From positions 1,612,001 to 1,676,000 of the forward strand of contig ML978123.1 in NCBI GenBank assembly GCA_010015805.1: DNA of 64,000 bases, in the 5' to 3' direction. Positions 1 to 64,000 of the stretch are shown piece by piece. Under the pieces are notes generated by a model. The model did not search any database. It had not been told where the DNA came from and saw only the letters and a list, made by a program, of their open reading frames with translations. Origin of the DNA: Rhizodiscina lignyota (taxonomy: Eukaryota). Numbering within the stretch: the first letter of the stretch is position 1; the number at the start of each line of letters is the position of its first letter. The position numbers and the translations under genes were made by a program.

Positions 1-1002
1 TGTAGACGACGTAATACAATATAGCATTGTTTCCACTCAGTTGGGTCCATACGTGCACCGAGATACCGCAGGAGACGCGGAGGATATTGTCTTTCTGGAT
101 TAGTTCCGACCAGCTCACATGCCCTCGTGAGTTGTCGATAGAGATAGCTTCTCGGATCTCGATATACTCAGCCCGAACAAGAGGAGATTCTGCGTTGCCA
201 TTGCCATGAAGATCGGCGAGCACTTGGAGCGTCTCCTCCCAGCGGTCCTTGGAAGCGAGCCAGCGAGGAGATAGAGGGACGAAGAAGAGGCCAAAGAACA
301 TTAACAGCGCTGGCGCGATCTGTACGGCCCAGGGAATGATAAATGTGCTGTTGTTTTTGGTAAAGCTTGCGCCGTAGGAGATGTAGTACATTATTAAGGC
401 CTGTGACGTGCTCGGCAGTCAGTAAAGTGGTTGAAACAGGTTGAACTGACGTACTCCCCACGTAATTGCCCACTGCTGCAGTGAAACAATTCTCCCACGA
501 ATCTCTCTCTTAGTGAGCTCTGCTAAGAGAGTCGGACCCGTGCTGGTAAATATTCCTAGAATCCTTTAGTGCCTCTGCCATGAAGATGTTCTGAATCGAG
601 CTACTGACCCACGCCGAAGCCGCAGAGGAACCTGAAAGATTAGCATTGGATGTATCATTAATCCATGCATAATTCTACTAACCGGCCTACAATAAGCATT
701 GCAATGTCTACGCTAGCAGCGCATAGGATGGCTCCAATGATGAAGATCACGTCTCCAATCTGAAGTAGAAGTCTTCGACCAAGATAGTCCATGAGCGCAA
801 ATGCTGCCAGACAGCCTATAAAGGAGCCTCCAGATATACTAGCTGTGATTCCCCCTTGGGTCGTGGAGTCTGGACTTCCATAGTGAGTCTTGAACGGCTT
901 GGTACTGATGATAGCAGACAGTGAGGAGATATCGAATCCCTGTAGTAGCCCGCCGATGACAACAATGGAAGTAATAGCGTAGATGTTCGACAATTTACGC
1001 AT
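1..1002 (-). CDS. MFS sugar porter, high-affinity glucose transporter-like; multi-exon, 3' end runs off the window
   Basis: ATG at 1002. Exon 1 reads GGLLQGFDISS and DYLGRR. Downstream exons splice to GRFLCGFGVG, AELTKREIRGRIVSLQQWAITWG and IMYYISYG, typical sugar-porter motifs. Confidence 0.9.
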
Positions 1003-1537
1003 TGTGAAGGTCTCTCCAGTGTTTAGCTTTTAGGTGAATGGTTAAGGAGGTCCTTCAGTTATGAGAGACGATACCGAAGGTTATGATTCGCGACGCTGAC
1101 AGAAAAGCCAAGAGCTCGAATTCGGATGCAGACTTCGTGGCCTTGAAAACAAGCCATATTAGGTTCTCTTTTAGATGCATTATTATCATAGTTCTATTCA
1201 TCGTTAGTCTCCAACCGCGCACGTCTTACAGAATGCGAATCGCGCAATTGATCAATGATCTGCAAGCCCCACCGGGGAGATCATTTTCTCTGCAATTCTG
1301 CCAGGAACAGCAACTTTGCACTGTGCAACAAGACGCGCAACTCACACAATGTTACCCCGAGGCGGGATTTCGAGCTTATTTGCCTGCCAAGTATCTCCAT
1401 GAATGAGAACTCTGGAAACAGGCGCTTCGACACTACACTAATGTCATGACTCGAGCCGGATACACACATCCAGACGACGTGGACCCAGCTTAGACGAAGC
1501 GAAGGAGAATTCTTTCCATCTACACACTTTTCTGGCT

Positions 1538-4500
1538 TTAGAGAGGGATGTCTACCTGCGTGTATGGCCGCAGAACGACTGGTTCTGTGAGTCCATAAGG
1601 CTGAGGCCCATAAGTCGCCGCGTATTGCGCTTGCTCCCAAGATTGAGTGACATTCACTTGAAGCAGCCGATTACGCATCGTTGTCGAGACCTCTATCTTT
1701 ACGTCGTTCACGCCTTTGATCAGATAGTCGCCGACATCAATGACCGGATTCTCCACATCAATTGGGCCTGTCCACCGGCCATTGACCCACAGTCGCGCAG
1801 TCATGAACACATCGCCGAAGTCCAGATAGGCACCGTTAATACCGCTCAGCGGACTCCACGAAAATTTAGTCGTGTATGTGCCAATGCCGGAAGAGTTTTC
1901 AAGCCCAGTGATGTTCGGCCACGGTATCAGCTCGTCGAGGGTGTAATTATGATAAGCGAAGACCGACGTATAGTTGTTCCATTTGTTGGGGTTTGGCAGC
2001 CAATCCTGAACAAGGAGGTGCCATGGTCCTAATTTTATGGGGCGTAGCTCAGCACTTGAAGCTTTCCAAGAGAATTCTCGACCATCGCTCAACTTCATGC
2101 TATGCGGCACATTGGCTGTAGTCTTCGCCACGACCTTATTGCTCGTTGGAGAGTACCCCACGCTCTCAAAGTTCGTTGAAACAATATGATGTGACGGAAC
2201 CTTCACGCCAGAGAAGTATCCGTCTGGAGCAAAAGCAAGAATAGTACTCGCGTTAGACTGTAGGCTTACCCAGACCCGATATCGATCTCCGGAGGTGGTG
2301 TAGTTGATAACAGGAGTAATATCGCCAGTCCATGCATCCAATTCGTATGGGGTGCCTTTCGCTTTGATCGAGACCTCAGTGGAATGGACTTCATAAATAT
2401 CGGAGTTGTATACCCAAAAGTAGTCGACACCAGCGGCCTCATCCACTCTGTGGACATAGAGAATAGGACATGGCGAAAGATTTTGTGCTGCAGGGTATAT
2501 GCCCATGTCCTGGAGGGTACTCACAACTCCCGCTTCACTCGCAACATGCTTTACCGACGGCGATCGCAATAGCTCTTGAATGCCGGCTCGAACGTTGTTA
2601 TCGCAAGACTGGCAGTAGTATGGTGTTATTTCTGGCACCGGTCCAACGAACAGAATGGGAAAATCGTCTTTAGCATATCGAACAAAGGACGAGAGAGCTT
2701 CAGACGTAATGTTGGTGGAGTTGTCGACGATGAAAGCGGAAAAGCCAGGACTTGGTGGAGCAAGCACGCCATTTTGTACAACGGCATTGTCCTGCGGCAC
2801 GTCAGAAAAGTAGTGTGAAAGTATCAACTTGGGAACTCACCAAACTTAGCAGTGAAGGGCTCACAGAGACATAAGAATAGCCCGTATTGGCTAGCGAGGG
2901 ATGTCCAAAGATGTTCTCGCCCATTCCGTAGTGCTTGATATCTACGGAGATGTACTTGTGACGATAAATCCCAATATCAACTCGCGGCTTGCCGTTTTGC
3001 AAGATAAGCTGTGTGCGGCCGATCCAATCTCCAAACTCTTTCGCATACTTCCAACTTGGTTGGCGCGGACCCCACATCTCCGAGTATGTCCATTCGAATG
3101 TCTACATTGTCTTGTGTAAGTATGGTGCGCATGGCTACGAAGGGAATGAGCGGGTGTCCGTACTGTTAGGCCGGGCCACTCAACTTGCGGCCGCCATCCA
3201 GAGTATGGGTAGCCGTGAGTGACAATGCGATTAACGCCGCCAATGTAATTTATCTTGCAGTCATTGAGTATCAATGGCCATGTCGCAGCATAAGCAAAAT
3301 AGCGATGGGCGCCGAGTTCAGACGAGAAAATCTGCTTCTGGCCCATCATCGCGCCGCCGCCTGCAAAGATTAGCTTAATGCTGCACTGTGTATATTCTGA
3401 AGCGGCCTCACCCATGGCTCGAAAGGCATCGAGCACCCCATCGAAGTAGTTTGACTCGGTTTCTGGAGCATCTATGTGCGCAGCCGCTGAGTTCATATCA
3501 AACGGTGGGGCGAGGTTTGGCGCTGTAGCGTACGGCTGCAAGCTTCCTTGCAGATTCCAAGTCGCAGACCATTTTGACAAGCCATCGAGGTGGTAGCGCT
3601 CGTACATCTCCTGGAGCGCCTGACGATAGTCATTACGAAGTTTCCAGCTGATGTCTTTCCCGCTGTCATCGACAAAAGAGAAGTAAAAAAACCCATTCGG
3701 AAGCGTGCTTGGTGGAACGCCCGTTGTACCAAACTGGCATGGCAAGGCGTGGACGGGGCTGTAGCCTCTCGACTGCGTGAAGAAAGGAATGAAATTATCA
3801 GTCCAAAACAGAGTTGCACGAAATTCAGCTGAGTCTTCCCATGCATACAAGCCGAGTTGCCGCAACAGGTCGCCATTTTCGCCATTCATGACATACTCTT
3901 CCGTGAATTTGGTCCAAAGATTCGTGCCTTCTTGTGAAAAGTGGTCTACAACGTAAGCAAACCATGAGGCAGGATTCGAGGGACTCGTTGCATTGTTGAA
4001 TGCGCCTTGAGCTGCTAGGAATCCAGTGCGACGTTGCCAGAATGCAAAAATGATATAATCGCCGTCTTGTGGAGCTGTGAAATTCAGTCGACCGCCTCTC
4101 ACGCTTGCAGTCACATCCTGCACACTGTCATAGTCCAACTGCACGACTCGTGGATCTTTTGAGGGGTCTGGAGTATCTTGTTAGACGAGCCTTGAGCATA
4201 TATAGAAAGCCACAGCTCACCTTTACTTTTCCGAGCTGCGACTGCAGCAACAAATTTGTTTGTGTAGTTGATCAGCGGAGGATAAAAGTCCGGCCTGGTC
4301 ACACGATTAGCTTAATATTGAGAAATACGCAAAGCATGAGGCACGCTTACGGGTTCGCATAACCAGCGTCGACCTTCTCTGGACCTGGCAATATGTCGCT
4401 AAATGTTTGACCAGATGTAAGATTTATTTGGCCATAGGCAAGCTCTGTGTTCATCCCTGGGGAATCAGGGTCCAAAATTGGAATTGATGCCCCTTGTGTC

Positions 4501-4901
4501 GGACCGAGGGCGAAGTCTATGGTCAAATTGAGTTCTTTCGCCGCACGCAGCAAGGTGTTGAACTTCTGGCGCCATTTTGTGCCTCCGTAGCCATATTCAG
4601 CAGGGTCAACGACCGCAAGTTCGATACCGTAATTCTCTAGACAAATGACTTCTGCGCCGCCCCAGCCAGCATCTTTGATCTCCTTAAGATCATTATAAAG
4701 AACGTCATCGTCGACAAAGGCGTCAGGAATCCAGTATCTGTATGTAGGGCGAGCAAGACCTATCCCGGACGGATCTCTGAAGGCTTGAGCGACATCGTAT
4801 TGAATCCATGGGGCAGGCCGCTTTCCAAAGTCTGATGGTTTGGTAGCCGAAGCTGGGATGATTGTCAACGTGTGAAGGGCGAAAACCAAAAATAGCAACA
4901 T
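1538..4901 (-). CDS. Secreted GH106-like (alpha-L-rhamnosidase family) glycoside hydrolase; multi-exon
   Basis: Signal peptide MLLFLVFALHTLTIIPASA from ATG 4901. Motifs include RPTYRYWIPD, DFALGP, VVDHFS, WEDSAE, PETES, SSELGA and GVNRIVTHGYPY. The C-terminal beta-domain has SGIGTY, ARLWVNG and YGLTEPV. Exons join through canonical introns. Confidence 0.75.
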
Positions 4902-5034
4902 CGTGAACACGTGATCCAAATCCCCTCAAACTTCTTCGAAACGCAGATCGGGAGTGAACACGTACACGACACCTCGCACTTTCGTCCTTCTATAGGTATC
5001 ATCGCCTCATGTATGTTTTTGGCCCCGGATTTCC

Positions 5035-5043
5035 TCCGCCAAT
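5035..5043 (+). promoter_or_regulatory. GARE-like element (TCCNCCAAT; GaaR galacturonate-response motif) in the GH106/GH28 shared promoter
   Basis: TCCGCCAAT lies in the ~420 bp gap between the two divergent ATGs (4901 and 5323). Confidence 0.45.
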
Positions 5044-5322
5044 CAGAGAGCTTTATTGTCCAGCTCACTCTCATCTCTGTTCCTGCATGGTCTTCTGCAG
5101 GTCCGCTTCTATGGATTCGTAGATCCTTCGCGCTTCGTTCACGCGAATACCGAGATGCACTCATTGCTTGCTTGCTTCCAGGACCTCTCTTACACGAAGA
5201 CGAATATGAATATGCAAGTCATTTACTTCAAGCTCTTCAAGATGTGATATATCCGCGTTAACCCTCGTATGACATAAACTCCGGTAACGTGCCTTTCTTT
5301 GCTGTGCCATTCTGAATTCATC

Positions 5323-7054
5323 ATGAAGATTCTTGCAATTCTTGCAGTTCTTTTCTTCTCCATCTTTAGCTCTTCTATTGCAGCCTCCGGAGGTCGTACA
5401 TGCGTGATTCCGGCAGCTGGTGATGGTAGCGATGATTCACCAGCGATCAGAGAGGCATTCCGTGAATGCGGAAACGGGGGGCATATTGTCTTCCAAGAAG
5501 ACAAGACGTACAGCATTGAGACGATGCTCCAGCTTCACAATTTGAGCAGCGTACAAGTCGACATTTTGGGCACCATAATGGTTTGCTTTGTGATCTAGAT
5601 GTTGGACTAGATCCAAATAGTGATCTTGAACAGTTCTCCACCGACGTCCGCTACTGGATTCGACACGGCTCATACTTCTGGTTTCAAAATATCTCTATCG
5701 CATTGGAGTTTTCTGGAGACCACATCACAATTGACGGGCATGACCGTGGCATCATAGATGGACAAGGTTTGACGGCTCACCCACTCCCTCTTTGCCTCTC
5801 GCTGACACCTACGATGATAAAGGTCAGGTCTGGTATGATCGTACGTCTTCCAATTCCTTCATCAAGTGTCCCCAAAAAGCTCTTTGATAACATTTGAACA
5901 GTCGCACTTGGCATTGGCGGGTTATATGGCCGTCCGATCCCTTTCGCACTCCGGAACGCACAAAATTCGGTTGCCAAAAACTTCTGGATCAAGCAATCTG
6001 GCAAATGGTAAGCTGATACACTCCCATATTCCTTCCGATGAATTGACGCTGCAGCAGGAATTTCGTCATTGTGGAATCGAAGAACATTACCGTAGACAAT
6101 ATCAGAATAACTAGCCTATCAGACGACTTTCAGGTATGGGAATGACTGCTCAATACACCTCTGAATTCAAGCTCAGATCCATCAGGCAAATCCAGGCAAT
6201 CTTGGCAATACAGATGGCTTCGATACTCTGTTCAGCGACAATGTTCGAATCATGGTACGTCTATTTCGTGTGAAGCAAATGAAACCCATCTCTGAAGTTC
6301 CATAGAATAGCTATATAGACAGTGGAGATGATTGCGTCAGCTTCAAGCCTGGTAAGCCGATACTTAAAACCGCTCAACTCGTACTTATTCAAGCAGGTTC
6401 GACAAACATTCACGTCCAAAATCTGACCTGCGTCAACACTGCTGGTATAGCCATCGGGAGCCTGGGACAATATGAAGGCCAATTTGACCTAGTCGAGAAC
6501 ATCACGGCAACTGATATAACTGTGAGTGCTGCGTAGTGAACTGCAAATGCCGCTTCTAACGAGAGTGCTTAGCTCATCGGCAGCCGCAATGGCGCTTATA
6601 TCAAAACTTACAACGGGAAAAGTGTTTACTATCCTCCACAAGGCGGCGGGAATGGGACTGGACTAGTCCGTAATGTCTGTGAGTTTCGTTATACCCCATG
6701 GATATCTTGATCAATAGCTAATAGACAAGGAAAGTGTTCAAGAATTTCAATATACAGAACATCACAGCTTCACCAGTTTTAATCCAACAGTGCACACATT
6801 GGGCGGGATGGGATGTTCCACCGTGTGCAGAATTTCCTGCAAACGGCTTCACGTTCTCCAATATCACATGGACCAATTTCACCGGCTACAGCAATCCGAC
6901 GGTGGGGACTACGGAGGTGTCTCTGGTATGCTCACCGAAATCCAAATGCACTGGCCTGTCCTTTGAAGCGATTAACGTTAAGCCCGCAAATGGGTCGGCG
7001 ACTTATTCATGTACCAATGTTGATGGATTGGACAGCTCTTGCAAGGCCTCTTGA
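5323..7054 (+). CDS. Secreted GH28 exo-acting pectinase, exo-rhamnogalacturonase (Rgx)-like; many introns
   Basis: Signal peptide MKILAILAVLFF. Motifs GSDDSPAI, NTDGFD, SGDDCVSFKP, CVNTAGIAIGSLGQY and NGAYIKTY. The last exon ends in TGA at 7054. Confidence 0.85.
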
Positions 7055-7539
7055 TCTACCCGGCCAACCCTAGTTGCACTAAGGAGTAGCGGGGAGATAA
7101 CGAGGATTGAATGGCCCTGAATGCTCACTCCATAGTCTCGGGGAGTCAACTGCTTTTTTTCAGGCCATATTATGCGAATAGTGGATCATATCGCGCAATT
7201 CAAGACCCCCTGTGCCCCTATGTAAACAACCATCCGTATCCCTGCTCAGTTTAAGACCTTTTTTAGCCTCAATTCTGCGGCTCGAACACTTACGGAGTGA
7301 TCTACAAGACTCCGGGATGCACTCTGCCGATCAACGAACCACATCCCCGCTACCCTCGCCTCTTGATCATCCGGCCTGTCACGAGAATCTTCACACTCAG
7401 GCTTCACATTGTCGAACGACATCTATTCGAAGCCGCGTCGCAAATTCCGAAGCCGAGTTTATTATATCTTCTATCTGCACAATTACAGACGCAGCAGAGC
7501 CTGAACCTGGAGAGAGACGTCGAATTTAGATACCGCACG

Positions 7540-9261
7540 ATGGCGTCTCACAACAAACGACGTCCCAATGTTCTCCTTGTGGTTGCTGATGATCTCGGTT
7601 GGTCTGATGTTGGAGCTTTCGGCAGTGAGATCCATACTCCGAATCTCGACAGTCTAGCCAGCCGTGGCATACGCATGACAAACTTTCATACGGCTTCGAT
7701 GTGTTCTCCAACTCGAGCGATGCTCCTTTCTGGGACCGACAATCACATTGTTGGCCTTGGGCAGATGGCGTACTGGGGAGACGCCAGCGTGCCATGGAAG
7801 CGGCGACCTGGCTATGAAGGCTACTTGAACGATCGTGTCGCGGCACTACCGGAGATTTTGCAGGACGCTGGTTATCACACAATCATGTCTGGAAAGTGGC
7901 ATCTGGGTTTGACGGAAGACCGAACACCGCATGCTCGTGGATTCAAGAGATCCTTCGCTCTCATGCCCGGAGGCGCTAACCACTACGCTTACGAGCCGCG
8001 ACATCCTGACGGGCGTCCTGTGTTCGCCCACTGGGCGTCATTGTACTACGAAGACCGCCAGAGGATACATTCGAAAGACTTTCCACAAGACTACTACTCA
8101 TCAGACTATTATGCCACACGAATGATAGATTTTCTTAAGGAATGGGACCAAGATTCAAAGCAAGGCGATAATCCATTCTTTGCGTATCTTGCCTTTACAG
8201 CACCGCATTGGCCCCTACAAGCTCCGAGGGAGATTGTGAAGAAATATGAGGGCATGTATGATGACGGGCCAGATGCTCTCCGAACGAACAGATTGGCATC
8301 GCAAATCCGCCTTGGACTGCTTGATCCCGACGTAGAACCCCATCCAATTGAGACTGATGAGAAGGCGTGGGGCGACATGAGTGAGGAGGAGCGTACCTGG
8401 TCTGCTAAGACTATGTCCGTTTTTGCTGCCATGGTTGAGAGGATGGATTGGAACATCGGCCGCGTTATAAAATATCTGGAAGACATCGGAGAAATGGATA
8501 ATACCTTTATCCTATTCATGTCTGATAACGGCGCGGAAGGCTCCATTATTGAAGCGATTCCAATGACTGGTGATGTTATCAAGCAGTCCATCAACAAGCA
8601 CTACGACAACAGCCTCGACAATCTTGGCAATGGCAACTCATTCATTTGGTACGGCCCTCGATGGGCGCAGGCTTCGACTGTCCCTTCACGGATGCACAAG
8701 GGATACGTGACCGAAGGCGGCATTCGCTGCCCAGCCATCATACATTATCCGCCTATCAATGCGACTGGATCTGCTGATAGAGTTACTGACGCATTCACGA
8801 CTGTAATGGATATTCTACCTACAGTCCTGGAGCTTGCCAATGTACAAGCGCCTGGTTCTGTTTTCCGAGGAAGAGAGGTAGTCTCCGTCAAGGGGAAATC
8901 ATGGCTGGACCACCTTAACGGAACCGCATCTGTACATGAAAGTGACACTGTGACCGGGTGGGAGCTATTCTTCCATCAAGCGATCCGAAAAGGAGACTAC
9001 AAAGCCGTCTTTATCCCCAAACCGAAAGGTCCCGAGAAATGGCAGCTTTACGATTTGTCTCGAGATATGGGTGAGATTCATGACCTTGCGGAAGAGAAGT
9101 CCGATATCCTAAACGACCTCGTAAAGCATTGGCTAGCATATGTTGCTGAATTTGGAGTCTTCCTGTGAGTGTGCTCTGTTCGAATAATGACTCGGGATGA
9201 CCGCTGATAATTTCCAAGAAAGGAAGAGCTGGACCCAGATTTCGTCCTGCCAAAGCAGTGA
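7540..9261 (+). CDS. Formylglycine-dependent (S1) arylsulfatase, AtsA-like, no signal peptide
   Basis: RPNVLLVVADDLGWSD, CSPTRAMLLSG (CxPxR), GKWHLG, APHWP and SDNG. An intron starting GTGAGT near 9165 adds a final exon KEELDPDFVLPKQ* ending at 9261. Confidence 0.92.
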
Positions 9262-9311
9262 ATGATCCACACCCCTCACAAACTGTACTGATCTTCACCG
9301 ATGAATCAAAT

Positions 9312-9370
9312 GGGCTTTTAGACAGCCTTTATAAATCCGGGCTTTTAGACAGCCTTTGTATCCGGGCTTT
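9312..9370. repeat. Imperfect tandem repeat, about 2.3 units of 25-27 bp, overlapping the transporter stop codon
   Basis: GGGCTTTTAGACAGCCTTTATAAATCC / GGGCTTTTAGACAGCCTTTGTATCC / GGGCTTTT. Confidence 0.85.
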
Positions 9371-11412
9371 TCGCCTCCCCGACAAATTCTTCGTTCGTCT
9401 TCGCATGCAGCGTCACTGCGACCTCTCCAGTCAGCTTCGCATCGACATCAGGCACGAACCATGTCAAGATGAAACCAATAGCACTGAACGCTATGGTTGT
9501 CAGGAATACAGTCCGGTACGCATCCGCAGTTGCAAACTTGTAAGCCCTCGTCCCAGTTGCAAGGATTGATGGTGTCAATCCGGGCACTGCGTCAAATGCC
9601 GCCTGTGTCCCATTGGTATAGGCGGCCAAGAAGGCCTCAGTTGATCCAGGGGGCAGTCCTGCAGCAATAAGTGCCGGAGGGACCTGCGAAGGGATAGTTT
9701 TCGCGAGCCGGTTCGATAAAACGACTGTGTACACGGTGGAGCACAGTGTCGAGAAAAAGGAGCGGGAAGACCCGCCGATACCCAGAGCTGTGCCTATTTC
9801 GCGCTGATCATCTAGGCAGATTGTCGCGCAGGTTGATGTGAGGCACTCGTTTGCGCCAATAAAAGTTGTACCAAGGAGAAGTATAACGATCGCTCGGGTC
9901 GGAGTGTCCGGCGTGCACGAGGCCATAGCTAAAAATGCTATTAGTGAGTCGAGCTGCGATGCCAACGCTGGAGAATAGGGAATACTGACCAGCCAAGAGG
10001 GCACAACCCGTGAAGAAAATAAATCTAATCACCCAATGCATTTTTTTCTTTACAAAGCCCGCAAGGATCTCTCCCAATGTGATACCTGCGCCGACAACCC
10101 CAGATGCCCAACCCGCCCAAATATGCCCATGCCCTTCCGCATAAAGGCCCGTTATCATATCCGGCCAAATGATGGCAAATGCGTAGTAGACCGAGGCGCC
10201 GATCGACCAGATCAGAATAAGAACTAACCACCCTCGATTTTTCATGAGATGCATCGGTAGTAATGGCCTGGTCTACATTAGTGACAATCCCAAGCAGCTA
10301 TGTTACTTTGAGCTTACTCTTTTAGTGGCATGTAGGCCTCGTACAGAAAAAATGCGACCAGAAGGAGGAATCCGATGATAATGCATGCAATGACGTGCGC
10401 TGACTTCCAGGGATAAAGACTCCCACCCCAAGATAGGCCCATGAGGAAGAGAAGCAGTCCAAGTGTTGCCAGGGCTGTTCCGATGTAGTCGAACTCCTTG
10501 ATATACTTCAATTTGCGGCCGTGGCCGTGCTTCATGACAAATGTGGGCGGGTGATAGAAAAAGTACCAGGATGCAGTACAGAGCGCATTCAAGCCTGTCA
10601 GAAGATAGAAGACCCCTCGCCATTTGACACGTGTGTTGTACTGGAAGGCATATCCAACGACCGGCCCAAAAGGATTAGGAGGAATGAGCCAAAGGTAACA
10701 ATACGAGTTCGCAAGGATGCGATATCGCATTGGGACGAGCTCCCCGACGGCAAAAACAAAGCTCAACTGGGCCGATGAACCCAAACTAAAAATTTAGATC
10801 AGCTATGCCTGTGTATGCCTTTCCATGCCTTGACAGTGTTATACCCAATGATAGTCTCACCGGCGATCATCGCAGGTATATTAGGCGCAACCGCACATAC
10901 TATGCTTCCCAAAAGTGCAAGCGCACTTCCGATTACGAAGAACCAACGTCGACCGAAAATGTCTGAGGTAAATCAGTCAGCGCGACAACTAACTCAATGG
11001 TGTCTGCTCACGTACCTGTTAGCCGGCCAACTATCTAGATTGAGGGGAGCAATTTAGCACAGTTCTGGAATTCATGTTCGCACCACAAGATTCTAACCAT
11101 CAGACCCACGCTGCCGGTGAGCGTGTAAGTAAGCGCAACCCAAGTTATGTACGGACTGGGGCCGATGTCTTCGTTTACGAAGCTCAGAATTGGAGCAATG
11201 TAAGAAAATCCGGCAACACCGCACATCAGGCTCATGCCGATTGCGAACATAGATCCCCAGAAGTAAACACTACGAAAGTATCCGTCTGGGAGGTCAACAT
11301 CGTCAATGGAGAAGATTTTGCCTGCTGCATTGTCTTCATCGATGGCCTTCGGGTCCTCTATCTCCTCTTCCACTTCAGATCGTACGGGCGGCTTCTCGGT
11401 GTTGTCTTCCAT
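9345..11412 (-). CDS. TRI12-like fungal MFS efflux/transport protein; multi-exon
   Basis: GYFRSVYFWGS, EDIGPS, DIFGRRWF, GELVPMRYR, WRGVFY, FYHPPTF, GLSWGGSLYPWKSAHVI and AYRTVFLTTIAF. Confidence 0.88.
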
Positions 11413-11955
11413 GTTGAGTAAATTCCTTTATGGCTATGGAAGATCGAAATCGAGAACTGTGGTATGCCCATTCATTTATGTAGCAACAATGGCGTGCTAG
11501 CGCGCGGGTGTTGAATTCCACAATGGATCGAAATCCTTGTCGATTGCGAATTGCGATCCTTCGAGATCTACAACAATAGAGTAACCTCTTCGGTAGAGAC
11601 CGGCCCAGAGGTATGGGGAAGTTGGAAATCCGGAGGATATCTTTCCAGAGACTCGGAAAAAGAGACCCTTGGTGAGATCAACTAGCGGCGCATCCCAGAT
11701 CTCACAAGGACGTTTTACTTTTGAGCAAATGTAATACACCAAAATGATAATTTGAGAATGAGGTGACAAATTTCTGATTCAGCATACAGAATGAACGAGT
11801 TGAGCTGGGCTTAGAAAGCAGAGTAAAAATACAATGAGGAACATAGCTGCCTCCCCCCGCTGCGCTCCAATCAACTAATGGAAGGATAAAATCTCCCGAG
11901 GATGGTTTCTAGCAAGGCTAACTTTTCGCTGAAGAAAATACATTGAAACGCGGTC

Positions 11956-12357
11956 TCAGGGAGTTTCTTCGAAATGGGTGCTCTGCCAATCGTGCCCATT
12001 GTCGACGTTATAGCAATTCCCTCCCTCGAGCAACAGTGTTTCGGAGTAACCCCCACCGCATCCGGGCAGCTGATAAGTGACTACAGTGGTCAGAGGGCAG
12101 CCAGTGCTCAAGAAGAATGAATGGCGACCTCCGGCATGGATGCATGTGTGGTCAAATCCGTCAGAGTCGCCGTTGTCGCCGTTGCAGTCAAAATCGCTTT
12201 ATGCCGTGAAAGTGCACTCTTCAGTATAATTAATAGTGGTGTTCTGGTTTGACGTGATGGTACTCCGACCGGAGACGGCATTCGCAATTGCATCGACGGG
12301 TTGGCAGAGGGCGAGGCCGAACGCCATGGTGATAGACAGGAGGACGGAAGACTTCAT
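11956..12357 (-). pseudogene. Small secreted cysteine-rich protein (133 codons) interrupted by one in-frame TAA at codon 53
   Basis: Signal peptide MKSSVLLSITMAFGLALC, then EECTFTA*SDFDCNG. The frame stays open through TCIH, GCP, GCGG and GNCYNV to a TGA at 11956. Confidence 0.7.
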
Positions 12358-13395
12358 TGTAGCGTCAAGAGCAGAGAGAATAGTATGAGAAGGTAAACGT
12401 AAATTTGATATAATCAGCACTTGGTTTTGAGGTAATTGAGGGCTGCAGTAGGAAGGTGATGCTGAATCTGTGAACTCGCGAAGACTTCTTTATACTTATC
12501 TTTTAGAAATGTCGCGACAGCTCCTTCGTGGCTCTACTGAAACTATTCATAGTGTTAGGGGGCGTTTGACGATGAGGACGAATATTGTACTGTGCTGGTG
12601 CTTCTGGCTGTGGTTCGGGGCTCAAGCAAAGGTAACGCCCCCAGGTCTCGGTTGAAGAGAGGAAAGAAGGGAAAAGGGGCAAGGTGAACAAGGATTTTAT
12701 CGAGCTACCCAATCCCTTGTCATCGGCTAAGGTCGCCATCGGGGCCGAAGAAATGCCGGCGCCGATGAAGCCACCCGCCAGGCCGCCCGACCTGAGCCTC
12801 TGAGCCTCACCACCCTTGATCCTCCCGAAATCGCCGGAGAGGCTGGTGTCGCGTACGCACTGCCTCATCCGAATAGACCGAGCCACATGCAATAGAGGAG
12901 ACGTTCCTCAGGCTACGAGTGAAAGGCTGTGAGATCCGCCAGCCATTATTCCCTCATTAAAACGCCTTGCTAAACGTCAAATGGCCTTGATCCCTTCCTT
13001 AGGCTCAATGCTTTCATCACAGAAGCTAATTGGCGTTATCGAGAAAAACGAGGCCTGGTAACACTATGAGGCGTTACAAACAAGCTGACTAGTTCAGTAG
13101 TTCAGTCTGACTGCAATCAATGGCAATCATAATATTGACAAGGAAATATGGACTGTCACAGTGATAGCTATACGAAACTTGGAGTCGACTGAGTCTACTG
13201 CTCAGTACCCGGTCCTAGCTTATTAGCTATCCGCATGCTCTTCGACCGAAGCGCCAGCCTCTTATCATCCTCAGCTCCTACAAAGCTGTCCTACGACACT
13301 GTCTTGTCACTACTCAACTAGGGGCAAAGATCGGTGGCACAAACGTAGCTCCCCATTCTATTCTCTACATTGACCCCAACTAACACGCTGTGTAG

Positions 13396-14415
13396 TGTCT
13401 CAGAGTGACCGAGCGCGGACTGAGAAGAATGCGTTCAAGTCACTCAGATCGATCAACCCTGACCCTTTCAAATCAGCCTACCCAACGTTATCAGCCTGTC
13501 GCAAAGCATTCGCACTTACCCATGAAGTGCATTTCAGCTTCCCAAAGCGAAAGGGGGTTTCGCCATCGAAGCTCAAGTCCAGCGTTGCTCACGCGGTGTC
13601 GAGGAGGCTCATTGACGAGCACAGGATTTCTATTTGCGGAGGTCAGATCCCCCTCAGATATCTCCGAGTCACGCTAATCACATGCATTAGATGATATGAT
13701 TGCGGATGACAACAATTCTGCACTTGCTCCCAAGACTGTGGAGGATAGCGACTCTGCGGTTGCCCTTGCGACTATGAATGGCAATGGCCCTGCTGCTGAT
13801 GATGCGATCGCAGATGGCCACAATTCTGTTGCTGCCGGTGTGGACGGCTCGACCGAGAAGATTAACAACTCCGCCGCTAATGATACAACCGGGAATTGGA
13901 ACGACTCTGTAACTGCTGGTGCTAGCACGGACGGCAACCACTCTGCGATCATCACTCTGAAGAGGCATCGTATCGAACCAGCTATGGGCCGCAACGTGAA
14001 ACGTCGCCTACCTGAGATCGTTGACGACTCCGAATGCAGTGATGTGGAAATCCCGCTAGAGCTGCCCGAAACTATGCTAGAATCCCCACGGTCGCCGGCG
14101 CGCTTTGAAAGTACTAAGGCATTAGATGAGGCCCTGGTATGTAAACTTCTATGTCGGAACCGAGAAGTTCGCATCCGCGTCCAGGACATGTGGCTTGAAG
14201 TTCAAGATCTGTGCAGGGCGGTGTTTGATGGTTCAGTGGGCGTTGGCGCTGAGAGTGAGGAGCGGACTCGGAATATCGCGGCAAGCACCAAATCAACGAA
14301 AACTCTTGATGGCAACACTTTATACACTGGGCTGTGGAACAAGGTGACTTCTCCGCGGTTTATGGCACTACCAGGTTCAATGCCGATACCGTTTCTCTTT
14401 CATCCTTTGAGGTGA
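13396..14415 (+). CDS. Hypothetical spliced protein with a low-complexity A/D/N-rich middle; 5' end not located; possible frameshifted C-terminus extending to 14525
   Basis: CTAAC..TAG acceptor at 13395. Intron 13642-13690 (GTCAG..GCTAAT..TAG) joins ORF 13395 in frame to ORF 13696. No recognised domain. Confidence 0.45.
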
Positions 14416-14850
14416 CTGTCGCTCAAAAACATCCGACGATGGTCCAGATCTACATTCCGCCGTATCGCGTGAAGGAACTGTGTGCTTTGTTAGGCGTTGG
14501 CATATCTGAGCTGGACGATTACTAGATACTAACAAATTAAGTACATATCTGCGCCCAGAACACGGATGAAGCATAGACCGCGAATGTCATACAGAGATCA
14601 GCCTTACATACTAGGGACCTCATATAAGGAGCCATAAAGTACACTGCAAGAGAGATGGTATCCCATACTGGCAGTGGGTGTGCCCATGTGGACGCTTTGG
14701 TTTCACACAGGGGAAGTGGCTGGGCCAGCTGGCGTTACATCTTCCAAATATTAACGTCGACTTGCATGTATTTTAAAGGATTCTATTTCTTAGCTAGAAT
14801 GATTTCGACGGAACCAAAGTCGGGGAATGAAAGTGCCTTTCCGATCTGGA

Positions 14851-16621
14851 CTACTCGATGCGATACTTCTTGAATTCCTTCGTTCTAACCCTCCTTGAAA
14901 ACATGATATCCAACTCTTCGTACGTTCGGCCGCCAGTTTCAGGGACTCTGAAATAACTCCAGATCAACGAGATGGCAGACAAGCCACCGAAGAAGAAGCC
15001 AATCTTGCCTCTGATGTTTGCCTGGTCCGGATTGAACATGTACGGAATGGCGACCGTCATAGCGATGGCGACCACAGCTTGCACGGCTGTGGCAACGGCG
15101 ATCGTCTTCGAGCGAACCTTTGTTGCGCTCGTCTCGCTGATAATAACAAAGCAGACCGGGCCAACGCTCCAATCGTAGCAGAAGTTCCAGACGATCATGA
15201 GAGACGCTTGAGTCCATGCTAGATTTGGGTTGCTGTCATAATCGGGGATACAGTCGAGGATTCCGATAATGAGCAAAAGTACAACAAGGCAGAGAAGACC
15301 AGTATTGTAGATGACGCGACGTCCGAACCGAGTCAGGAGAACCCAAGAGAAACATGTGGCGACGAAACCCACAGCCAGAAAGCCAACAGACATATCAAAC
15401 GCTTTATTTGTCGCAAGCCCGGCCAATTCGAAGAAATAAGTAGTGTATCCAACGAGATATATGCCAGAGAGCACTTGGATCGTGTAGACACCCACTGAAA
15501 TTTCGGTGCGTCGCAAATTCTCTCGTTTGAAGCAGTCCCAATATGTCGATCCGGCCTCCAGTTCTTGCTCCAGTCTGTCGGTCTCAATAATCATCGCCAT
15601 AGTCCCCTTAACATCAGCGCCCTTGGCAGAGAGACGACGGAGGGAATTCCCTGCCTCCTCCATTTTGCCTTTGCGCACAAGCCAATACGGACTCTCCGGG
15701 GCGAAAGGCCAGCCAGCCAAAATAACAAGAGGCCAGACCCACTGCGCGGCAAATGGAGCGCTGTACGCCCAGTGACTGTTGAGTTGTTGTGTCCCCGCAA
15801 TGACACCATTCGCAATCAACTGTCCCATGACGAAGCAGAGGTTGGTGTAAGAAGTGAGCACACCACGAAGAGCGACCGGGCAGACTTCCGATGCATATGC
15901 TGGGGCAATAACGGCGTAAGATCCAAGGACGAGGCCTCCAAGCAGCTCCCCGGCAAGCAGAACGGGTAAAGACCGAGCGAAGAATTGGATGAATATAAAG
16001 CCGGTCGTGAAAATAACGCAAACGCCAAAGGTCTTCTTGCGTCCATACCACTCCATGGGGTATGCAGCAAATAGAGCTCCGATAACTATTCAAACACATC
16101 AGCTTGAATCAAAGACCATACATAGACTCCAAAGAGGCCCAGCAAACCCTTCATTTTCACCACCGGTTCTGGATAGAAGAGAGTGGATCGTGCAAATTAA
16201 TGTACAAGCACCCTTATTGAATGCGGCACCTCGAGACGGGACAACTCACCCTGTCCAATTGGATTACCCATACTCAGACCAGTCTGCCATGGAGCTGATA
16301 CGATATACTGGCCTTTAAACAGGTATCCGAAGTCGCGTTGGAAAGCAGGGACCGCGTATAAACTGGTGAGTAGCTGCGGATCAAATGCCGTCATAATCAC
16401 CTAGAAAATGTGTCAGAGGTTGCCATTGAAGCTTCTCGGAATGCAATTACCCCCATGGAGAAGAAGAGGGACCATCCAGCTGCCGCAGGATATATCCTCA
16501 GGGCCTCCAGAAGACTCATTTTGTGCTCTTTTTCCGTAGCATCTCGAACTTCTGCGCCTGCAATTGCTCCAATCACAACATTCCCTTTCCCCGAATTGTG
16601 CTCTGGATCTTCGTCCGCCAT
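14851..16621 (-). CDS. General alpha-glucoside/maltose permease (sugar porter family)
   Basis: ATG 16621. Motifs EHKMSLLEALRIYPAAAGWS, YASEVCPVALRG, PESPYWLVRKG, NLRRTEI and VPETGGRTYEELD. Two introns splice in frame. Confidence 0.92.
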
Positions 16622-18332
16622 TTTCGCGCTCTCAGTCGCTCGTCGCAGCGTGCCGAAAGAATCTTGCACTTTCAATGCTTCAAAATCAGTTCAAGGGAAT
16701 GATTTTACATTCTTGAAGATCGCCTGTGGAGATAACTTATCTCGTGAGTTTATCTCGTATCCATGGCCTCTTGAACCTAACAACCATGCACTGCAACCCA
16801 AAGGAGGGGTTCCTCACGTGCCTGTGGGATCGATCATGTTTGGGGAGCCTGATCCGGCTGGATCGCCGCCGCAATCACCGTTATCCAGGTCTCACGGTCG
16901 AGCGTAAAAGTTGGGATATGCTGATTCTCCATTCCAAGACACGGGAGACGAATAGAATAGCTGGTATACCGGTAAAGCTGCGCTCTTCTGCCGGACGCTA
17001 AGCTGGGCTTAAAAGCGGCAGCTAGCCTTCCAAGGTATAATTGTGGGCGGCTCTCCACCATTTAATATACACCCGACCTTGCTAGCAAGCTATCTCAAAC
17101 CCTGCTTAGCGTTGCAGTATAAGAGCGGGGTTTCCGATATCACCGGGCAATACCGCACCAATTATCTAGGAATGTAAGAGTTCTAGATTTCGAAACCCAT
17201 CACGGCCGAAGAAATATTACAATTGATGGCATGCGAGGAGAAATTGCTCTGCTAGAGATCTGGGAATGGAGGACATAATTCCTGAGCAGATGTCGAGCAG
17301 GCCAATCAGACTAACGATCGGGACAATATGCTATGATATGCTTGATCTCTATGTATTCCTTCACTCATCATCACCATCTTCGTCGCGCTTGGCAGTTAAC
17401 TCCTTCATCATTCTCGACGGTAACAGATTAGTTAATCCCGTTTAAAAACGAACGGGTGCTCCACTTGAAGATGTAAAATTGAAGCTCACACAGGTGGATC
17501 CAGCAAAGGTTTGGTTGAAGGCAGACTTCCAACCCGTACGAAGAATTCCAACATTAGTTTGATTAACGGCAGGATTCCAACTCACAAATTCGCAGGGTGT
17601 GCAGGTTTTCAACTCCTGTTCGATTATTGATTTGAAATTTATATCGTCTCTTCAGTTTGTAATACATACGGGCACCATGTGCTCACTACTTGAATATACG
17701 ACGAATCAAGCTAAGGAGTCCCATGAGCTGCATACGCGCGCGCATATCCTCGACGTCTTTCTGGTTATTCAAATCAGTCATTTCTTCCAGTCTGCTGCAC
17801 ACGGCGGCTCCTTGTTCCTTTTCTCCATTAATGATTGCTGTTAGCATGTTCAAACTCTACAAGCTGTTAAGCTCTAGATTCCCAAGCTTCAAACTGACCC
17901 GTGGGGCATGTTGCACCCAGTTCGGGCAAGTTTATCGGAACTCTTGACACCTTAGACCATCTACCAATTGGAGTATTAAAAGCGTTTATTCATAATCTGA
18001 ATTTTCACGTTATAACGGCGATACACAGGAGCAATCACTCCATAGATCTGATGGTTGCGCCAAGAGCGTGCGGAATATCTTGTCGTCTCCGCAAGCGGAT
18101 ACCATGATCCGGGCCACGACAGCAGTGTCCGAAGAAGATTTTAAGCGTAAGGAGCTAGTAAGGTTGATGTTTATTCTTGGATCATTCCGAAAGTGTATAC
18201 AGGTGGCAGCGCAAATTGGAGCGATTGGATCTGGCCTCTTATATGTAGTGAGGCGTAGTTGCGAAAGGATTCCTCAGTCCTTCAAGTAGAGATAAAATTC
18301 ATCGTCACTTCGAGAGAGCCTCGCTTTCTAGA

Positions 18333-19608
18333 ATGGCATCTTTGTACAAGTATCCTAAAGACACGGTCAGACACCATTCTGGAACTCTAAACCATGAAGG
18401 GGGGCTGTCGAAGGAATGGATGAAAGTGAGTTCCCGAGGCTTGAATGATGCCCTGGCGCTGAGAAGGATCAGTTCGAAGAGCAACTCGGATTTCGGCCAG
18501 CGGTCAATCTAGATGGGACGCTAGTTGAACAGAGAAAGGCGTTTGAAGATGCTTGCGCGCTCCGCGATGAAAGCTCTTTGACGGAAGACCTAAGGGAAGG
18601 CGTGTCTGTTCAAGACGAGGAAATTAAATTAATCTCCAGCGGGGAAACTTCGGCAATTCCAATCCGCATTTACAAGCCAACAACAGCCGCATTTACAAGA
18701 GACACTCCGAACGAGAGCGAACTTCGCCCTGCCGCTGTATTCTTCCATGGAGGTGGGTGGATCTTAGGCAGCATAGCAACAGATGATTTGTTTTGTCGAC
18801 AAATCGCGTACGATCTGGGTCACGTTGTCGTGAGCGTCGAATATCGTCTTGCCCCTGAATATGTCTATCCTGCCGCCATAGACGACTGCTACAGTGGCCC
18901 GCTCTGGGTACAAGATCCGTAACTAAAACGTAAGGCGTCGCTGAATCATATCTTAGACGCTGGAAAATGCTAGGCCATTGGGTATCGACCCTAGCCAGGT
19001 CTATGTGACAGGCAATTCTGCAGGAGGTACTTTCCAATGGTCGCTCCTCAAAGCTCGTTATTAACGCTCGTAGGCCATCTGGCAGCAGCTGTCGCCCTGA
19101 AGTCAGCCGAAGCTGAAACAGGCTTTGCGTTAGCAGCTCAGGTTCTACGGATCCCGGCGACATGCCATCCTCAGGTTTTTCCTGGTGTGCTTCCCCGAAG
19201 ACAGGATGTCCCGGTTTTTAACGATTCCGCGGCGTCATCTATGTTTGGTACTACGCGCTATAATTCCTAGTCATTGGATTGTACTGATAAACGTCAGATT
19301 CATTCGTGCCAAATAAAGACGATCGAACATCTCCACTCGTATCTCCGCTCCTTGCCAATCCAGACCATATACGAAAACTACCCCCGACATACATTGATGC
19401 TTGCTCGGTTGATCCACTTGTAGACGGTGGAATTGCATATGCGAAGAAATTAGAAGACAATGATGTTCCAGTGAAACTGTTTATTCTGGAGGGAATGCCA
19501 CATGGGTCTTTCATACTGTTTCCAGAGTTGGACTCTAGTAAAGCTGCGCGCTCCGCTTGTATGCAAGGGACTTTGTGGGCCTTAGGTCATACTAGATCTT
19601 CCAGCTAA
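18333..19608 (+). CDS. Alpha/beta hydrolase, HSL-family esterase/lactonase; multi-exon
   Basis: HGGGW oxyanion motif, VEYRLAPE, nucleophile GNSAG/G spanning an intron, DPL acid residue and GMPHG His. Confidence 0.9.
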
Positions 19609-19662
19609 GCGTATTATTTCCGCACCAATTGAAGTGCCCTCTAAATAACATCCAGAGCAGAT

Positions 19663-21682
19663 CTAGATCATACCAGGGATTGGAGGGACGTCAATTGAAT
19701 CAAGATATGGGGTCGGCGCGGATTTATCCATCTCACCTCGCGTCATGGCGACGCCCAACCACCCAAATGAATTGACAGTCGTATCCTCCGCTGGTGTGAA
19801 ATGGAAATCTTCCCACCGAGGATGCATCAGCATCTGGCGGAAAGCTGTCGCTGAGCCGGGACTATTCCGATGTTAGTAAACGCTGTCACCCCTTTGAGCC
19901 TCGATTGGAGACCAACAATAGTGCCACTACACGGCCTTCTGAGAGTCCTCGTTTGAACCACGACTTACACTACAGTCCTCGTTAGGGAAATCCCCTTGCA
20001 TTGTTAATTGTACACACGTACCGGTTTTGAGTATACCGTCCGCGGCATGTAGGAATCGATATATCCCGAAAATGCTTTCAATGCATCGTGCCTATCTCGA
20101 TCTCAGCATTTCGCTCTGCCGTTGACTTTCCAAGATATAGTCCAACTTACTTCACCTCCATTGTCCTGTATCCCTCACGCTGGCATTTCTGGATGCATTT
20201 GATGATGTATTCGCATTGCGACTCGATTGCCAGGACGGTCGATCCTGACGGTGGTGCACCATTTGGCCCAAGGTATATCATGTAATTTGGCATACTCCGA
20301 GCAAACACACTCACATATGCTTCAGGGTACGGATCGTCCCATACCTGCTCCAAGCTAAGACCGCCTCTGCCTGTCACAGGGAATCGGGGCAGGTAGCTTG
20401 TATCGAATCCAGTGGCAGTGATTATTGCATCGACGTTCCTGACCTTTCCGTCTGCCGTTTCGATTCCATTCATGTGAATTCTCTTGATGTTGGTAGAGAT
20501 AAATTCACAGTTCGCCTTGCATATGGATTCAAGGTAATTTGGGCCAGGCGTGATCCGCCGGCAGACTGGCGGATAGCTCGGGTTCATGGACTCGAACACT
20601 TCAGGCTTCGTAGCCAATTTCTGTTTCATTGATTCTCTGAAGATCTTTTCCGATTCGCGCGCGAGCTCCGAGTCTGCCCAAGTTACCGTGTGTACCGTGT
20701 TCAGCAAGCTCTCGACATAAGCTCGGTACTTCAGATAAGATAATGGGTCATCGCGGAAAGCTTCGAGCTCTTCTGGAGTATATTTTGCTATTTCATGTAA
20801 GCAAATAGAAACGTCTAACCCCCAAGGCCCAAGCTTACAATTTCCACCAGTTGGGTTCCTCCGAAATGCCTCCTCTGCCGCAAAGCCGCCAGAAGCAATC
20901 CACATTTTCGAATGATTATAGTGATCAATCCTTTTAACAATTGGCTGTATTGCGGGCAATATCTGGATGCCAGACGATCCACCGCCGATAAGAGCGATCT
21001 CTTTGTCCCTTACATCGTATGAGTCGTCCCAGTCGGCTGAGTGCAGCAACTTTCCCTGGAAGTCCTTCAATCCAGGTATATCAGGCCAGTCCCATTGATT
21101 GAGGATACCTGTGGCCATGACCAGAAAGTCGCACGTGTCGGTGAAAACCTCTCCTGTCTCCAAATTCCTCACTTCGACTGACCAGATCGCTTCGTCCTCC
21201 TTCCACGTTGCTCCTGTTACCATATGGCGCTTTTTGATATACTTTTCTGCACCATACTTCTTCGAAACCATTTTCAGGTACTGTTGAATCTCCTGTCCGG
21301 ACGAATAAAACTCGCTCCATTGCGACCAGCTTTCGAATGTGAATTGGTACGCTACTGTCGTGTCAGCTAATCCGCAATTAGGGAACACTTCGAACTTACC
21401 TGGGCTCGGAATATCGCAGGCGACGCCTGGGTATCTTGGACTTGTAAGCTATTCGAAGCAGCCACGTTCTTCAGAAGCTGACCTGTTTTCGAACCATGTC
21501 CCTCCCAGATCTGCATTCTTTTCGTATATCGTCAGTGAGAGGTTGGCTATCCTCTGCGGAAACCGGATTGCTGTGCAAATGCCGCTGTAGCCTGCACCAA
21601 CACATATCACTTTGACATTTCGATAGTCATCTATGGCTTTTTCTGCGAGCTGAAATGTGTAGTCCTTCACGTGAGACGGCAT
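19663..21682 (-). CDS. FAD/NADPH-dependent Baeyer-Villiger monooxygenase; multi-exon
   Basis: GAGYSG, GGTWFENR-YPGVACDIP, BVMO fingerprint FQGKLLHSADW, GGGSSG and ATGFD. The 3' exons read CKSWFKRG and HPRWEDF, with TAG at 19663. Confidence 0.92.
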
Positions 21683-22243
21683 CTTGCTTGCCCTGCAAAA
21701 TGTTGTTCGGATTTCCCTGGTGCCTTCGCGCTCTGCAATCTTTGCCAGATGTCCTGTAGATACATAATTGATATACTACTGCCGATACAAATCCCAATGC
21801 AGTTAAAGTATGTATTGTGCCGGCTACCGTGCTGCCATTCAGTTTGGTCAACAACTCGGTAAAGGTTAGCAGAGCGACTCTTTTCCGGAGTATCCAAAGC
21901 AGATGCGAAGTGGCTATCTAGTTATGCCGCTGTGAAATGCTTGTTGGGCTTTCATGGGTGAATAAACTAGCGATTAATGTCAAGGAAGATAGTACCCGAA
22001 TAGAAAGTGATGGTGTACGCCAATGATTGCGGGGTCTCCACGATACGCTACTGATCCATAGTGCTGTATGCACCTCATGCGGGTTCACGGCATGGCTTAA
22101 CTTTTACCTGCAATTGACGAATGGAAAACATTTCGCGGGGCCCTTTAGAAAATCATCTGAGGTGTTGTGCCAAGTCTACATTCGCCATGCTCCCAACTTG
22201 TGAGAGATTTGTTGCGAAGCCTCGTACCAAATATCGATGAGAC

Positions 22244-23323
22244 ATGGCGGCGAACGCGGCGAAAGTAGCCTTGATTACAGGCGGCGGTTAGAAACAATAA
22301 CGCGAGAGCATCCTCGTAACAGTAGCGCTAATAATTCTTTCTGACGCAGGCTCGGGAATGGGCCTCGCTGTAGCCCGGCATCTGGCTAGCAAAGGCTGGA
22401 GGTTATCAATTGCAGACGTCAGTGCGAGTACAATTTCTCCATGACTGAAACTTACTTTCAATGGTAGATGAACAGCGAGCGTGGGAAAAGCGCCGCCGAA
22501 GAGACTAGAGGAATCTTCACGCGGACTGATGTGACGAAGTACAACGACCAGGCGACGGTATTCCAAAAGACGAGAGAAGCGTACGGTCAGATCGATTTCG
22601 GTGCGTTGTCGATAGAGGCCGTGACGGACTGCCACCCTTTAATGCAAGACTCTTGATATAGTTTATGCAAACGCTGGCATCGTTGATACAGCTCCTTTCT
22701 ACGCCCCACAGGCTGAACTGCCGCCTCCGCCGCTGCCATTGTTGTGTCAAGATGTATGCTTGACGGGCGTCGTGTACGCATCATACCTTGCGATGCACTA
22801 TATGAGGCAGAATCCATCCAAAGGCGGCAATATCATCATGACCAGCTCAGGTAAGTTAATCTTTCCAGAACACTCAACGATGCCTGGGGTTCGGCGTTAA
22901 CATCTTCAGCGGCGGGGATCTATGCATCTCCAGCGCTACCAGTATACACCGGCGCAAAGCATGGCGTTGTAGGCTTCATGCGCAGTCTCGCTCCCATGCT
23001 TGCAAAAGACAACATTAGAGTCAATTGCACAATGCCCGGTGCCGTCCGGACGAATCTTTGTGATGAAGAGACCTGGAACGCATTGTAAGTAACGAGATCC
23101 CGCAATTATACCTCACTCCAGCTGAGGGTAGTCCAGTCCGGCAGAGCAATTCACGAAGACCTCGGACATTGTAAGTGCGATTGAAAAGATCTTGAAAGAT
23201 GAGAGTATCACGGGAAAGGCAGTCGAGATCAGCAAAGACAAGATCTACTTCCGAGAGCAGCACGAATTTTGTGACGAAGCCCAAAGGCAGACGATGGGAG
23301 CTGCTGGAGATGGTGCTTTTTAG
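22244..23323 (+). CDS. Short-chain dehydrogenase/reductase (15-hydroxyprostaglandin dehydrogenase-like); multi-exon
   Basis: Spliced VALITGGG/SGMG (TGxxxGxG), ANAGI, catalytic YTGAK (YxxxK) and NCTMPGAVRT. TAG at 23323. Confidence 0.88.
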
Positions 23324-23427
23324 CAGCACTATAATACATCTAAGCCCGTGGCGAAGAATTTGAATCTTACAATGTCTACAGAAGCGCCACCAACGCCAAT
23401 TTCTACGAGTCCCCGCAATGAATTCAT

Positions 23428-26400
23428 CTATAGCTCATCTCTTTTACTTGACTTCGTTGCATGCTCCGAGGAGGTTTTAGCAACAGAAGAAGACGAAGAG
23501 GCAGTCTGTTGTTCCGTTTGCCCGTTTGAACCGTTGCCGCCCGCTCTCGTCCGTCGGGCAAGAGCAGCGATTTCATCATCGTACTCTGTCCACTCCGGAA
23601 CTTGTCTTCTTGCTCTGTCGAGTTTCGGCTCCTTAGTCAACGGATTGTTGCACAGATCAATAGTCTTTGCACTCTTCAAGCTCTCGTCGCTGCACCAGGT
23701 CTCGCACCAGAGCCATTCTTGCGGCAGGCTGTGAATTGGGATGTTCATTTGCATATTGTTCGGCAAGTCTTGATCCAGATTGCTCAGACTGTTCGGATCG
23801 GCGGAGAGCTGATGATACTGCTGTCGGAGTCTGTCGCCCGCCGCAATCTGCCGGAAGCGCTTAAGGTCGACGACGTACAGGGCGCTGATGTGGTATGGCA
23901 ATCCTTTCAGGAAGTTCTTCCAATAGCCTTGCTTCCAGAATCGGAAGCCCTCCATCTCGGTGCGGCTATCGCACATCGGTGTGAAGCCATAAGGTGCCCC
24001 TTCCAAGTCATGAGTGACCAGCTCGTACATATCCGTTCTCACGATCTGGTCCGCATCGACGAAAATGACCTTGTCGAGATCCAAAGGAAAGAGGACATCA
24101 AGAAAGAGGATCTTGTAGCCCCAGATTTCGCGCTGCTTCTCCTTCTGCCCGCGTAGCCAGTGCGGCCATTTATAAGTGACCATTTCATAATCAAATCCAT
24201 ACTCGGCCGCCATCGTCGGCAAGAAAGATTTGAATGATGGTGAGAGAAATTGCTCAATGAACCAGAATTTGACAGTATGATTCGTATGCCGCATGACACT
24301 GACCATCATTATGTTCAGCATGCGCTCGTATAGGTGCCCACTAGCAACTGAAAAGATGTTGATGTCTGCATGAGCATTAGGTTTGACATCTGTAGCCAAC
24401 CCAGCTCTCGAGAGTAGATCGGAGCCAAGCTTTGCGGCCTGGTTGAGATACTTTTCCGTCTTCATGCCCTTGAGTCCAAGCTTGGAAAGCACACCATCCA
24501 CTGCCGCGGCACCTTCCGAGACGACATCTGCGGCTGATGTGCCAACTGATTTCAAAACATCTTCAGTCTCTTGCCCCGGCTTGCGTGACATTCGAGGGTA
24601 AAGAGTCAGCCCCTGGAAACTAAGAAGGGCAATCTCAGTGCTCTCATCTCCCGAGGCCGGATTCCAACCCATAGCTCCAATGCTGTCAATGTTGAAGATC
24701 TCTTTGCTACGGCCATCTTGCAATTGAATCTTGTAAAGTCCTGGATTTGATTTGAACTGGAAGTATCCAAGATTTGACATGATAATAGTGTCGGCAAAAT
24801 GAGGGTCTTTCTCTGTTCCCAGTTCAAGCTTTGTGCCTCGCGGAGGAACACCTGTCGTCATGTCGCGAGAGTGGCCTTCGATCAAGATATTCTCCAGTTC
24901 GTACGTCGCATCAATAGATTCTTTTCCACTGATAGAACTTAGTTTGATATTGTCGAGATCATAAGTAGATTCCTTCGGAGCGACGAGCCAGGATGGAGGA
25001 ACATCCATGGCCATTGTCAGTAGAGTGTCGCTGGGCAGGCCATTAAACTCGGCCTGCAAATTTTGAAGCACTCCGTTATCTCCAAAAGTCGGCTGTGACT
25101 TCAACACATATCGGTAGAAGCGTTTCACGGGAAGCTCTTCGAGACGATCCTTCGGGTTCAGAAATAGCCGCATATGCACCCCAGAAAATTCGCTGAGCAC
25201 CTTGAAGATTGGAACCCAACGTTGGGCAATCTCTGAAGCCGGGTCGAGGGATGCGACAAGTTGCACGGAGGCCGTGTCGATGTCTCCAAGAATTATCGCG
25301 GTTTCATTCGCCTCCCAAACGCTGAACAAGTTCGACCTTGTAGTTGGCAGAGATTCAAAGATACCTTCTGGTACATCTGATATCGTTGAAACCGATACGA
25401 GAGAGCAGGCCATAGCCACCCTCGTGGCGTCATCGAATTTGGCGGAAAGGCCGAGTGATTCGACGGCCTTCATTGCGGGATTTATGCGCTTCTTCTGCTC
25501 AAACGCCAAAAGTGCTTCAAGGTCATCCTTGCCGAAAGACACATCCGCATCTAGAGGTCCTACAACTCTGCCGTTCAGAACCAGACCTCGATCCTTACCC
25601 GGTTCCAGCCCGAAAGCTTTAATAAGAGCAGCGAGCTGGGTCCATTCAGCGTCGGGGATCCTCTCTATACTCATCAGGAAAAGTGTTTGCTCCAATATCC
25701 GTTCGAGCTCGACGTTGGAAACAGGGCCGTCTGACACAGTCGACAAAACTGCGGCGACTCCATTTGTATGGGCTGCGTATGATCCGGTATGCAAAAACCG
25801 CACTTCAACAGCCGGGTGCTGCTTCCGGAACTCCAAAATCCCCTTAAGAAGATCTTTAGCGCTGTCTGAATCAAAATTATCAATCACAAGCAGCTGTGAC
25901 GGGACCTGTGATTCGTCTTCGGAGAAAGAAGGCATGTATCTCAAAGAGTTGAAAGTTTTCCCGTGTTCTTCGATGATGCGAACGAGGTTCACAAGCCTGA
26001 TGGATTTCTCGTCTTCCGGAACAACTATTGGATTGCGGCGGGGAGACGCATCGAGCAGAAAGTGTCCGGGGAGCCAGCTATCCTCTTCAAACATGTCTTC
26101 AAAGACGTTTTGCTGGATAGTGCGCAGGTCAACTGTGACCCTCCTGCTCATACTTTGGAGCCACTCATCATTGCGGGTAATGGCAACCCCATTGATGAAT
26201 ATAGGGGCATTGGCACCATCGGCTCCTAAGCGCTTCAAGTAGCTCTGGGACGCTTGTATGCGAGCATTATCCTCATCGGGCTTAAGAACATCCTGGAGTG
26301 TCTGGGCAATTTTGTCTTTCTTTACCTTGCGACCGTCGATGGCGGACTCAAAGATGGCTGAATTTGGCGTCCGGACGCTATCTTTCAGAAGCGACTTTTC

Positions 26401-28103
26401 GAGATATTCTAGGAAAGGAACCAAACCATAAGTGTCAAGAAGATGGTACACAGCCTTTGCCTGCTCCGCTGCTCTCTCGGATGTATTGATCGGTACCAAG
26501 CCGACGCGCACTGGCAGCTTGCGTTTGATAAAGCTTTGCAGAGTTTCAACAACTGTCTCGACATGCTGCGGATCGGTGAAGTCAACAGGAAATATCACAT
26601 TGTGTATATCCCGTCTGACGGCTGGCATCTGGCCTGGAAAAGTTCGTTGTAACAACTAATCGCACATCAGAAATCGTAAGGGAGAGGTTTCTACATTGAC
26701 TTACCGCAGCGAGGGCCGGGGACCAGTCAGCGTATCGCTTATCCTTCTCGATATCATTCATCCATATGATCACCTTGCCTCCTTCGATTTCATCTCTCCA
26801 GTCGTAACGTGCTGGTTCATCGCTAGTCTGAGCTGCAGTGATTGATGGATGAGAGAGGAGATCAATAACTTCTCTGCCAGTCAATCCTAGGCTTTTGCCA
26901 TCATCAATAAGGCCACGTTCTCGGCGAAGATGATCTAATAGAGAGAATGGGTCCATCTTTCGTGGGTCCATCTGAACTCCATTGATCCAAATGACATTAA
27001 AGCCTGCCGGCAGAAGCTGTTCTCGGTTTGCTCGATGTTCCATGAGGAAGGCGTCCGACACATTATAAGCGCTTATGGCAGAAGAATGCTTAGGAAAGTC
27101 TTGGGAGAGCCTTAGGAGCATATCCAGTGGATCAGTGCTGTTCATGACGAAGCTGGAAGCTCGTAATCCAAGACGCACGAGCTCCGATGCCGACAATGGC
27201 TTTACGTCGGATATTTCTTCGTGATCCAAGCTGACCTCGACAGTGTTCGTGTCACCCGCGTCGATCTTTGTATCTTCTGTCTCCTCTTCTGCTTTGCGAT
27301 CGTCGATGACGATGTAGTCTGTTCTTTTAAGATCCAAAGCAACGCCGTAGGCATTGATAGGCAGCTCTTTGTCCCCATCAGCCTGGTTTGGCTTGTATCT
27401 GACTCGGTATGATGTCTTCCCTTCCTTCGCGGTCTTGCTTATGGCTTTGTGAAACTTTGCGAAGTCATCCGAAGTTATATCCGCGTAGAGTATCGAGGCG
27501 AGCTCACTGCTCGAATCTCCTAGTACCCGATCAAATGGTAACTCTTCATGGTGCGACTTTGGAATCGCCACGCCTTCTCCATCCAGTTCTGGGAAGCAGT
27601 ATCTCTTTCCAGCAAAGTCTGCCCATGCCTGTGATCCACATTCACCTTCCCCACCAGCTTCCAATGACGGCTGCACGGAGGAACGATAGAACTGGTGTTG
27701 TGCTTCAATACGAGGGGCAGAAGCATGTATCGAAACTGCGAGCTTGAATGAGGAGAGGGCTTGAGGATCGGTAAGATGGCCATCGTCAACGAGAATCTTT
27801 AGAAATCTGTTGTACAGTTGTTCGTCTGACCAGATGTGTTTGAATGCTCCGTCTGCGATGCGATCGAGTAGGGGGAAGTAAGACGTCGAGTTTTCTTCTG
27901 CTGCAGTTTCCCTAGCATAAAGTTATTCCCTGCCCTAGATTAGGAGATTGGCAAACATACAAGAGTTCAACTAGTAGTTGGGGTGAAGGAAAGGATGCTT
28001 TGAGAGCAACGTTGACGGCTGGACTGGCGAGAGCGCATTTCAGACAAATGCTCCCGAAGAGCAGCGCATTCCGAACTCTTCGGAGCCACGATTGTGATAT
28101 CAT
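23428..28103 (-). CDS. gpt1: UDP-glucose:glycoprotein glucosyltransferase (UGGT, GT24)
   Basis: Signal peptide. Motifs YGVALDLKRTDY, INIFSVASGHLYER, FVDADQIVR, SNLDQDLPN and WLWCETWC. Ends in KRDEL, an ER retention signal. Confidence 0.97.
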
Positions 28104-28586
28104 GATTTAAGCATGGGTAATAGAGAGACGGAATGTCTTCTGTTGCGAGGTGGTGGAGAGTTGATGATCTTATGGAGCTGGCATTTACACCTGCAAATGG
28201 GAAACGTGTCTCGACGCGCCGCGGCGAAAGACCAATGAATGACGTTGGCGTTCCCCCTGCCCAATCCATCACCACTTTATTACTCAAGCTTCCGCCGAAA
28301 GGGAAAGTAGTTTTCCCAATCAATAGACGATCTGAAGCACTTTTTGGGTCATATAACAGAACATCGTTGGGAAAATTCAATGCGGATCCATGGGTCAGGG
28401 GTTCACGTGCTGTCGCGTGAAGACAGCTCCAGGTATTGGAGATGGCGCGTCTGAGAAGCTACCTAATAAGCTTGTTATTTGAAATGCCACGGATGTGCTA
28501 TCTATCAATGTGCTCTTTCAGGACCGACCGATGAGCGCAACCAACACTTTTAGACGCCAAAACTGACAGAATCCAGGGCCAAGTGA

Positions 28587-30517
28587 TCATGACAATCCCT
28601 CAACTTTCCAGGCCTTGACAGTTGCATCGCCTCCAGTGCTGACTACCTTGCCTTCGCCTACCCAAGCAACACCGTTCACTCCATCCTTATGTGCATTGAG
28701 CGCCTTGATTCTCTTGCCTGGGTCCTGGATACTCCAAACCATAACGTTTGTATCTAAGCTTCCACTGACAGCAAATGCGCCGCTTGGATCCCACGCCACG
28801 CTGGTGATACGGGCCGTATGTGCACTCCATCGATCTGTAACCACTGCACCGTCGCATGTGGAATAGACGATGATCTTGCCGTTTGCGACACCAGCAGCAA
28901 GCTTCTTTCCATCTGCAGAAAATGTTAGAGTCGATATTGGTGCTGTTGCCTTGCGCGGCTCGATTGGTATGTCTGAGAGCGAGTTCCCGGCAAGTTTGTA
29001 AAAATGAACAGCTTTATCGTCTCCGCCCACTACAACAGTGTCTCCTTGAGCGGCGACGCAGGTCGCAGCATAGCCTTTCAGAGGAAGCGATCCAGACTTG
29101 ATACCGTCGTTGTACATTTCAATCGAGCTGGGAGTTGCAACGAGAACGGTTCCGCCAGCTGCAGCGACGCCTTTCGGTTGTCCAGAGATACTGGCTGCTG
29201 AGCCTGTGAAGGTCTTTGCTGAAGTTGATATGCTTCGCAGCGTGTCATCCCAACCAACGCTGTACATTCGGCCGGCATCTTTGCTGGACTCGGCGGTAAT
29301 TCCGGCAACATAATTAGTGTGGCTATCACCATCGACCTTTTCCGCAGCTCCAGTCTCCAAGTCCCATGCGCATACGCGCCCTTCGTAGCTGCCAGTCACT
29401 AGCGTAGAGCCGGCGGCGGCAGCAGCGGTGATATTCTTCTGGTGGCCGCGGACGACCTTCGTAGGCTTCGGACTCCCATCGACAAGGTAATTGAGGTTGC
29501 CATCCAGGTCCACACTGATCACAAGACCATCACTTCGACCAGATGGCCACACCACGCCGACTTGTTGATCCGGTATGCTGACGGTTCCCTCTTCTCCCAT
29601 TCTCCAGGTCTGCACGGCCTGGCCGGATTCTGCGTCCCAGATCCGGACAGTCTGGTCAGCGCTTGCTGTCGCAAATCGTTTCGAGTCTTTAGCCCAAGAT
29701 ATTCCAAAGATGCTACCGGTGTGCACGTCTTCTCCAACCTGACCTTTAGCCTCGCCAGTCTTCCCGTCATACAACCAAATCTTCTTGTCTGCGCCGACTG
29801 TTGTTAATAACGAGCCATCCGGATTGAAGGCGGTTCCAAATACGAATCTGTTGTGCTGCCCTCTCAGGCTTGTATTGAACTTGAACGGGGCGCCATGATA
29901 GAAGACCATGCTTGTGTCATCGCTACCAGTCGCAGCTCGGAGAGGCCTCTGCTGCCGAATAGACACCGAGTTAATCTGAGCAGAGTGGCCAGAAATTTCC
30001 CCCACACTGTTGCCGGAGTCTGCAGTTATGCAATGGCCGAACCGCTCCTTTCCGTCTCCCACTGCAATTATCCTCTGTGAGTCGCCGTCCCAGGCCACAT
30101 CATTGATGCGGCCCGCAATGATATGGTATTCTCCCTTCGTAGCTCCTTCGCCCACACAGTCCCATACGCGCACTGAGCCAGAAGCATCACCACTGGCGAC
30201 ATAGAATCCGGAAGGAGAGAATCGAGCAACGGTAGTCTGGGCAGTGTGGGCGGTGTATTGGGTGCTGATTGATGGGTTGTCGATCGAACGCAGGAAGATG
30301 GATTTATTGGACTGTCATATTCTCAGTAAATCCGGTAAGGATGGTAAAAAGTCGGAGCGTACGGCGTATGCTATCCTCTCTCCTTTGGGATCAGACGAGA
30401 GGATGGTGGGTTGTCCACGTGTGGTGGTAGGCGATGCAGCCCATGTCGCATCTGCAATCGTTCATGAGCTGTTGTTCGTAGAGTTTTGACAGGGAATGTA
30501 CCTGGTTTTATGGACAT
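28587..30517 (-). CDS. AIP1: Actin-interacting protein 1 (WD40)
   Basis: Spliced N-terminus MSIKPDATWAASPTTTRGQP. Motifs WDGDSQRIIAVGDGKERFG, RQQRPLRAATGSDD and WSAHTARI. Confidence 0.95.
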
Positions 30518-31514
30518 ATTGTAGTTCTAGGAGTGGAATGTCTCGGTGAAGAAGAAAGGGGAATTCTAGAGGGAATTGTGCGAGCTCTGCTGTGAAAACT
30601 TTCAGAGCTGCCTGGTGTCAACTCGAGCTGTGACGAATGTGGGGGTGGCTTGTCCTCAAGCTTCACCAACCGCAGGTCACTATCAACCCGCTTTCGTCTC
30701 TTTTACAATTTAAGGTTCTCTTGTTCTGAGTGTCATCATCATTCAGCCTATAAAGGCTCATATCCACCATCTGTCTGTTTTGCTAGCCCATCTATATATA
30801 CTGTAGTATCGATTCCCCACTCCCTAAAGTGGGCGTGAAAATACGGTTATTTTGTCGGAATTCTTACTCGCTGCATGAAAAATGTGATTTCTTGGTTCTT
30901 GTCCACTTCTATTGCAATTAGGTATTTCTCCATTTTCATGTGCCTAATTTTCGAATGGTTTTAAACGTTTAAACGTATATACTTGATCCCTATATAGGAC
31001 AGGTTTGTTGTTTCGCGTTGGTCAGGGCTAGGGTTGATCACTATCACGTTCACTGTCGTTCTCGTAGAATAGAAGCTGCTTCTGCTTATACCTAAACGAA
31101 CCTTTCACGCCTACTCGGTGCACTATCGGGATTAGCATTTAAGGAGCATGTCATCTCTCGTTCGACGAGCTCTGAAATCCGTATCTGTGAAGCGGAAAAG
31201 TTTTCACTACCCTTTTTAAATTTATTTTTCAAAAACCCTCACATAATAGTATGCGGAATATCACTTGAGCACTTTTCCTTCTCTAACTTATCGTGACTCT
31301 TCATCTCATACCGTCTTTGATATTTAGTACACCACACTTGACATCTCTCAAGCGCATTAAGACTATCTTCCCGTTTGGTCTTGATCAAGGGCTCAAAAAC
31401 ATCTCATCTTCATCCCCTTTCCATGGCTTCACTCAATCATATTCGAAAGTTTCCTCATATCATTCCGACCTTAAGGTTCGTGCACATATACATTAATTGC
31501 TTCAGCAAATCGCA

Positions 31515-31977
31515 ATGGCGTCTTCCAAAGTCCATGAGTGGACTGGCCCAATGGTTGAAACAGTCGCATCGATGCAACGCGAGGGCCATGACCCCGAGAC
31601 CATCCTCACCACACTACGAGCACAGTTCGGACGATCCGCTCCTACAGATTCGGATGTGGTGCAACACAAGATGCAGGACCTTTACTTCGCCGATCGGATG
31701 GAGATGACCGCAGAACAGATGGATCAGCTGAAGGTCAAGGAGGATCCAGCCACGCCGAAGAAGAGGCCAGGCCATGGACGTATTAAGTCGATCGGGGAGA
31801 GCTCTGGTAAGCGATTCCGTTTAGGTCCTCCTCTGGCCAGGGTGGCTAATGCGAGTAGACGATGTCTCAATCTCACGCGAGTCAACTCCTCAGAGCAGTC
31901 CTGTTAATGCGGCAAAGATCCTTTTACAGCTCAAGGCATCCCCGCTGGAAAAGAGGGATAATGACTCCATTGGTTGA
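31515..31977 (+). CDS. Small hypothetical protein, two exons
   Basis: ATG in gcaATGg context. A GTAAGC..GCTAAT..TAG intron at about 31806-31858 gives an open second exon DDVSISRESTPQSSPVNAAKILLQLKASP...IG*. Confidence 0.55.
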
Positions 31978-32115
31978 CAGGTTCTTGCAATGCTTTCATC
32001 GCTCATTCTCTTGAAAAGTCCGTTGTTGGGTTCCAATGATCTTGAAGACCGGATCGTTTCAAAGTATCAAAATTTGGAGTTGGTCGGGGAAATCTGCTTG
32101 TATAATCTCTTAGTC

Positions 32116-33026
32116 TCAGCGCAGAACTCCAGTGATATCCCTGCCCAAAGCGTTCACCCTTTCTTCAAGGATCTGTCTCTTTCGTTCCAACTCTCGAATT
32201 TCTTCCTCCTCCTTCTTGACGTCTACTTCGGGCATGAAGGCTTCCTGTGCGGCCTGGGATTGCTGTTCGCTCGGTGTATCCTCTTCGTCGTCCTCAGTCT
32301 CGAAGTCTCTAGGCCGATGAAGGCGCTGCAATTTCGACGCTTGCTCCTTAGCTCTTGCCTCATAGTACTCAATGGACTCTGCGAGACGAACATGGCGTTG
32401 TCTGAGGTCATGAACTTTCTCCATAGCGCCGGGAATGGGACTGCAATAGTTAGCATGCAAATCGTACGTACGGTGCCCTCGTGCCACTCACTACACAGCG
32501 CATAGCTTTTCTGCGCCCTCGAGTAAGACATCGACATCCACTTCGCCCTTATTATTCTCATTGTATGATCGATATCCTAAACCAGTGCCCGCACCTCCAC
32601 CTCCACCTTTCCGTATCCTCTCCACGAGGTCGCCGCCCAGAACGGCTGCTACCGCCGTGTTTCTTCTAGGTGCGCGGACAGCGTTAGCTCCACCACCGCC
32701 AACGGCATTATTGCCACCATTGGGATTGAAAGTTGTATTCCGTCTGCTGTTGCTCGCTGACGGATCCTGCGCTCGAGGAACAGGTGCTGGAGGAGGAACG
32801 GAGAAAAGCGCGCGCTCGTGGGCTTCTGTATCGCGAATCAAAGCCGTTATATCATGAGGGCGCAGAAGAGCATTTGAAAATATCTTTGGAGAGGGAAAGC
32901 TATACAGATGTTAGTCCCGCAGATTGCAACATTTCAGGAGCGGATAACATACGAAAGCTCCGCAATTGAGGCGGAACAGAGTGATATTTGCTCCAGGTGA
33001 GCATCTATGAGAGAGATTGCAGACAT
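32116..33026 (-). CDS. SPC34: DASH/Dam1 complex subunit Spc34
   Basis: Spliced N-terminus HLEQISLCSASIAELSFPSPKIFSNALLRPHDITALIRDTEAHERALFS. Also LLEGAEKLCAV/YP and a coiled-coil C-terminus. Confidence 0.9.
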
Positions 33027-33091
33027 TTTGGACACCAAAAGGACCTGACCTGGAAGGTCTTAGACTATGAAATATATAATACACAGTGGTG

Positions 33092-33136
33092 TCGCGTTAC
33101 ATAGACTTCCAACAGGCGGAAGACGCGTTGTTTGTT
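33092..33136. promoter_or_regulatory. MCB-like sites plus an adjacent forkhead-like site in the SPC34/RPN3 divergent promoter
   Basis: TCGCGTTAC at 33092 and a perfect ACGCGT at 33123 followed by TGTTTGTTT. Confidence 0.5.
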
Positions 33137-33342
33137 TGTATGTGGACCGCGGTAGCCGGAGTCGGAAGAATCGGCGTACCGAGATGCTTCATCAGTCCTC
33201 CGGAGGAAAGCTCTAGAGCAGCTTCCATACGCAGCCTCTCAACCTTCGACACGCCACGACCTCTCCTCTACCTCGAAACAAACTCTAAAGCTCGACAGGA
33301 CTTGCGAACAGTCCAGAAACCAAGCTCACTTTATCTATCGCC

Positions 33343-35037
33343 ATGGCGGAGACCATGGAAGGAGTTGAGGGTGCGCCACAGCAGAACGGCGACACGCAGC
33401 AAAACAGTGAAGAGAAGACTGCTGCAGGTAAGCATCGCATCGTTATGACGAAAATATCTCTGATCACAGTGTCCGAACCCACTTGACCTTTGTGCCTTAA
33501 CATAACCGGTATCGAGGAGCATGATTACTAACAGCTCGTAGACATCAGAAGCAACTTCTCGCTGCTTGAACGAGCGGTTACCCAGTTCGACGCCCGTTTT
33601 ACCCTCCGAGCTCTCAGATCGATCTCTTCGCTGCGCAAACGCCTCACCCCAGAAGTTTTTGCTCGAGCAATAGCTCTCACCTATCCCCAAAATGCTCCGA
33701 CCGCCAAGACGCTGCTCCAGGCATTGTTTGAGAGCGAGAACGAGTTCCGATCAGTCATGAGCAAGATAGAGCCGCCACAATCGAACGGAAAGCAGGAGAA
33801 GGAAGTCATTCCAGAGATTGACATCTATCTTGGCATTCTCCTACAGGTCAGTTCTGGCTGAGTTGGTGGAAAGCAGCAGTCTCCCATCTCTAATAACTTC
33901 TTGCAGGTTTATCTGTATGATTCGAAAAGATACGAGACAGGAGCCCGATTCTCTACGGTTCTCGTTGATAGAATACGAGAGTTGAACCGTCGAACTCTGG
34001 ACTCTCTGGCAGCACGTGCCTACTTCTACCTCTCACTTTTCTTCGAAGAACTCGACCCCAAGCCGCCATCGCCACAATCGCCCGTCATTTCGATCCGCAA
34101 GAACCTCCTCGCCGCACTTCGGAGTGCAGTTCTCCGTAAGGACCAAGACACTCAGGCTGCCGTGATCGTTCTCCTCCTTCGAAACTACATCTCCACCGCA
34201 GATATCTCGCAAGCCGATGCACTTGTCGCTCAGACCACGTTCCCTCATACTGCTCCGAATAATCAGGTGGCGCGATATCTCTACTATCTCGGGCGCATTC
34301 GTGCCATCCAGCTATCCTACACCGAAGCTCACGAGCACTTGACAAGCGCAACGCGAAAGGCTCCTTCAAGCACAGTTGCGGTAGGCTTCTATCAGGCATC
34401 AATGAAGTTTCTGATTGTTGTTGAGCTGCTCATGGGTGACATACCTGAACGGGCAGTCTTCAGCCAGCCGAAGCTGGAGCTTGGTCTAGAGCCGTACTTC
34501 AAGCTTGTTCAAGCTGTACGTGCTGGTGAGATGCAGGGATTCTTGCGCATTGTACAACAGCATGCTTCTACCTTCCATCACGACGGCACCTATACACTGG
34601 TCCTCCGCCTCCGCCAGAACGTTATCCGTACAGGGATCCGCATGCTGTCTCTCTCTTACTCTCGCATCTCCCTTCGCGACATCTGCATCCGCCTTGGACT
34701 TGAATCAGAGGAGAGCGCCGAGTATATTGTTGCCAAAGCTATTCGCGATGGGGTCATTGAGGCTACCATTGACCACGAGAAGGGTTACATGCAAACGAAG
34801 CAGGCGGGCGACATCTACGCTACGCGTGAACCTGCTGAGGCATTCCACGAGCGTATCAAGGCTTGCTTGGCGCTCCACGACGAAAGTGTCAAGGCGATGA
34901 GGTTTCCCATGAATCAGCACAGGTTGGAGCTTAAGAACGCGCAGGAGGCTAGGGAAAGAGAGAGGGAGCTTGCGAAGGAGATCCAAGACGGAGAGATCGA
35001 TGAGGACGATGCAGCAGGAGATTTCGAGGGACTGTAA
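33343..35037 (+). CDS. RPN3: 26S proteasome lid subunit Rpn3
   Basis: FDARFTLRALR, ARYLYYLGRIRAIQLSY, VELLMGDIPER, the PCI domain LRLRQNVIRTG, and AMRFPMNQHR. Confidence 0.97.
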
Positions 35038-35179
35038 ACAAGAATCGATCCTCGAATCATTTTCTCAAGCGGGAGTTTGGGCGTTGTGTATAGTACGCCG
35101 AGCCTAGCATGATAGAAGGGCGGCGTGATGTCGCAAGGATAATTCGCCTACCCCTTTGATTTTAATCTGGCACTGATGT

Positions 35180-36020
35180 CTATATTCTCACGCCCTTACT
35201 TCTCAAAACATTGACCGCCGCATGCCCTGTGAAATCTAACCATTCTGCTACTTGGCCGACCGTACTGCCTACTTGCTGCACCTCGTCCAGTCTCGCGTCG
35301 ACGAAATGCTCCGTATCCTTGTAGTTTGGTGACTCGTCTTGAGTCTGGAACACTTCCGCGGCAGCGTATATCCCAGAAAGAGAAGCGCGTTTCGTATACC
35401 AGGATGTGTCTACTGATACGTCGCCCGCTAGAAACCACATCTCGTCGCTCAGTCGAGCGAGTTCAGCTAGTGACGGGCGGATATTGGTCGGTAGTGCCAT
35501 TACGGCCAAGGCCTGGATTCCATTCTTAGTAACCCGAGCATGCAATATACATATCTTGATAGTGAACGTCAGACAGGCTTACCTCTTGCCATCTTCCCAC
35601 CACCCCAGCATCTATATTCCCTCTCAACCTAGCGAGCAACAGTGCCCGAACCTTCTTGCCCACACCCGTTTTCTTCCCTCCCGCCTCTTTACCCTCTTCC
35701 GGAAACTGCACGGTGTCTTTGAGTGCCAACCGCTGGTTCATGAGATGGTAATTCACCAGCTCGAATACGCCGCGAGGAAGGAGATTTGTAGAAATATCTA
35801 GGAAGCCTGCATCTCGTGCACCCAAAGTAAGGGAGGTTTGTGTAAAGCCATGCTGTGGGACGTGGCGGAGGGAGGAGGAGAGAATGGAGCTGGCTTCGGG
35901 GGTGTACGGTGGAGGAGGAGGGTGGGTTGAGGATTGGTATGATCTTCGTGGAGCCCGCGGGGGTTTGCGAATCGAGGATGTGGAAGAGAGGAGAAATGGT
36001 CTTCGACAGCAGGTCGCCAT
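35180..36020 (-). CDS. COQ9: Ubiquinone biosynthesis protein Coq9 (mitochondrial)
   Basis: Arg/Ser-rich presequence, HVPQHGFT and LSDEMWFLAGDVSVDTSWYTKRASLS. One intron. Confidence 0.93.
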
Positions 36021-36230
36021 TGTGTGGTAAATGGTTACAGGTGGTTAGGTTGGGTTGGTGGAGGTTGAAATAATTGTTGTCTGATCTGCAAGCTATTCAT
36101 GTCCTAGTGACGTTGCGGAGGCCATGTCCAATCTTCCGCAAGCCCTCCCTGTACCTCTCTCTCTGTCCACCAACACCACATTTCAACTCATTTGCCGTCG
36201 CAAGCGTGCGGACAGCAAATATTATCCAGG

Positions 36231-37263
36231 ATGCAAGATACAAAGGAAAAACATGTAAATTTCCCCCACGGTGACCTTCGTAATTCATGGTAATGTTATC
36301 AGGATTGAGGTTTCAACACGCCTTCGGCGGGCCATCGTTCTCAATGACCTACCCCTCGTGAAGCGCATTGTCAGAAATAATCCACAATGGCTCCAGAATC
36401 CAGATTACGATGACAAGAGCAATACGTCGCTTCATCTTGCAAGCAAAGAAGGCTTCGCAGAAATCGCAGTATGTCTCGATCGCCATTAGTTATACACACA
36501 GCTTGGGCTCAATTAACATCCCATGTAGGAATATCTTATAGAAGCGGGTCATGAGGACCAGGGCATCTCCCGAAATGTAGACTGGGACACACCACTTATG
36601 ATTGCAGCGGCTCATGGAAGGGTCGAAGTGGGCCTTTTACTGATCAATCGCTTTCCGCGGTGTGTCCCTTGGGCGAACCAGGAGGGTATGGATGCTGTGA
36701 GTCTTTCGAACCACCAACAAAATCAAGCTTAGGACTTAACTGATACAAATCTGTAGCTCATGTTATCTGCTGGACATGGGACTTTACCCCTCCTAACGCC
36801 TCTCCTGACTACGAATCCATCATGCTCACCGAACGCTCATGACAACGCGGGCAACACTGCACTGCATCATGCTTCAGCAGCCGGCGAGCTAAAAGCCCTT
36901 CGAGTCCTTCTCTCGCATGGAGCATCACCGCTCGCACAGAATGCGCATAATTGGACCCCAATTGCATACTCCGCTTCCATTGCCGCAGAAGTGTACTTTA
37001 AGAACCTAGTTGCCGAATTCGAGAAATGGCGTGTCGAGAGCATGCAGCAGGCACGTGAGCGGGAGAGAGAAAAGGAAAGGCAGAGAGCTGCCGGCGTCAG
37101 GCTTGTCACTGGTGATGAGATGATGCAGGAGAGCCTCAGGAACACACCGGACGAGTGGAGTCCAATCGAGCCGAAGAGAATGATGACACCTACCGCTGCG
37201 AAGAGTGATGCTTGGGCATCCTCACACACGGGTTCTAGAGCTAGGGCGAGCAGCGGTGATTAG
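36231..37263 (+). CDS. AVO2: Ankyrin-repeat protein, TORC2 subunit Avo2-like
   Basis: RLRRAIVLNDLPLVKRIV, NTSLHLA, DTPLMIAA and GNTALHHASAAG. Three introns. Confidence 0.8.
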
Positions 37264-37526
37264 GTCTGAGTAGATAAGATTTGAAAGAGGTCGGCTGGAG
37301 TATTCCATCGATCAACGATCGTCGAATTATGCTCGTACAGCAGACTGACAAGGAGCGGGGAGACAACATCACACCAAGACCAATGTGGGTAGATATATCA
37401 AGAGATCGAGTGACGCATTTGTGCCAACTTTCTTTCCAAAAAGTCGTAGAAGAATCAGACTCAGAAAACTCGATGCCTATGGCCTGGTGGCGGTTGAGTT
37501 CACGTGAGAGCGTGTTTGCCAAGACT

Positions 37527-37566
37527 TCGCGTTACGCGCGGGTGCCTTGACTGCGCGTTGTTTGTT
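37527..37566 (+). promoter_or_regulatory. Cluster of CGCG (MCB-like) cores with a forkhead-like site upstream of RAD54
   Basis: TCGCGTTACGCGCG followed by GCGCGTTGTTTGTT, about 80-120 bp before the start codon. Confidence 0.5.
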
Positions 37567-37643
37567 CTCGTCCGAACCTCACTCTCCACAAGATTTCTAC
37601 GCACCCACCCATTCACTCTCCAAGCGTAAGGGTGATCGGCGAT

Positions 37644-40277
37644 ATGTATGATATCTGTTCCACTAATACTCAAGCAAAGTTTTTGACATATTTTAGGCAT
37701 CGCCCTCGTCCTTCCGTCTCCACTGACAACAAGGAGAATCTTCCGCCACAGAAAGCCACCCGACTTTACGGAGGGACTCCGCAATCTGTCGACCGCTTAA
37801 TTAAGCCCTTCAAATGTCCTGGCTCAGCGACGCCATCTCGTTCCTTAGACAAACCCTCCCGAAAGCGCCGGAAGATCAGCTATGCTGATGCAGATGGAAG
37901 CACCGAAGATGGTGACAAGCCTTACTCAAACGACGATAGACTCGCCCTTGCGACACGAGATGTCAACAAGTACCCGGTCTTCAAAGCGCAGGATAAAGAG
38001 TCGGCATTCCGGCAACGATTTGCCGTGCCATTCTTGAATAAAGACAGTACAGCCTATAATCCATCACGTCCGCCACCCTTACTTGGCCTACGCACCGGTG
38101 CGGCGTTTGTCACGAAAGCTCTCCATGACCCGAGCGGCGAATTTGCCATCGTTCTGTATGATCCTACGGTGGATGACAAACCTGCTACCCCCGAGCAGAC
38201 AGAGGAGAAGCCTGAGCCAGAGAAAGTCGAGCAACTGGATGTGCCCATGATGCACAAGAGCCTGGCAGAGATATTGGGGATTAAGAAGAAAGTTGAAGGA
38301 CGGCCGAGAGTACCAGTTGTCATCGATCCTAGGCTGGCGAAGGTTCTTCGACCTCATCAGGTTGAGGGTGTCAAGGTGTGTGACAGACCATGCGGAAGGC
38401 CGCCTTTTTGGGGCTGATTTTTGCTAGTTCTTGTATCGTTGTACCACTGGTCTGATTGATCAAAATGCCCATGGGTGTATCATGGCTGATGAGATGGGTT
38501 TGGGAAAGACTGTAAGGACGATTCCCCTGACCTACTTCGTCGCTAACCTGCCCCAGCTTCAATGCATTACCCTGATGTGGACACTGCTTAAGCAGTCTCC
38601 AGATGCTGGGAAATCAACGATTCAGAAATGTGTCATAGCCTGCCCATCTAGTCTTGTGCGTAACTGGGCGAATGAGCTAGGTAAGAAAAGGTCCATGACT
38701 TCTATGAACCTTATCACTGACGTAGTATAGTAAAATGGCTGGGAGAAGGTGCAATCCACCCGTTCGCAGTTGATGGGAAAGCATCAAAAGAAGAACTCAT
38801 ACAACAAATGAGACAGTGGGCCATCGCCAGTGGTCGAGCCGTTATTAGACCAGTACTCATTGTGTCTTACGAGACTCTGAGATTGTACGTGGATGAACTC
38901 CGCAACACGCCAATTGGACTATTGCTCTGTGACGAGGGACACCGCCTAAAGAACGACGAAAGTCAGACCTTTACTGCTTTAAACGGCCTGAACGTTCAGA
39001 AGCGCGTCATTCTATCAGGCACGCCAATCCAAAACGACCTGTCAGAATACTTTGCGCTCCTCAATTTTGCGAACCCGAATTATCTAGGAACGAAGAACGA
39101 CTTTCGTAAACGATTTGAGCTTCCCATCCTTCGTGGTAGGGATGCATCCGGAACCGATGCGGATCGTAAGAAAGGCGATGAGTGTTTAGCCGAACTCCTT
39201 ACTCTCGTCAACAAGTTCATCATACGAAGAACAAATGACATTCTCTCGAAGTATTTGCCTGTCAAGTATGAGCACGTTGTGTTCTGCAATCTTGCACCAT
39301 TCCAGAAGGATCTGTACAACCACTTCATCCAATCTCCGGACATCAAGAGCCTCCTTCGCGGAAAAGGCAGTCAGCCTTTAAAGGCAATTGGCCTGCTGAA
39401 GAAGCTCTGCAATCACCCTGACCTCCTTGACCTGCCTAGTGATCTTCCTGGCTCGGAAGAATTCTTTCCGGACGACTTTGTACCAAAAGAAGCTCGAGGA
39501 CGAGATCGTGATGTTAAGGCCTGGTATTCCGGAAAGATGATGGTACTGGACAGAATGCTTGCACGAATTCGTCAGGATACCAACGACAAGATTGTGTTGA
39601 TCAGCAACTATACACAAACCCTAGATATCTTCGACAAGCTCTGCCGGGTGCGCGGATACGGTGTGCTTCGACTCGATGGAACCATGAACGTCAACAAGCG
39701 CCAGAAGCTGGTTGATAAGTTCAACGATCCAGCGGGGGAGGAGTTTGTCTTCCTTCTAAGCAGCAAGGCAGGTGGATGCGGTCTTAATCTCATCGGCGCC
39801 AACCGACTCGTGCTCTTCGACCCAGATTGGAATCCAGCTGCGGATCAACAGGCGCTTGCTCGCGTCTGGCGTGATGGACAGAAGAAAGATTGCTTTGTTT
39901 ATCGCTTTATTGCCACAGGTACCATCGAGGAAAAGATCTTCCAACGACAGTCGCACAAGCAATCGCTGTCTTCTTGTGTTGTGGACTCTGCAGAGGACGT
40001 CGAGCGTCATTTTAGCTTCGACTCATTGAGAGAGCTGTTCCAGTACCGACCCGGAACGACAAGCGACACGCATGATACAATCAAATGCAAGCGCTGTAGA
40101 CCCGATGGACGCCAGCATATCAAGGCTCCTGCTATGTTATATGGAGATACAAGCACCTGGAATCACTTCGTCAACGATGGAGAGGAAGGGCCTCTTGGGA
40201 GAATCCAGGATTTACTTTTGAGGCAAGAAACGGCGGACAAGGCCGTTAGCGCTGTATTCCAGTATATAAGCCACTGA
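37644..40277 (+). CDS. RAD54: SNF2-family DNA translocase Rad54
   Basis: [60 protein letters not shown] and [11 protein letters not shown]. Ends VFQYISH. Confidence 0.97.
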
Positions 40278-40941
40278 TGCAAGTAGGAGCTGTGGAGGGA
40301 AGGGTATTGTATGACTTTTGTCGAGGCGTTAGTGCTAGTTGCACGCTCATCATTGCTCGAAACTGTTCTTCGGGACGAGCAGAATTCATTCTAAATTATT
40401 TGCTATTGGCACTTAGCAGCACAAGCTGTCCACATCTGCCGCTCTGAAGGATTTAAGGGCCTTGTTTCACTCTTGTCGATGCAGTTACACCAGTGATAGT
40501 CTGTGCCTAATTAGGCACCCATGCTAGCTACGTCCTCACCCAGATTACGGGGACACATGCACCGGATCTTCAAGTGACACCACACTGCACCCCGCCACTA
40601 GCCGCTGCTAGCGATAGTTGCCAAGACTTCGACCTTTAGGATATCTTCGCCGTCTTTCTTCGCCATCCTGCAACCTCACGAACTTGCGGCAACGACTTCG
40701 AGTCGAGCTTCACGCCTACGAAACTATAAAATTGTTCGAGAAGCACTGCCCAACTACGATAGCTTGCCCTGCTCTGAACTGTATGTGATTAAAGTACTCA
40801 TTTATATTTATATGGCAGCATCTATTTTTATATAGGCGCAAAACAGCGTGGATCAGATCTCCGACTCGAATCCATATACTCTCTTACGATTATCTCGATA
40901 CCCCACCATAGCTCTGCGATAAACCGAAAACCTCACATAAC

Positions 40942-43479
40942 ATGGCCAGCCCTCCTGCAAGAGAAGGTCCTTCGGACGACCTGCGCTACGGATCACGCCA
41001 AACGTACCTTGGGAAGCGTGAACATCAACAACTCGAACTGCTTCGCCGACAGGTGGCAGAAGATGCCCAGGAAGAACGGGACCTTGGCGGGAAGCTCACA
41101 CAAAAGGAGCGCGACACCTTTGCTCGCAATCGAGAATTGCTCAAATTCACCGAACAGCGGCTACGCATCGCCGGCGAGATTGATGACGACGTATACGAAC
41201 TCCCTGATTCTACATCTACCTCACGAAAGCGGAAAGCGGAAGTATATTCGAAGCGGCAAGTCGAGAAAGACGAGCATGGCAGAGAAAAGTTTATGACAGA
41301 GCACGAGGAGTGGGAGAGGGAGCAGTTGGCCAAGGTGAAGGCTCATGCGCGGCGGGATGATGAGGAAGAGGTTGATGATATCGCCAACTACGAGTACGTC
41401 TGGGATTCTTCGCAGGGAATCAACTTCGTCACGGACGCACCACTTCCTGGATCAACAGATCAGGTACTTCAGAAGCAGCTGGATGCTGCGGAGGCCAGAG
41501 CAGCAGGCATCGAACAGACGAGGAAGAGTCTTCCAATGTACCAATACCGCGAACAGATACTGGAGGCCGTGGCCAAATTCCAGGTTCTTATTGTCGTTGG
41601 AGAGACCGGAAGTGGAAAAACAACGCAACTCCCGCAATATCTTCACGAAGCTGGATATACTAAGGGGGGATTAAAAGTTGGTTGCACTCAGCCAAGGCGA
41701 GTGGCGGCAATGAGCGTGGCTGCCCGCGTGGCGGAGGAGATGGGTGTGAGACTGGGAAATGAAGTTGGCTACGCTATTCGCTTTGAGGATAAGACGAACG
41801 ACAAGACAGTCCTCAAGTACATGACAGATGGTATGCTCCTTCGAGAGTTCTTGACGGAGCCAGATCTTTCAGGCTACTCAGTCATCATGATTGACGAGGC
41901 ACACGAGCGTACGTTGCATACCGATATTCTCTTCGGCTTGCTTAAGGATATCACGCGGCATCGGCCAGAACTCAAACTCTTGATTTCCTCTGCAACCATG
42001 GATGCCCAAAAGTTCTCAACATTCTTTGACGACGCGCCAATCTTCAACGTTCCTGGAAGGCGATTCCCAGTCGACATATACTACACACCACAACCAGAAG
42101 CAAACTATCTTGCGGCAGCCGTTACTACAATCTTTCAAATACACATGTCTCAACCAGCCGGTGATATCCTGGTGTTTTTGACCGGCCAGGAGGAGATAGA
42201 AACTGTGCAGCAGAACCTCGAGGATACTTCCCGCAAGCTTGGAAACCGCGCTAGAGAGCTCATCGTCGCACCCGTATACGCCAATCTCCCCACAGACCTT
42301 CAGTCTAAGATCTTTGAGCCGACGCCTCCTAATGCTCGAAAGGTAGTTCTCGCAACCAACATTGCTGAGACTTCCCTTACGATAGACGGAATCGTTTATG
42401 TCATCGATCCTGGCTTTGTGAAGGAAAATGTCTACAATCCAAAGACCGGCATTGAGTCACTTATTGTCACGCCTTGTTCGAGAGCCTCGTCTGAACAGCG
42501 CGCCGGAAGAGCAGGACGTGTCGGGCCTGGCAAGTGTTTTCGTTTGTACACGAGGTGGGCTTACCATCATGAACTGAACGAGAACACGCAGCCGGAAATT
42601 CAGAGGACGAATTTGAATGGTGTCGTCGTACAACTCAAAGCAATTGGGGTTAACAATCTCATTGAGTTTGACTTCTTGGATGCTCCTCCGGCAGATAACC
42701 TCATCAGAGCGCTGGAGCAGCTGTATGCTTTGGGCGCTCTGAATGACAAAGGTGAACTTACAAAGATTGGTCGACAGATGGCAGAATTTCCGACAGATCC
42801 CATGCTTGCCAAAGCAATTCTTGCAGCTGACTCATTTGGCTGCGTTGAGGAGGTCATCAGCATTGTCGCCATGCTCGGTGAAGCTGGAGCTCTGTTCTAT
42901 CGACCGAAGGATAAGAAGATACACGCCGACTCTGCACGTAGCAGATTCACAATCAAGGAGGGTGGCGATCATCTCACCCTTCTCAACATCTGGAACCAGT
43001 GGCTCGACTCGGACTACAGCTATGTCTGGGCTCGAGAAAATTTCCTGCAGCAAAGGAGTCTCACTCGCGCGCGTGACGTTCGAGAGCAGCTCGAGAAGCT
43101 GTGCGAGCGAGTTGGCATCGTCATGTCAACAAAGGGCGCTGGAGATATTCCGACATTGGCGCGGGCTCTCACCTCCGGTTTTTTCACCAACGCGGCGAGA
43201 TTGCAGCGAGATGGGCGCAGCTATCGTGCTGCTAAACACTCAGGCATGCAGGTCTACCTGCACCCTTCAGGCGTCCTACGACCTGAGGATAGGGTCAAGT
43301 GGATCGTCTATTACGAATGCGTGTATACGTCTGAGTGCTATGTGCGGGGTGTACTGCCCACAAAGCCTGAGTGGCTGATCGAGGCGGCACCGCACTACTA
43401 CAAGAAGGATGAAATCGAGAAGCTGGGCGATGGCAGGAAGATGCCCAAGAAGGAGGGAGCTGTTGGCTCTGTACTATAA
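40942..43479 (+). CDS. PRP2: Spliceosomal DEAH-box RNA helicase Prp2/Cdc28 (DHX16); intronless, 845 aa
   Basis: [36 protein letters not shown] and QRAGRAGR, followed by HA2 and OB regions. The [12 protein letters not shown]-terminus is of the Prp2/Cdc28 type. Confidence 0.9.
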
Positions 43480-43614
43480 GTTCAATAAGGTAAACGAAGC
43501 ATGAAGACTAGGGTAACACTGCTTCATTCATGACTGCGAGTTCCAACTCTTAGCTAGCCACGAATACGAGCTTTATATGTACTTTCATCACACGATACCA
43601 ATGTCTTAGATATA

Positions 43615-44703
43615 TCATAGTAGCCTCTGCCTCGTCAGCAGCTTTGCGTAGTCCCTTCGGGCCTGCACGCGCTCATCTTGTGTCGATGTGCCTTGCCTTG
43701 TGATCCTGAGCCATCTGAAAATAATATTCTGTCCCGGTATGGCTCCTGATATTTCCTTGAATGGCGTGTCCCGATATTGCTCGACTAATTGATCAAAAGC
43801 CGTCATACTCTCTGCGAAAACGGAAGTAAACTCATCCTGCGCCTTCTGAGCCTCTTCGTAGAACTCGTCAGGTATCCGCTCTAGATAATTCTCCATCGTG
43901 TCGTCTGGGTTGGCCAGTAGCCTCTTGAAAACGATCTCGCGAGTCAGCGGCTTCTTGTCCGGGGCCGAGCCGCTTAGACCACGCTTCGCCAGATCCATAT
44001 ATGCAGAGAACTTGATCTTGACGCGCTCACCAGTGCTGTCGAAGCGTATCACGAAGCCTTCTTCATTTGGCCTGTTGAGCTCATGTATTGCATCAAGTGG
44101 TAAAAGTCCGCAAGGAAAGGATTCCGCTGCCCGGATTCCGAGCGCCTTTGCCACCTCTGGCAGGTCCTTATTTGGGGTATCGAAGCCTGTATAGGTGTCT
44201 AGCACAGCTATCAAAACGAGCTCCCGGCGGCCGTTGTAATCAATCAGATGTCGGTCCTGGGGATAGACCACCTCGAAGCAATAAGTCTTGCTTGGATCGC
44301 ACTTCTCTTCAAGTCCAGTAGCCTGCGCCATCTTCTTCCCTTCGACTGCCTGCGGACTGAGGAAACTTCCACGGGTGGCCATGAGCCATGTTCCTTTATA
44401 GCAAAACCACACTCCGAGCGATCCATCGACTTTCTCAAGAACGGTGAAGCGGTTCGTATCCTCAGTCTTGTGCAGGCCGTCACTGTAGTTGAAGAATTTT
44501 GGCATGGGCCTGGCGACTACTCTCGATGTCCCTTGCTCGATGACTAGCCCGCGTGCCATCATTGTACATGGATTCCAGGCCTTCTTCCATTGTGCCCGAT
44601 CAGTGTAGTTATAAATCGTCAAAGGGTGGTCTGGATGCTTCGATTTCTTGATAAGAGGAGGCTTGGCCTGAACCAGAGCCTCCAGGTCGTCTTCGAGCGT
44701 CAT
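43615..44703 (-). CDS. Stand-alone ATP-dependent RNA ligase of the T4 Rnl1/RnlA type; intronless, 362 aa
   Basis: IYNY..W, ARGLVI, VVARPMPKFFN, motif I EKVDGSLG, ATRGSF.SPQA, TYCFEVV (III), EEGFVIRF (IV), RVKIKF (V) and a C-terminal PDEFY. Confidence 0.88.
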   Translation of the reverse strand: MTLEDDLEALVQAKPPLIKKSKHPDHPLTIYNYTDRAQWKKAWNPCTMMARGLVIEQGTSRVVARPMPKFFNYSDGLHKTEDTNRFTVLEKVDGSLGVWFCYKGTWLMATRGSFLSPQAVEGKKMAQATGLEEKCDPSKTYCFEVVYPQDRHLIDYNGRRELVLIAVLDTYTGFDTPNKDLPEVAKALGIRAAESFPCGLLPLDAIHELNRPNEEGFVIRFDSTGERVKIKFSAYMDLAKRGLSGSAPDKKPLTREIVFKRLLANPDDTMENYLERIPDEFYEEAQKAQDEFTSVFAESMTAFDQLVEQYRDTPFKEISGAIPGQNIIFRWLRITRQGTSTQDERVQARRDYAKLLTRQRLL

Positions 44704-45426
44704 GTTCAAATACCGTCTGAAATTATACACTATTGATTTAACGGAAATATAACTCGAAGCGATTTCAAGCCGTAGTCACTATAATATAAAATTTAGCTTT
44801 GCAAAAGAAAGAGTAGAAAAGAAGAATTGAGAAGGCATAGAAGCAAACGGTAAGACCAGTCACCGCATGAGTGACTGGACATCTACGGACATAGCCATGG
44901 CATCGGTCAGCTGCGCCTCAGCAGCCTCAGTCTATTTCCGGCTGATTCGCAAGATCCAAGTCGGCTTCTACTGGGCTTTATTTTATTTTATAAATTCGCT
45001 CTATCGCCAAATGCTAGTAGGGGGCCTTGGCCTGGCGCTCGTACAAACCTTTATGAGATGGCAGTGAGCGGTGCGGTGTCCGTAGTTCACCTTGGAAGGC
45101 TAGCTTCCGTTTGTAAGCCCTGCTAGCGTTCGGCGAAAGAGCGAATTCATCACGGTACCAACTGGTGTCAGCGAACTGTGTCCGGCATGATTTACTCTCT
45201 ACGTCTTAATGAAGCCGTGAGATACTATGTGGAACAAGCTTGGAGAGATGTCACATGTGAGAGCGTGCAAGTGCTAAGGATGCGGACCATGCCGTTAAGG
45301 AGGCACGGGAGGCCAACAAATTAGAATCCTCCGGTGTCGGCCCGAACCCAGACGGCAGGTCAAATAATACAGCTCGAATTTCTTCGTCAAAGTCTCCAAC
45401 TGCAACCCCGTCCAGTATCTCGAAGA

Positions 45427-46763
45427 ATGAGTGCGGTTCGTAACAGCCTCCATGCAAAGGCTCCAGCCTTGAGAGTATCCAATGGCGCACTCAAAAACCG
45501 CTCTCCCTCATGGCCTTCCATGCCTCGGGCAGCATCGTCGGTAGCGGTAACACCCACGTCTCAACCGTCCACTCAACAATCGGCCATTCGTAAGGCTCTT
45601 GATGCCGACGGTCCACGCACGGATTGGACGAGGGAGCAGATATCTGAGATTTACAACGCGCCGCTGTTTGATCTCCAATACCAGGCTGTATGAGGCAAAT
45701 TCCACGCTCACAGCACCTATCGAGGTTGTGCAGCGGGATATCGTGCGCTAACGTTGTTGTGTCTTGACTCTTGCAGGCCACTGTCCATCGTCGATTCCAT
45801 AAGTCAGGGGCTATTCAGATGTGCACTCTGATGAACATCAAGACTGGCGGCTGCTCCGAAGACTGCAAGTACTGCGCACAGAGCTCTCGATATAATACCG
45901 GCCTCAAGGCCTCCAAGATTGTTACCGTTGAGTCTGTGCTGGAAGCCGCACGTGTCGCAAAAGAGAATGGGTCGTCACGCTTCTGCATGGGTGCGGCCTG
46001 GAGGGACATGCGAGGGCGCAAGACGAACCTTGCACGAATCACGGAGATGGTCAAGGGCGTGCGGGCTTTGGGGATGGAGGCATGCGTCACACTCGGGATG
46101 ATTGATGCTGCTCAGGCGCGCGAGCTCAGAGATGCTGGACTGACTGCGTACAACCACAATGTCGACACGAGCAGGGAGTTTTATCCAAATGTCATTACGA
46201 CCCGCTCGTACGATGAGCGGCTAGCCACCATCGACAATGTCCGTCAAGCAGGCATCAATGTGTGCAGTGGAGGCATCTTGGGCTTGGGCGAGGAGGCTAA
46301 GGACCATGTTGGTCTCGTACATACCGTGGCCACGATGCCGAGCCACCCAGAAAGCTTTCCCGTCAATGCGCTTGTCGCGATCAAGGGGACGCCATTGGAA
46401 GGACAGAATCCCGTCCCCTTTGACGCAATCGTACGCACAATTGCCACTGCCAGGCTTGTTCTCCCCAAGACTATCATTAGATTGGCGGCCGGCAGGAACA
46501 CGATGTCTGAGGAGAAGCAGATGATGTGTTTCCAGGCGGGCGCCAACGCGGTATTTACCGGCGAGAAGATGCTCACGACGGATTGCAATGGCTGGGACGA
46601 AGACAAGAGAATGTTTGAGCGCTGGGGTCTCACTCCGATGGCGGCCCACAATGACGGTGAGCCAGCTAAACCGGCTGAATCAACGTTACGGAACGAGACT
46701 CTTGTTCCATGGCAGCACATACAGCCCGGTGCACCAGCAGCCGCGGCGGCGATCTCGCAATGA
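45427..46763 (+). CDS. bioB: Biotin synthase (radical SAM), mitochondrial
   Basis: CSEDCKYC, RFCMGAAWR, YNHNVD, CSGGILGLGE and IRLAAGR. One intron at about 45688-45776. Confidence 0.97.
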
Positions 46764-46863
46764 AGTCGTAAGAGCTAACCTTTTGTCTCTTTGGTTTGTC
46801 ATCTTCGCAGATGACGGTCTCCGAATTTATAGATGCATTGACGTGGCGAACGAATTGTACTGT

Positions 46864-48252
46864 TTAGAGTTTCGATGTTTCCATTTTGGTGACGTCTTCC
46901 ACGCCGTCCAGCCCATCTGGCAACAGCAGCCACTTCTCAATCCTCGCCACCAATCTGTCGACTTGGTCGAATGTATTCCCAGCATGCAAGCAAACTCGGA
47001 CCCTACGCGTGGGCGCCGTCGGTGGCACAATAGCCCTTACGACAAAACCACCGTCCTGGCAAAACCTGGCCAGCGACCTGGGGTGCTGAGTGAGGAGGCA
47101 AAATATCGGTGACTCTGGGCATTCCTCCCCAATCTGGAGGGCCTTTTGAGTCAGTGATTCATGCCGATGTCTGCAAATCATCCTGGTGAGGCTACCATGT
47201 AGGTGCTCGAGCAGGCGTTGCAGATGCAACATGTGCTATTCAGTCCGTTAGTTGTGCCTCAGTCTGTCAAACGCTGCCGTACCGCATCCATTGTTCCCTG
47301 CTCCAACAGTCCATACGCCGCACGAATAGCGGCCAAGGCTGGGAAAGGCATGAAGGTCGTGTAGATGAGAGGCCTGGCATAATTGATCAAGTATGACCGT
47401 ACCAAAGGAGAACAAAGCAGAATCGCTGCACCTTGTTAGATGAGGCCGTTGAGCTTAAATGTGGTCAAAGATCCAACCTCCGCTGCATGCTAATGATTTT
47501 CCAAACGTATGGAGCCTGGCAAACACTCGCTTCTCCACTCCGAGCTTGTTTACGAGCCCACGCCCAAGTGAGCCGATGACACCAGTTGCGTGCGCCTCGT
47601 CCACAATAACGTGGCAGTTGTTGTGAGGAAAAAGGCTCTCTGCTAAGAAGACGATATCTGTGAGAGGTGCCAGATCGCCATCCATGCTATAGACTGACTC
47701 CACCGCAAGAAAGACGTTTTTCTTGCCAGCTTTGATTGCCGGGTCCTCGGCGACGAGCTCTTCTAGAACGCTTCCAAGGTCGGACGTTGAATTATGCTTA
47801 AACTTTCTTTTTGCACCAGCGCGAGACAATCGCATTCCTTCGTGGACGCTCGCGTGGATAAGCTCGTCGTATACTATGATATCTCCTGGTTGCGGTATGC
47901 AAGCGAAGAATCCTGCATTGGCATCGAATCCAGAGTTCCAAAGCAGACCTGCTGAGGCCCCGTGAAAATTGGCAATGTCCTCCTCGAGCTTTTCGGCATA
48001 GACAGAATTGCCATCGAGCAGCCTTGAGCCGCCAGACCCCAGAGCAAATTCATGGGATCGTGCCGAGAGCTCATTCAGAAACGCGTCCCGAAGAAGCGCT
48101 GATGTTGACAGCGACAGGAAGTCGTTTGACGAAAAGTCGACTGCATCCGGAGGTGACGCCTTGAGCTCTCGAAACAGTGATTTTTCTCTCCGCGACTGCA
48201 ATCTTGCAAGAAGACTCGTCTCCAATTGCGACATGGGCTTGGGACCACTCAT
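46864..48252 (-). CDS. bioF: 8-amino-7-oxononanoate (KAPA) synthase, peroxisomal
   Basis: DFSSNDFLSL, GSRLLDGN, HASVHEG, ESVYSMDGD, DEAH and TFGK (PLP lysine). C-terminal SKL is a PTS1. The start is 48252 or 48234. Confidence 0.95.
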
Positions 48253-48462
48253 GACGACTTGAAAACCTATCCCTTTCATTCGAAAAATGTGCTGATAGAG
48301 CGTGAATTTCTTCTTTCGACTTTCCAAGGGCCCAGGCACCCGGCAGGGGTGGAGACCCGTGCTGCGATGTCGGGGTCGCTCACTGAAAGTCTAAAATTTG
48401 CTGAGAAGCTCTCTTTTCATTCTGAACCTCAACAAGACTTGGTACGGAGAGGAGAGGAGAGG

Positions 48463-51066
48463 ATGCAGCGCATCGGCTCGGCTCTATGGCCATCTCTTCA
48501 GTGTTTTCAAGTGTACGGGGCAAACACCAATGTCGGCAAGACGATCGTTTCGACTGCTCTGTGTAAAGCATGGCGTGGAAAGCTGGATCTGAGTGTTCAT
48601 TATCTCAAGCCAGTCTCGACGGGGCCGTTGGATGATGCGGACGTCAAGTAAGCAAATCAAGAATTGTGCAGCCAGGCCCATGGACGAATTGACGTTCGAA
48701 TTAGCCACATGGCGAAGTTCGCGCCCGGCGTAAATACGAAAACACTCTTCCAGTTCTCGAAGCCCTTGAGTCCGCACATTGCTGCTAAAGATGCCGGAGA
48801 TGTATGCTCACGATCCATCCGTGGACCTTGCTACGCCGCCTTGAATAACAATACATCCTCTACAGATCCCGCCAGACTTGACTGTGCAGCAGCGCACCTA
48901 CCATGATTTGTCCGAAGCTGTCACCAAGGCAGACGTCGCAATTGTCGAGACCGCGGGCGGAGTGCTGTCTCCAGCGCCTTCAGGGAGCGTCCAGGCAGAT
49001 GTCTACCGGCCGCTACGGCTCCCTGTTCTACTCGTAGGCGACTACCACCTCGGTGGCATTTCGAGCACTATTGCGGCCTATGAATCGCTTCGCATTCGTG
49101 GCTATGACGTTCTTGCCCACTTCATTTTTGAAGATGCCGAGTATCAAAACTCCAAGTACTTGACTGATTTCTTCCTGGGCAACAAGGTGTCCACGATTGA
49201 GCTGCCGAAGCCACCAAGACAGGTCGAGGATGCAATGAAAGACTTACAGAATATGCAGACATATTACTCTGACGTCGCTGCCTCGCATGCTATTTTGGAA
49301 GCGGTTGAACGCCTTGGTCACCAACACGAAGCTCGCATTAAGAGGCTTGGTGAGATGTCGGCGCGAGCGGCAGACACCATCTGGTATCCGTTTACTCAGC
49401 ACAAGGGGCGGCGTCCCGAGGACATAGTTGTAATTGACTCTGCGTTCGGGGACAATTTCGATACGCTGAGCAACACTATGAGCCCCGAAGCTTCCATTCT
49501 GACGCCGGCAATGGATGGTTCAGCGTCCTGGTGGACCCAAGGGCTCGGGCATGGAAACCCCTCGCTTGCTTTGTCTGCGGCTTCTGCTGCTGGTCGCTAC
49601 GGGCATGTCATGTTTGCTGGAGCCATTCATGAGCCCGCTCTGTCTCTTGCCGAGATGTTACTGCAGCATCACGACAATCCCCGGCTAGCGAAGGTCTTTT
49701 ACTCTGACAATGGCAGCACCGGAATGGAGGTCGCCGTGAAGATGGCCCTGAGGGCGGCAAGGACTAGATACGGATGGGATCATGCGCAAGAGGATATTGG
49801 AATTCTGGGATTGCGCGGAAGCTACCATGGAGACACGATGGGAGTAATGGATTGCTCTGAGCCGTCGACGTACAATGACAGGATTGAGTGGTATAACCCA
49901 AAGGGGTGTAAGATTCCACTCCCCTAGAGTCTAAAAGGATAACTGACGGCTCACAACGGCTTAGACTGGCTCGACTACCCGACCGTTATCATGAGAGCAG
50001 GCCGGTGGTTTGTCGAACCACCGCACGGTCAAGAAGCCGCTTTTGGAAATGCGCAGTCTTTTGATTCTCTAAACGACATCTTCGATCTGAGAAGGAGAGA
50101 AGATGCCGTCTACACCCGGTATATTGAGAAAACTCTTACCGAATTGCGCGATGCTGGTCGCAAGTTTGGTGCACTGATCCTGGAACCCGTGATCCTTGGA
50201 GCAGGCGGCATGAATTTCATGTGAGAGAGCCAAAGACACGATATTTTTGCAACATGGCTAACAGTATATCCAGAGACCCTCTTTTCCAGCATGCGTTGAT
50301 CAAGGCTGTCAGGAACAGGCCGGATCTCATAGGCACGCAAAAATTGCGCAAACCTGGGTCACTGGATTCATGGAGTGGGCTTCCCGTTGTCTTTGACGAG
50401 GTCTTTACCGGACTGTACCGCCTCGGACGCTTTAATTGCTCGAGTTTTCTTCAAGCACAGCCCGACATCGTCGTCAACGCGAAGCTTTTGACTGGTGGAC
50501 TTATCCCCCTGTGCACGACGACCGCCAGCCAAGACATTTTTGACGCCTTTTTGAGCGACGAAAAGGCTGATGCCCTGCTTCACGGCCACAGCTACACTGC
50601 ACATGCTGTTGGATGTGCTGTTGCAGTAGATAGCCTTGATGCGATGATGCAAATGGAGAAGACTGGCAAGTGGGACGAGTTTCGGCGGAGCTGGGCCACA
50701 GACGAAGTGACCGGTGAGGGCTGCTGGAGCATGTGGAGCAAAGAGTTTGTCACGAAAGTGACGAATAAAGAGTCTATCGATGGCGTCTTTGCGATTGGCT
50801 CAGTCCTTGCTCTCACCCTGAAGGACGCCGCTGGGGGCGGTAAGATCGTAACATAGGTATCAATTTTCTCGACAGCTAACGACGTTCTAGGATACAATTC
50901 CCTTGCCGCGCAAGGGCTGCATTCCAGACTGCTTGACATTGGAGACAAGGGCTGGCGCATCCACTCTCGTGTTCTCGGAAACGTGCTCTACCTGATGACG
51001 AGCCAAATTACGACCTGGGAAACATTGAAGAATGTTGAACAATTCATTCTCGAGAGCGTGAATTGA
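48463..51066 (+). CDS. bioDA: Bifunctional dethiobiotin synthetase / DAPA aminotransferase
   Basis: BioD motifs GANTNVGKT, YLKPVSTG and ETAGGV are fused to BioA motifs WYPFTQH, DGSASWW, YHGDT, FDEVFTG, AKLLTGG and HGHSY. The last exon ends in TGA at 51066. Confidence 0.96.
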
Positions 51067-51434
51067 ACAAAATTCTTCTTGACTGGACTTGTCTCCGATC
51101 GCATGTCGTCCCTGCATTCGCGATTACTTGACGAAGGATGGCAGCAATTTTAGAAATCGAATAGCCAATGGACTGGATGATATGCGCCTTCTTGAGGACG
51201 AGTGACCGGAAGAGCGCCGGAGACCCTCGCCTCGGGTGCAGTATTTCGGCCAGAGAAGAAGAGACAGAACGGGTTCGTTTGGGCGATCAGCCATATCTCA
51301 AAGTGCGCAAAAGTTCTGGCCAACGCGGAACACGACAGACTAACACCGGAGCACATACAGACCACCACAGCATTGGCGAGGTAATGACAGCGAACTGAGA
51401 AATACAAAAAGATTTCAGGGTTGTCTGATTCAAC

Positions 51435-52518
51435 CTATGACAACCGTGGATATGCACTGAGTGCAACTTGTCCACCTGTATGGCAGAATAAGACATTCTT
51501 TGAACCTCTGAACTCTCCTTCCCGAGCCAGGTGCAATAGTCCAGTGATTGCTTTTCCAGTATATACCGGATCAGTGAGTATGCCTTCCAGTCTCGCAAAC
51601 TCTTTGATTCCTTCACTCGTTTGATCGTCGAGCCGCCCGTATGCCCCAGCGTGGAACGACCCAACAGCTTCGAAATCATCCTTTGTGATATCGTCTAGCT
51701 TAAGACCGATTTTCTCTGCAGCAGTTTGTGCGATGGACAACAACAGGTCTCCGATCTCTTCTAGCGATTGCGTCATGGCTTGAATCTCGATGAGCCTTCT
51801 TGGGGACGAGTCGGCACTGGTCTTCTGTGCAAGCTTGAAACCGGCAACCATTCCACCAAGAGTAGAGCCAGAGGCGACGGAAGTAACGATTGTGTCAAAG
51901 CGGACGCCGAGACTCTTCTCCTGCTCGACCAATTCAAACGCCCATCGAGCGAATCCGAGTCCCCCAAGAGGATGCGTACTCGCACCAGACGGAATGAAGT
52001 AAGGTCTGCCACCGCGGCTCCGAATAGAAGCCTCCGCGTCTTCCATCGTTGTGCCCACCGGAAAGGTCTCAGCACTCATAATCGCATTCAACTGAATGTT
52101 GCCTAGCCTCCGATATTCAGCATCATCCGAAGCCACAGCATCTTTTGGCAGTAAAGCAACCTGAGATCGTAAGTAGGAGTCTCACAGCAACATAGCACTT
52201 GCTGCATTGCTATATCACCTTCAGTCCTAAGCGAGCAGCGGCAGCAGTGGTCTGGCGCATATGGTTTGATTGCAGCCCCCCAGTCGTGAGAAGCGTATCC
52301 GCTCCCTGGTCTATTGCATCCTGGAGAATGTATTCGAGCTTGCGGACTTTGTTGCCACCAAAAGCGAGACCCGAATTGCAATCTTCGCGTTTGATCCAGA
52401 AAGAAACACCGTCGTTAATAGATCCCGTCAGCCGCTTAAGCTTCTCTACCGCAGATGGTTGGCTGAAAAGAAGTTGCTTGCGTGGGATATCGCTGAAGGG
52501 CGGAGGCAGTTTAACCAT
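51435..52518 (-). CDS. ACC deaminase/D-cysteine desulfhydrase family PLP enzyme with desulfhydrase-type signature residues
   Basis: KREDCNSGLAFGGNKVRKLEY, QSNH, IPSGAS, DPVYTGK and HTGG. One intron. Confidence 0.9.
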
Positions 52519-52702
52519 TTTGAAACGATAACTCCTGGCAGCTCTGTAAAACTCAAGCGGCCTCGGCGTTGATTCTATAAGTATAGCATTATCTGTATTC
52601 GTTCGGTGTCAACACCAAATGACGAAAGATTACCCCTTCGGGAATAGCGTCTGGTTAGTCAGCGAGTCCATTCGTATCAAGTCTTCTCATCCCTTATCGG
52701 TC

Positions 52703-53815
52703 TCAAAGTTGCAGTACAAGCTGTCCTCGATCACCAGCAGCTTCTGACATGACTGTTCCCATTTCTCCACTAAGCTTCGTGATCTTTTCGCGCACCCAAT
52801 CGTGGTCTGGATCGTTGGAATCGAGCAACTCTGCTTGGAAGCGGCTGATTCTCGTCGGGAATATCTCCAAGCTCTTGAGATGGAGGCCTTCCTGGTCTTT
52901 CCCTTCGACTGTGACTCTCCAGATGGCGCTTAGGTCGTTTCTGTAACTTTGATTGATTGCGTAGTCGTCCACAAAATCGCCGCAGCCGTAGATGATAAGC
53001 TTTCCTTTGTATTGCTCCACGCCTTGCACATGGTGCGAGGAGTGACCGTGGATGATGTCGACGCCACATTCGTCTATTAGAAAGTGAGCGAGGTCACGAG
53101 CCTCGGGATCTGGGCGCCAAAGATAGTTCGGCCCCCAGTGGACGCTGAAAACACGCAACGGGGCTGCCGCTCCGTTCGCAGAATGCGGCTGTCCTTTTGA
53201 TAATTGAGCACGAAGCCTTTCGCGCGTCTTAGGAGAATAGTCAATGAGGTGAAATTGCGGCACGGCGGCCCAGTCTCGGGGATGATCAGAAGCTGAGACT
53301 ATTTCCACTGTATATGCTGGAGAACCGTCGGAATGATGCTTTGGCAAAGTCAGCCTCGCTGGTTTCAAGGCCTCTTCTGTCGTTTCGCCAGCTCCAGCAA
53401 AGGCTATTCCGGCCTGTTTGAGCGTGTGTACGGTTTCGATAAGACCCTCAAACTTGAAATCTAGTGTATGATTGTTCGCGAGACTTGCATAATCAACGTT
53501 TGCTGCTTGTAATGCGACTACATTTGCAGGGTGCATCCGATAGTTGAACACTTTGTTTGGCCAAGCATTCGGATGAGTAGTAACGGACGTCTCCAGGTTG
53601 ATTAGGTTGAGATCAGCCTCATGGAAGAGACCTAGAGTATTGCCCCACGGAGAGACTTCTGTGTATCGGTTCAAATCAGGATTGCGCCTACGAAACCATT
53701 CGACAGTGCTAGCCTCGCCCGGTTCATGGACATGTGTGGCAAACATTTGATCGATGAGCCGTCCGAGCATTACGTCGCCAACAAAATTAAGCCTGAAAAG
53801 TTGTTTAGACGCCAT
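52703..53815 (-). CDS. CapA/PGA_cap-family metallophosphoesterase; intronless
   Basis: GDVMLGR, INLET, SLANNHTLD, SVHWG, IHGHSSHH and YGCGDF. First plausible ATG at 53815. Confidence 0.9.
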   Translation of the reverse strand: MASKQLFRLNFVGDVMLGRLIDQMFATHVHEPGEASTVEWFRRRNPDLNRYTEVSPWGNTLGLFHEADLNLINLETSVTTHPNAWPNKVFNYRMHPANVVALQAANVDYASLANNHTLDFKFEGLIETVHTLKQAGIAFAGAGETTEEALKPARLTLPKHHSDGSPAYTVEIVSASDHPRDWAAVPQFHLIDYSPKTRERLRAQLSKGQPHSANGAAAPLRVFSVHWGPNYLWRPDPEARDLAHFLIDECGVDIIHGHSSHHVQGVEQYKGKLIIYGCGDFVDDYAINQSYRNDLSAIWRVTVEGKDQEGLHLKSLEIFPTRISRFQAELLDSNDPDHDWVREKITKLSGEMGTVMSEAAGDRGQLVLQL

Positions 53816-54534
53816 GTTTGAGTCCTGATATACGGAACTTCTAGCAAAAGTAATAATAGACTTTGTAAGGTAAGAGCACAATGGTGAAAGCTTTGAATCT
53901 GGAGCATTAGTCCGTAGCGAGGTCGGAAGCTCCCGGATCCAATCAATCCATGGCAACGGGGGGAGGGTAGAGTACCGGAGCTGACCCGAGTCCGGGGCCT
54001 TTATTTACCCGAGTTTAGGTCCGTTCCCACCTAGAACTTTGTTTATTCTGCTGTGATTTAGTTCAAACTCTTCGACCAGAATTTCAGGTGTTTCCATAAC
54101 ATTAGACCGTTTAGGTAAAGTCTGATTTCACTTCTGTTCACTGCATTTGCTCAGGGCTAGGTTGTAGTGCGGGCAAGCGAGGCAAGCTCTCACAGGGGGC
54201 CTAGACTCCTCCCTAAAATGGTGATCATGACGAATTTACAACGGGCCGATTCCTCACAAGCGATAAGTCCTGACAGGATTCCTCGAAGCTACGAATGATC
54301 CAGGACTCTAACTCTGCTGGATGCCTAAATCTGTTGATATCCGACACCTCCGTTCGCTTACGATACTCAAAGAGACTTGAGGTACGGTGTGCGGGATACA
54401 GAAACTGCCTCACAGTGAGTCACCTCGTATACAAGAACGGGCTGTAATGGTTACACGTACTGCAACTATACTATAAAGGACGCGCTGAAAGCTCCCTTGG
54501 AGCGTAGCATCAGACTTCCACTCCTCGTTACACC

Positions 54535-55276
54535 ATGGGAAAGCTTATCGTTCACCACCTGGGAGTTTCGCAGTCCGACAGAGTCGTCTGGCTCTGCGAA
54601 GAACTTGGTCTTGACTATGAATTGAAGAAATACGACCGAGCACCGATATTCTCACCGCCAGAATACTGCAAGCTGCATCCTCTCTGTGCGGCGCCAGTGA
54701 TTGAAGACGGTGACATCAAATTAGCGGAATCGGCAGCCTGTGTCGAGTACATATGCCATACGAAGGCGGACGGCAGTTTGTTCGTTGCACCGGGCAAGCA
54801 GAATTATGCTGATTTCCTTTACTGGTTCCGTAAGATTCCTGACTTGCGCACGAAATGCTATTGCTAACTCAGTAACAGATTTCGCCAATGGTACATTTCA
54901 GCCCATGATAAGTCGTGGCCTCGCCATCATGGGGGCCGGCGCCGGAAAAGAAAGCGAGGCTATAAAGCGCTTCGACGCGAAGAAACATCAGATCCTCAGC
55001 TTTCTCGATCAGCGCCTTTCCCAGGTGCCTTGGCTTGCTGGTGATGATTTCACTGCCGCGGACATTATGATCGTCTTTTCGCTCACGGTCATGCGTTGCT
55101 TCTATCAGTATGATCTTGGAGACTATGAGAATATTTTGGCGTATCTGCAACGCATATCGAAGCGCGAGGCTTACAAGCGTGCGTTGCAGAAAGGCGACCC
55201 GGATCTGGACATTGAGAAGCTCATCGGTGCAGCTCCTCCGCCTTTGCAGAAGGGCCTGGCAGCGAGGATGAAATAG
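54535..55276 (+). CDS. Glutathione S-transferase (Gtt1-like)
   Basis: SQSDRVVWLCEELG, HPLCAAPVI, LAESAAC and AGDDFTAADIM. One intron. Confidence 0.92.
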
Positions 55277-55657
55277 TCGACCCAGCAAAATTCTATTCTG
55301 GTAGTAGCCAGACACTTGGAAGTCGGAGCACCGCGCGTCCAAAAGAAGCTCTCATCTCTAAGCCAGGAGAGATCTCCGTTCACCAAGCATCGGTTCGGTT
55401 CGTAATGGGCATGTATATATCGCTTCACTACTGCGCGTTCTTTGTACGTTAGACAAAATGTCATAACAAGTCCAGACTCCCTGACTCCGACGAGCCTATA
55501 TTTTTGGTTTACAATCCAAACAATCACCTTCATCCAAGTCATCGACAGACCAAATAACCTGCTGCCAAATTTCAAGGAAATGGTCGGTCTCCTCTTGTAA
55601 GCTGTCCGCAAGACGACCAAGGCCTGTCACTGCCGTATTGGGTCCATCATTGTTCAT

Positions 55658-57416
55658 TCAAGCTCCCATTCCGAGCCATTCCTTGAAAGTGTTCAACTGA
55701 GCTGACCTTGCCCTCTTCAAGCCCTCACTATCGCTCTCCATCGACACCAACAAATCTGCCCCATGCGAACTGCCGTCGACCAACATAACTCTACTATTGT
55801 TTCTTTGATTGCCTGGATAAAAGAACTCCATCCCGATATACGTCGTCGGATCCATCAAGTTCTCAACCAGCAGCAGTCTATCTGTCGACTGCACCGTCTC
55901 TGTGTCAAGCCCAATGCGACGGATGAACTGCTCGCCGCCATCTACGCACTGAAAGCCGTATGCAGCAGTGCACATGGGATCGAGAAGATGCTTTTGAGTG
56001 TAATCAGGCAGAAGCGGGCCCCAGATGGATGATGGCGCGGCGTATTGGTCGAAATGAGGCAAATACGTGCAGCGCATATACCCGTACGGGTCAACTGCGG
56101 TGTTGTTTGGAAGCCAGTCCGAGCAGTTCACCCCGTTCCATTCGTTGAAGTACTTGACAGCGGCGCCGTGCATGACCATGGGGTTGTCGGTTTCAAGGGT
56201 TGCGTTGATAGTCTTGTAGAACGGATAGTCGTAGATCCCGAGGTTGTATTGCAGGTTTTGCAGATACGCGCCGGCGATCCAGTTCAGAAGATCGTAATTT
56301 TGCTCGGTGGAGTTTGGACCGTACTAAAAGTTATGGAAATCAGCATCTTCCACAATTTTAGAGTGCATCTCAGGTGTTCGTACGCAGAGATTTAGTTGCT
56401 CCTTCATTCCTTGAAATTTTCCGGCAGCCAGACAGGCGCGCAAATCATTCATTGCACTCTTTATCTTTGCGGTAGCTTCCACTGAAACATCATAGTAGAC
56501 CATATCATTCCATTCCATAAAGCCAAAGACGTACTCGTTCAATGGATCGGTTTGGAAGCCACGCTGAGGTAAAGATGTCGCTAGGGATCCGAATATTTCA
56601 CCCGGAAAGTGGATCCTAAGGAGGGCAGACAGAAACCCTCCATAAGAACCACCGAATGCGATGATAGGGGCATTTTCAATGCGATCATCAGACTGCTTCA
56701 ACCACTTCAAAAACTTGACGGTGTCATGTAGCACATTGTCTAGTGTGAGTGCCCTTAGATCGTGCGTTGTCCGAGATGGAAAGTCGGAGCAGTTTAGCCC
56801 AAACGGGCAGCTGGAGCCCCAATAGCGATGTTCTAGGCTCACCATCATTGCCCCGAGCTGCTTAGCATGTTCCGGTATGGCCGTATCTGCCAGACATGGA
56901 AGAGGTTCTTCATTGCCTTGGAAGAAGAGGATCGGGCCACCAGGTCGATAAAAGGTGTCATTGAGCACATACTGCTGGAGGAACGTAGCATTACTGCCGC
57001 TGTATTTCTGTTTCCATATGTCCGCACCTGTAGCGTTCGGCTGAGAATGATCGATCGTGGAATGGTCTACGAGTTGGTGGAGGAACTTCTGTCCTTCTGG
57101 GCAGTTGTACGGGAGCGTGACTGATCTTCTGGAAGCCTGATAGATGTCAGTAAATTTCGGACATTCAGAGATGCTCTCGCTCGTGTTGAAGAACAAAACG
57201 CCATTTTGCCGCAGCTGTTCCATTGATCGCGCTCAACTATGTTGTCAATCCCACGCTCTGCTACTAAATGGGTTGCGTGATATAGAAAACTTGAAATACA
57301 ACGCAGTCCCGGATCTCACTCACTCTCTTACTAGCAGATTGGGTGAGTGCTGATACCTCACCATACGCAGCATGCACGCTGAAAAGGATAGATGGTAGAT
57401 AGACGTGGAAACGCAT
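55658..57416 (-). CDS. Secreted S28-family serine peptidase; 5' exon structure uncertain
   Basis: QLVDH, FYRPGGPILF, SLEHRYWG, nucleophile GGSYGG, DP and HGADL. An intron removes the TAG at 56324. A signal-like exon starts at ATG 57416. Confidence 0.8.
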
Positions 57417-57539
57417 GACGACAAGGTACGTAAAGAGGATTATTTCTAAAGTTTGATGATTGAATTAGAGGAAAGGAAGTAATGGGGTGTTTATATACCC
57501 TTTTAATGCCATACAAATTCCACCCTTGAAGCTTCAAGG

Positions 57540-58560
57540 CTACATAGAGCATCCAGAGGGGGCTGGATTGGGCTATGATGGCATTGTGCGATGTCGTCGG
57601 GTCTCCTCAGAGGCCTCGAATAGATGAAATTCTCCTACCGGAGAGAAGTATTCCTTTCTTACAAGCCTATATGGAGGAATTCTCTGCTTCGCCATAAGAA
57701 TTACGGATACGATACGAAGAAGAGCGAGATGAACCTGATCGCCCTGCCGCGTGAAAACAATCCAGGTTGCACAGCTAGTGAGTCTTCCACGGATCAACAG
57801 GTTGCTTTCGTATCTTGTGTGAGCGGCCGCAATGCGTACGCAAAGGCTAAGCCGTAACAAAGGCAGACTTGGACATTAGCTTTGAAAAACAGAGTTGGAT
57901 GTATCTGTGCGCAGAGACTGTCGGAGAGACTGGAGTGATGTCGGCACAATTTGTCGGAGTTCAGAGCGCGAGATGATAGGGATTGTGGAAGGAAAAGGCG
58001 AGGCTGTGTAGTAAGCACCGGTACATCTCGTCCCGAAAAGTATTAGCTGGCCCGCACCCAAAGACTGGTGAGTTCGGGACCCTCCCCCATCAAACTTCGG
58101 TGCATGCCACCCACGACTTCGGGCATTAGTTTTCACCATTCTTTAGAGACATAATTTCCCAAAAACCATATTAACCGCCACTACAGCGAAAAATCGGCGC
58201 CCACATATTAAATGACTAAGTGCTCTTCTTCAACGCGACCACAATGTGGATGATCGTGTCTGCTGTGGCATGTGTTGTATCTGGCATGTGTTCCGGCGGG
58301 GCGGACAGCCGCCAGAGAACTTCCAATACATGATTGAAAATGACAATCAATGACCTCTGTTTTGGCTTCTTCTGTTGGATACTGCAGCAGCACTCTGGCT
58401 CAAAGTACCCCGCTAACCAGCCACCTTCAGTCCCCGAATAAATATAAGCCTGATCCACCGTCCCGTGGACCAGAATACTTCATCGAGAGCAACATCCTTT
58501 TCAACTCACGCTATCCATAGACAATATGGTATTGGATCCTTCTTGGCATGGTAGGCCTGA
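57540..58560 (-). pseudogene. Possible heavily decayed gene relic with P450-like fragments
   Basis: Fragments spread over three frames with many stops: KKST*SF, LMPEV..MHRSLMG, and NAI..LWMLY, which resembles an I-helix. No heme motif is seen. Confidence 0.25.
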
Positions 58561-58681
58561 TGACTCTGATGATGAGCCTGAGCTGCGTTTCGCACAGTTC
58601 CAAAACGGTCAGGCCTTTGCGAAGTTTGTCGACGAGACTCCAGAGCACCACTTTCAAGAGGTATTAGGTATATGACCATGG

Positions 58682-59379
58682 GTGTACGAAAAGCTATCAA
58701 AAAAACTTATCGAACTTTCGCCGACCATTGACGAAATCAAACGAGACATAGAGAAAAAGCGGAAGACAGCGGTGGAAGACTATTACGACAGAGAGTTCTT
58801 CAAACCGAAATACGATTATCCGGAGCTTGATCATGAGATCTCGTCCTTAGAGAGGAGACTACAGGACCTTAAAGCACAGCGCAAGAGGCTCTACGAGAGG
58901 TCTGTTGCCATGGTCCATCCATTAGGACCTCACACCAGCGAGGGTGTTACGAGCCGCCTTGGACAGCTTGGAGTCCCGAGAAGCTGTTTGTCTTTATCTT
59001 TCTCATCCGCCGTGGCTGCGATGGTTGGTGGACAGGCAAATCGATTCAAGACATCGCTATGATCATGGGTCAATCTCGGAAGTCGATCCGCATGTAACTG
59101 GCCCAAACAAGGTCGTAGAGAAACAGTCAGCAGCTAACATTCTATAGCGTCTTCGCACAAATGATTCGTGCTCTCATCCACTTATACGATGGACTAAAAG
59201 AGCAGGAGAAATCCAAGCAGCTACCTTGCAAAGTGTGCAAACCGCGCACAGCTCAGTGGCAAATTCTCCGAGAGATCAAGCCTGGAGAGGTCTGCGGAAA
59301 GTTGGGATATACCGAGGAGGAGATCATGAAGACCTGTTCAGCGATCCAAACGTATGCGTGGATGTATCGCGACTGGTGA
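58682..59379 (+). CDS. Orphan coiled-coil plus HTH/Myb-like gene or gene fragment; the exons do not splice cleanly
   Basis: Coiled-coil ORF at 58682. A separate frame reads WSPEKLF..KSIQDIAMIMGQSRKSI and joins through a canonical intron ending at 59147 to QMIRAL..CKVC..RDW*. Confidence 0.35.
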
Positions 59380-60408
59380 ACTCGCGAGCGTGTGTTGCAT
59401 GTCGAAATGTTTAAATGGTCGCCACTCGTTTCGTTTCCATGTCTGCTGTGTACAATTCGTATTCTCGATGCACTCTACAAGGGAGCAAGAGTGACAGGCA
59501 GATAGAAAGCTGGGTACAACGTTCGGATTGTGCTTGGAAAGGAAACGTCAGGCTTTACGTTGACATGAAGTTTATCAGGCAGCACGTGTTCGATTCTAAC
59601 AGAAACAGTTCAGAAAACGATAACCGAAGTCGGTAATAGACGTAAGAGAATCAGCTATGCTTCGTGAAAAGAGTGTTTGATGCCGCTGCGGCATCTTTCG
59701 TCCTCACAGATTGATCTTATCATTGGCGTTACGAAGGATATCGTGCCGGTCTCTTGGTGGTCGCAGGCAGACGGAAAGATTAATCATATTGCCACCTTCT
59801 TACACTCTTTAGAAGTAACACTTCCATCTCGAGAAACTAGAGGACGAAAGCGCCTTCGATCGAACGAAAAACTACCTAGGTTGTTGAAGAATGAGAGATT
59901 ACGTTCCCGTTGATGGGCTAAAAGGCCTCACACGCATGCAACTTTGGATGACTAAACAGTTGATCAGTCATCGCCCACCAACCGATCTTCGAAAGTCTCT
60001 GAGTCGCGTTTGCGGTTTTCCTTTTCCTTCCTGAACTACTCGATAGCCAGCCCTATTCGTCGCATTTCGAAAGGCATAGATGAGTAATCCTACTTCTCTA
60101 CTGACTGTCGTATGCGGCAATCTTCGAGAAAAGCCGCCAAAAAGAATTTCCAAATGCAGCCCCTATCCTCTCGACAATGTCGATACACACTCTTCTACGA
60201 AGAATGGGGGTCCTAAGAGACGGCGAACCACGAAAGCCAGCCAAGACACAAGAATGACTCGCCTCTTCTAGCGCTCCTTAAGAGGGTGCATCTTGAGAGA
60301 GCGATTGTCCTGGAAGTGCGAACAGCTGAAACTTACGATATAAGTAGTACTGGTCTTCTCCCTTTTCATTGCCTGTCTTTGACTTCTGTATATTCATATT
60401 GCCCCGTC

Positions 60409-62158
60409 ATGCTTTCTCTAAAGTTCAACGAAACTGAGCCAAAGGCGTGGGTTATATCTTCGATATGCTTGATTCTTCTTTCCGTAGTCGTCTTTACGTA
60501 TTTCAATGGGTGGTCTTTCAATATGGGGCTGTCATCCCTCCCTGGACCTTTTCTTGCTCGCTTCACCAACGTCTGGCGGCTTTGGCATATGTACCGCAGC
60601 CGTTATGCGTCAATGCTCGTGGAAGTTCACGACCGATATGGAGACTATGTGCTTTTGGGACCGAATCTTGTCAGCACCAGAGACCCGGAGGTAATCGAAG
60701 CGTTGTACGGGCTGAGGTCCGAAACCACCGTGGTTAGTTCGAACAATTATATAAGTACAGTTTCCAACAGTAGCTAACAAGATTGAAGAGCGACATGTTC
60801 AAAGTGATGCAGAGCTATGTCGATGGCGTCCGTATTCCAACGTTGATGACAAGCCTTAAGCGGGACGAGCATGACAGCCTTAGGAAGCCGATCGCCAGAG
60901 CATACGCGATGACGAGCGTCCTTTCATATGAGAATATTATTGACTCTCACATCCGGAGACTAGTAGATCAACTCAACGAGAGGTTCGTGACGACGAATCG
61001 AGTGTGCGACATGAGCGACTGGCTCCAATATTGTAAGTATCTCCTCCTAAGTCTCAGAAAGTTCGGTGGCTTATAAGTGCAGATGCCTTCGACGTCGTTT
61101 GTGACTTGACTATGAGCAAGAACATGGGATTCGTGGAGCACGGTCACGATGTCGAAGATATGATCGCTCAGCTTGACCGCGAGTGGGACTACAGAGCCTA
61201 CGTACAGTCCAGTCACAAACTATGATGGACTTCAGACTGATTAATGTTCAGACCGGTGTGATGCCGTTCCTTGACAAAGCAATAAGAAAAAACAAGTTGG
61301 CATTCCTCTGGAAGGGGAAAGGGAATCCTTTTTTCTTGCGCGCGAGACAGCTTCTCGATGAACGGCTGGAGAATAACACCAATTCGGAGAGACAGCACGA
61401 CATTCTTGATGAATTCCTGGAAGCCAGTGAAAAACATCCAAACGTAGTCACAAAGCATGCAATTGTCGGACTAGTTGGTCAGAATCTGCTTGCCGGCTCC
61501 GACACCACCTCAGCCGTGCTGAAGTCTGTCATCTATTACGTTCTCAAGGACCCCAGCATCACAGAACGCTTACGGAATGAAATCGACGATGCAAGTTTAC
61601 AGTATCCCGTCGAGTTCTCAAAAGCTCAAGGTCTTCCTTACCTGAGCGCTTGCATTGAGGAAGGCCTACGAATGCACCCTGTTGCCGCTGTCCTCGTGGA
61701 GCGTGTTCTACCCCAGTCAGGCTTGACCCTTCCAAATGGCAAGAAATTATCTGCTGGAACTGTTGTCGGTATGTCTCCATGGACCATGAGAGGCAATAAA
61801 GCTGTCTTCGGGGAAGACGCCAGTACATTCAATCCCGATCGCTGGCTTCCGCAGCTTAACGAGACCACCGAAGAATACAATTTGAGAATCCGAACAATGC
61901 GAAAGTCCGGCCTGGCATTTTCTTATGGTCCGCGGTCCTGCATTGGGCAGCATATTGCAAAGATGGAGATATGGAAGCTGATTCCGACTATCTTCGGTCA
62001 CTTTGAGGTAAGACTGACTGTCTCGAAAAGCCGCGTGGCGCTGATCCGTCTCTCAGCTCGAGCTTGCGAACCCAGAGGTGCCGTGGGATGTACAAGAGCG
62101 ATTTTTTGCGAAGCAATCAGGCATAAAAGTTTTCATCAGGCCACGAAAGCATGAGTAG
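60409..62158 (+). CDS. Cytochrome P450 (pisatin demethylase-like group)
   Basis: N-terminal transmembrane segment plus PGPF, AGSDTT, EGLR (ExxR), PDRW and FSYGPRSCIG. The final exon ends in TAG at 62158. Confidence 0.93.
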
Positions 62159-62454
62159 TCATAGTGCCCGTGAACCAAGGGTAGCTTGCAGGACTTCATG
62201 AATTGCTACCCCGGTTCGAGAGTGGCAAAAGGGAAAGCTGTAACGCCTAAGAGGAGGCAGTTCCTGCACTTCAATGTAAGCGAGACTATAACAAAAGCTC
62301 AGTATTACGTTCTTCGGAGTACATGTAACAGTAACAGACCGTTGAAAAACTTGCGTACTTTTATTGCTGACTCTGAATCATAACTGTTCAGTATTCTGAA
62401 AGCAGTGGCTATCCTTTTTCTCATTCTCAAACCTGGTTATCGACTTTTCCGTTC

Positions 62455-63758
62455 TCAGGCATCTTTCTTGTCTTCATGGTATCCATCCGCGCCGTCCACG
62501 ACGCCATACGCCCCGCCGCCTCTCCCAAACATCCTCCGCAAATCTCTCGCAAGTACTTCCGGCCGCTCCCACGCAGCAAAATGCCCTCCGTCACTTGCCC
62601 AATTCTCAAAGACAATGTTGCCAAGCGTTCTAGTGAAGGCGCGCGGAATCCCCATGACATCTTTTGGAAATTGAGTCAACCCGAGGGGAACATTGTTCCA
62701 CGCAAAGAACGCCTTGTCCGCCGGGATACCATAAGGAGGTGTGGGAGTCTCGGCTTCGAAGTATGTGCGAACAGATGCTCCTGGGCCTGCAGCGGAAAAC
62801 CAGTAGATTGAAACCCATGTCAGGATCTCGTCCTCCGTCCAAGGGTAGTTGTCTGTCCAGTGGAGCAACTTCTCGTATATCCAGCCGAGTAGCGCAACTG
62901 GAGAGTCCGCGAGGCAGTAAGCTACGGTCTGCGGGCGAGTCTGGTGTATCTTGTAATAAGCATTGCCTGTTGTGATATAGCTCCATGCGCTCTTCAAACC
63001 CTGCCATTCGAACTTGGTCCAAGGGATTATAAGGGCCTGCAAAAGTCGAAGCGGTTGCTTGAGCAAGTTCATGGGATCGAAGAAGACGAAATTGATGTGC
63101 ACGGCTCGCAGGTTTTCATGATAATTTCGGCCCATCATTTGAGTTATTAAGGAACCCCAATCTCCCCTTGGGCTACGTATTCTTTGTATCCAAGAGAAAG
63201 CATCAGCTTGTGGCACACCTCTCCGTAATGCCTCAGATTGAATCCTGTCTGAATGTCGTTGTCATATTAGCATTGAAACTTAACGGACCTTCTGAGCACA
63301 TGTACCTTTGAGACACCTTCGGAGAAACCGTAGTTCGGCAAGCTGGGAGCAACGACATGAAATGCCGGGGAGTCAGCGCCGCCTTCAGTCAGCAATGGCA
63401 AAAGCTTGGTGACTTCTAGAAAGTTGCCAGGCCAACCATGGACGAACAAGAGAGGGATTGCTTCCTTCACCGAAGATCTCTGATGGATAAAATGAATGTC
63501 CAGGTCACCGAATTGATCGGTTGAAACGGTTTCGGTATACATCGGTAAGCGATTGAGAGCTGCTTCGTGGTTTCGCCAGTTCGGAAGATACGTCTTGAGC
63601 CAGTACTCGACCAAGCGATGCATTTCTGATACTGGCACGCCCTGTTCAACGGTGAAGCCAATTGGCTCGTCAGGTAAACGCGCCATCTCCAGCTTCTTCT
63701 GGAGCGTCTCCAAATCAGCATCCGAAACGTTCAACTGAAATGGCATCGGGTTCGGCAT
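62455..63758 (-). pseudogene. Microsomal-type epoxide hydrolase with a 1-nt frameshift at the nucleophile elbow (pseudogene or sequencing error)
   Basis: EHN-type N-terminus, HGWPG, APSLPNYGFS, DSPVALL and GGHFAAWE. The QGGDWG codons read CAA GGGG A GAT TGG, one G short. Confidence 0.75.
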
Positions 63759-64000
63759 CGTCGGTTTCGAGCAAGGGTTAAGCAAAAAGATTAGATGTGA
63801 ACGAAAGTCTTTGGAAACGCTTGAGTTGAGAAGATCGCTTTGCTAGCAGTCTTCTATTCAATCGGGTGCTGCGCTGGCGGAAGATGAACAGGAGGCAAAG
63901 TAAATCCAGAAGTAACCAAAAAGAGAATACCAAGAACACTGTTTGGATTGGCCGTTATGATGCATCATATGCTTGCAGCTTGTGTTGCCTAAATGGGTTG

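Follow-up and report, generated by a model that had tools for sequence, protein, structure and literature searches.

A stand-alone RNA ligase gene of the T4 Rnl1 family among the fungal genes of Rhizodiscina lignyota

The stretch of Rhizodiscina lignyota DNA analyzed here, which we call the window, comprises 64,000 nucleotides (GenBank assembly GCA_010015805.1, contig ML978123.1, positions 1,612,001 to 1,676,000). It holds an intronless gene for a stand-alone ATP-dependent RNA ligase of the Rnl1 family, P0001 (Table 1). The ORF lies on the minus strand, starts with the ATG at 44703, ends with the stop codon at 43615–43617 and contains no internal stop. The ORF call and the translation thus agree with the uninterrupted 362-aa frame described in the initial annotation of this DNA. 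From stop to stop the frame extends to 44775; we place the start at 44703 because the N-terminus MTLE is common to P0001 and its three closest relatives (P0002–P0004). The motifs named in that annotation are all found in the translation, namely IYNY (residues 30–33), RGLV (51–54), ARPMPKFFN (64–72), KVDGS (91–95), ATRGSF (109–114) and PDEF (278–281), and the codon of Lys91 is at 44431–44433, as claimed.

The ligase and a DEAH-box RNA helicase gene converge on an AT-rich spacer which, being just 135 bp long, could not accommodate the remains of a kinase or phosphatase module 3′ of the ligase. On its other side, the ligase shares a presumed promoter region with the gene for biotin synthase, and a 33-nt inverted repeat lies within this intergenic region. 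Biotin synthase is the first gene of a bioB/bioF/bioDA cluster, with downstream Pfam matches to Aminotran_1_2 (47455–48390) and to AAA_26 and Aminotran_3 (48845–50856). Other fungal genes of the window encode UGGT, Rpn3, Rad54 and a TRI12-type pump; 22 of the 31 long ORFs have Pfam matches, and these are ordinary fungal genes. The interval had been named PRP2-bioB. Pfam supports bioB and a DEAH-box helicase, which may or may not be PRP2 specifically. No kinase-phosphatase gene was detected by Pfam among the scanned ORFs of at least 150 aa in the window. Another sequencing run, X2, matches just a few short parts of the helicase and bioB genes, with divergence, and is uninformative about the ligase.

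Table 1. Features of the ligase locus (positions within the window; residue numbers refer to P0001)
Feature	Position	Strand	Basis or description
DEAH-box RNA helicase, flanking fungal gene	40942..43479	+	845-aa ORF; DEAD, Helicase_C, HA2_N, HA2_C, OB_NTP_bind
AT-rich spacer	43480..43614	.	135 bp, 39% GC, between convergent helicase and ligase stops
Stand-alone Rnl1-family ATP-dependent RNA ligase, P0001	43615..44703	-	intronless ORF, 362 aa + stop
All-helical C-terminal domain, residues 254–362, with PDEF 278–281	43618..43944	-	AF2 helices 254–361
Linker, residues 243–253, predicted disordered	43945..43977	-	pLDDT <50 at residues 244–250
Segment aligned to known ligases	43978..44703	-	VIA-align to T4 Rnl1 2c5u and Trl1-LIG; phmmer alignment to T4 Rnl1
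Lys229-Ile-Lys231 codons	44011..44019	-	align with T4 Rnl1 Lys240, Lys242; invariant in family alignments
Glu215-Gly216 codons	44056..44061	-	align with T4 Rnl1 Glu227-Gly228; invariant in family alignments
Glu144 codon	44272..44274	-	aligns with T4 Rnl1 Glu159; invariant in family alignments
Lys91 codon, motif I KVDGS, predicted covalent adenylylation site	44431..44433	-	aligns with T4 Rnl1 Lys99
Lys69-Phe70 codons	44494..44499	-	align with T4 Rnl1 Lys75-Phe76; conserved in at least 90% of family
Arg51 codon	44551..44553	-	aligns with T4 Rnl1 Arg54; invariant in 85/85 aligned family members
Divergent intergenic region, presumed promoter region	44704..45426	.	723 bp, common to ligase and biotin synthase
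Biotin synthase, flanking fungal gene	45427..46763	+	two exon-like ORFs; Radical_SAM, BATS

Could the ligase be a phage or bacterial gene misjoined into a fungal scaffold, through contamination or a chimeric assembly? Most of the family comes from phages and bacteria, and the gene is intronless. However, fungal genes stand at 135 bp and 723 bp on either side, and the nearest phage or bacterial sequence is about 40% identical at best. In addition, a single Logan contig of 93,847 nt spans positions 40500–48500 with no differences and even depth, although the run may be the source data. Both ligase junctions lie inside this contig. The GC content of the ligase (0.521) and its GC3 (0.595) match the flanks, falling within the range of 13 neighboring coding stretches. 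We regard a misjoin as scarcely credible. The placement of the ligase between fungal genes, raised earlier against simple contamination, is thus supported by Pfam matches on both flanks and by an independently re-assembled contig. Codon usage was considered as a sign of foreign origin and rejected: the RSCU correlation of the ligase with its neighbors, 0.39, is low yet inside the range of other short coding stretches (0.35–0.44). Around the ORF we found neither a target-site duplication nor a transposon remnant, and the repeats there are short and at chance level.

P0001 matches the Pfam profile PF09511 (RNA_lig_T4_1), the one proposed for it, with 56.3 bits (E 5.5e-15) where the cut-off is 28.3; a match to PF09414 (E 7.6e-4) falls under that profile's cut-off. 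At E up to 1, Pfam returns ligase families only and no kinase or cyclic-phosphodiesterase family, in agreement with the initial annotation. P0001 is therefore without the GTP-dependent kinase and 2H cyclic phosphodiesterase of canonical, trifunctional Trl1, and also without the AAA_33 kinase and HAD_PNKP phosphatase modules that Pfam finds in its clade relatives P0053 and P0058. Family matches are far beyond chance. The closest relative is 67% identical (E 7e-165), and PHROG 562, the 'RNA ligase and tail fiber protein attachment catalyst' family, matches residues 6–340 along profile positions 9–351 of 377 (E 2.9e-51). The NCBIfam profile TIGR02308, an equivalog model for T4 RnlA, gives 44.5 bits and fails its cut-off of 242.25. 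By these profile scores P0001 is a member of the wider Rnl1 family and no equivalog of T4 RnlA. Of the original label, T4 Rnl1/RnlA-like, the part that stands is that of a stand-alone Rnl1-type ligase, on the evidence of the KxDG motif, the profile and the fold.

Both sequence and predicted structure place P0001 nearer to T4 Rnl1 than to fungal Trl1. Among solved structures, phmmer finds T4 Rnl1 as the best relative (E 2e-6) and no Trl1 chain with E of 1 or less. A profile built only from the clade described below retrieves T4 Rnl1 at E 2.1e-25 versus 0.12 for the best Trl1 chain, so that the grouping with the Trl1 ligase domain, which had been named as counter-evidence, is not seen. For the family profile, the values are 6.5e-47 versus 1.5e-8 to 0.27. 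The AF2 model of P0001 (mean pLDDT 94.7, pTM 0.88) gives Foldseek E-values of 2.2e-17 for T4 Rnl1 and 9.3e-11 for Trl1. In VIA-align, T4 Rnl1 (2c5u) reaches Z 26.3 over model residues 1–292, with 264 aligned at an rmsd of 3.3; Trl1-LIG reaches Z of about 22 over residues 1–246, and all five Trl1-LIG alignments stop at residues 242–246.

It is also conceivable that P0001 descends from Trl1 as a 'sealing-only' splicing ligase of the kind seen in Mucorales, split from the fungus's own healing domains. Mucorales encode stand-alone ligases of 370–390 aa that act in tRNA splicing, according to excerpts of PMC10946426 and PMC10946435. P0001 is of similar size, and the two types have the adenylyltransferase fold in common, as the Z of about 22 indicates. 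Nonetheless, we consider this descent very improbable. Motif I of P0001 is KVDG, differing from the KxNG that the excerpt of PMC10946426 gives for Trl1-type ligases. In the Trl1 ligase domain, an RxxR beside motif V is the proposed 2′-phosphate site, as stated in the part of PMC6379707 at hand; direct reading of the translation shows no RxxR after motif V in residues 232–262 of P0001. The clade profile strongly prefers T4 Rnl1, and the structural alignment to Trl1-LIG ends short of the C-terminal domain.

All catalytic residues that can be aligned with T4 Rnl1 are retained in P0001. Nine of these (R51, K91, D93, G94, E144, E215, G216, K229 and K231) are invariant in 85 family members, and the phmmer alignment pairs them with R54, K99, D101, G102, E159, E227, G228, K240 and K242 of T4 Rnl1 (structure-chain numbering in this alignment is native +1). 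We take Glu144 (T4 Glu159) to be motif III, Glu215-Gly216 (T4 Glu227-Gly228) to be motif IV, and Lys229-Ile-Lys231 (T4 Lys240 and Lys242) to be motif V. A test of the N-terminal region gave the same picture: R51, K69 and F70 match T4 R54, K75 and F76, and the structural alignment begins at residue 1. In T4, Arg54 contacts the γ-phosphate of ATP and is essential, and Lys75-Phe76 make contacts to the γ-phosphate and adenine (PMC6379707, in part).

RNA ligase families have been defined through their appended domains (PMC6379707, in part). In P0001, motif V is followed by the predicted disordered linker, which, compared with phage and bacterial homologs, is longer in P0001–P0006 only (alignment columns 301–340). 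The helical C-terminal domain beyond it is likely a substrate-recognition module. On the homology of this domain to that of T4 Rnl1, the results are mixed. The alignment of the clade profile runs into the C-domain of T4 Rnl1, to T4 residue 302, the PHROG 562 match extends to profile position 351, and VIA-align reaches model residue 292 with T4 Rnl1 as against 246 with Trl1. Taken by itself, the C-domain of P0001 does not show itself to be of T4 type: folded alone, it finds that of T4 Rnl1 with Z 5.4, in fourth place amid unspecific helical matches. PF20819 (T4_Rnl1_C) matched one of 55 family C-domains, at E 0.014, and a search of the PDB with a C-domain profile did not return T4 Rnl1 at E up to 10. 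Around the PDE motif, the same profile weakly matched PDCD10 (E 7e-4); we took this as chance similarity of helical sequences.

Full-length relatives at 50% identity or more number only five (P0002–P0006, 50–67%), and the next matches are at most 40% identical. Together with about 15 more distant sequences, these proteins and P0001 form a clade of about 21, supported by UFBoot 97 and SH-aLRT 98, present in 200/200 bootstrap trees examined and supported at 99–100 in three other trees. With the clade profile, 14 proteins score above 390 bits, followed by a plateau at about 337 bits. Clade members are 33–67% identical to P0001, the stem branch is 0.45 and internal branches are long. The clade includes the ligase-kinase-phosphatase fusions P0053, P0058 and P0215, and HAD_PNKP occurs in 9 of 19 relatives scanned, seven of which carry AAA_33 as well. 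Database annotation, looked up for 20 proteins, reads just 'RNA ligase' or 'hypothetical protein'. Low-complexity acidic tails are present in P0054, P0056 and P0191, and basic tails in P0003–P0006; from these tails we would guess that the clade is eukaryotic.

In metagenomes, an alignment of the close clade gave 134 relatives, none above 40% identity, and tblastn with 11 clade members against 81 loci found no locus that belongs to the clade. Viral contigs searched with the single proteins P0001, P0056 and P0053 yielded no relatives, and P0056 had no cluster of its own in the ESM Atlas. In genome contigs, P0001 found one weak and uninformative match, in a Treponema MAG (28% over residues 197–311), and a search for longer relatives found only two distant metallophosphatase-kinase-ligase fusions (28–34% identity). 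The wider family, by contrast, is large, with 7456 representative clusters at a threshold of E 1e-3 and still 804 at 1e-30; members occur in 856 phage records, 560 IMG/VR stretches and 37 plasmid records, and Uroviricota account for most of the nearest ESM Atlas clusters. The ligase gene of Arthrobacter phage Seahorse, like that of Bacillus phage Thrax2, sits immediately upstream of a polynucleotide kinase gene; in Streptomyces phage Belfort the kinase gene follows three genes downstream, among tRNA genes. That single-domain Rnl1-type ligases are typical of phages and bacteria, as the initial annotation held, is supported by phage records, IMG/VR and the ESM Atlas, and the gene context in phages is one of RNA repair.

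Taken together, we favor, with somewhat more confidence than doubt, a reading in which the locus carries a functional gene of the T4 Rnl1 lineage, obtained by an old phage or bacterial transfer and serving RNA repair in parallel to Trl1. A horizontal origin is likely; most probably a eukaryotic lineage took the gene up long ago from a phage or bacterium, and its composition has fully adapted since. The horizontal acquisition first proposed for this gene therefore receives mixed support: phages and bacteria supply the great bulk of the wider family and the clade is rare, but the composition equals that of the flanks and the placement of the clade is unstable. In three trees, the clade lies several nodes deep, nested beside viral rows. 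The careful tree instead makes it the sister of almost every other row, on a weakly supported backbone (62/0 and 86/80) and with a bootstrap that did not converge. Given this instability between trees, a direction or source of any transfer would be tentative.

The main alternative is that no transfer occurred, and that an Rnl1-type ligase, perhaps originally fused to a kinase and a phosphatase, dates back to early eukaryotes or early fungi and disappeared in almost every lineage. The fully native composition of the gene, the age and diversity of the clade (as its identities and branch lengths indicate) and its position in the careful tree, outside the viral rows, would all suit such a history. 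So would the several Rnl1-family genes of other microbial eukaryotes, seven of them in Naegleria (PMC4408790, in part). It would, however, demand very many independent losses. The clade has about 21 members and the full-length relatives at or above 50% identity number five, while phage and bacterial relatives run into thousands. Moreover, at least one non-clade family row falls outside the clade in all four trees with a T4-like outgroup, and the ligase is intronless whereas neighbors such as biotin synthase are split. We view purely vertical descent as unlikely, though worth keeping in mind. P0001 may have arisen by domain loss: one sister group consists of ligase-kinase-phosphatase fusions in two of the trees, and with P0053, P0215 and P0058 inside the clade, loss from a fused ancestor is possible, the ancestral state being ambiguous.

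The ORF is a real gene and, judging by its conservation, probably a functional one. A roleless relic, acquired or inherited and now unexpressed or neutrally persisting, might be suspected from the lack of a healing partner beside the gene, which many relatives have fused to the ligase or adjoining it. Yet the frame of 362 codons is free of stops, every catalytic residue is kept among relatives down to 33% identity, and the whole chain is predicted to fold with high confidence. Full length is also kept in relatives at 50–67% identity, a pattern that fits purifying selection. A relic is accordingly quite improbable, more so than vertical descent.

T4 Rnl1 seals breaks in tRNA anticodon loops. 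From homology we infer that P0001 would act in three steps: Lys91 of motif I would attack ATP to form ligase-AMP, the AMP would be handed to a 5′-phosphate RNA end, and the break would then be sealed through attack by a 3′-OH end. Substrate choice most likely falls to the helical C-terminal domain, as in T4 Rnl1. Having no end-healing domain, P0001 would need ends that are healed in trans to 3′-OH and 5′-phosphate. By analogy, its most likely role would be the repair of broken tRNA or other RNA alongside Trl1. One could go further and suppose that the fungal lineage has kept only the sealing module of a phage-type fusion, as a 2′-phosphate-independent route beside Trl1 that borrows its healing and rescues tRNAs cut in the anticodon loop by killer toxins or by competitors' ribotoxins. 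This extension is speculative, and we rate it as doubtful. The fungus would then, if the idea is correct, have a eukaryotic equivalent of the way in which T4 counters anticodon nucleases with Rnl1 and Pnkp.

In the current view, fungi rely on Trl1 to seal RNA. If the favored reading is true, a second ligase of T4 Rnl1 type would allow some fungi to rejoin broken RNA independently of Trl1, and one more phage-style RNA-repair part would have settled in a eukaryotic genome. Such a route, if it exists, would matter for how fungi withstand toxins that cut tRNA and for how far one can count on drugs directed at the ligase; Trl1, which requires a 2′-phosphate end, is under study as a target for antifungals (PMC10946435 and PMC10946426, in part). 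Within the clade, moreover, one ligase occurs naturally both alone and in fusions, and the ways in which healing and sealing modules combine can be compared there. The gain is incremental, given that the enzyme class and its chemistry are familiar and that the idea of microbial eukaryotes harboring such ligases is not new.

Among known systems, T4 Rnl1 (gp63; PDB 2c5u, 5tt6, 9do4) is the natural point of reference. Like P0001, it is a single module (374 aa, versus 362 aa in P0001) with an N-terminal sub-domain, a nucleotidyltransferase core with a KxDG motif I and then an all-helical C-domain. The two differ in that identity is just 18–24% in structural alignments, and in that P0001 is encoded by a eukaryotic chromosome and has no Pnkp partner in its neighborhood. 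The closest named relatives are Arthrobacter phage Seahorse gp81, Streptomyces phage Belfort gp146 and the ligase of Bacillus phage vB_BanS-Thrax2. These ligases of large actinophages and Bacillus phages are 28–35% identical to P0001, with query coverage up to 98% and E down to 6e-38. P0001 has the same length class and a C-domain with PDEF, but lacks the kinase neighbor and shows, with P0002–P0006, the longer linker after motif V. Within its own clade, the fusion P0053 (670 aa) aligns to residues 1–354 at 38% identity and shares the clade-specific C-terminal signature ICKxLRLxR. Unlike the fusions (P0053, P0058 and P0215, which we liken to the baculovirus AcNPV ORF86 type), P0001 ends where the fusion linker starts, with no kinase or phosphatase remnant after it.

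Finally, other fungi and microbial eukaryotes provide partial parallels. Among open-access PMC papers and bioRxiv preprints, we found no description of a stand-alone Rnl1-type ligase in Ascomycota. The unusualness that the initial annotation saw in a stand-alone fungal ligase holds insofar as the Rnl1 type differs from Trl1, and is tempered by precedents in Mucorales and by Rnl5 (excerpts of PMC10946435, PMC10946426 and PMC4408790). MciRNL of Mucorales, as portrayed in excerpts of PMC10946435 and PMC10946426, is a Trl1-type, 'sealing-only', stand-alone tRNA ligase. Like P0001, this Trl1-LIG / Rnl6-type enzyme is a monofunctional fungal ligase of about 370 aa, apart from healing enzymes; unlike P0001, it has KxNG, two arginines proposed for the 2′-phosphate and a requirement for a 2′-phosphate end (PMC10946426, in part). 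In the portion of PMC4408790 at hand, Naegleria gruberi has seven Rnl1-family genes and Rnl5 occurs in 13 fungal genera; the fungal ligases covered there are Rnl5 (DraRnl-like) and not Rnl1, unlike P0001. Naegleria Rnl1 and fungal Rnl5 together offer a precedent for phage- or bacterial-type ligases beside the eukaryotic splicing ligase.

The ligase ORF translates without an internal stop, and its product (P0001) carries every motif that the initial annotation had quoted (IYNY, RGLV, ARPMPKFFN, KVDGS, ATRGSF and PDEF), with the codon of the motif I lysine where it had been placed; the observation itself is confirmed. The start codon is backed by the N-terminus MTLE, common to the three closest relatives in the alignment. 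A Pfam scan of P0001 matches ligase families only (PF09511, RNA_lig_T4_1, E 5.5e-15; PF09414 under its cut-off), with no kinase or phosphodiesterase family, as had been claimed. In the phmmer alignment with bacteriophage T4 RNA ligase 1 (T4 Rnl1), residues R51, K69/F70, K91, D93, G94, E144, E215/G216 and K229/K231 align with T4 R54, K75/F76, K99, D101, G102, E159, E227/G228 and K240/K242, and they are invariant or nearly so in 85 family members. Some of these residues belong to what we take to be motifs III, IV and V. An AlphaFold2 model built from an 85-sequence alignment is confident (pLDDT 94.7, pTM 0.88), with disorder at 244-250 only. Because the frame is intact, the catalytic residues complete, the fold confident and the nearest kin conserved at 50-67%, P0001 is, judging from its sequence, almost certainly functional as an ATP-dependent RNA ligase. 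PMC6379707 gives roles for R54, K75 and F76 of T4 Rnl1 and for its motif I lysine.

Features of the ligase locus and the adjoining biotin cluster
Feature	Position	Strand	Details and basis
Ligase ORF (P0001)	43615-44703	minus	362 codons + stop, uninterrupted
Lys91 codon, motif KVDGS	44431-44433	minus	P0001 translation
Longer linker, P0001 residues 243-253	43945-43977	minus	alignment + model
Biotin cluster, compact	45427-50856	mixed	ORFs + Pfam
bioB	starts 45427	plus	Radical_SAM + BATS; intron-like gap 45694-45818
bioF-like aminotransferase	47455-48390	minus	Pfam
bioD-bioA fusion-like gene	48845-50856	plus	AAA_26 + Aminotran_3

The kind of ligase is decided by comparison with T4 Rnl1 and with Trl1, the usual fungal tRNA ligase. 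A phmmer search of solved structures ranks T4 Rnl1 as the best relative of P0001 (E 2e-6) and returns no chain of Trl1 at E <= 1. A profile of the P0001 clade alone finds T4 Rnl1 at E 2.1e-25 (T4 residues 38-302) versus 0.12 for the top Trl1 chain, and a wider family profile, whose input alignment included the T4-like P0045, reaches E 6.5e-47 over T4 residues 4-368. With PHROG 562, the family named 'RNA ligase and tail fiber protein attachment catalyst', P0001 aligns over residues 6-340 (profile 9-351 of 377; E 2.9e-51). Foldseek places three T4 Rnl1 entries on top (E 2.2e-17), followed by the Trl1 ligase domain at about 1e-10; VIA-align gives Z 26.3 against T4 Rnl1 (264 aligned, rmsd 3.3, model 1-292) versus Z 20-22 against Trl1 ligase domains, whose alignments extend to model residues 242-246, where the adenylyltransferase module ends. 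According to parts of two sources, motif I of Trl1-type ligases, stand-alone Mucorales enzymes included, is KxNG (PMC10946426), and two arginines (RxxR) just past motif V are proposed to bind the 2'-phosphate (PMC6379707). In contrast, P0001 has KVDG and lacks RxxR at residues 232-262, which largely excludes a Trl1-type ligase. The label 'T4 Rnl1/RnlA-like' holds in its first half, on profiles and fold; against the NCBIfam equivalog model of T4 RnlA, TIGR02308, P0001 scores 44.5 bits versus the 242 needed. By its sequence, P0001 is a member of a broad Rnl1-like family and no ortholog of the T4 enzyme.

Appended domains define RNA ligase families, in the account given in part of PMC6379707, and on this feature the findings for P0001 are mixed. 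Full-length profiles (clade profile, PHROG 562) extend into or through the P0001 C-domain. Folded alone (246-362, pLDDT 79.4), this domain matches the T4 C-domain at Z 5.4, rank 4 of 48,161, amid helical noise; Pfam T4_Rnl1_C matches one of 55 family C-domains, and a C-domain profile search of solved structures found no T4 chain. A profile from an alignment of family C-domains weakly matches human PDCD10/CCM3 (E 7e-4) around a conserved 'PDE' motif, probably by chance between helical sequences. The linker from motif V to the C-domain is longer and disordered in P0001 and its relatives P0002-P0006, and this extension is absent from phage and bacterial homologs. P0003-P0006 end in short lysine/arginine-rich tails resembling nuclear localisation signals, which P0001 does not share.

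The gene had been described as lying between fungal genes, and this stands. Pfam matches 22 of the 31 long ORFs in the window, which are typical fungal chromosomal genes (among them UGGT, a WD40 protein, Rpn3, Rad54, a sugar transporter, a TRI12-type pump and a P450), and such ORFs flank the ligase on both sides. The distance from the ligase stop to the end of a DEAH-box helicase is 135 bp, and the biotin cluster (bioB, bioF, bioDA) begins 723 bp upstream of its start. A single Logan contig of 93,847 nt from a public run spans 40500-48500 with no differences and even depth; since that run is possibly the source data of the genome itself, it excludes a one-assembler joining error and is not independent support. 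In GC (0.521) and GC3 (0.595) the ligase falls within the spread of 13 coding stretches around it; its codon usage correlates weakly with theirs (0.39), yet no more weakly than in other short stretches. A repeat search of the flanks found no transposon remnant. An inverted repeat with 33-nt arms (44990-45022 and 45118-45150; 85% complementary, 95 nt between) lies in the ligase-bioB intergenic region and has no further copy in the window. Among other Logan contigs of the same genome, two records carry short, diverged versions of its right part, matching 45089-45124 and 45118-45157 with 3-4 mismatches, and it may be a small MITE-like repeat. A 433-aa ORF at 52703-54004 (minus strand) strongly matches another bacterial-looking family, PF09587 (PGA_cap, 'Bacterial capsule synthesis protein'; E 1.6e-70); it is possibly a second candidate for old gene transfer.

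Close relatives of P0001 are few. In a 90%-clustered collection, 45 proteins reach E <= 1e-3 among the candidates scored; the close full-length ones are P0002 (67% identity), P0003 and P0004 (55%), P0005 (51%) and P0006 (50%), with P0007 at 52% but partial, after which identity falls to <= 40%. Each of these is a singleton, from a Logan or JGI assembly. An exhaustive representative search returns 7456 clusters at E <= 1e-3, 4127 at <= 1e-10 and 804 at <= 1e-30. With the clade profile, 14 proteins exceed 390 bits versus a plateau near 337 bits, and 2903 reach E <= 1e-40 among 8000 candidates scored. The family is rich in phages: matches include 856 phage records (all < 60% identity; 28-35% among matches listed), 560 IMG/VR stretches (best 80 of 560 at 33-40%), 37 plasmid records and 134 metagenome stretches (all <= 40%), and in the ESM Atlas most of the nearest clusters belong to Uroviricota and some to Nucleocytoviricota.

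Trees were built from rows hand-picked from the matches, each cut after its first 400-420 residues to confine the comparison to the ligase module. The core of six (P0001-P0006) appears in all four, with support 98-100. A larger clade, adding P0007, P0052-P0056, P0058, P0060, P0068, P0191 and P0215-P0219, has 16 rows in FastTree (197 rows, support 100) and quick mixture-model IQ-TREE (102 rows, 99), and 21 rows in the quick (99) and careful (97/98) IQ-TREE runs on 61 rows; it occurs in 200 of 200 bootstrap trees examined for the careful run. P0053 (670 aa), P0215 (699 aa) and P0058 (726 aa) are ligase-kinase-phosphatase fusions, and P0054, P0056 and P0191 carry long acidic low-complexity tails after the ligase module, in the place that the kinase-phosphatase modules occupy in P0053 and P0058; that of P0191 consists of repeated 'FPPEPE' units. 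Our impression from the sequences is that the clade's acidic and basic tails look eukaryotic.

The position of the clade within the family differs among trees and is not stable. The FastTree and 102-row trees nest it several nodes deep, with a sister group containing ligase-kinase-phosphatase fusions and, in the latter, nine viral contigs (support 85-90); in the quick 61-row tree its sister consists of a viral contig and a single representative (91). The careful tree sets it sister to almost all other rows, leaving just one representative and the T4-like outgroup outside, on a weakly supported backbone (62/0 and 86/80) and a bootstrap not fully settled. Together, the trees show the clade to be a lineage of its own, old and rare, in a family dominated by phages; they point to no donor and leave nesting unproven. 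With about 21 clade members set against phage and bacterial relatives in the thousands, the horizontal acquisition first proposed would be the most economical explanation of these numbers, as an old transfer from a phage or bacterium followed by full compositional adaptation. Vertical descent with heavy loss is a conceivable alternative.

As kin of T4 Rnl1, not Trl1, P0001 would be expected to seal 2'-OH,3'-OH to 5'-phosphate ends, by forming ligase-AMP at Lys91, then AppRNA, which the 3'-OH end would attack. By analogy, the helical C-domain probably selects the substrate; that of T4 Rnl1 picks breaks in the tRNA anticodon loop, according to part of PMC6379707. HAD_PNKP phosphatase occurs in 9 of 19 relatives scanned, 7 of them with AAA_33 kinase too, as modules fused behind the ligase. 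In Bacillus phage vB_BanS-Thrax2 and Arthrobacter phage Seahorse a polynucleotide kinase directly follows the ligase gene; in Streptomyces phage Belfort it lies three genes away, among tRNA genes. Both Belfort genes fall within a tRNA block (Ser, Leu, Val, Leu; 2715-6525 of that locus), which fits a tRNA-centred repair role of the family. P0001 has no healing module, and the Pfam-scanned 31 long ORFs of the window include no polynucleotide kinase or phosphatase gene; the enzyme would thus rely on a kinase and a phosphatase acting in trans. As a putative role, the repair of tRNA cut by toxins would be reasonable.

The open-access PMC papers and bioRxiv preprints that we searched yielded no account of an Rnl1-type ligase standing alone in an ascomycete-like fungus. 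Should the clade prove eukaryotic and the enzyme give a Trl1-independent repair route, the interest of the finding would rise. That microbial eukaryotes carry RNA ligases of phage and bacterial type is already published: parts of PMC4408790 describe seven genes of the Rnl1 family in Naegleria and, in 13 genera of fungi, Rnl5, and parts of PMC10946435 and PMC10946426 a stand-alone fungal tRNA ligase in Mucorales, of Trl1 type. The phage gene pairs and the fusions, for their part, form an end-healing and sealing context like that of the T4 Pnkp-Rnl1 pathway, as outlined in part of PMC10946426.
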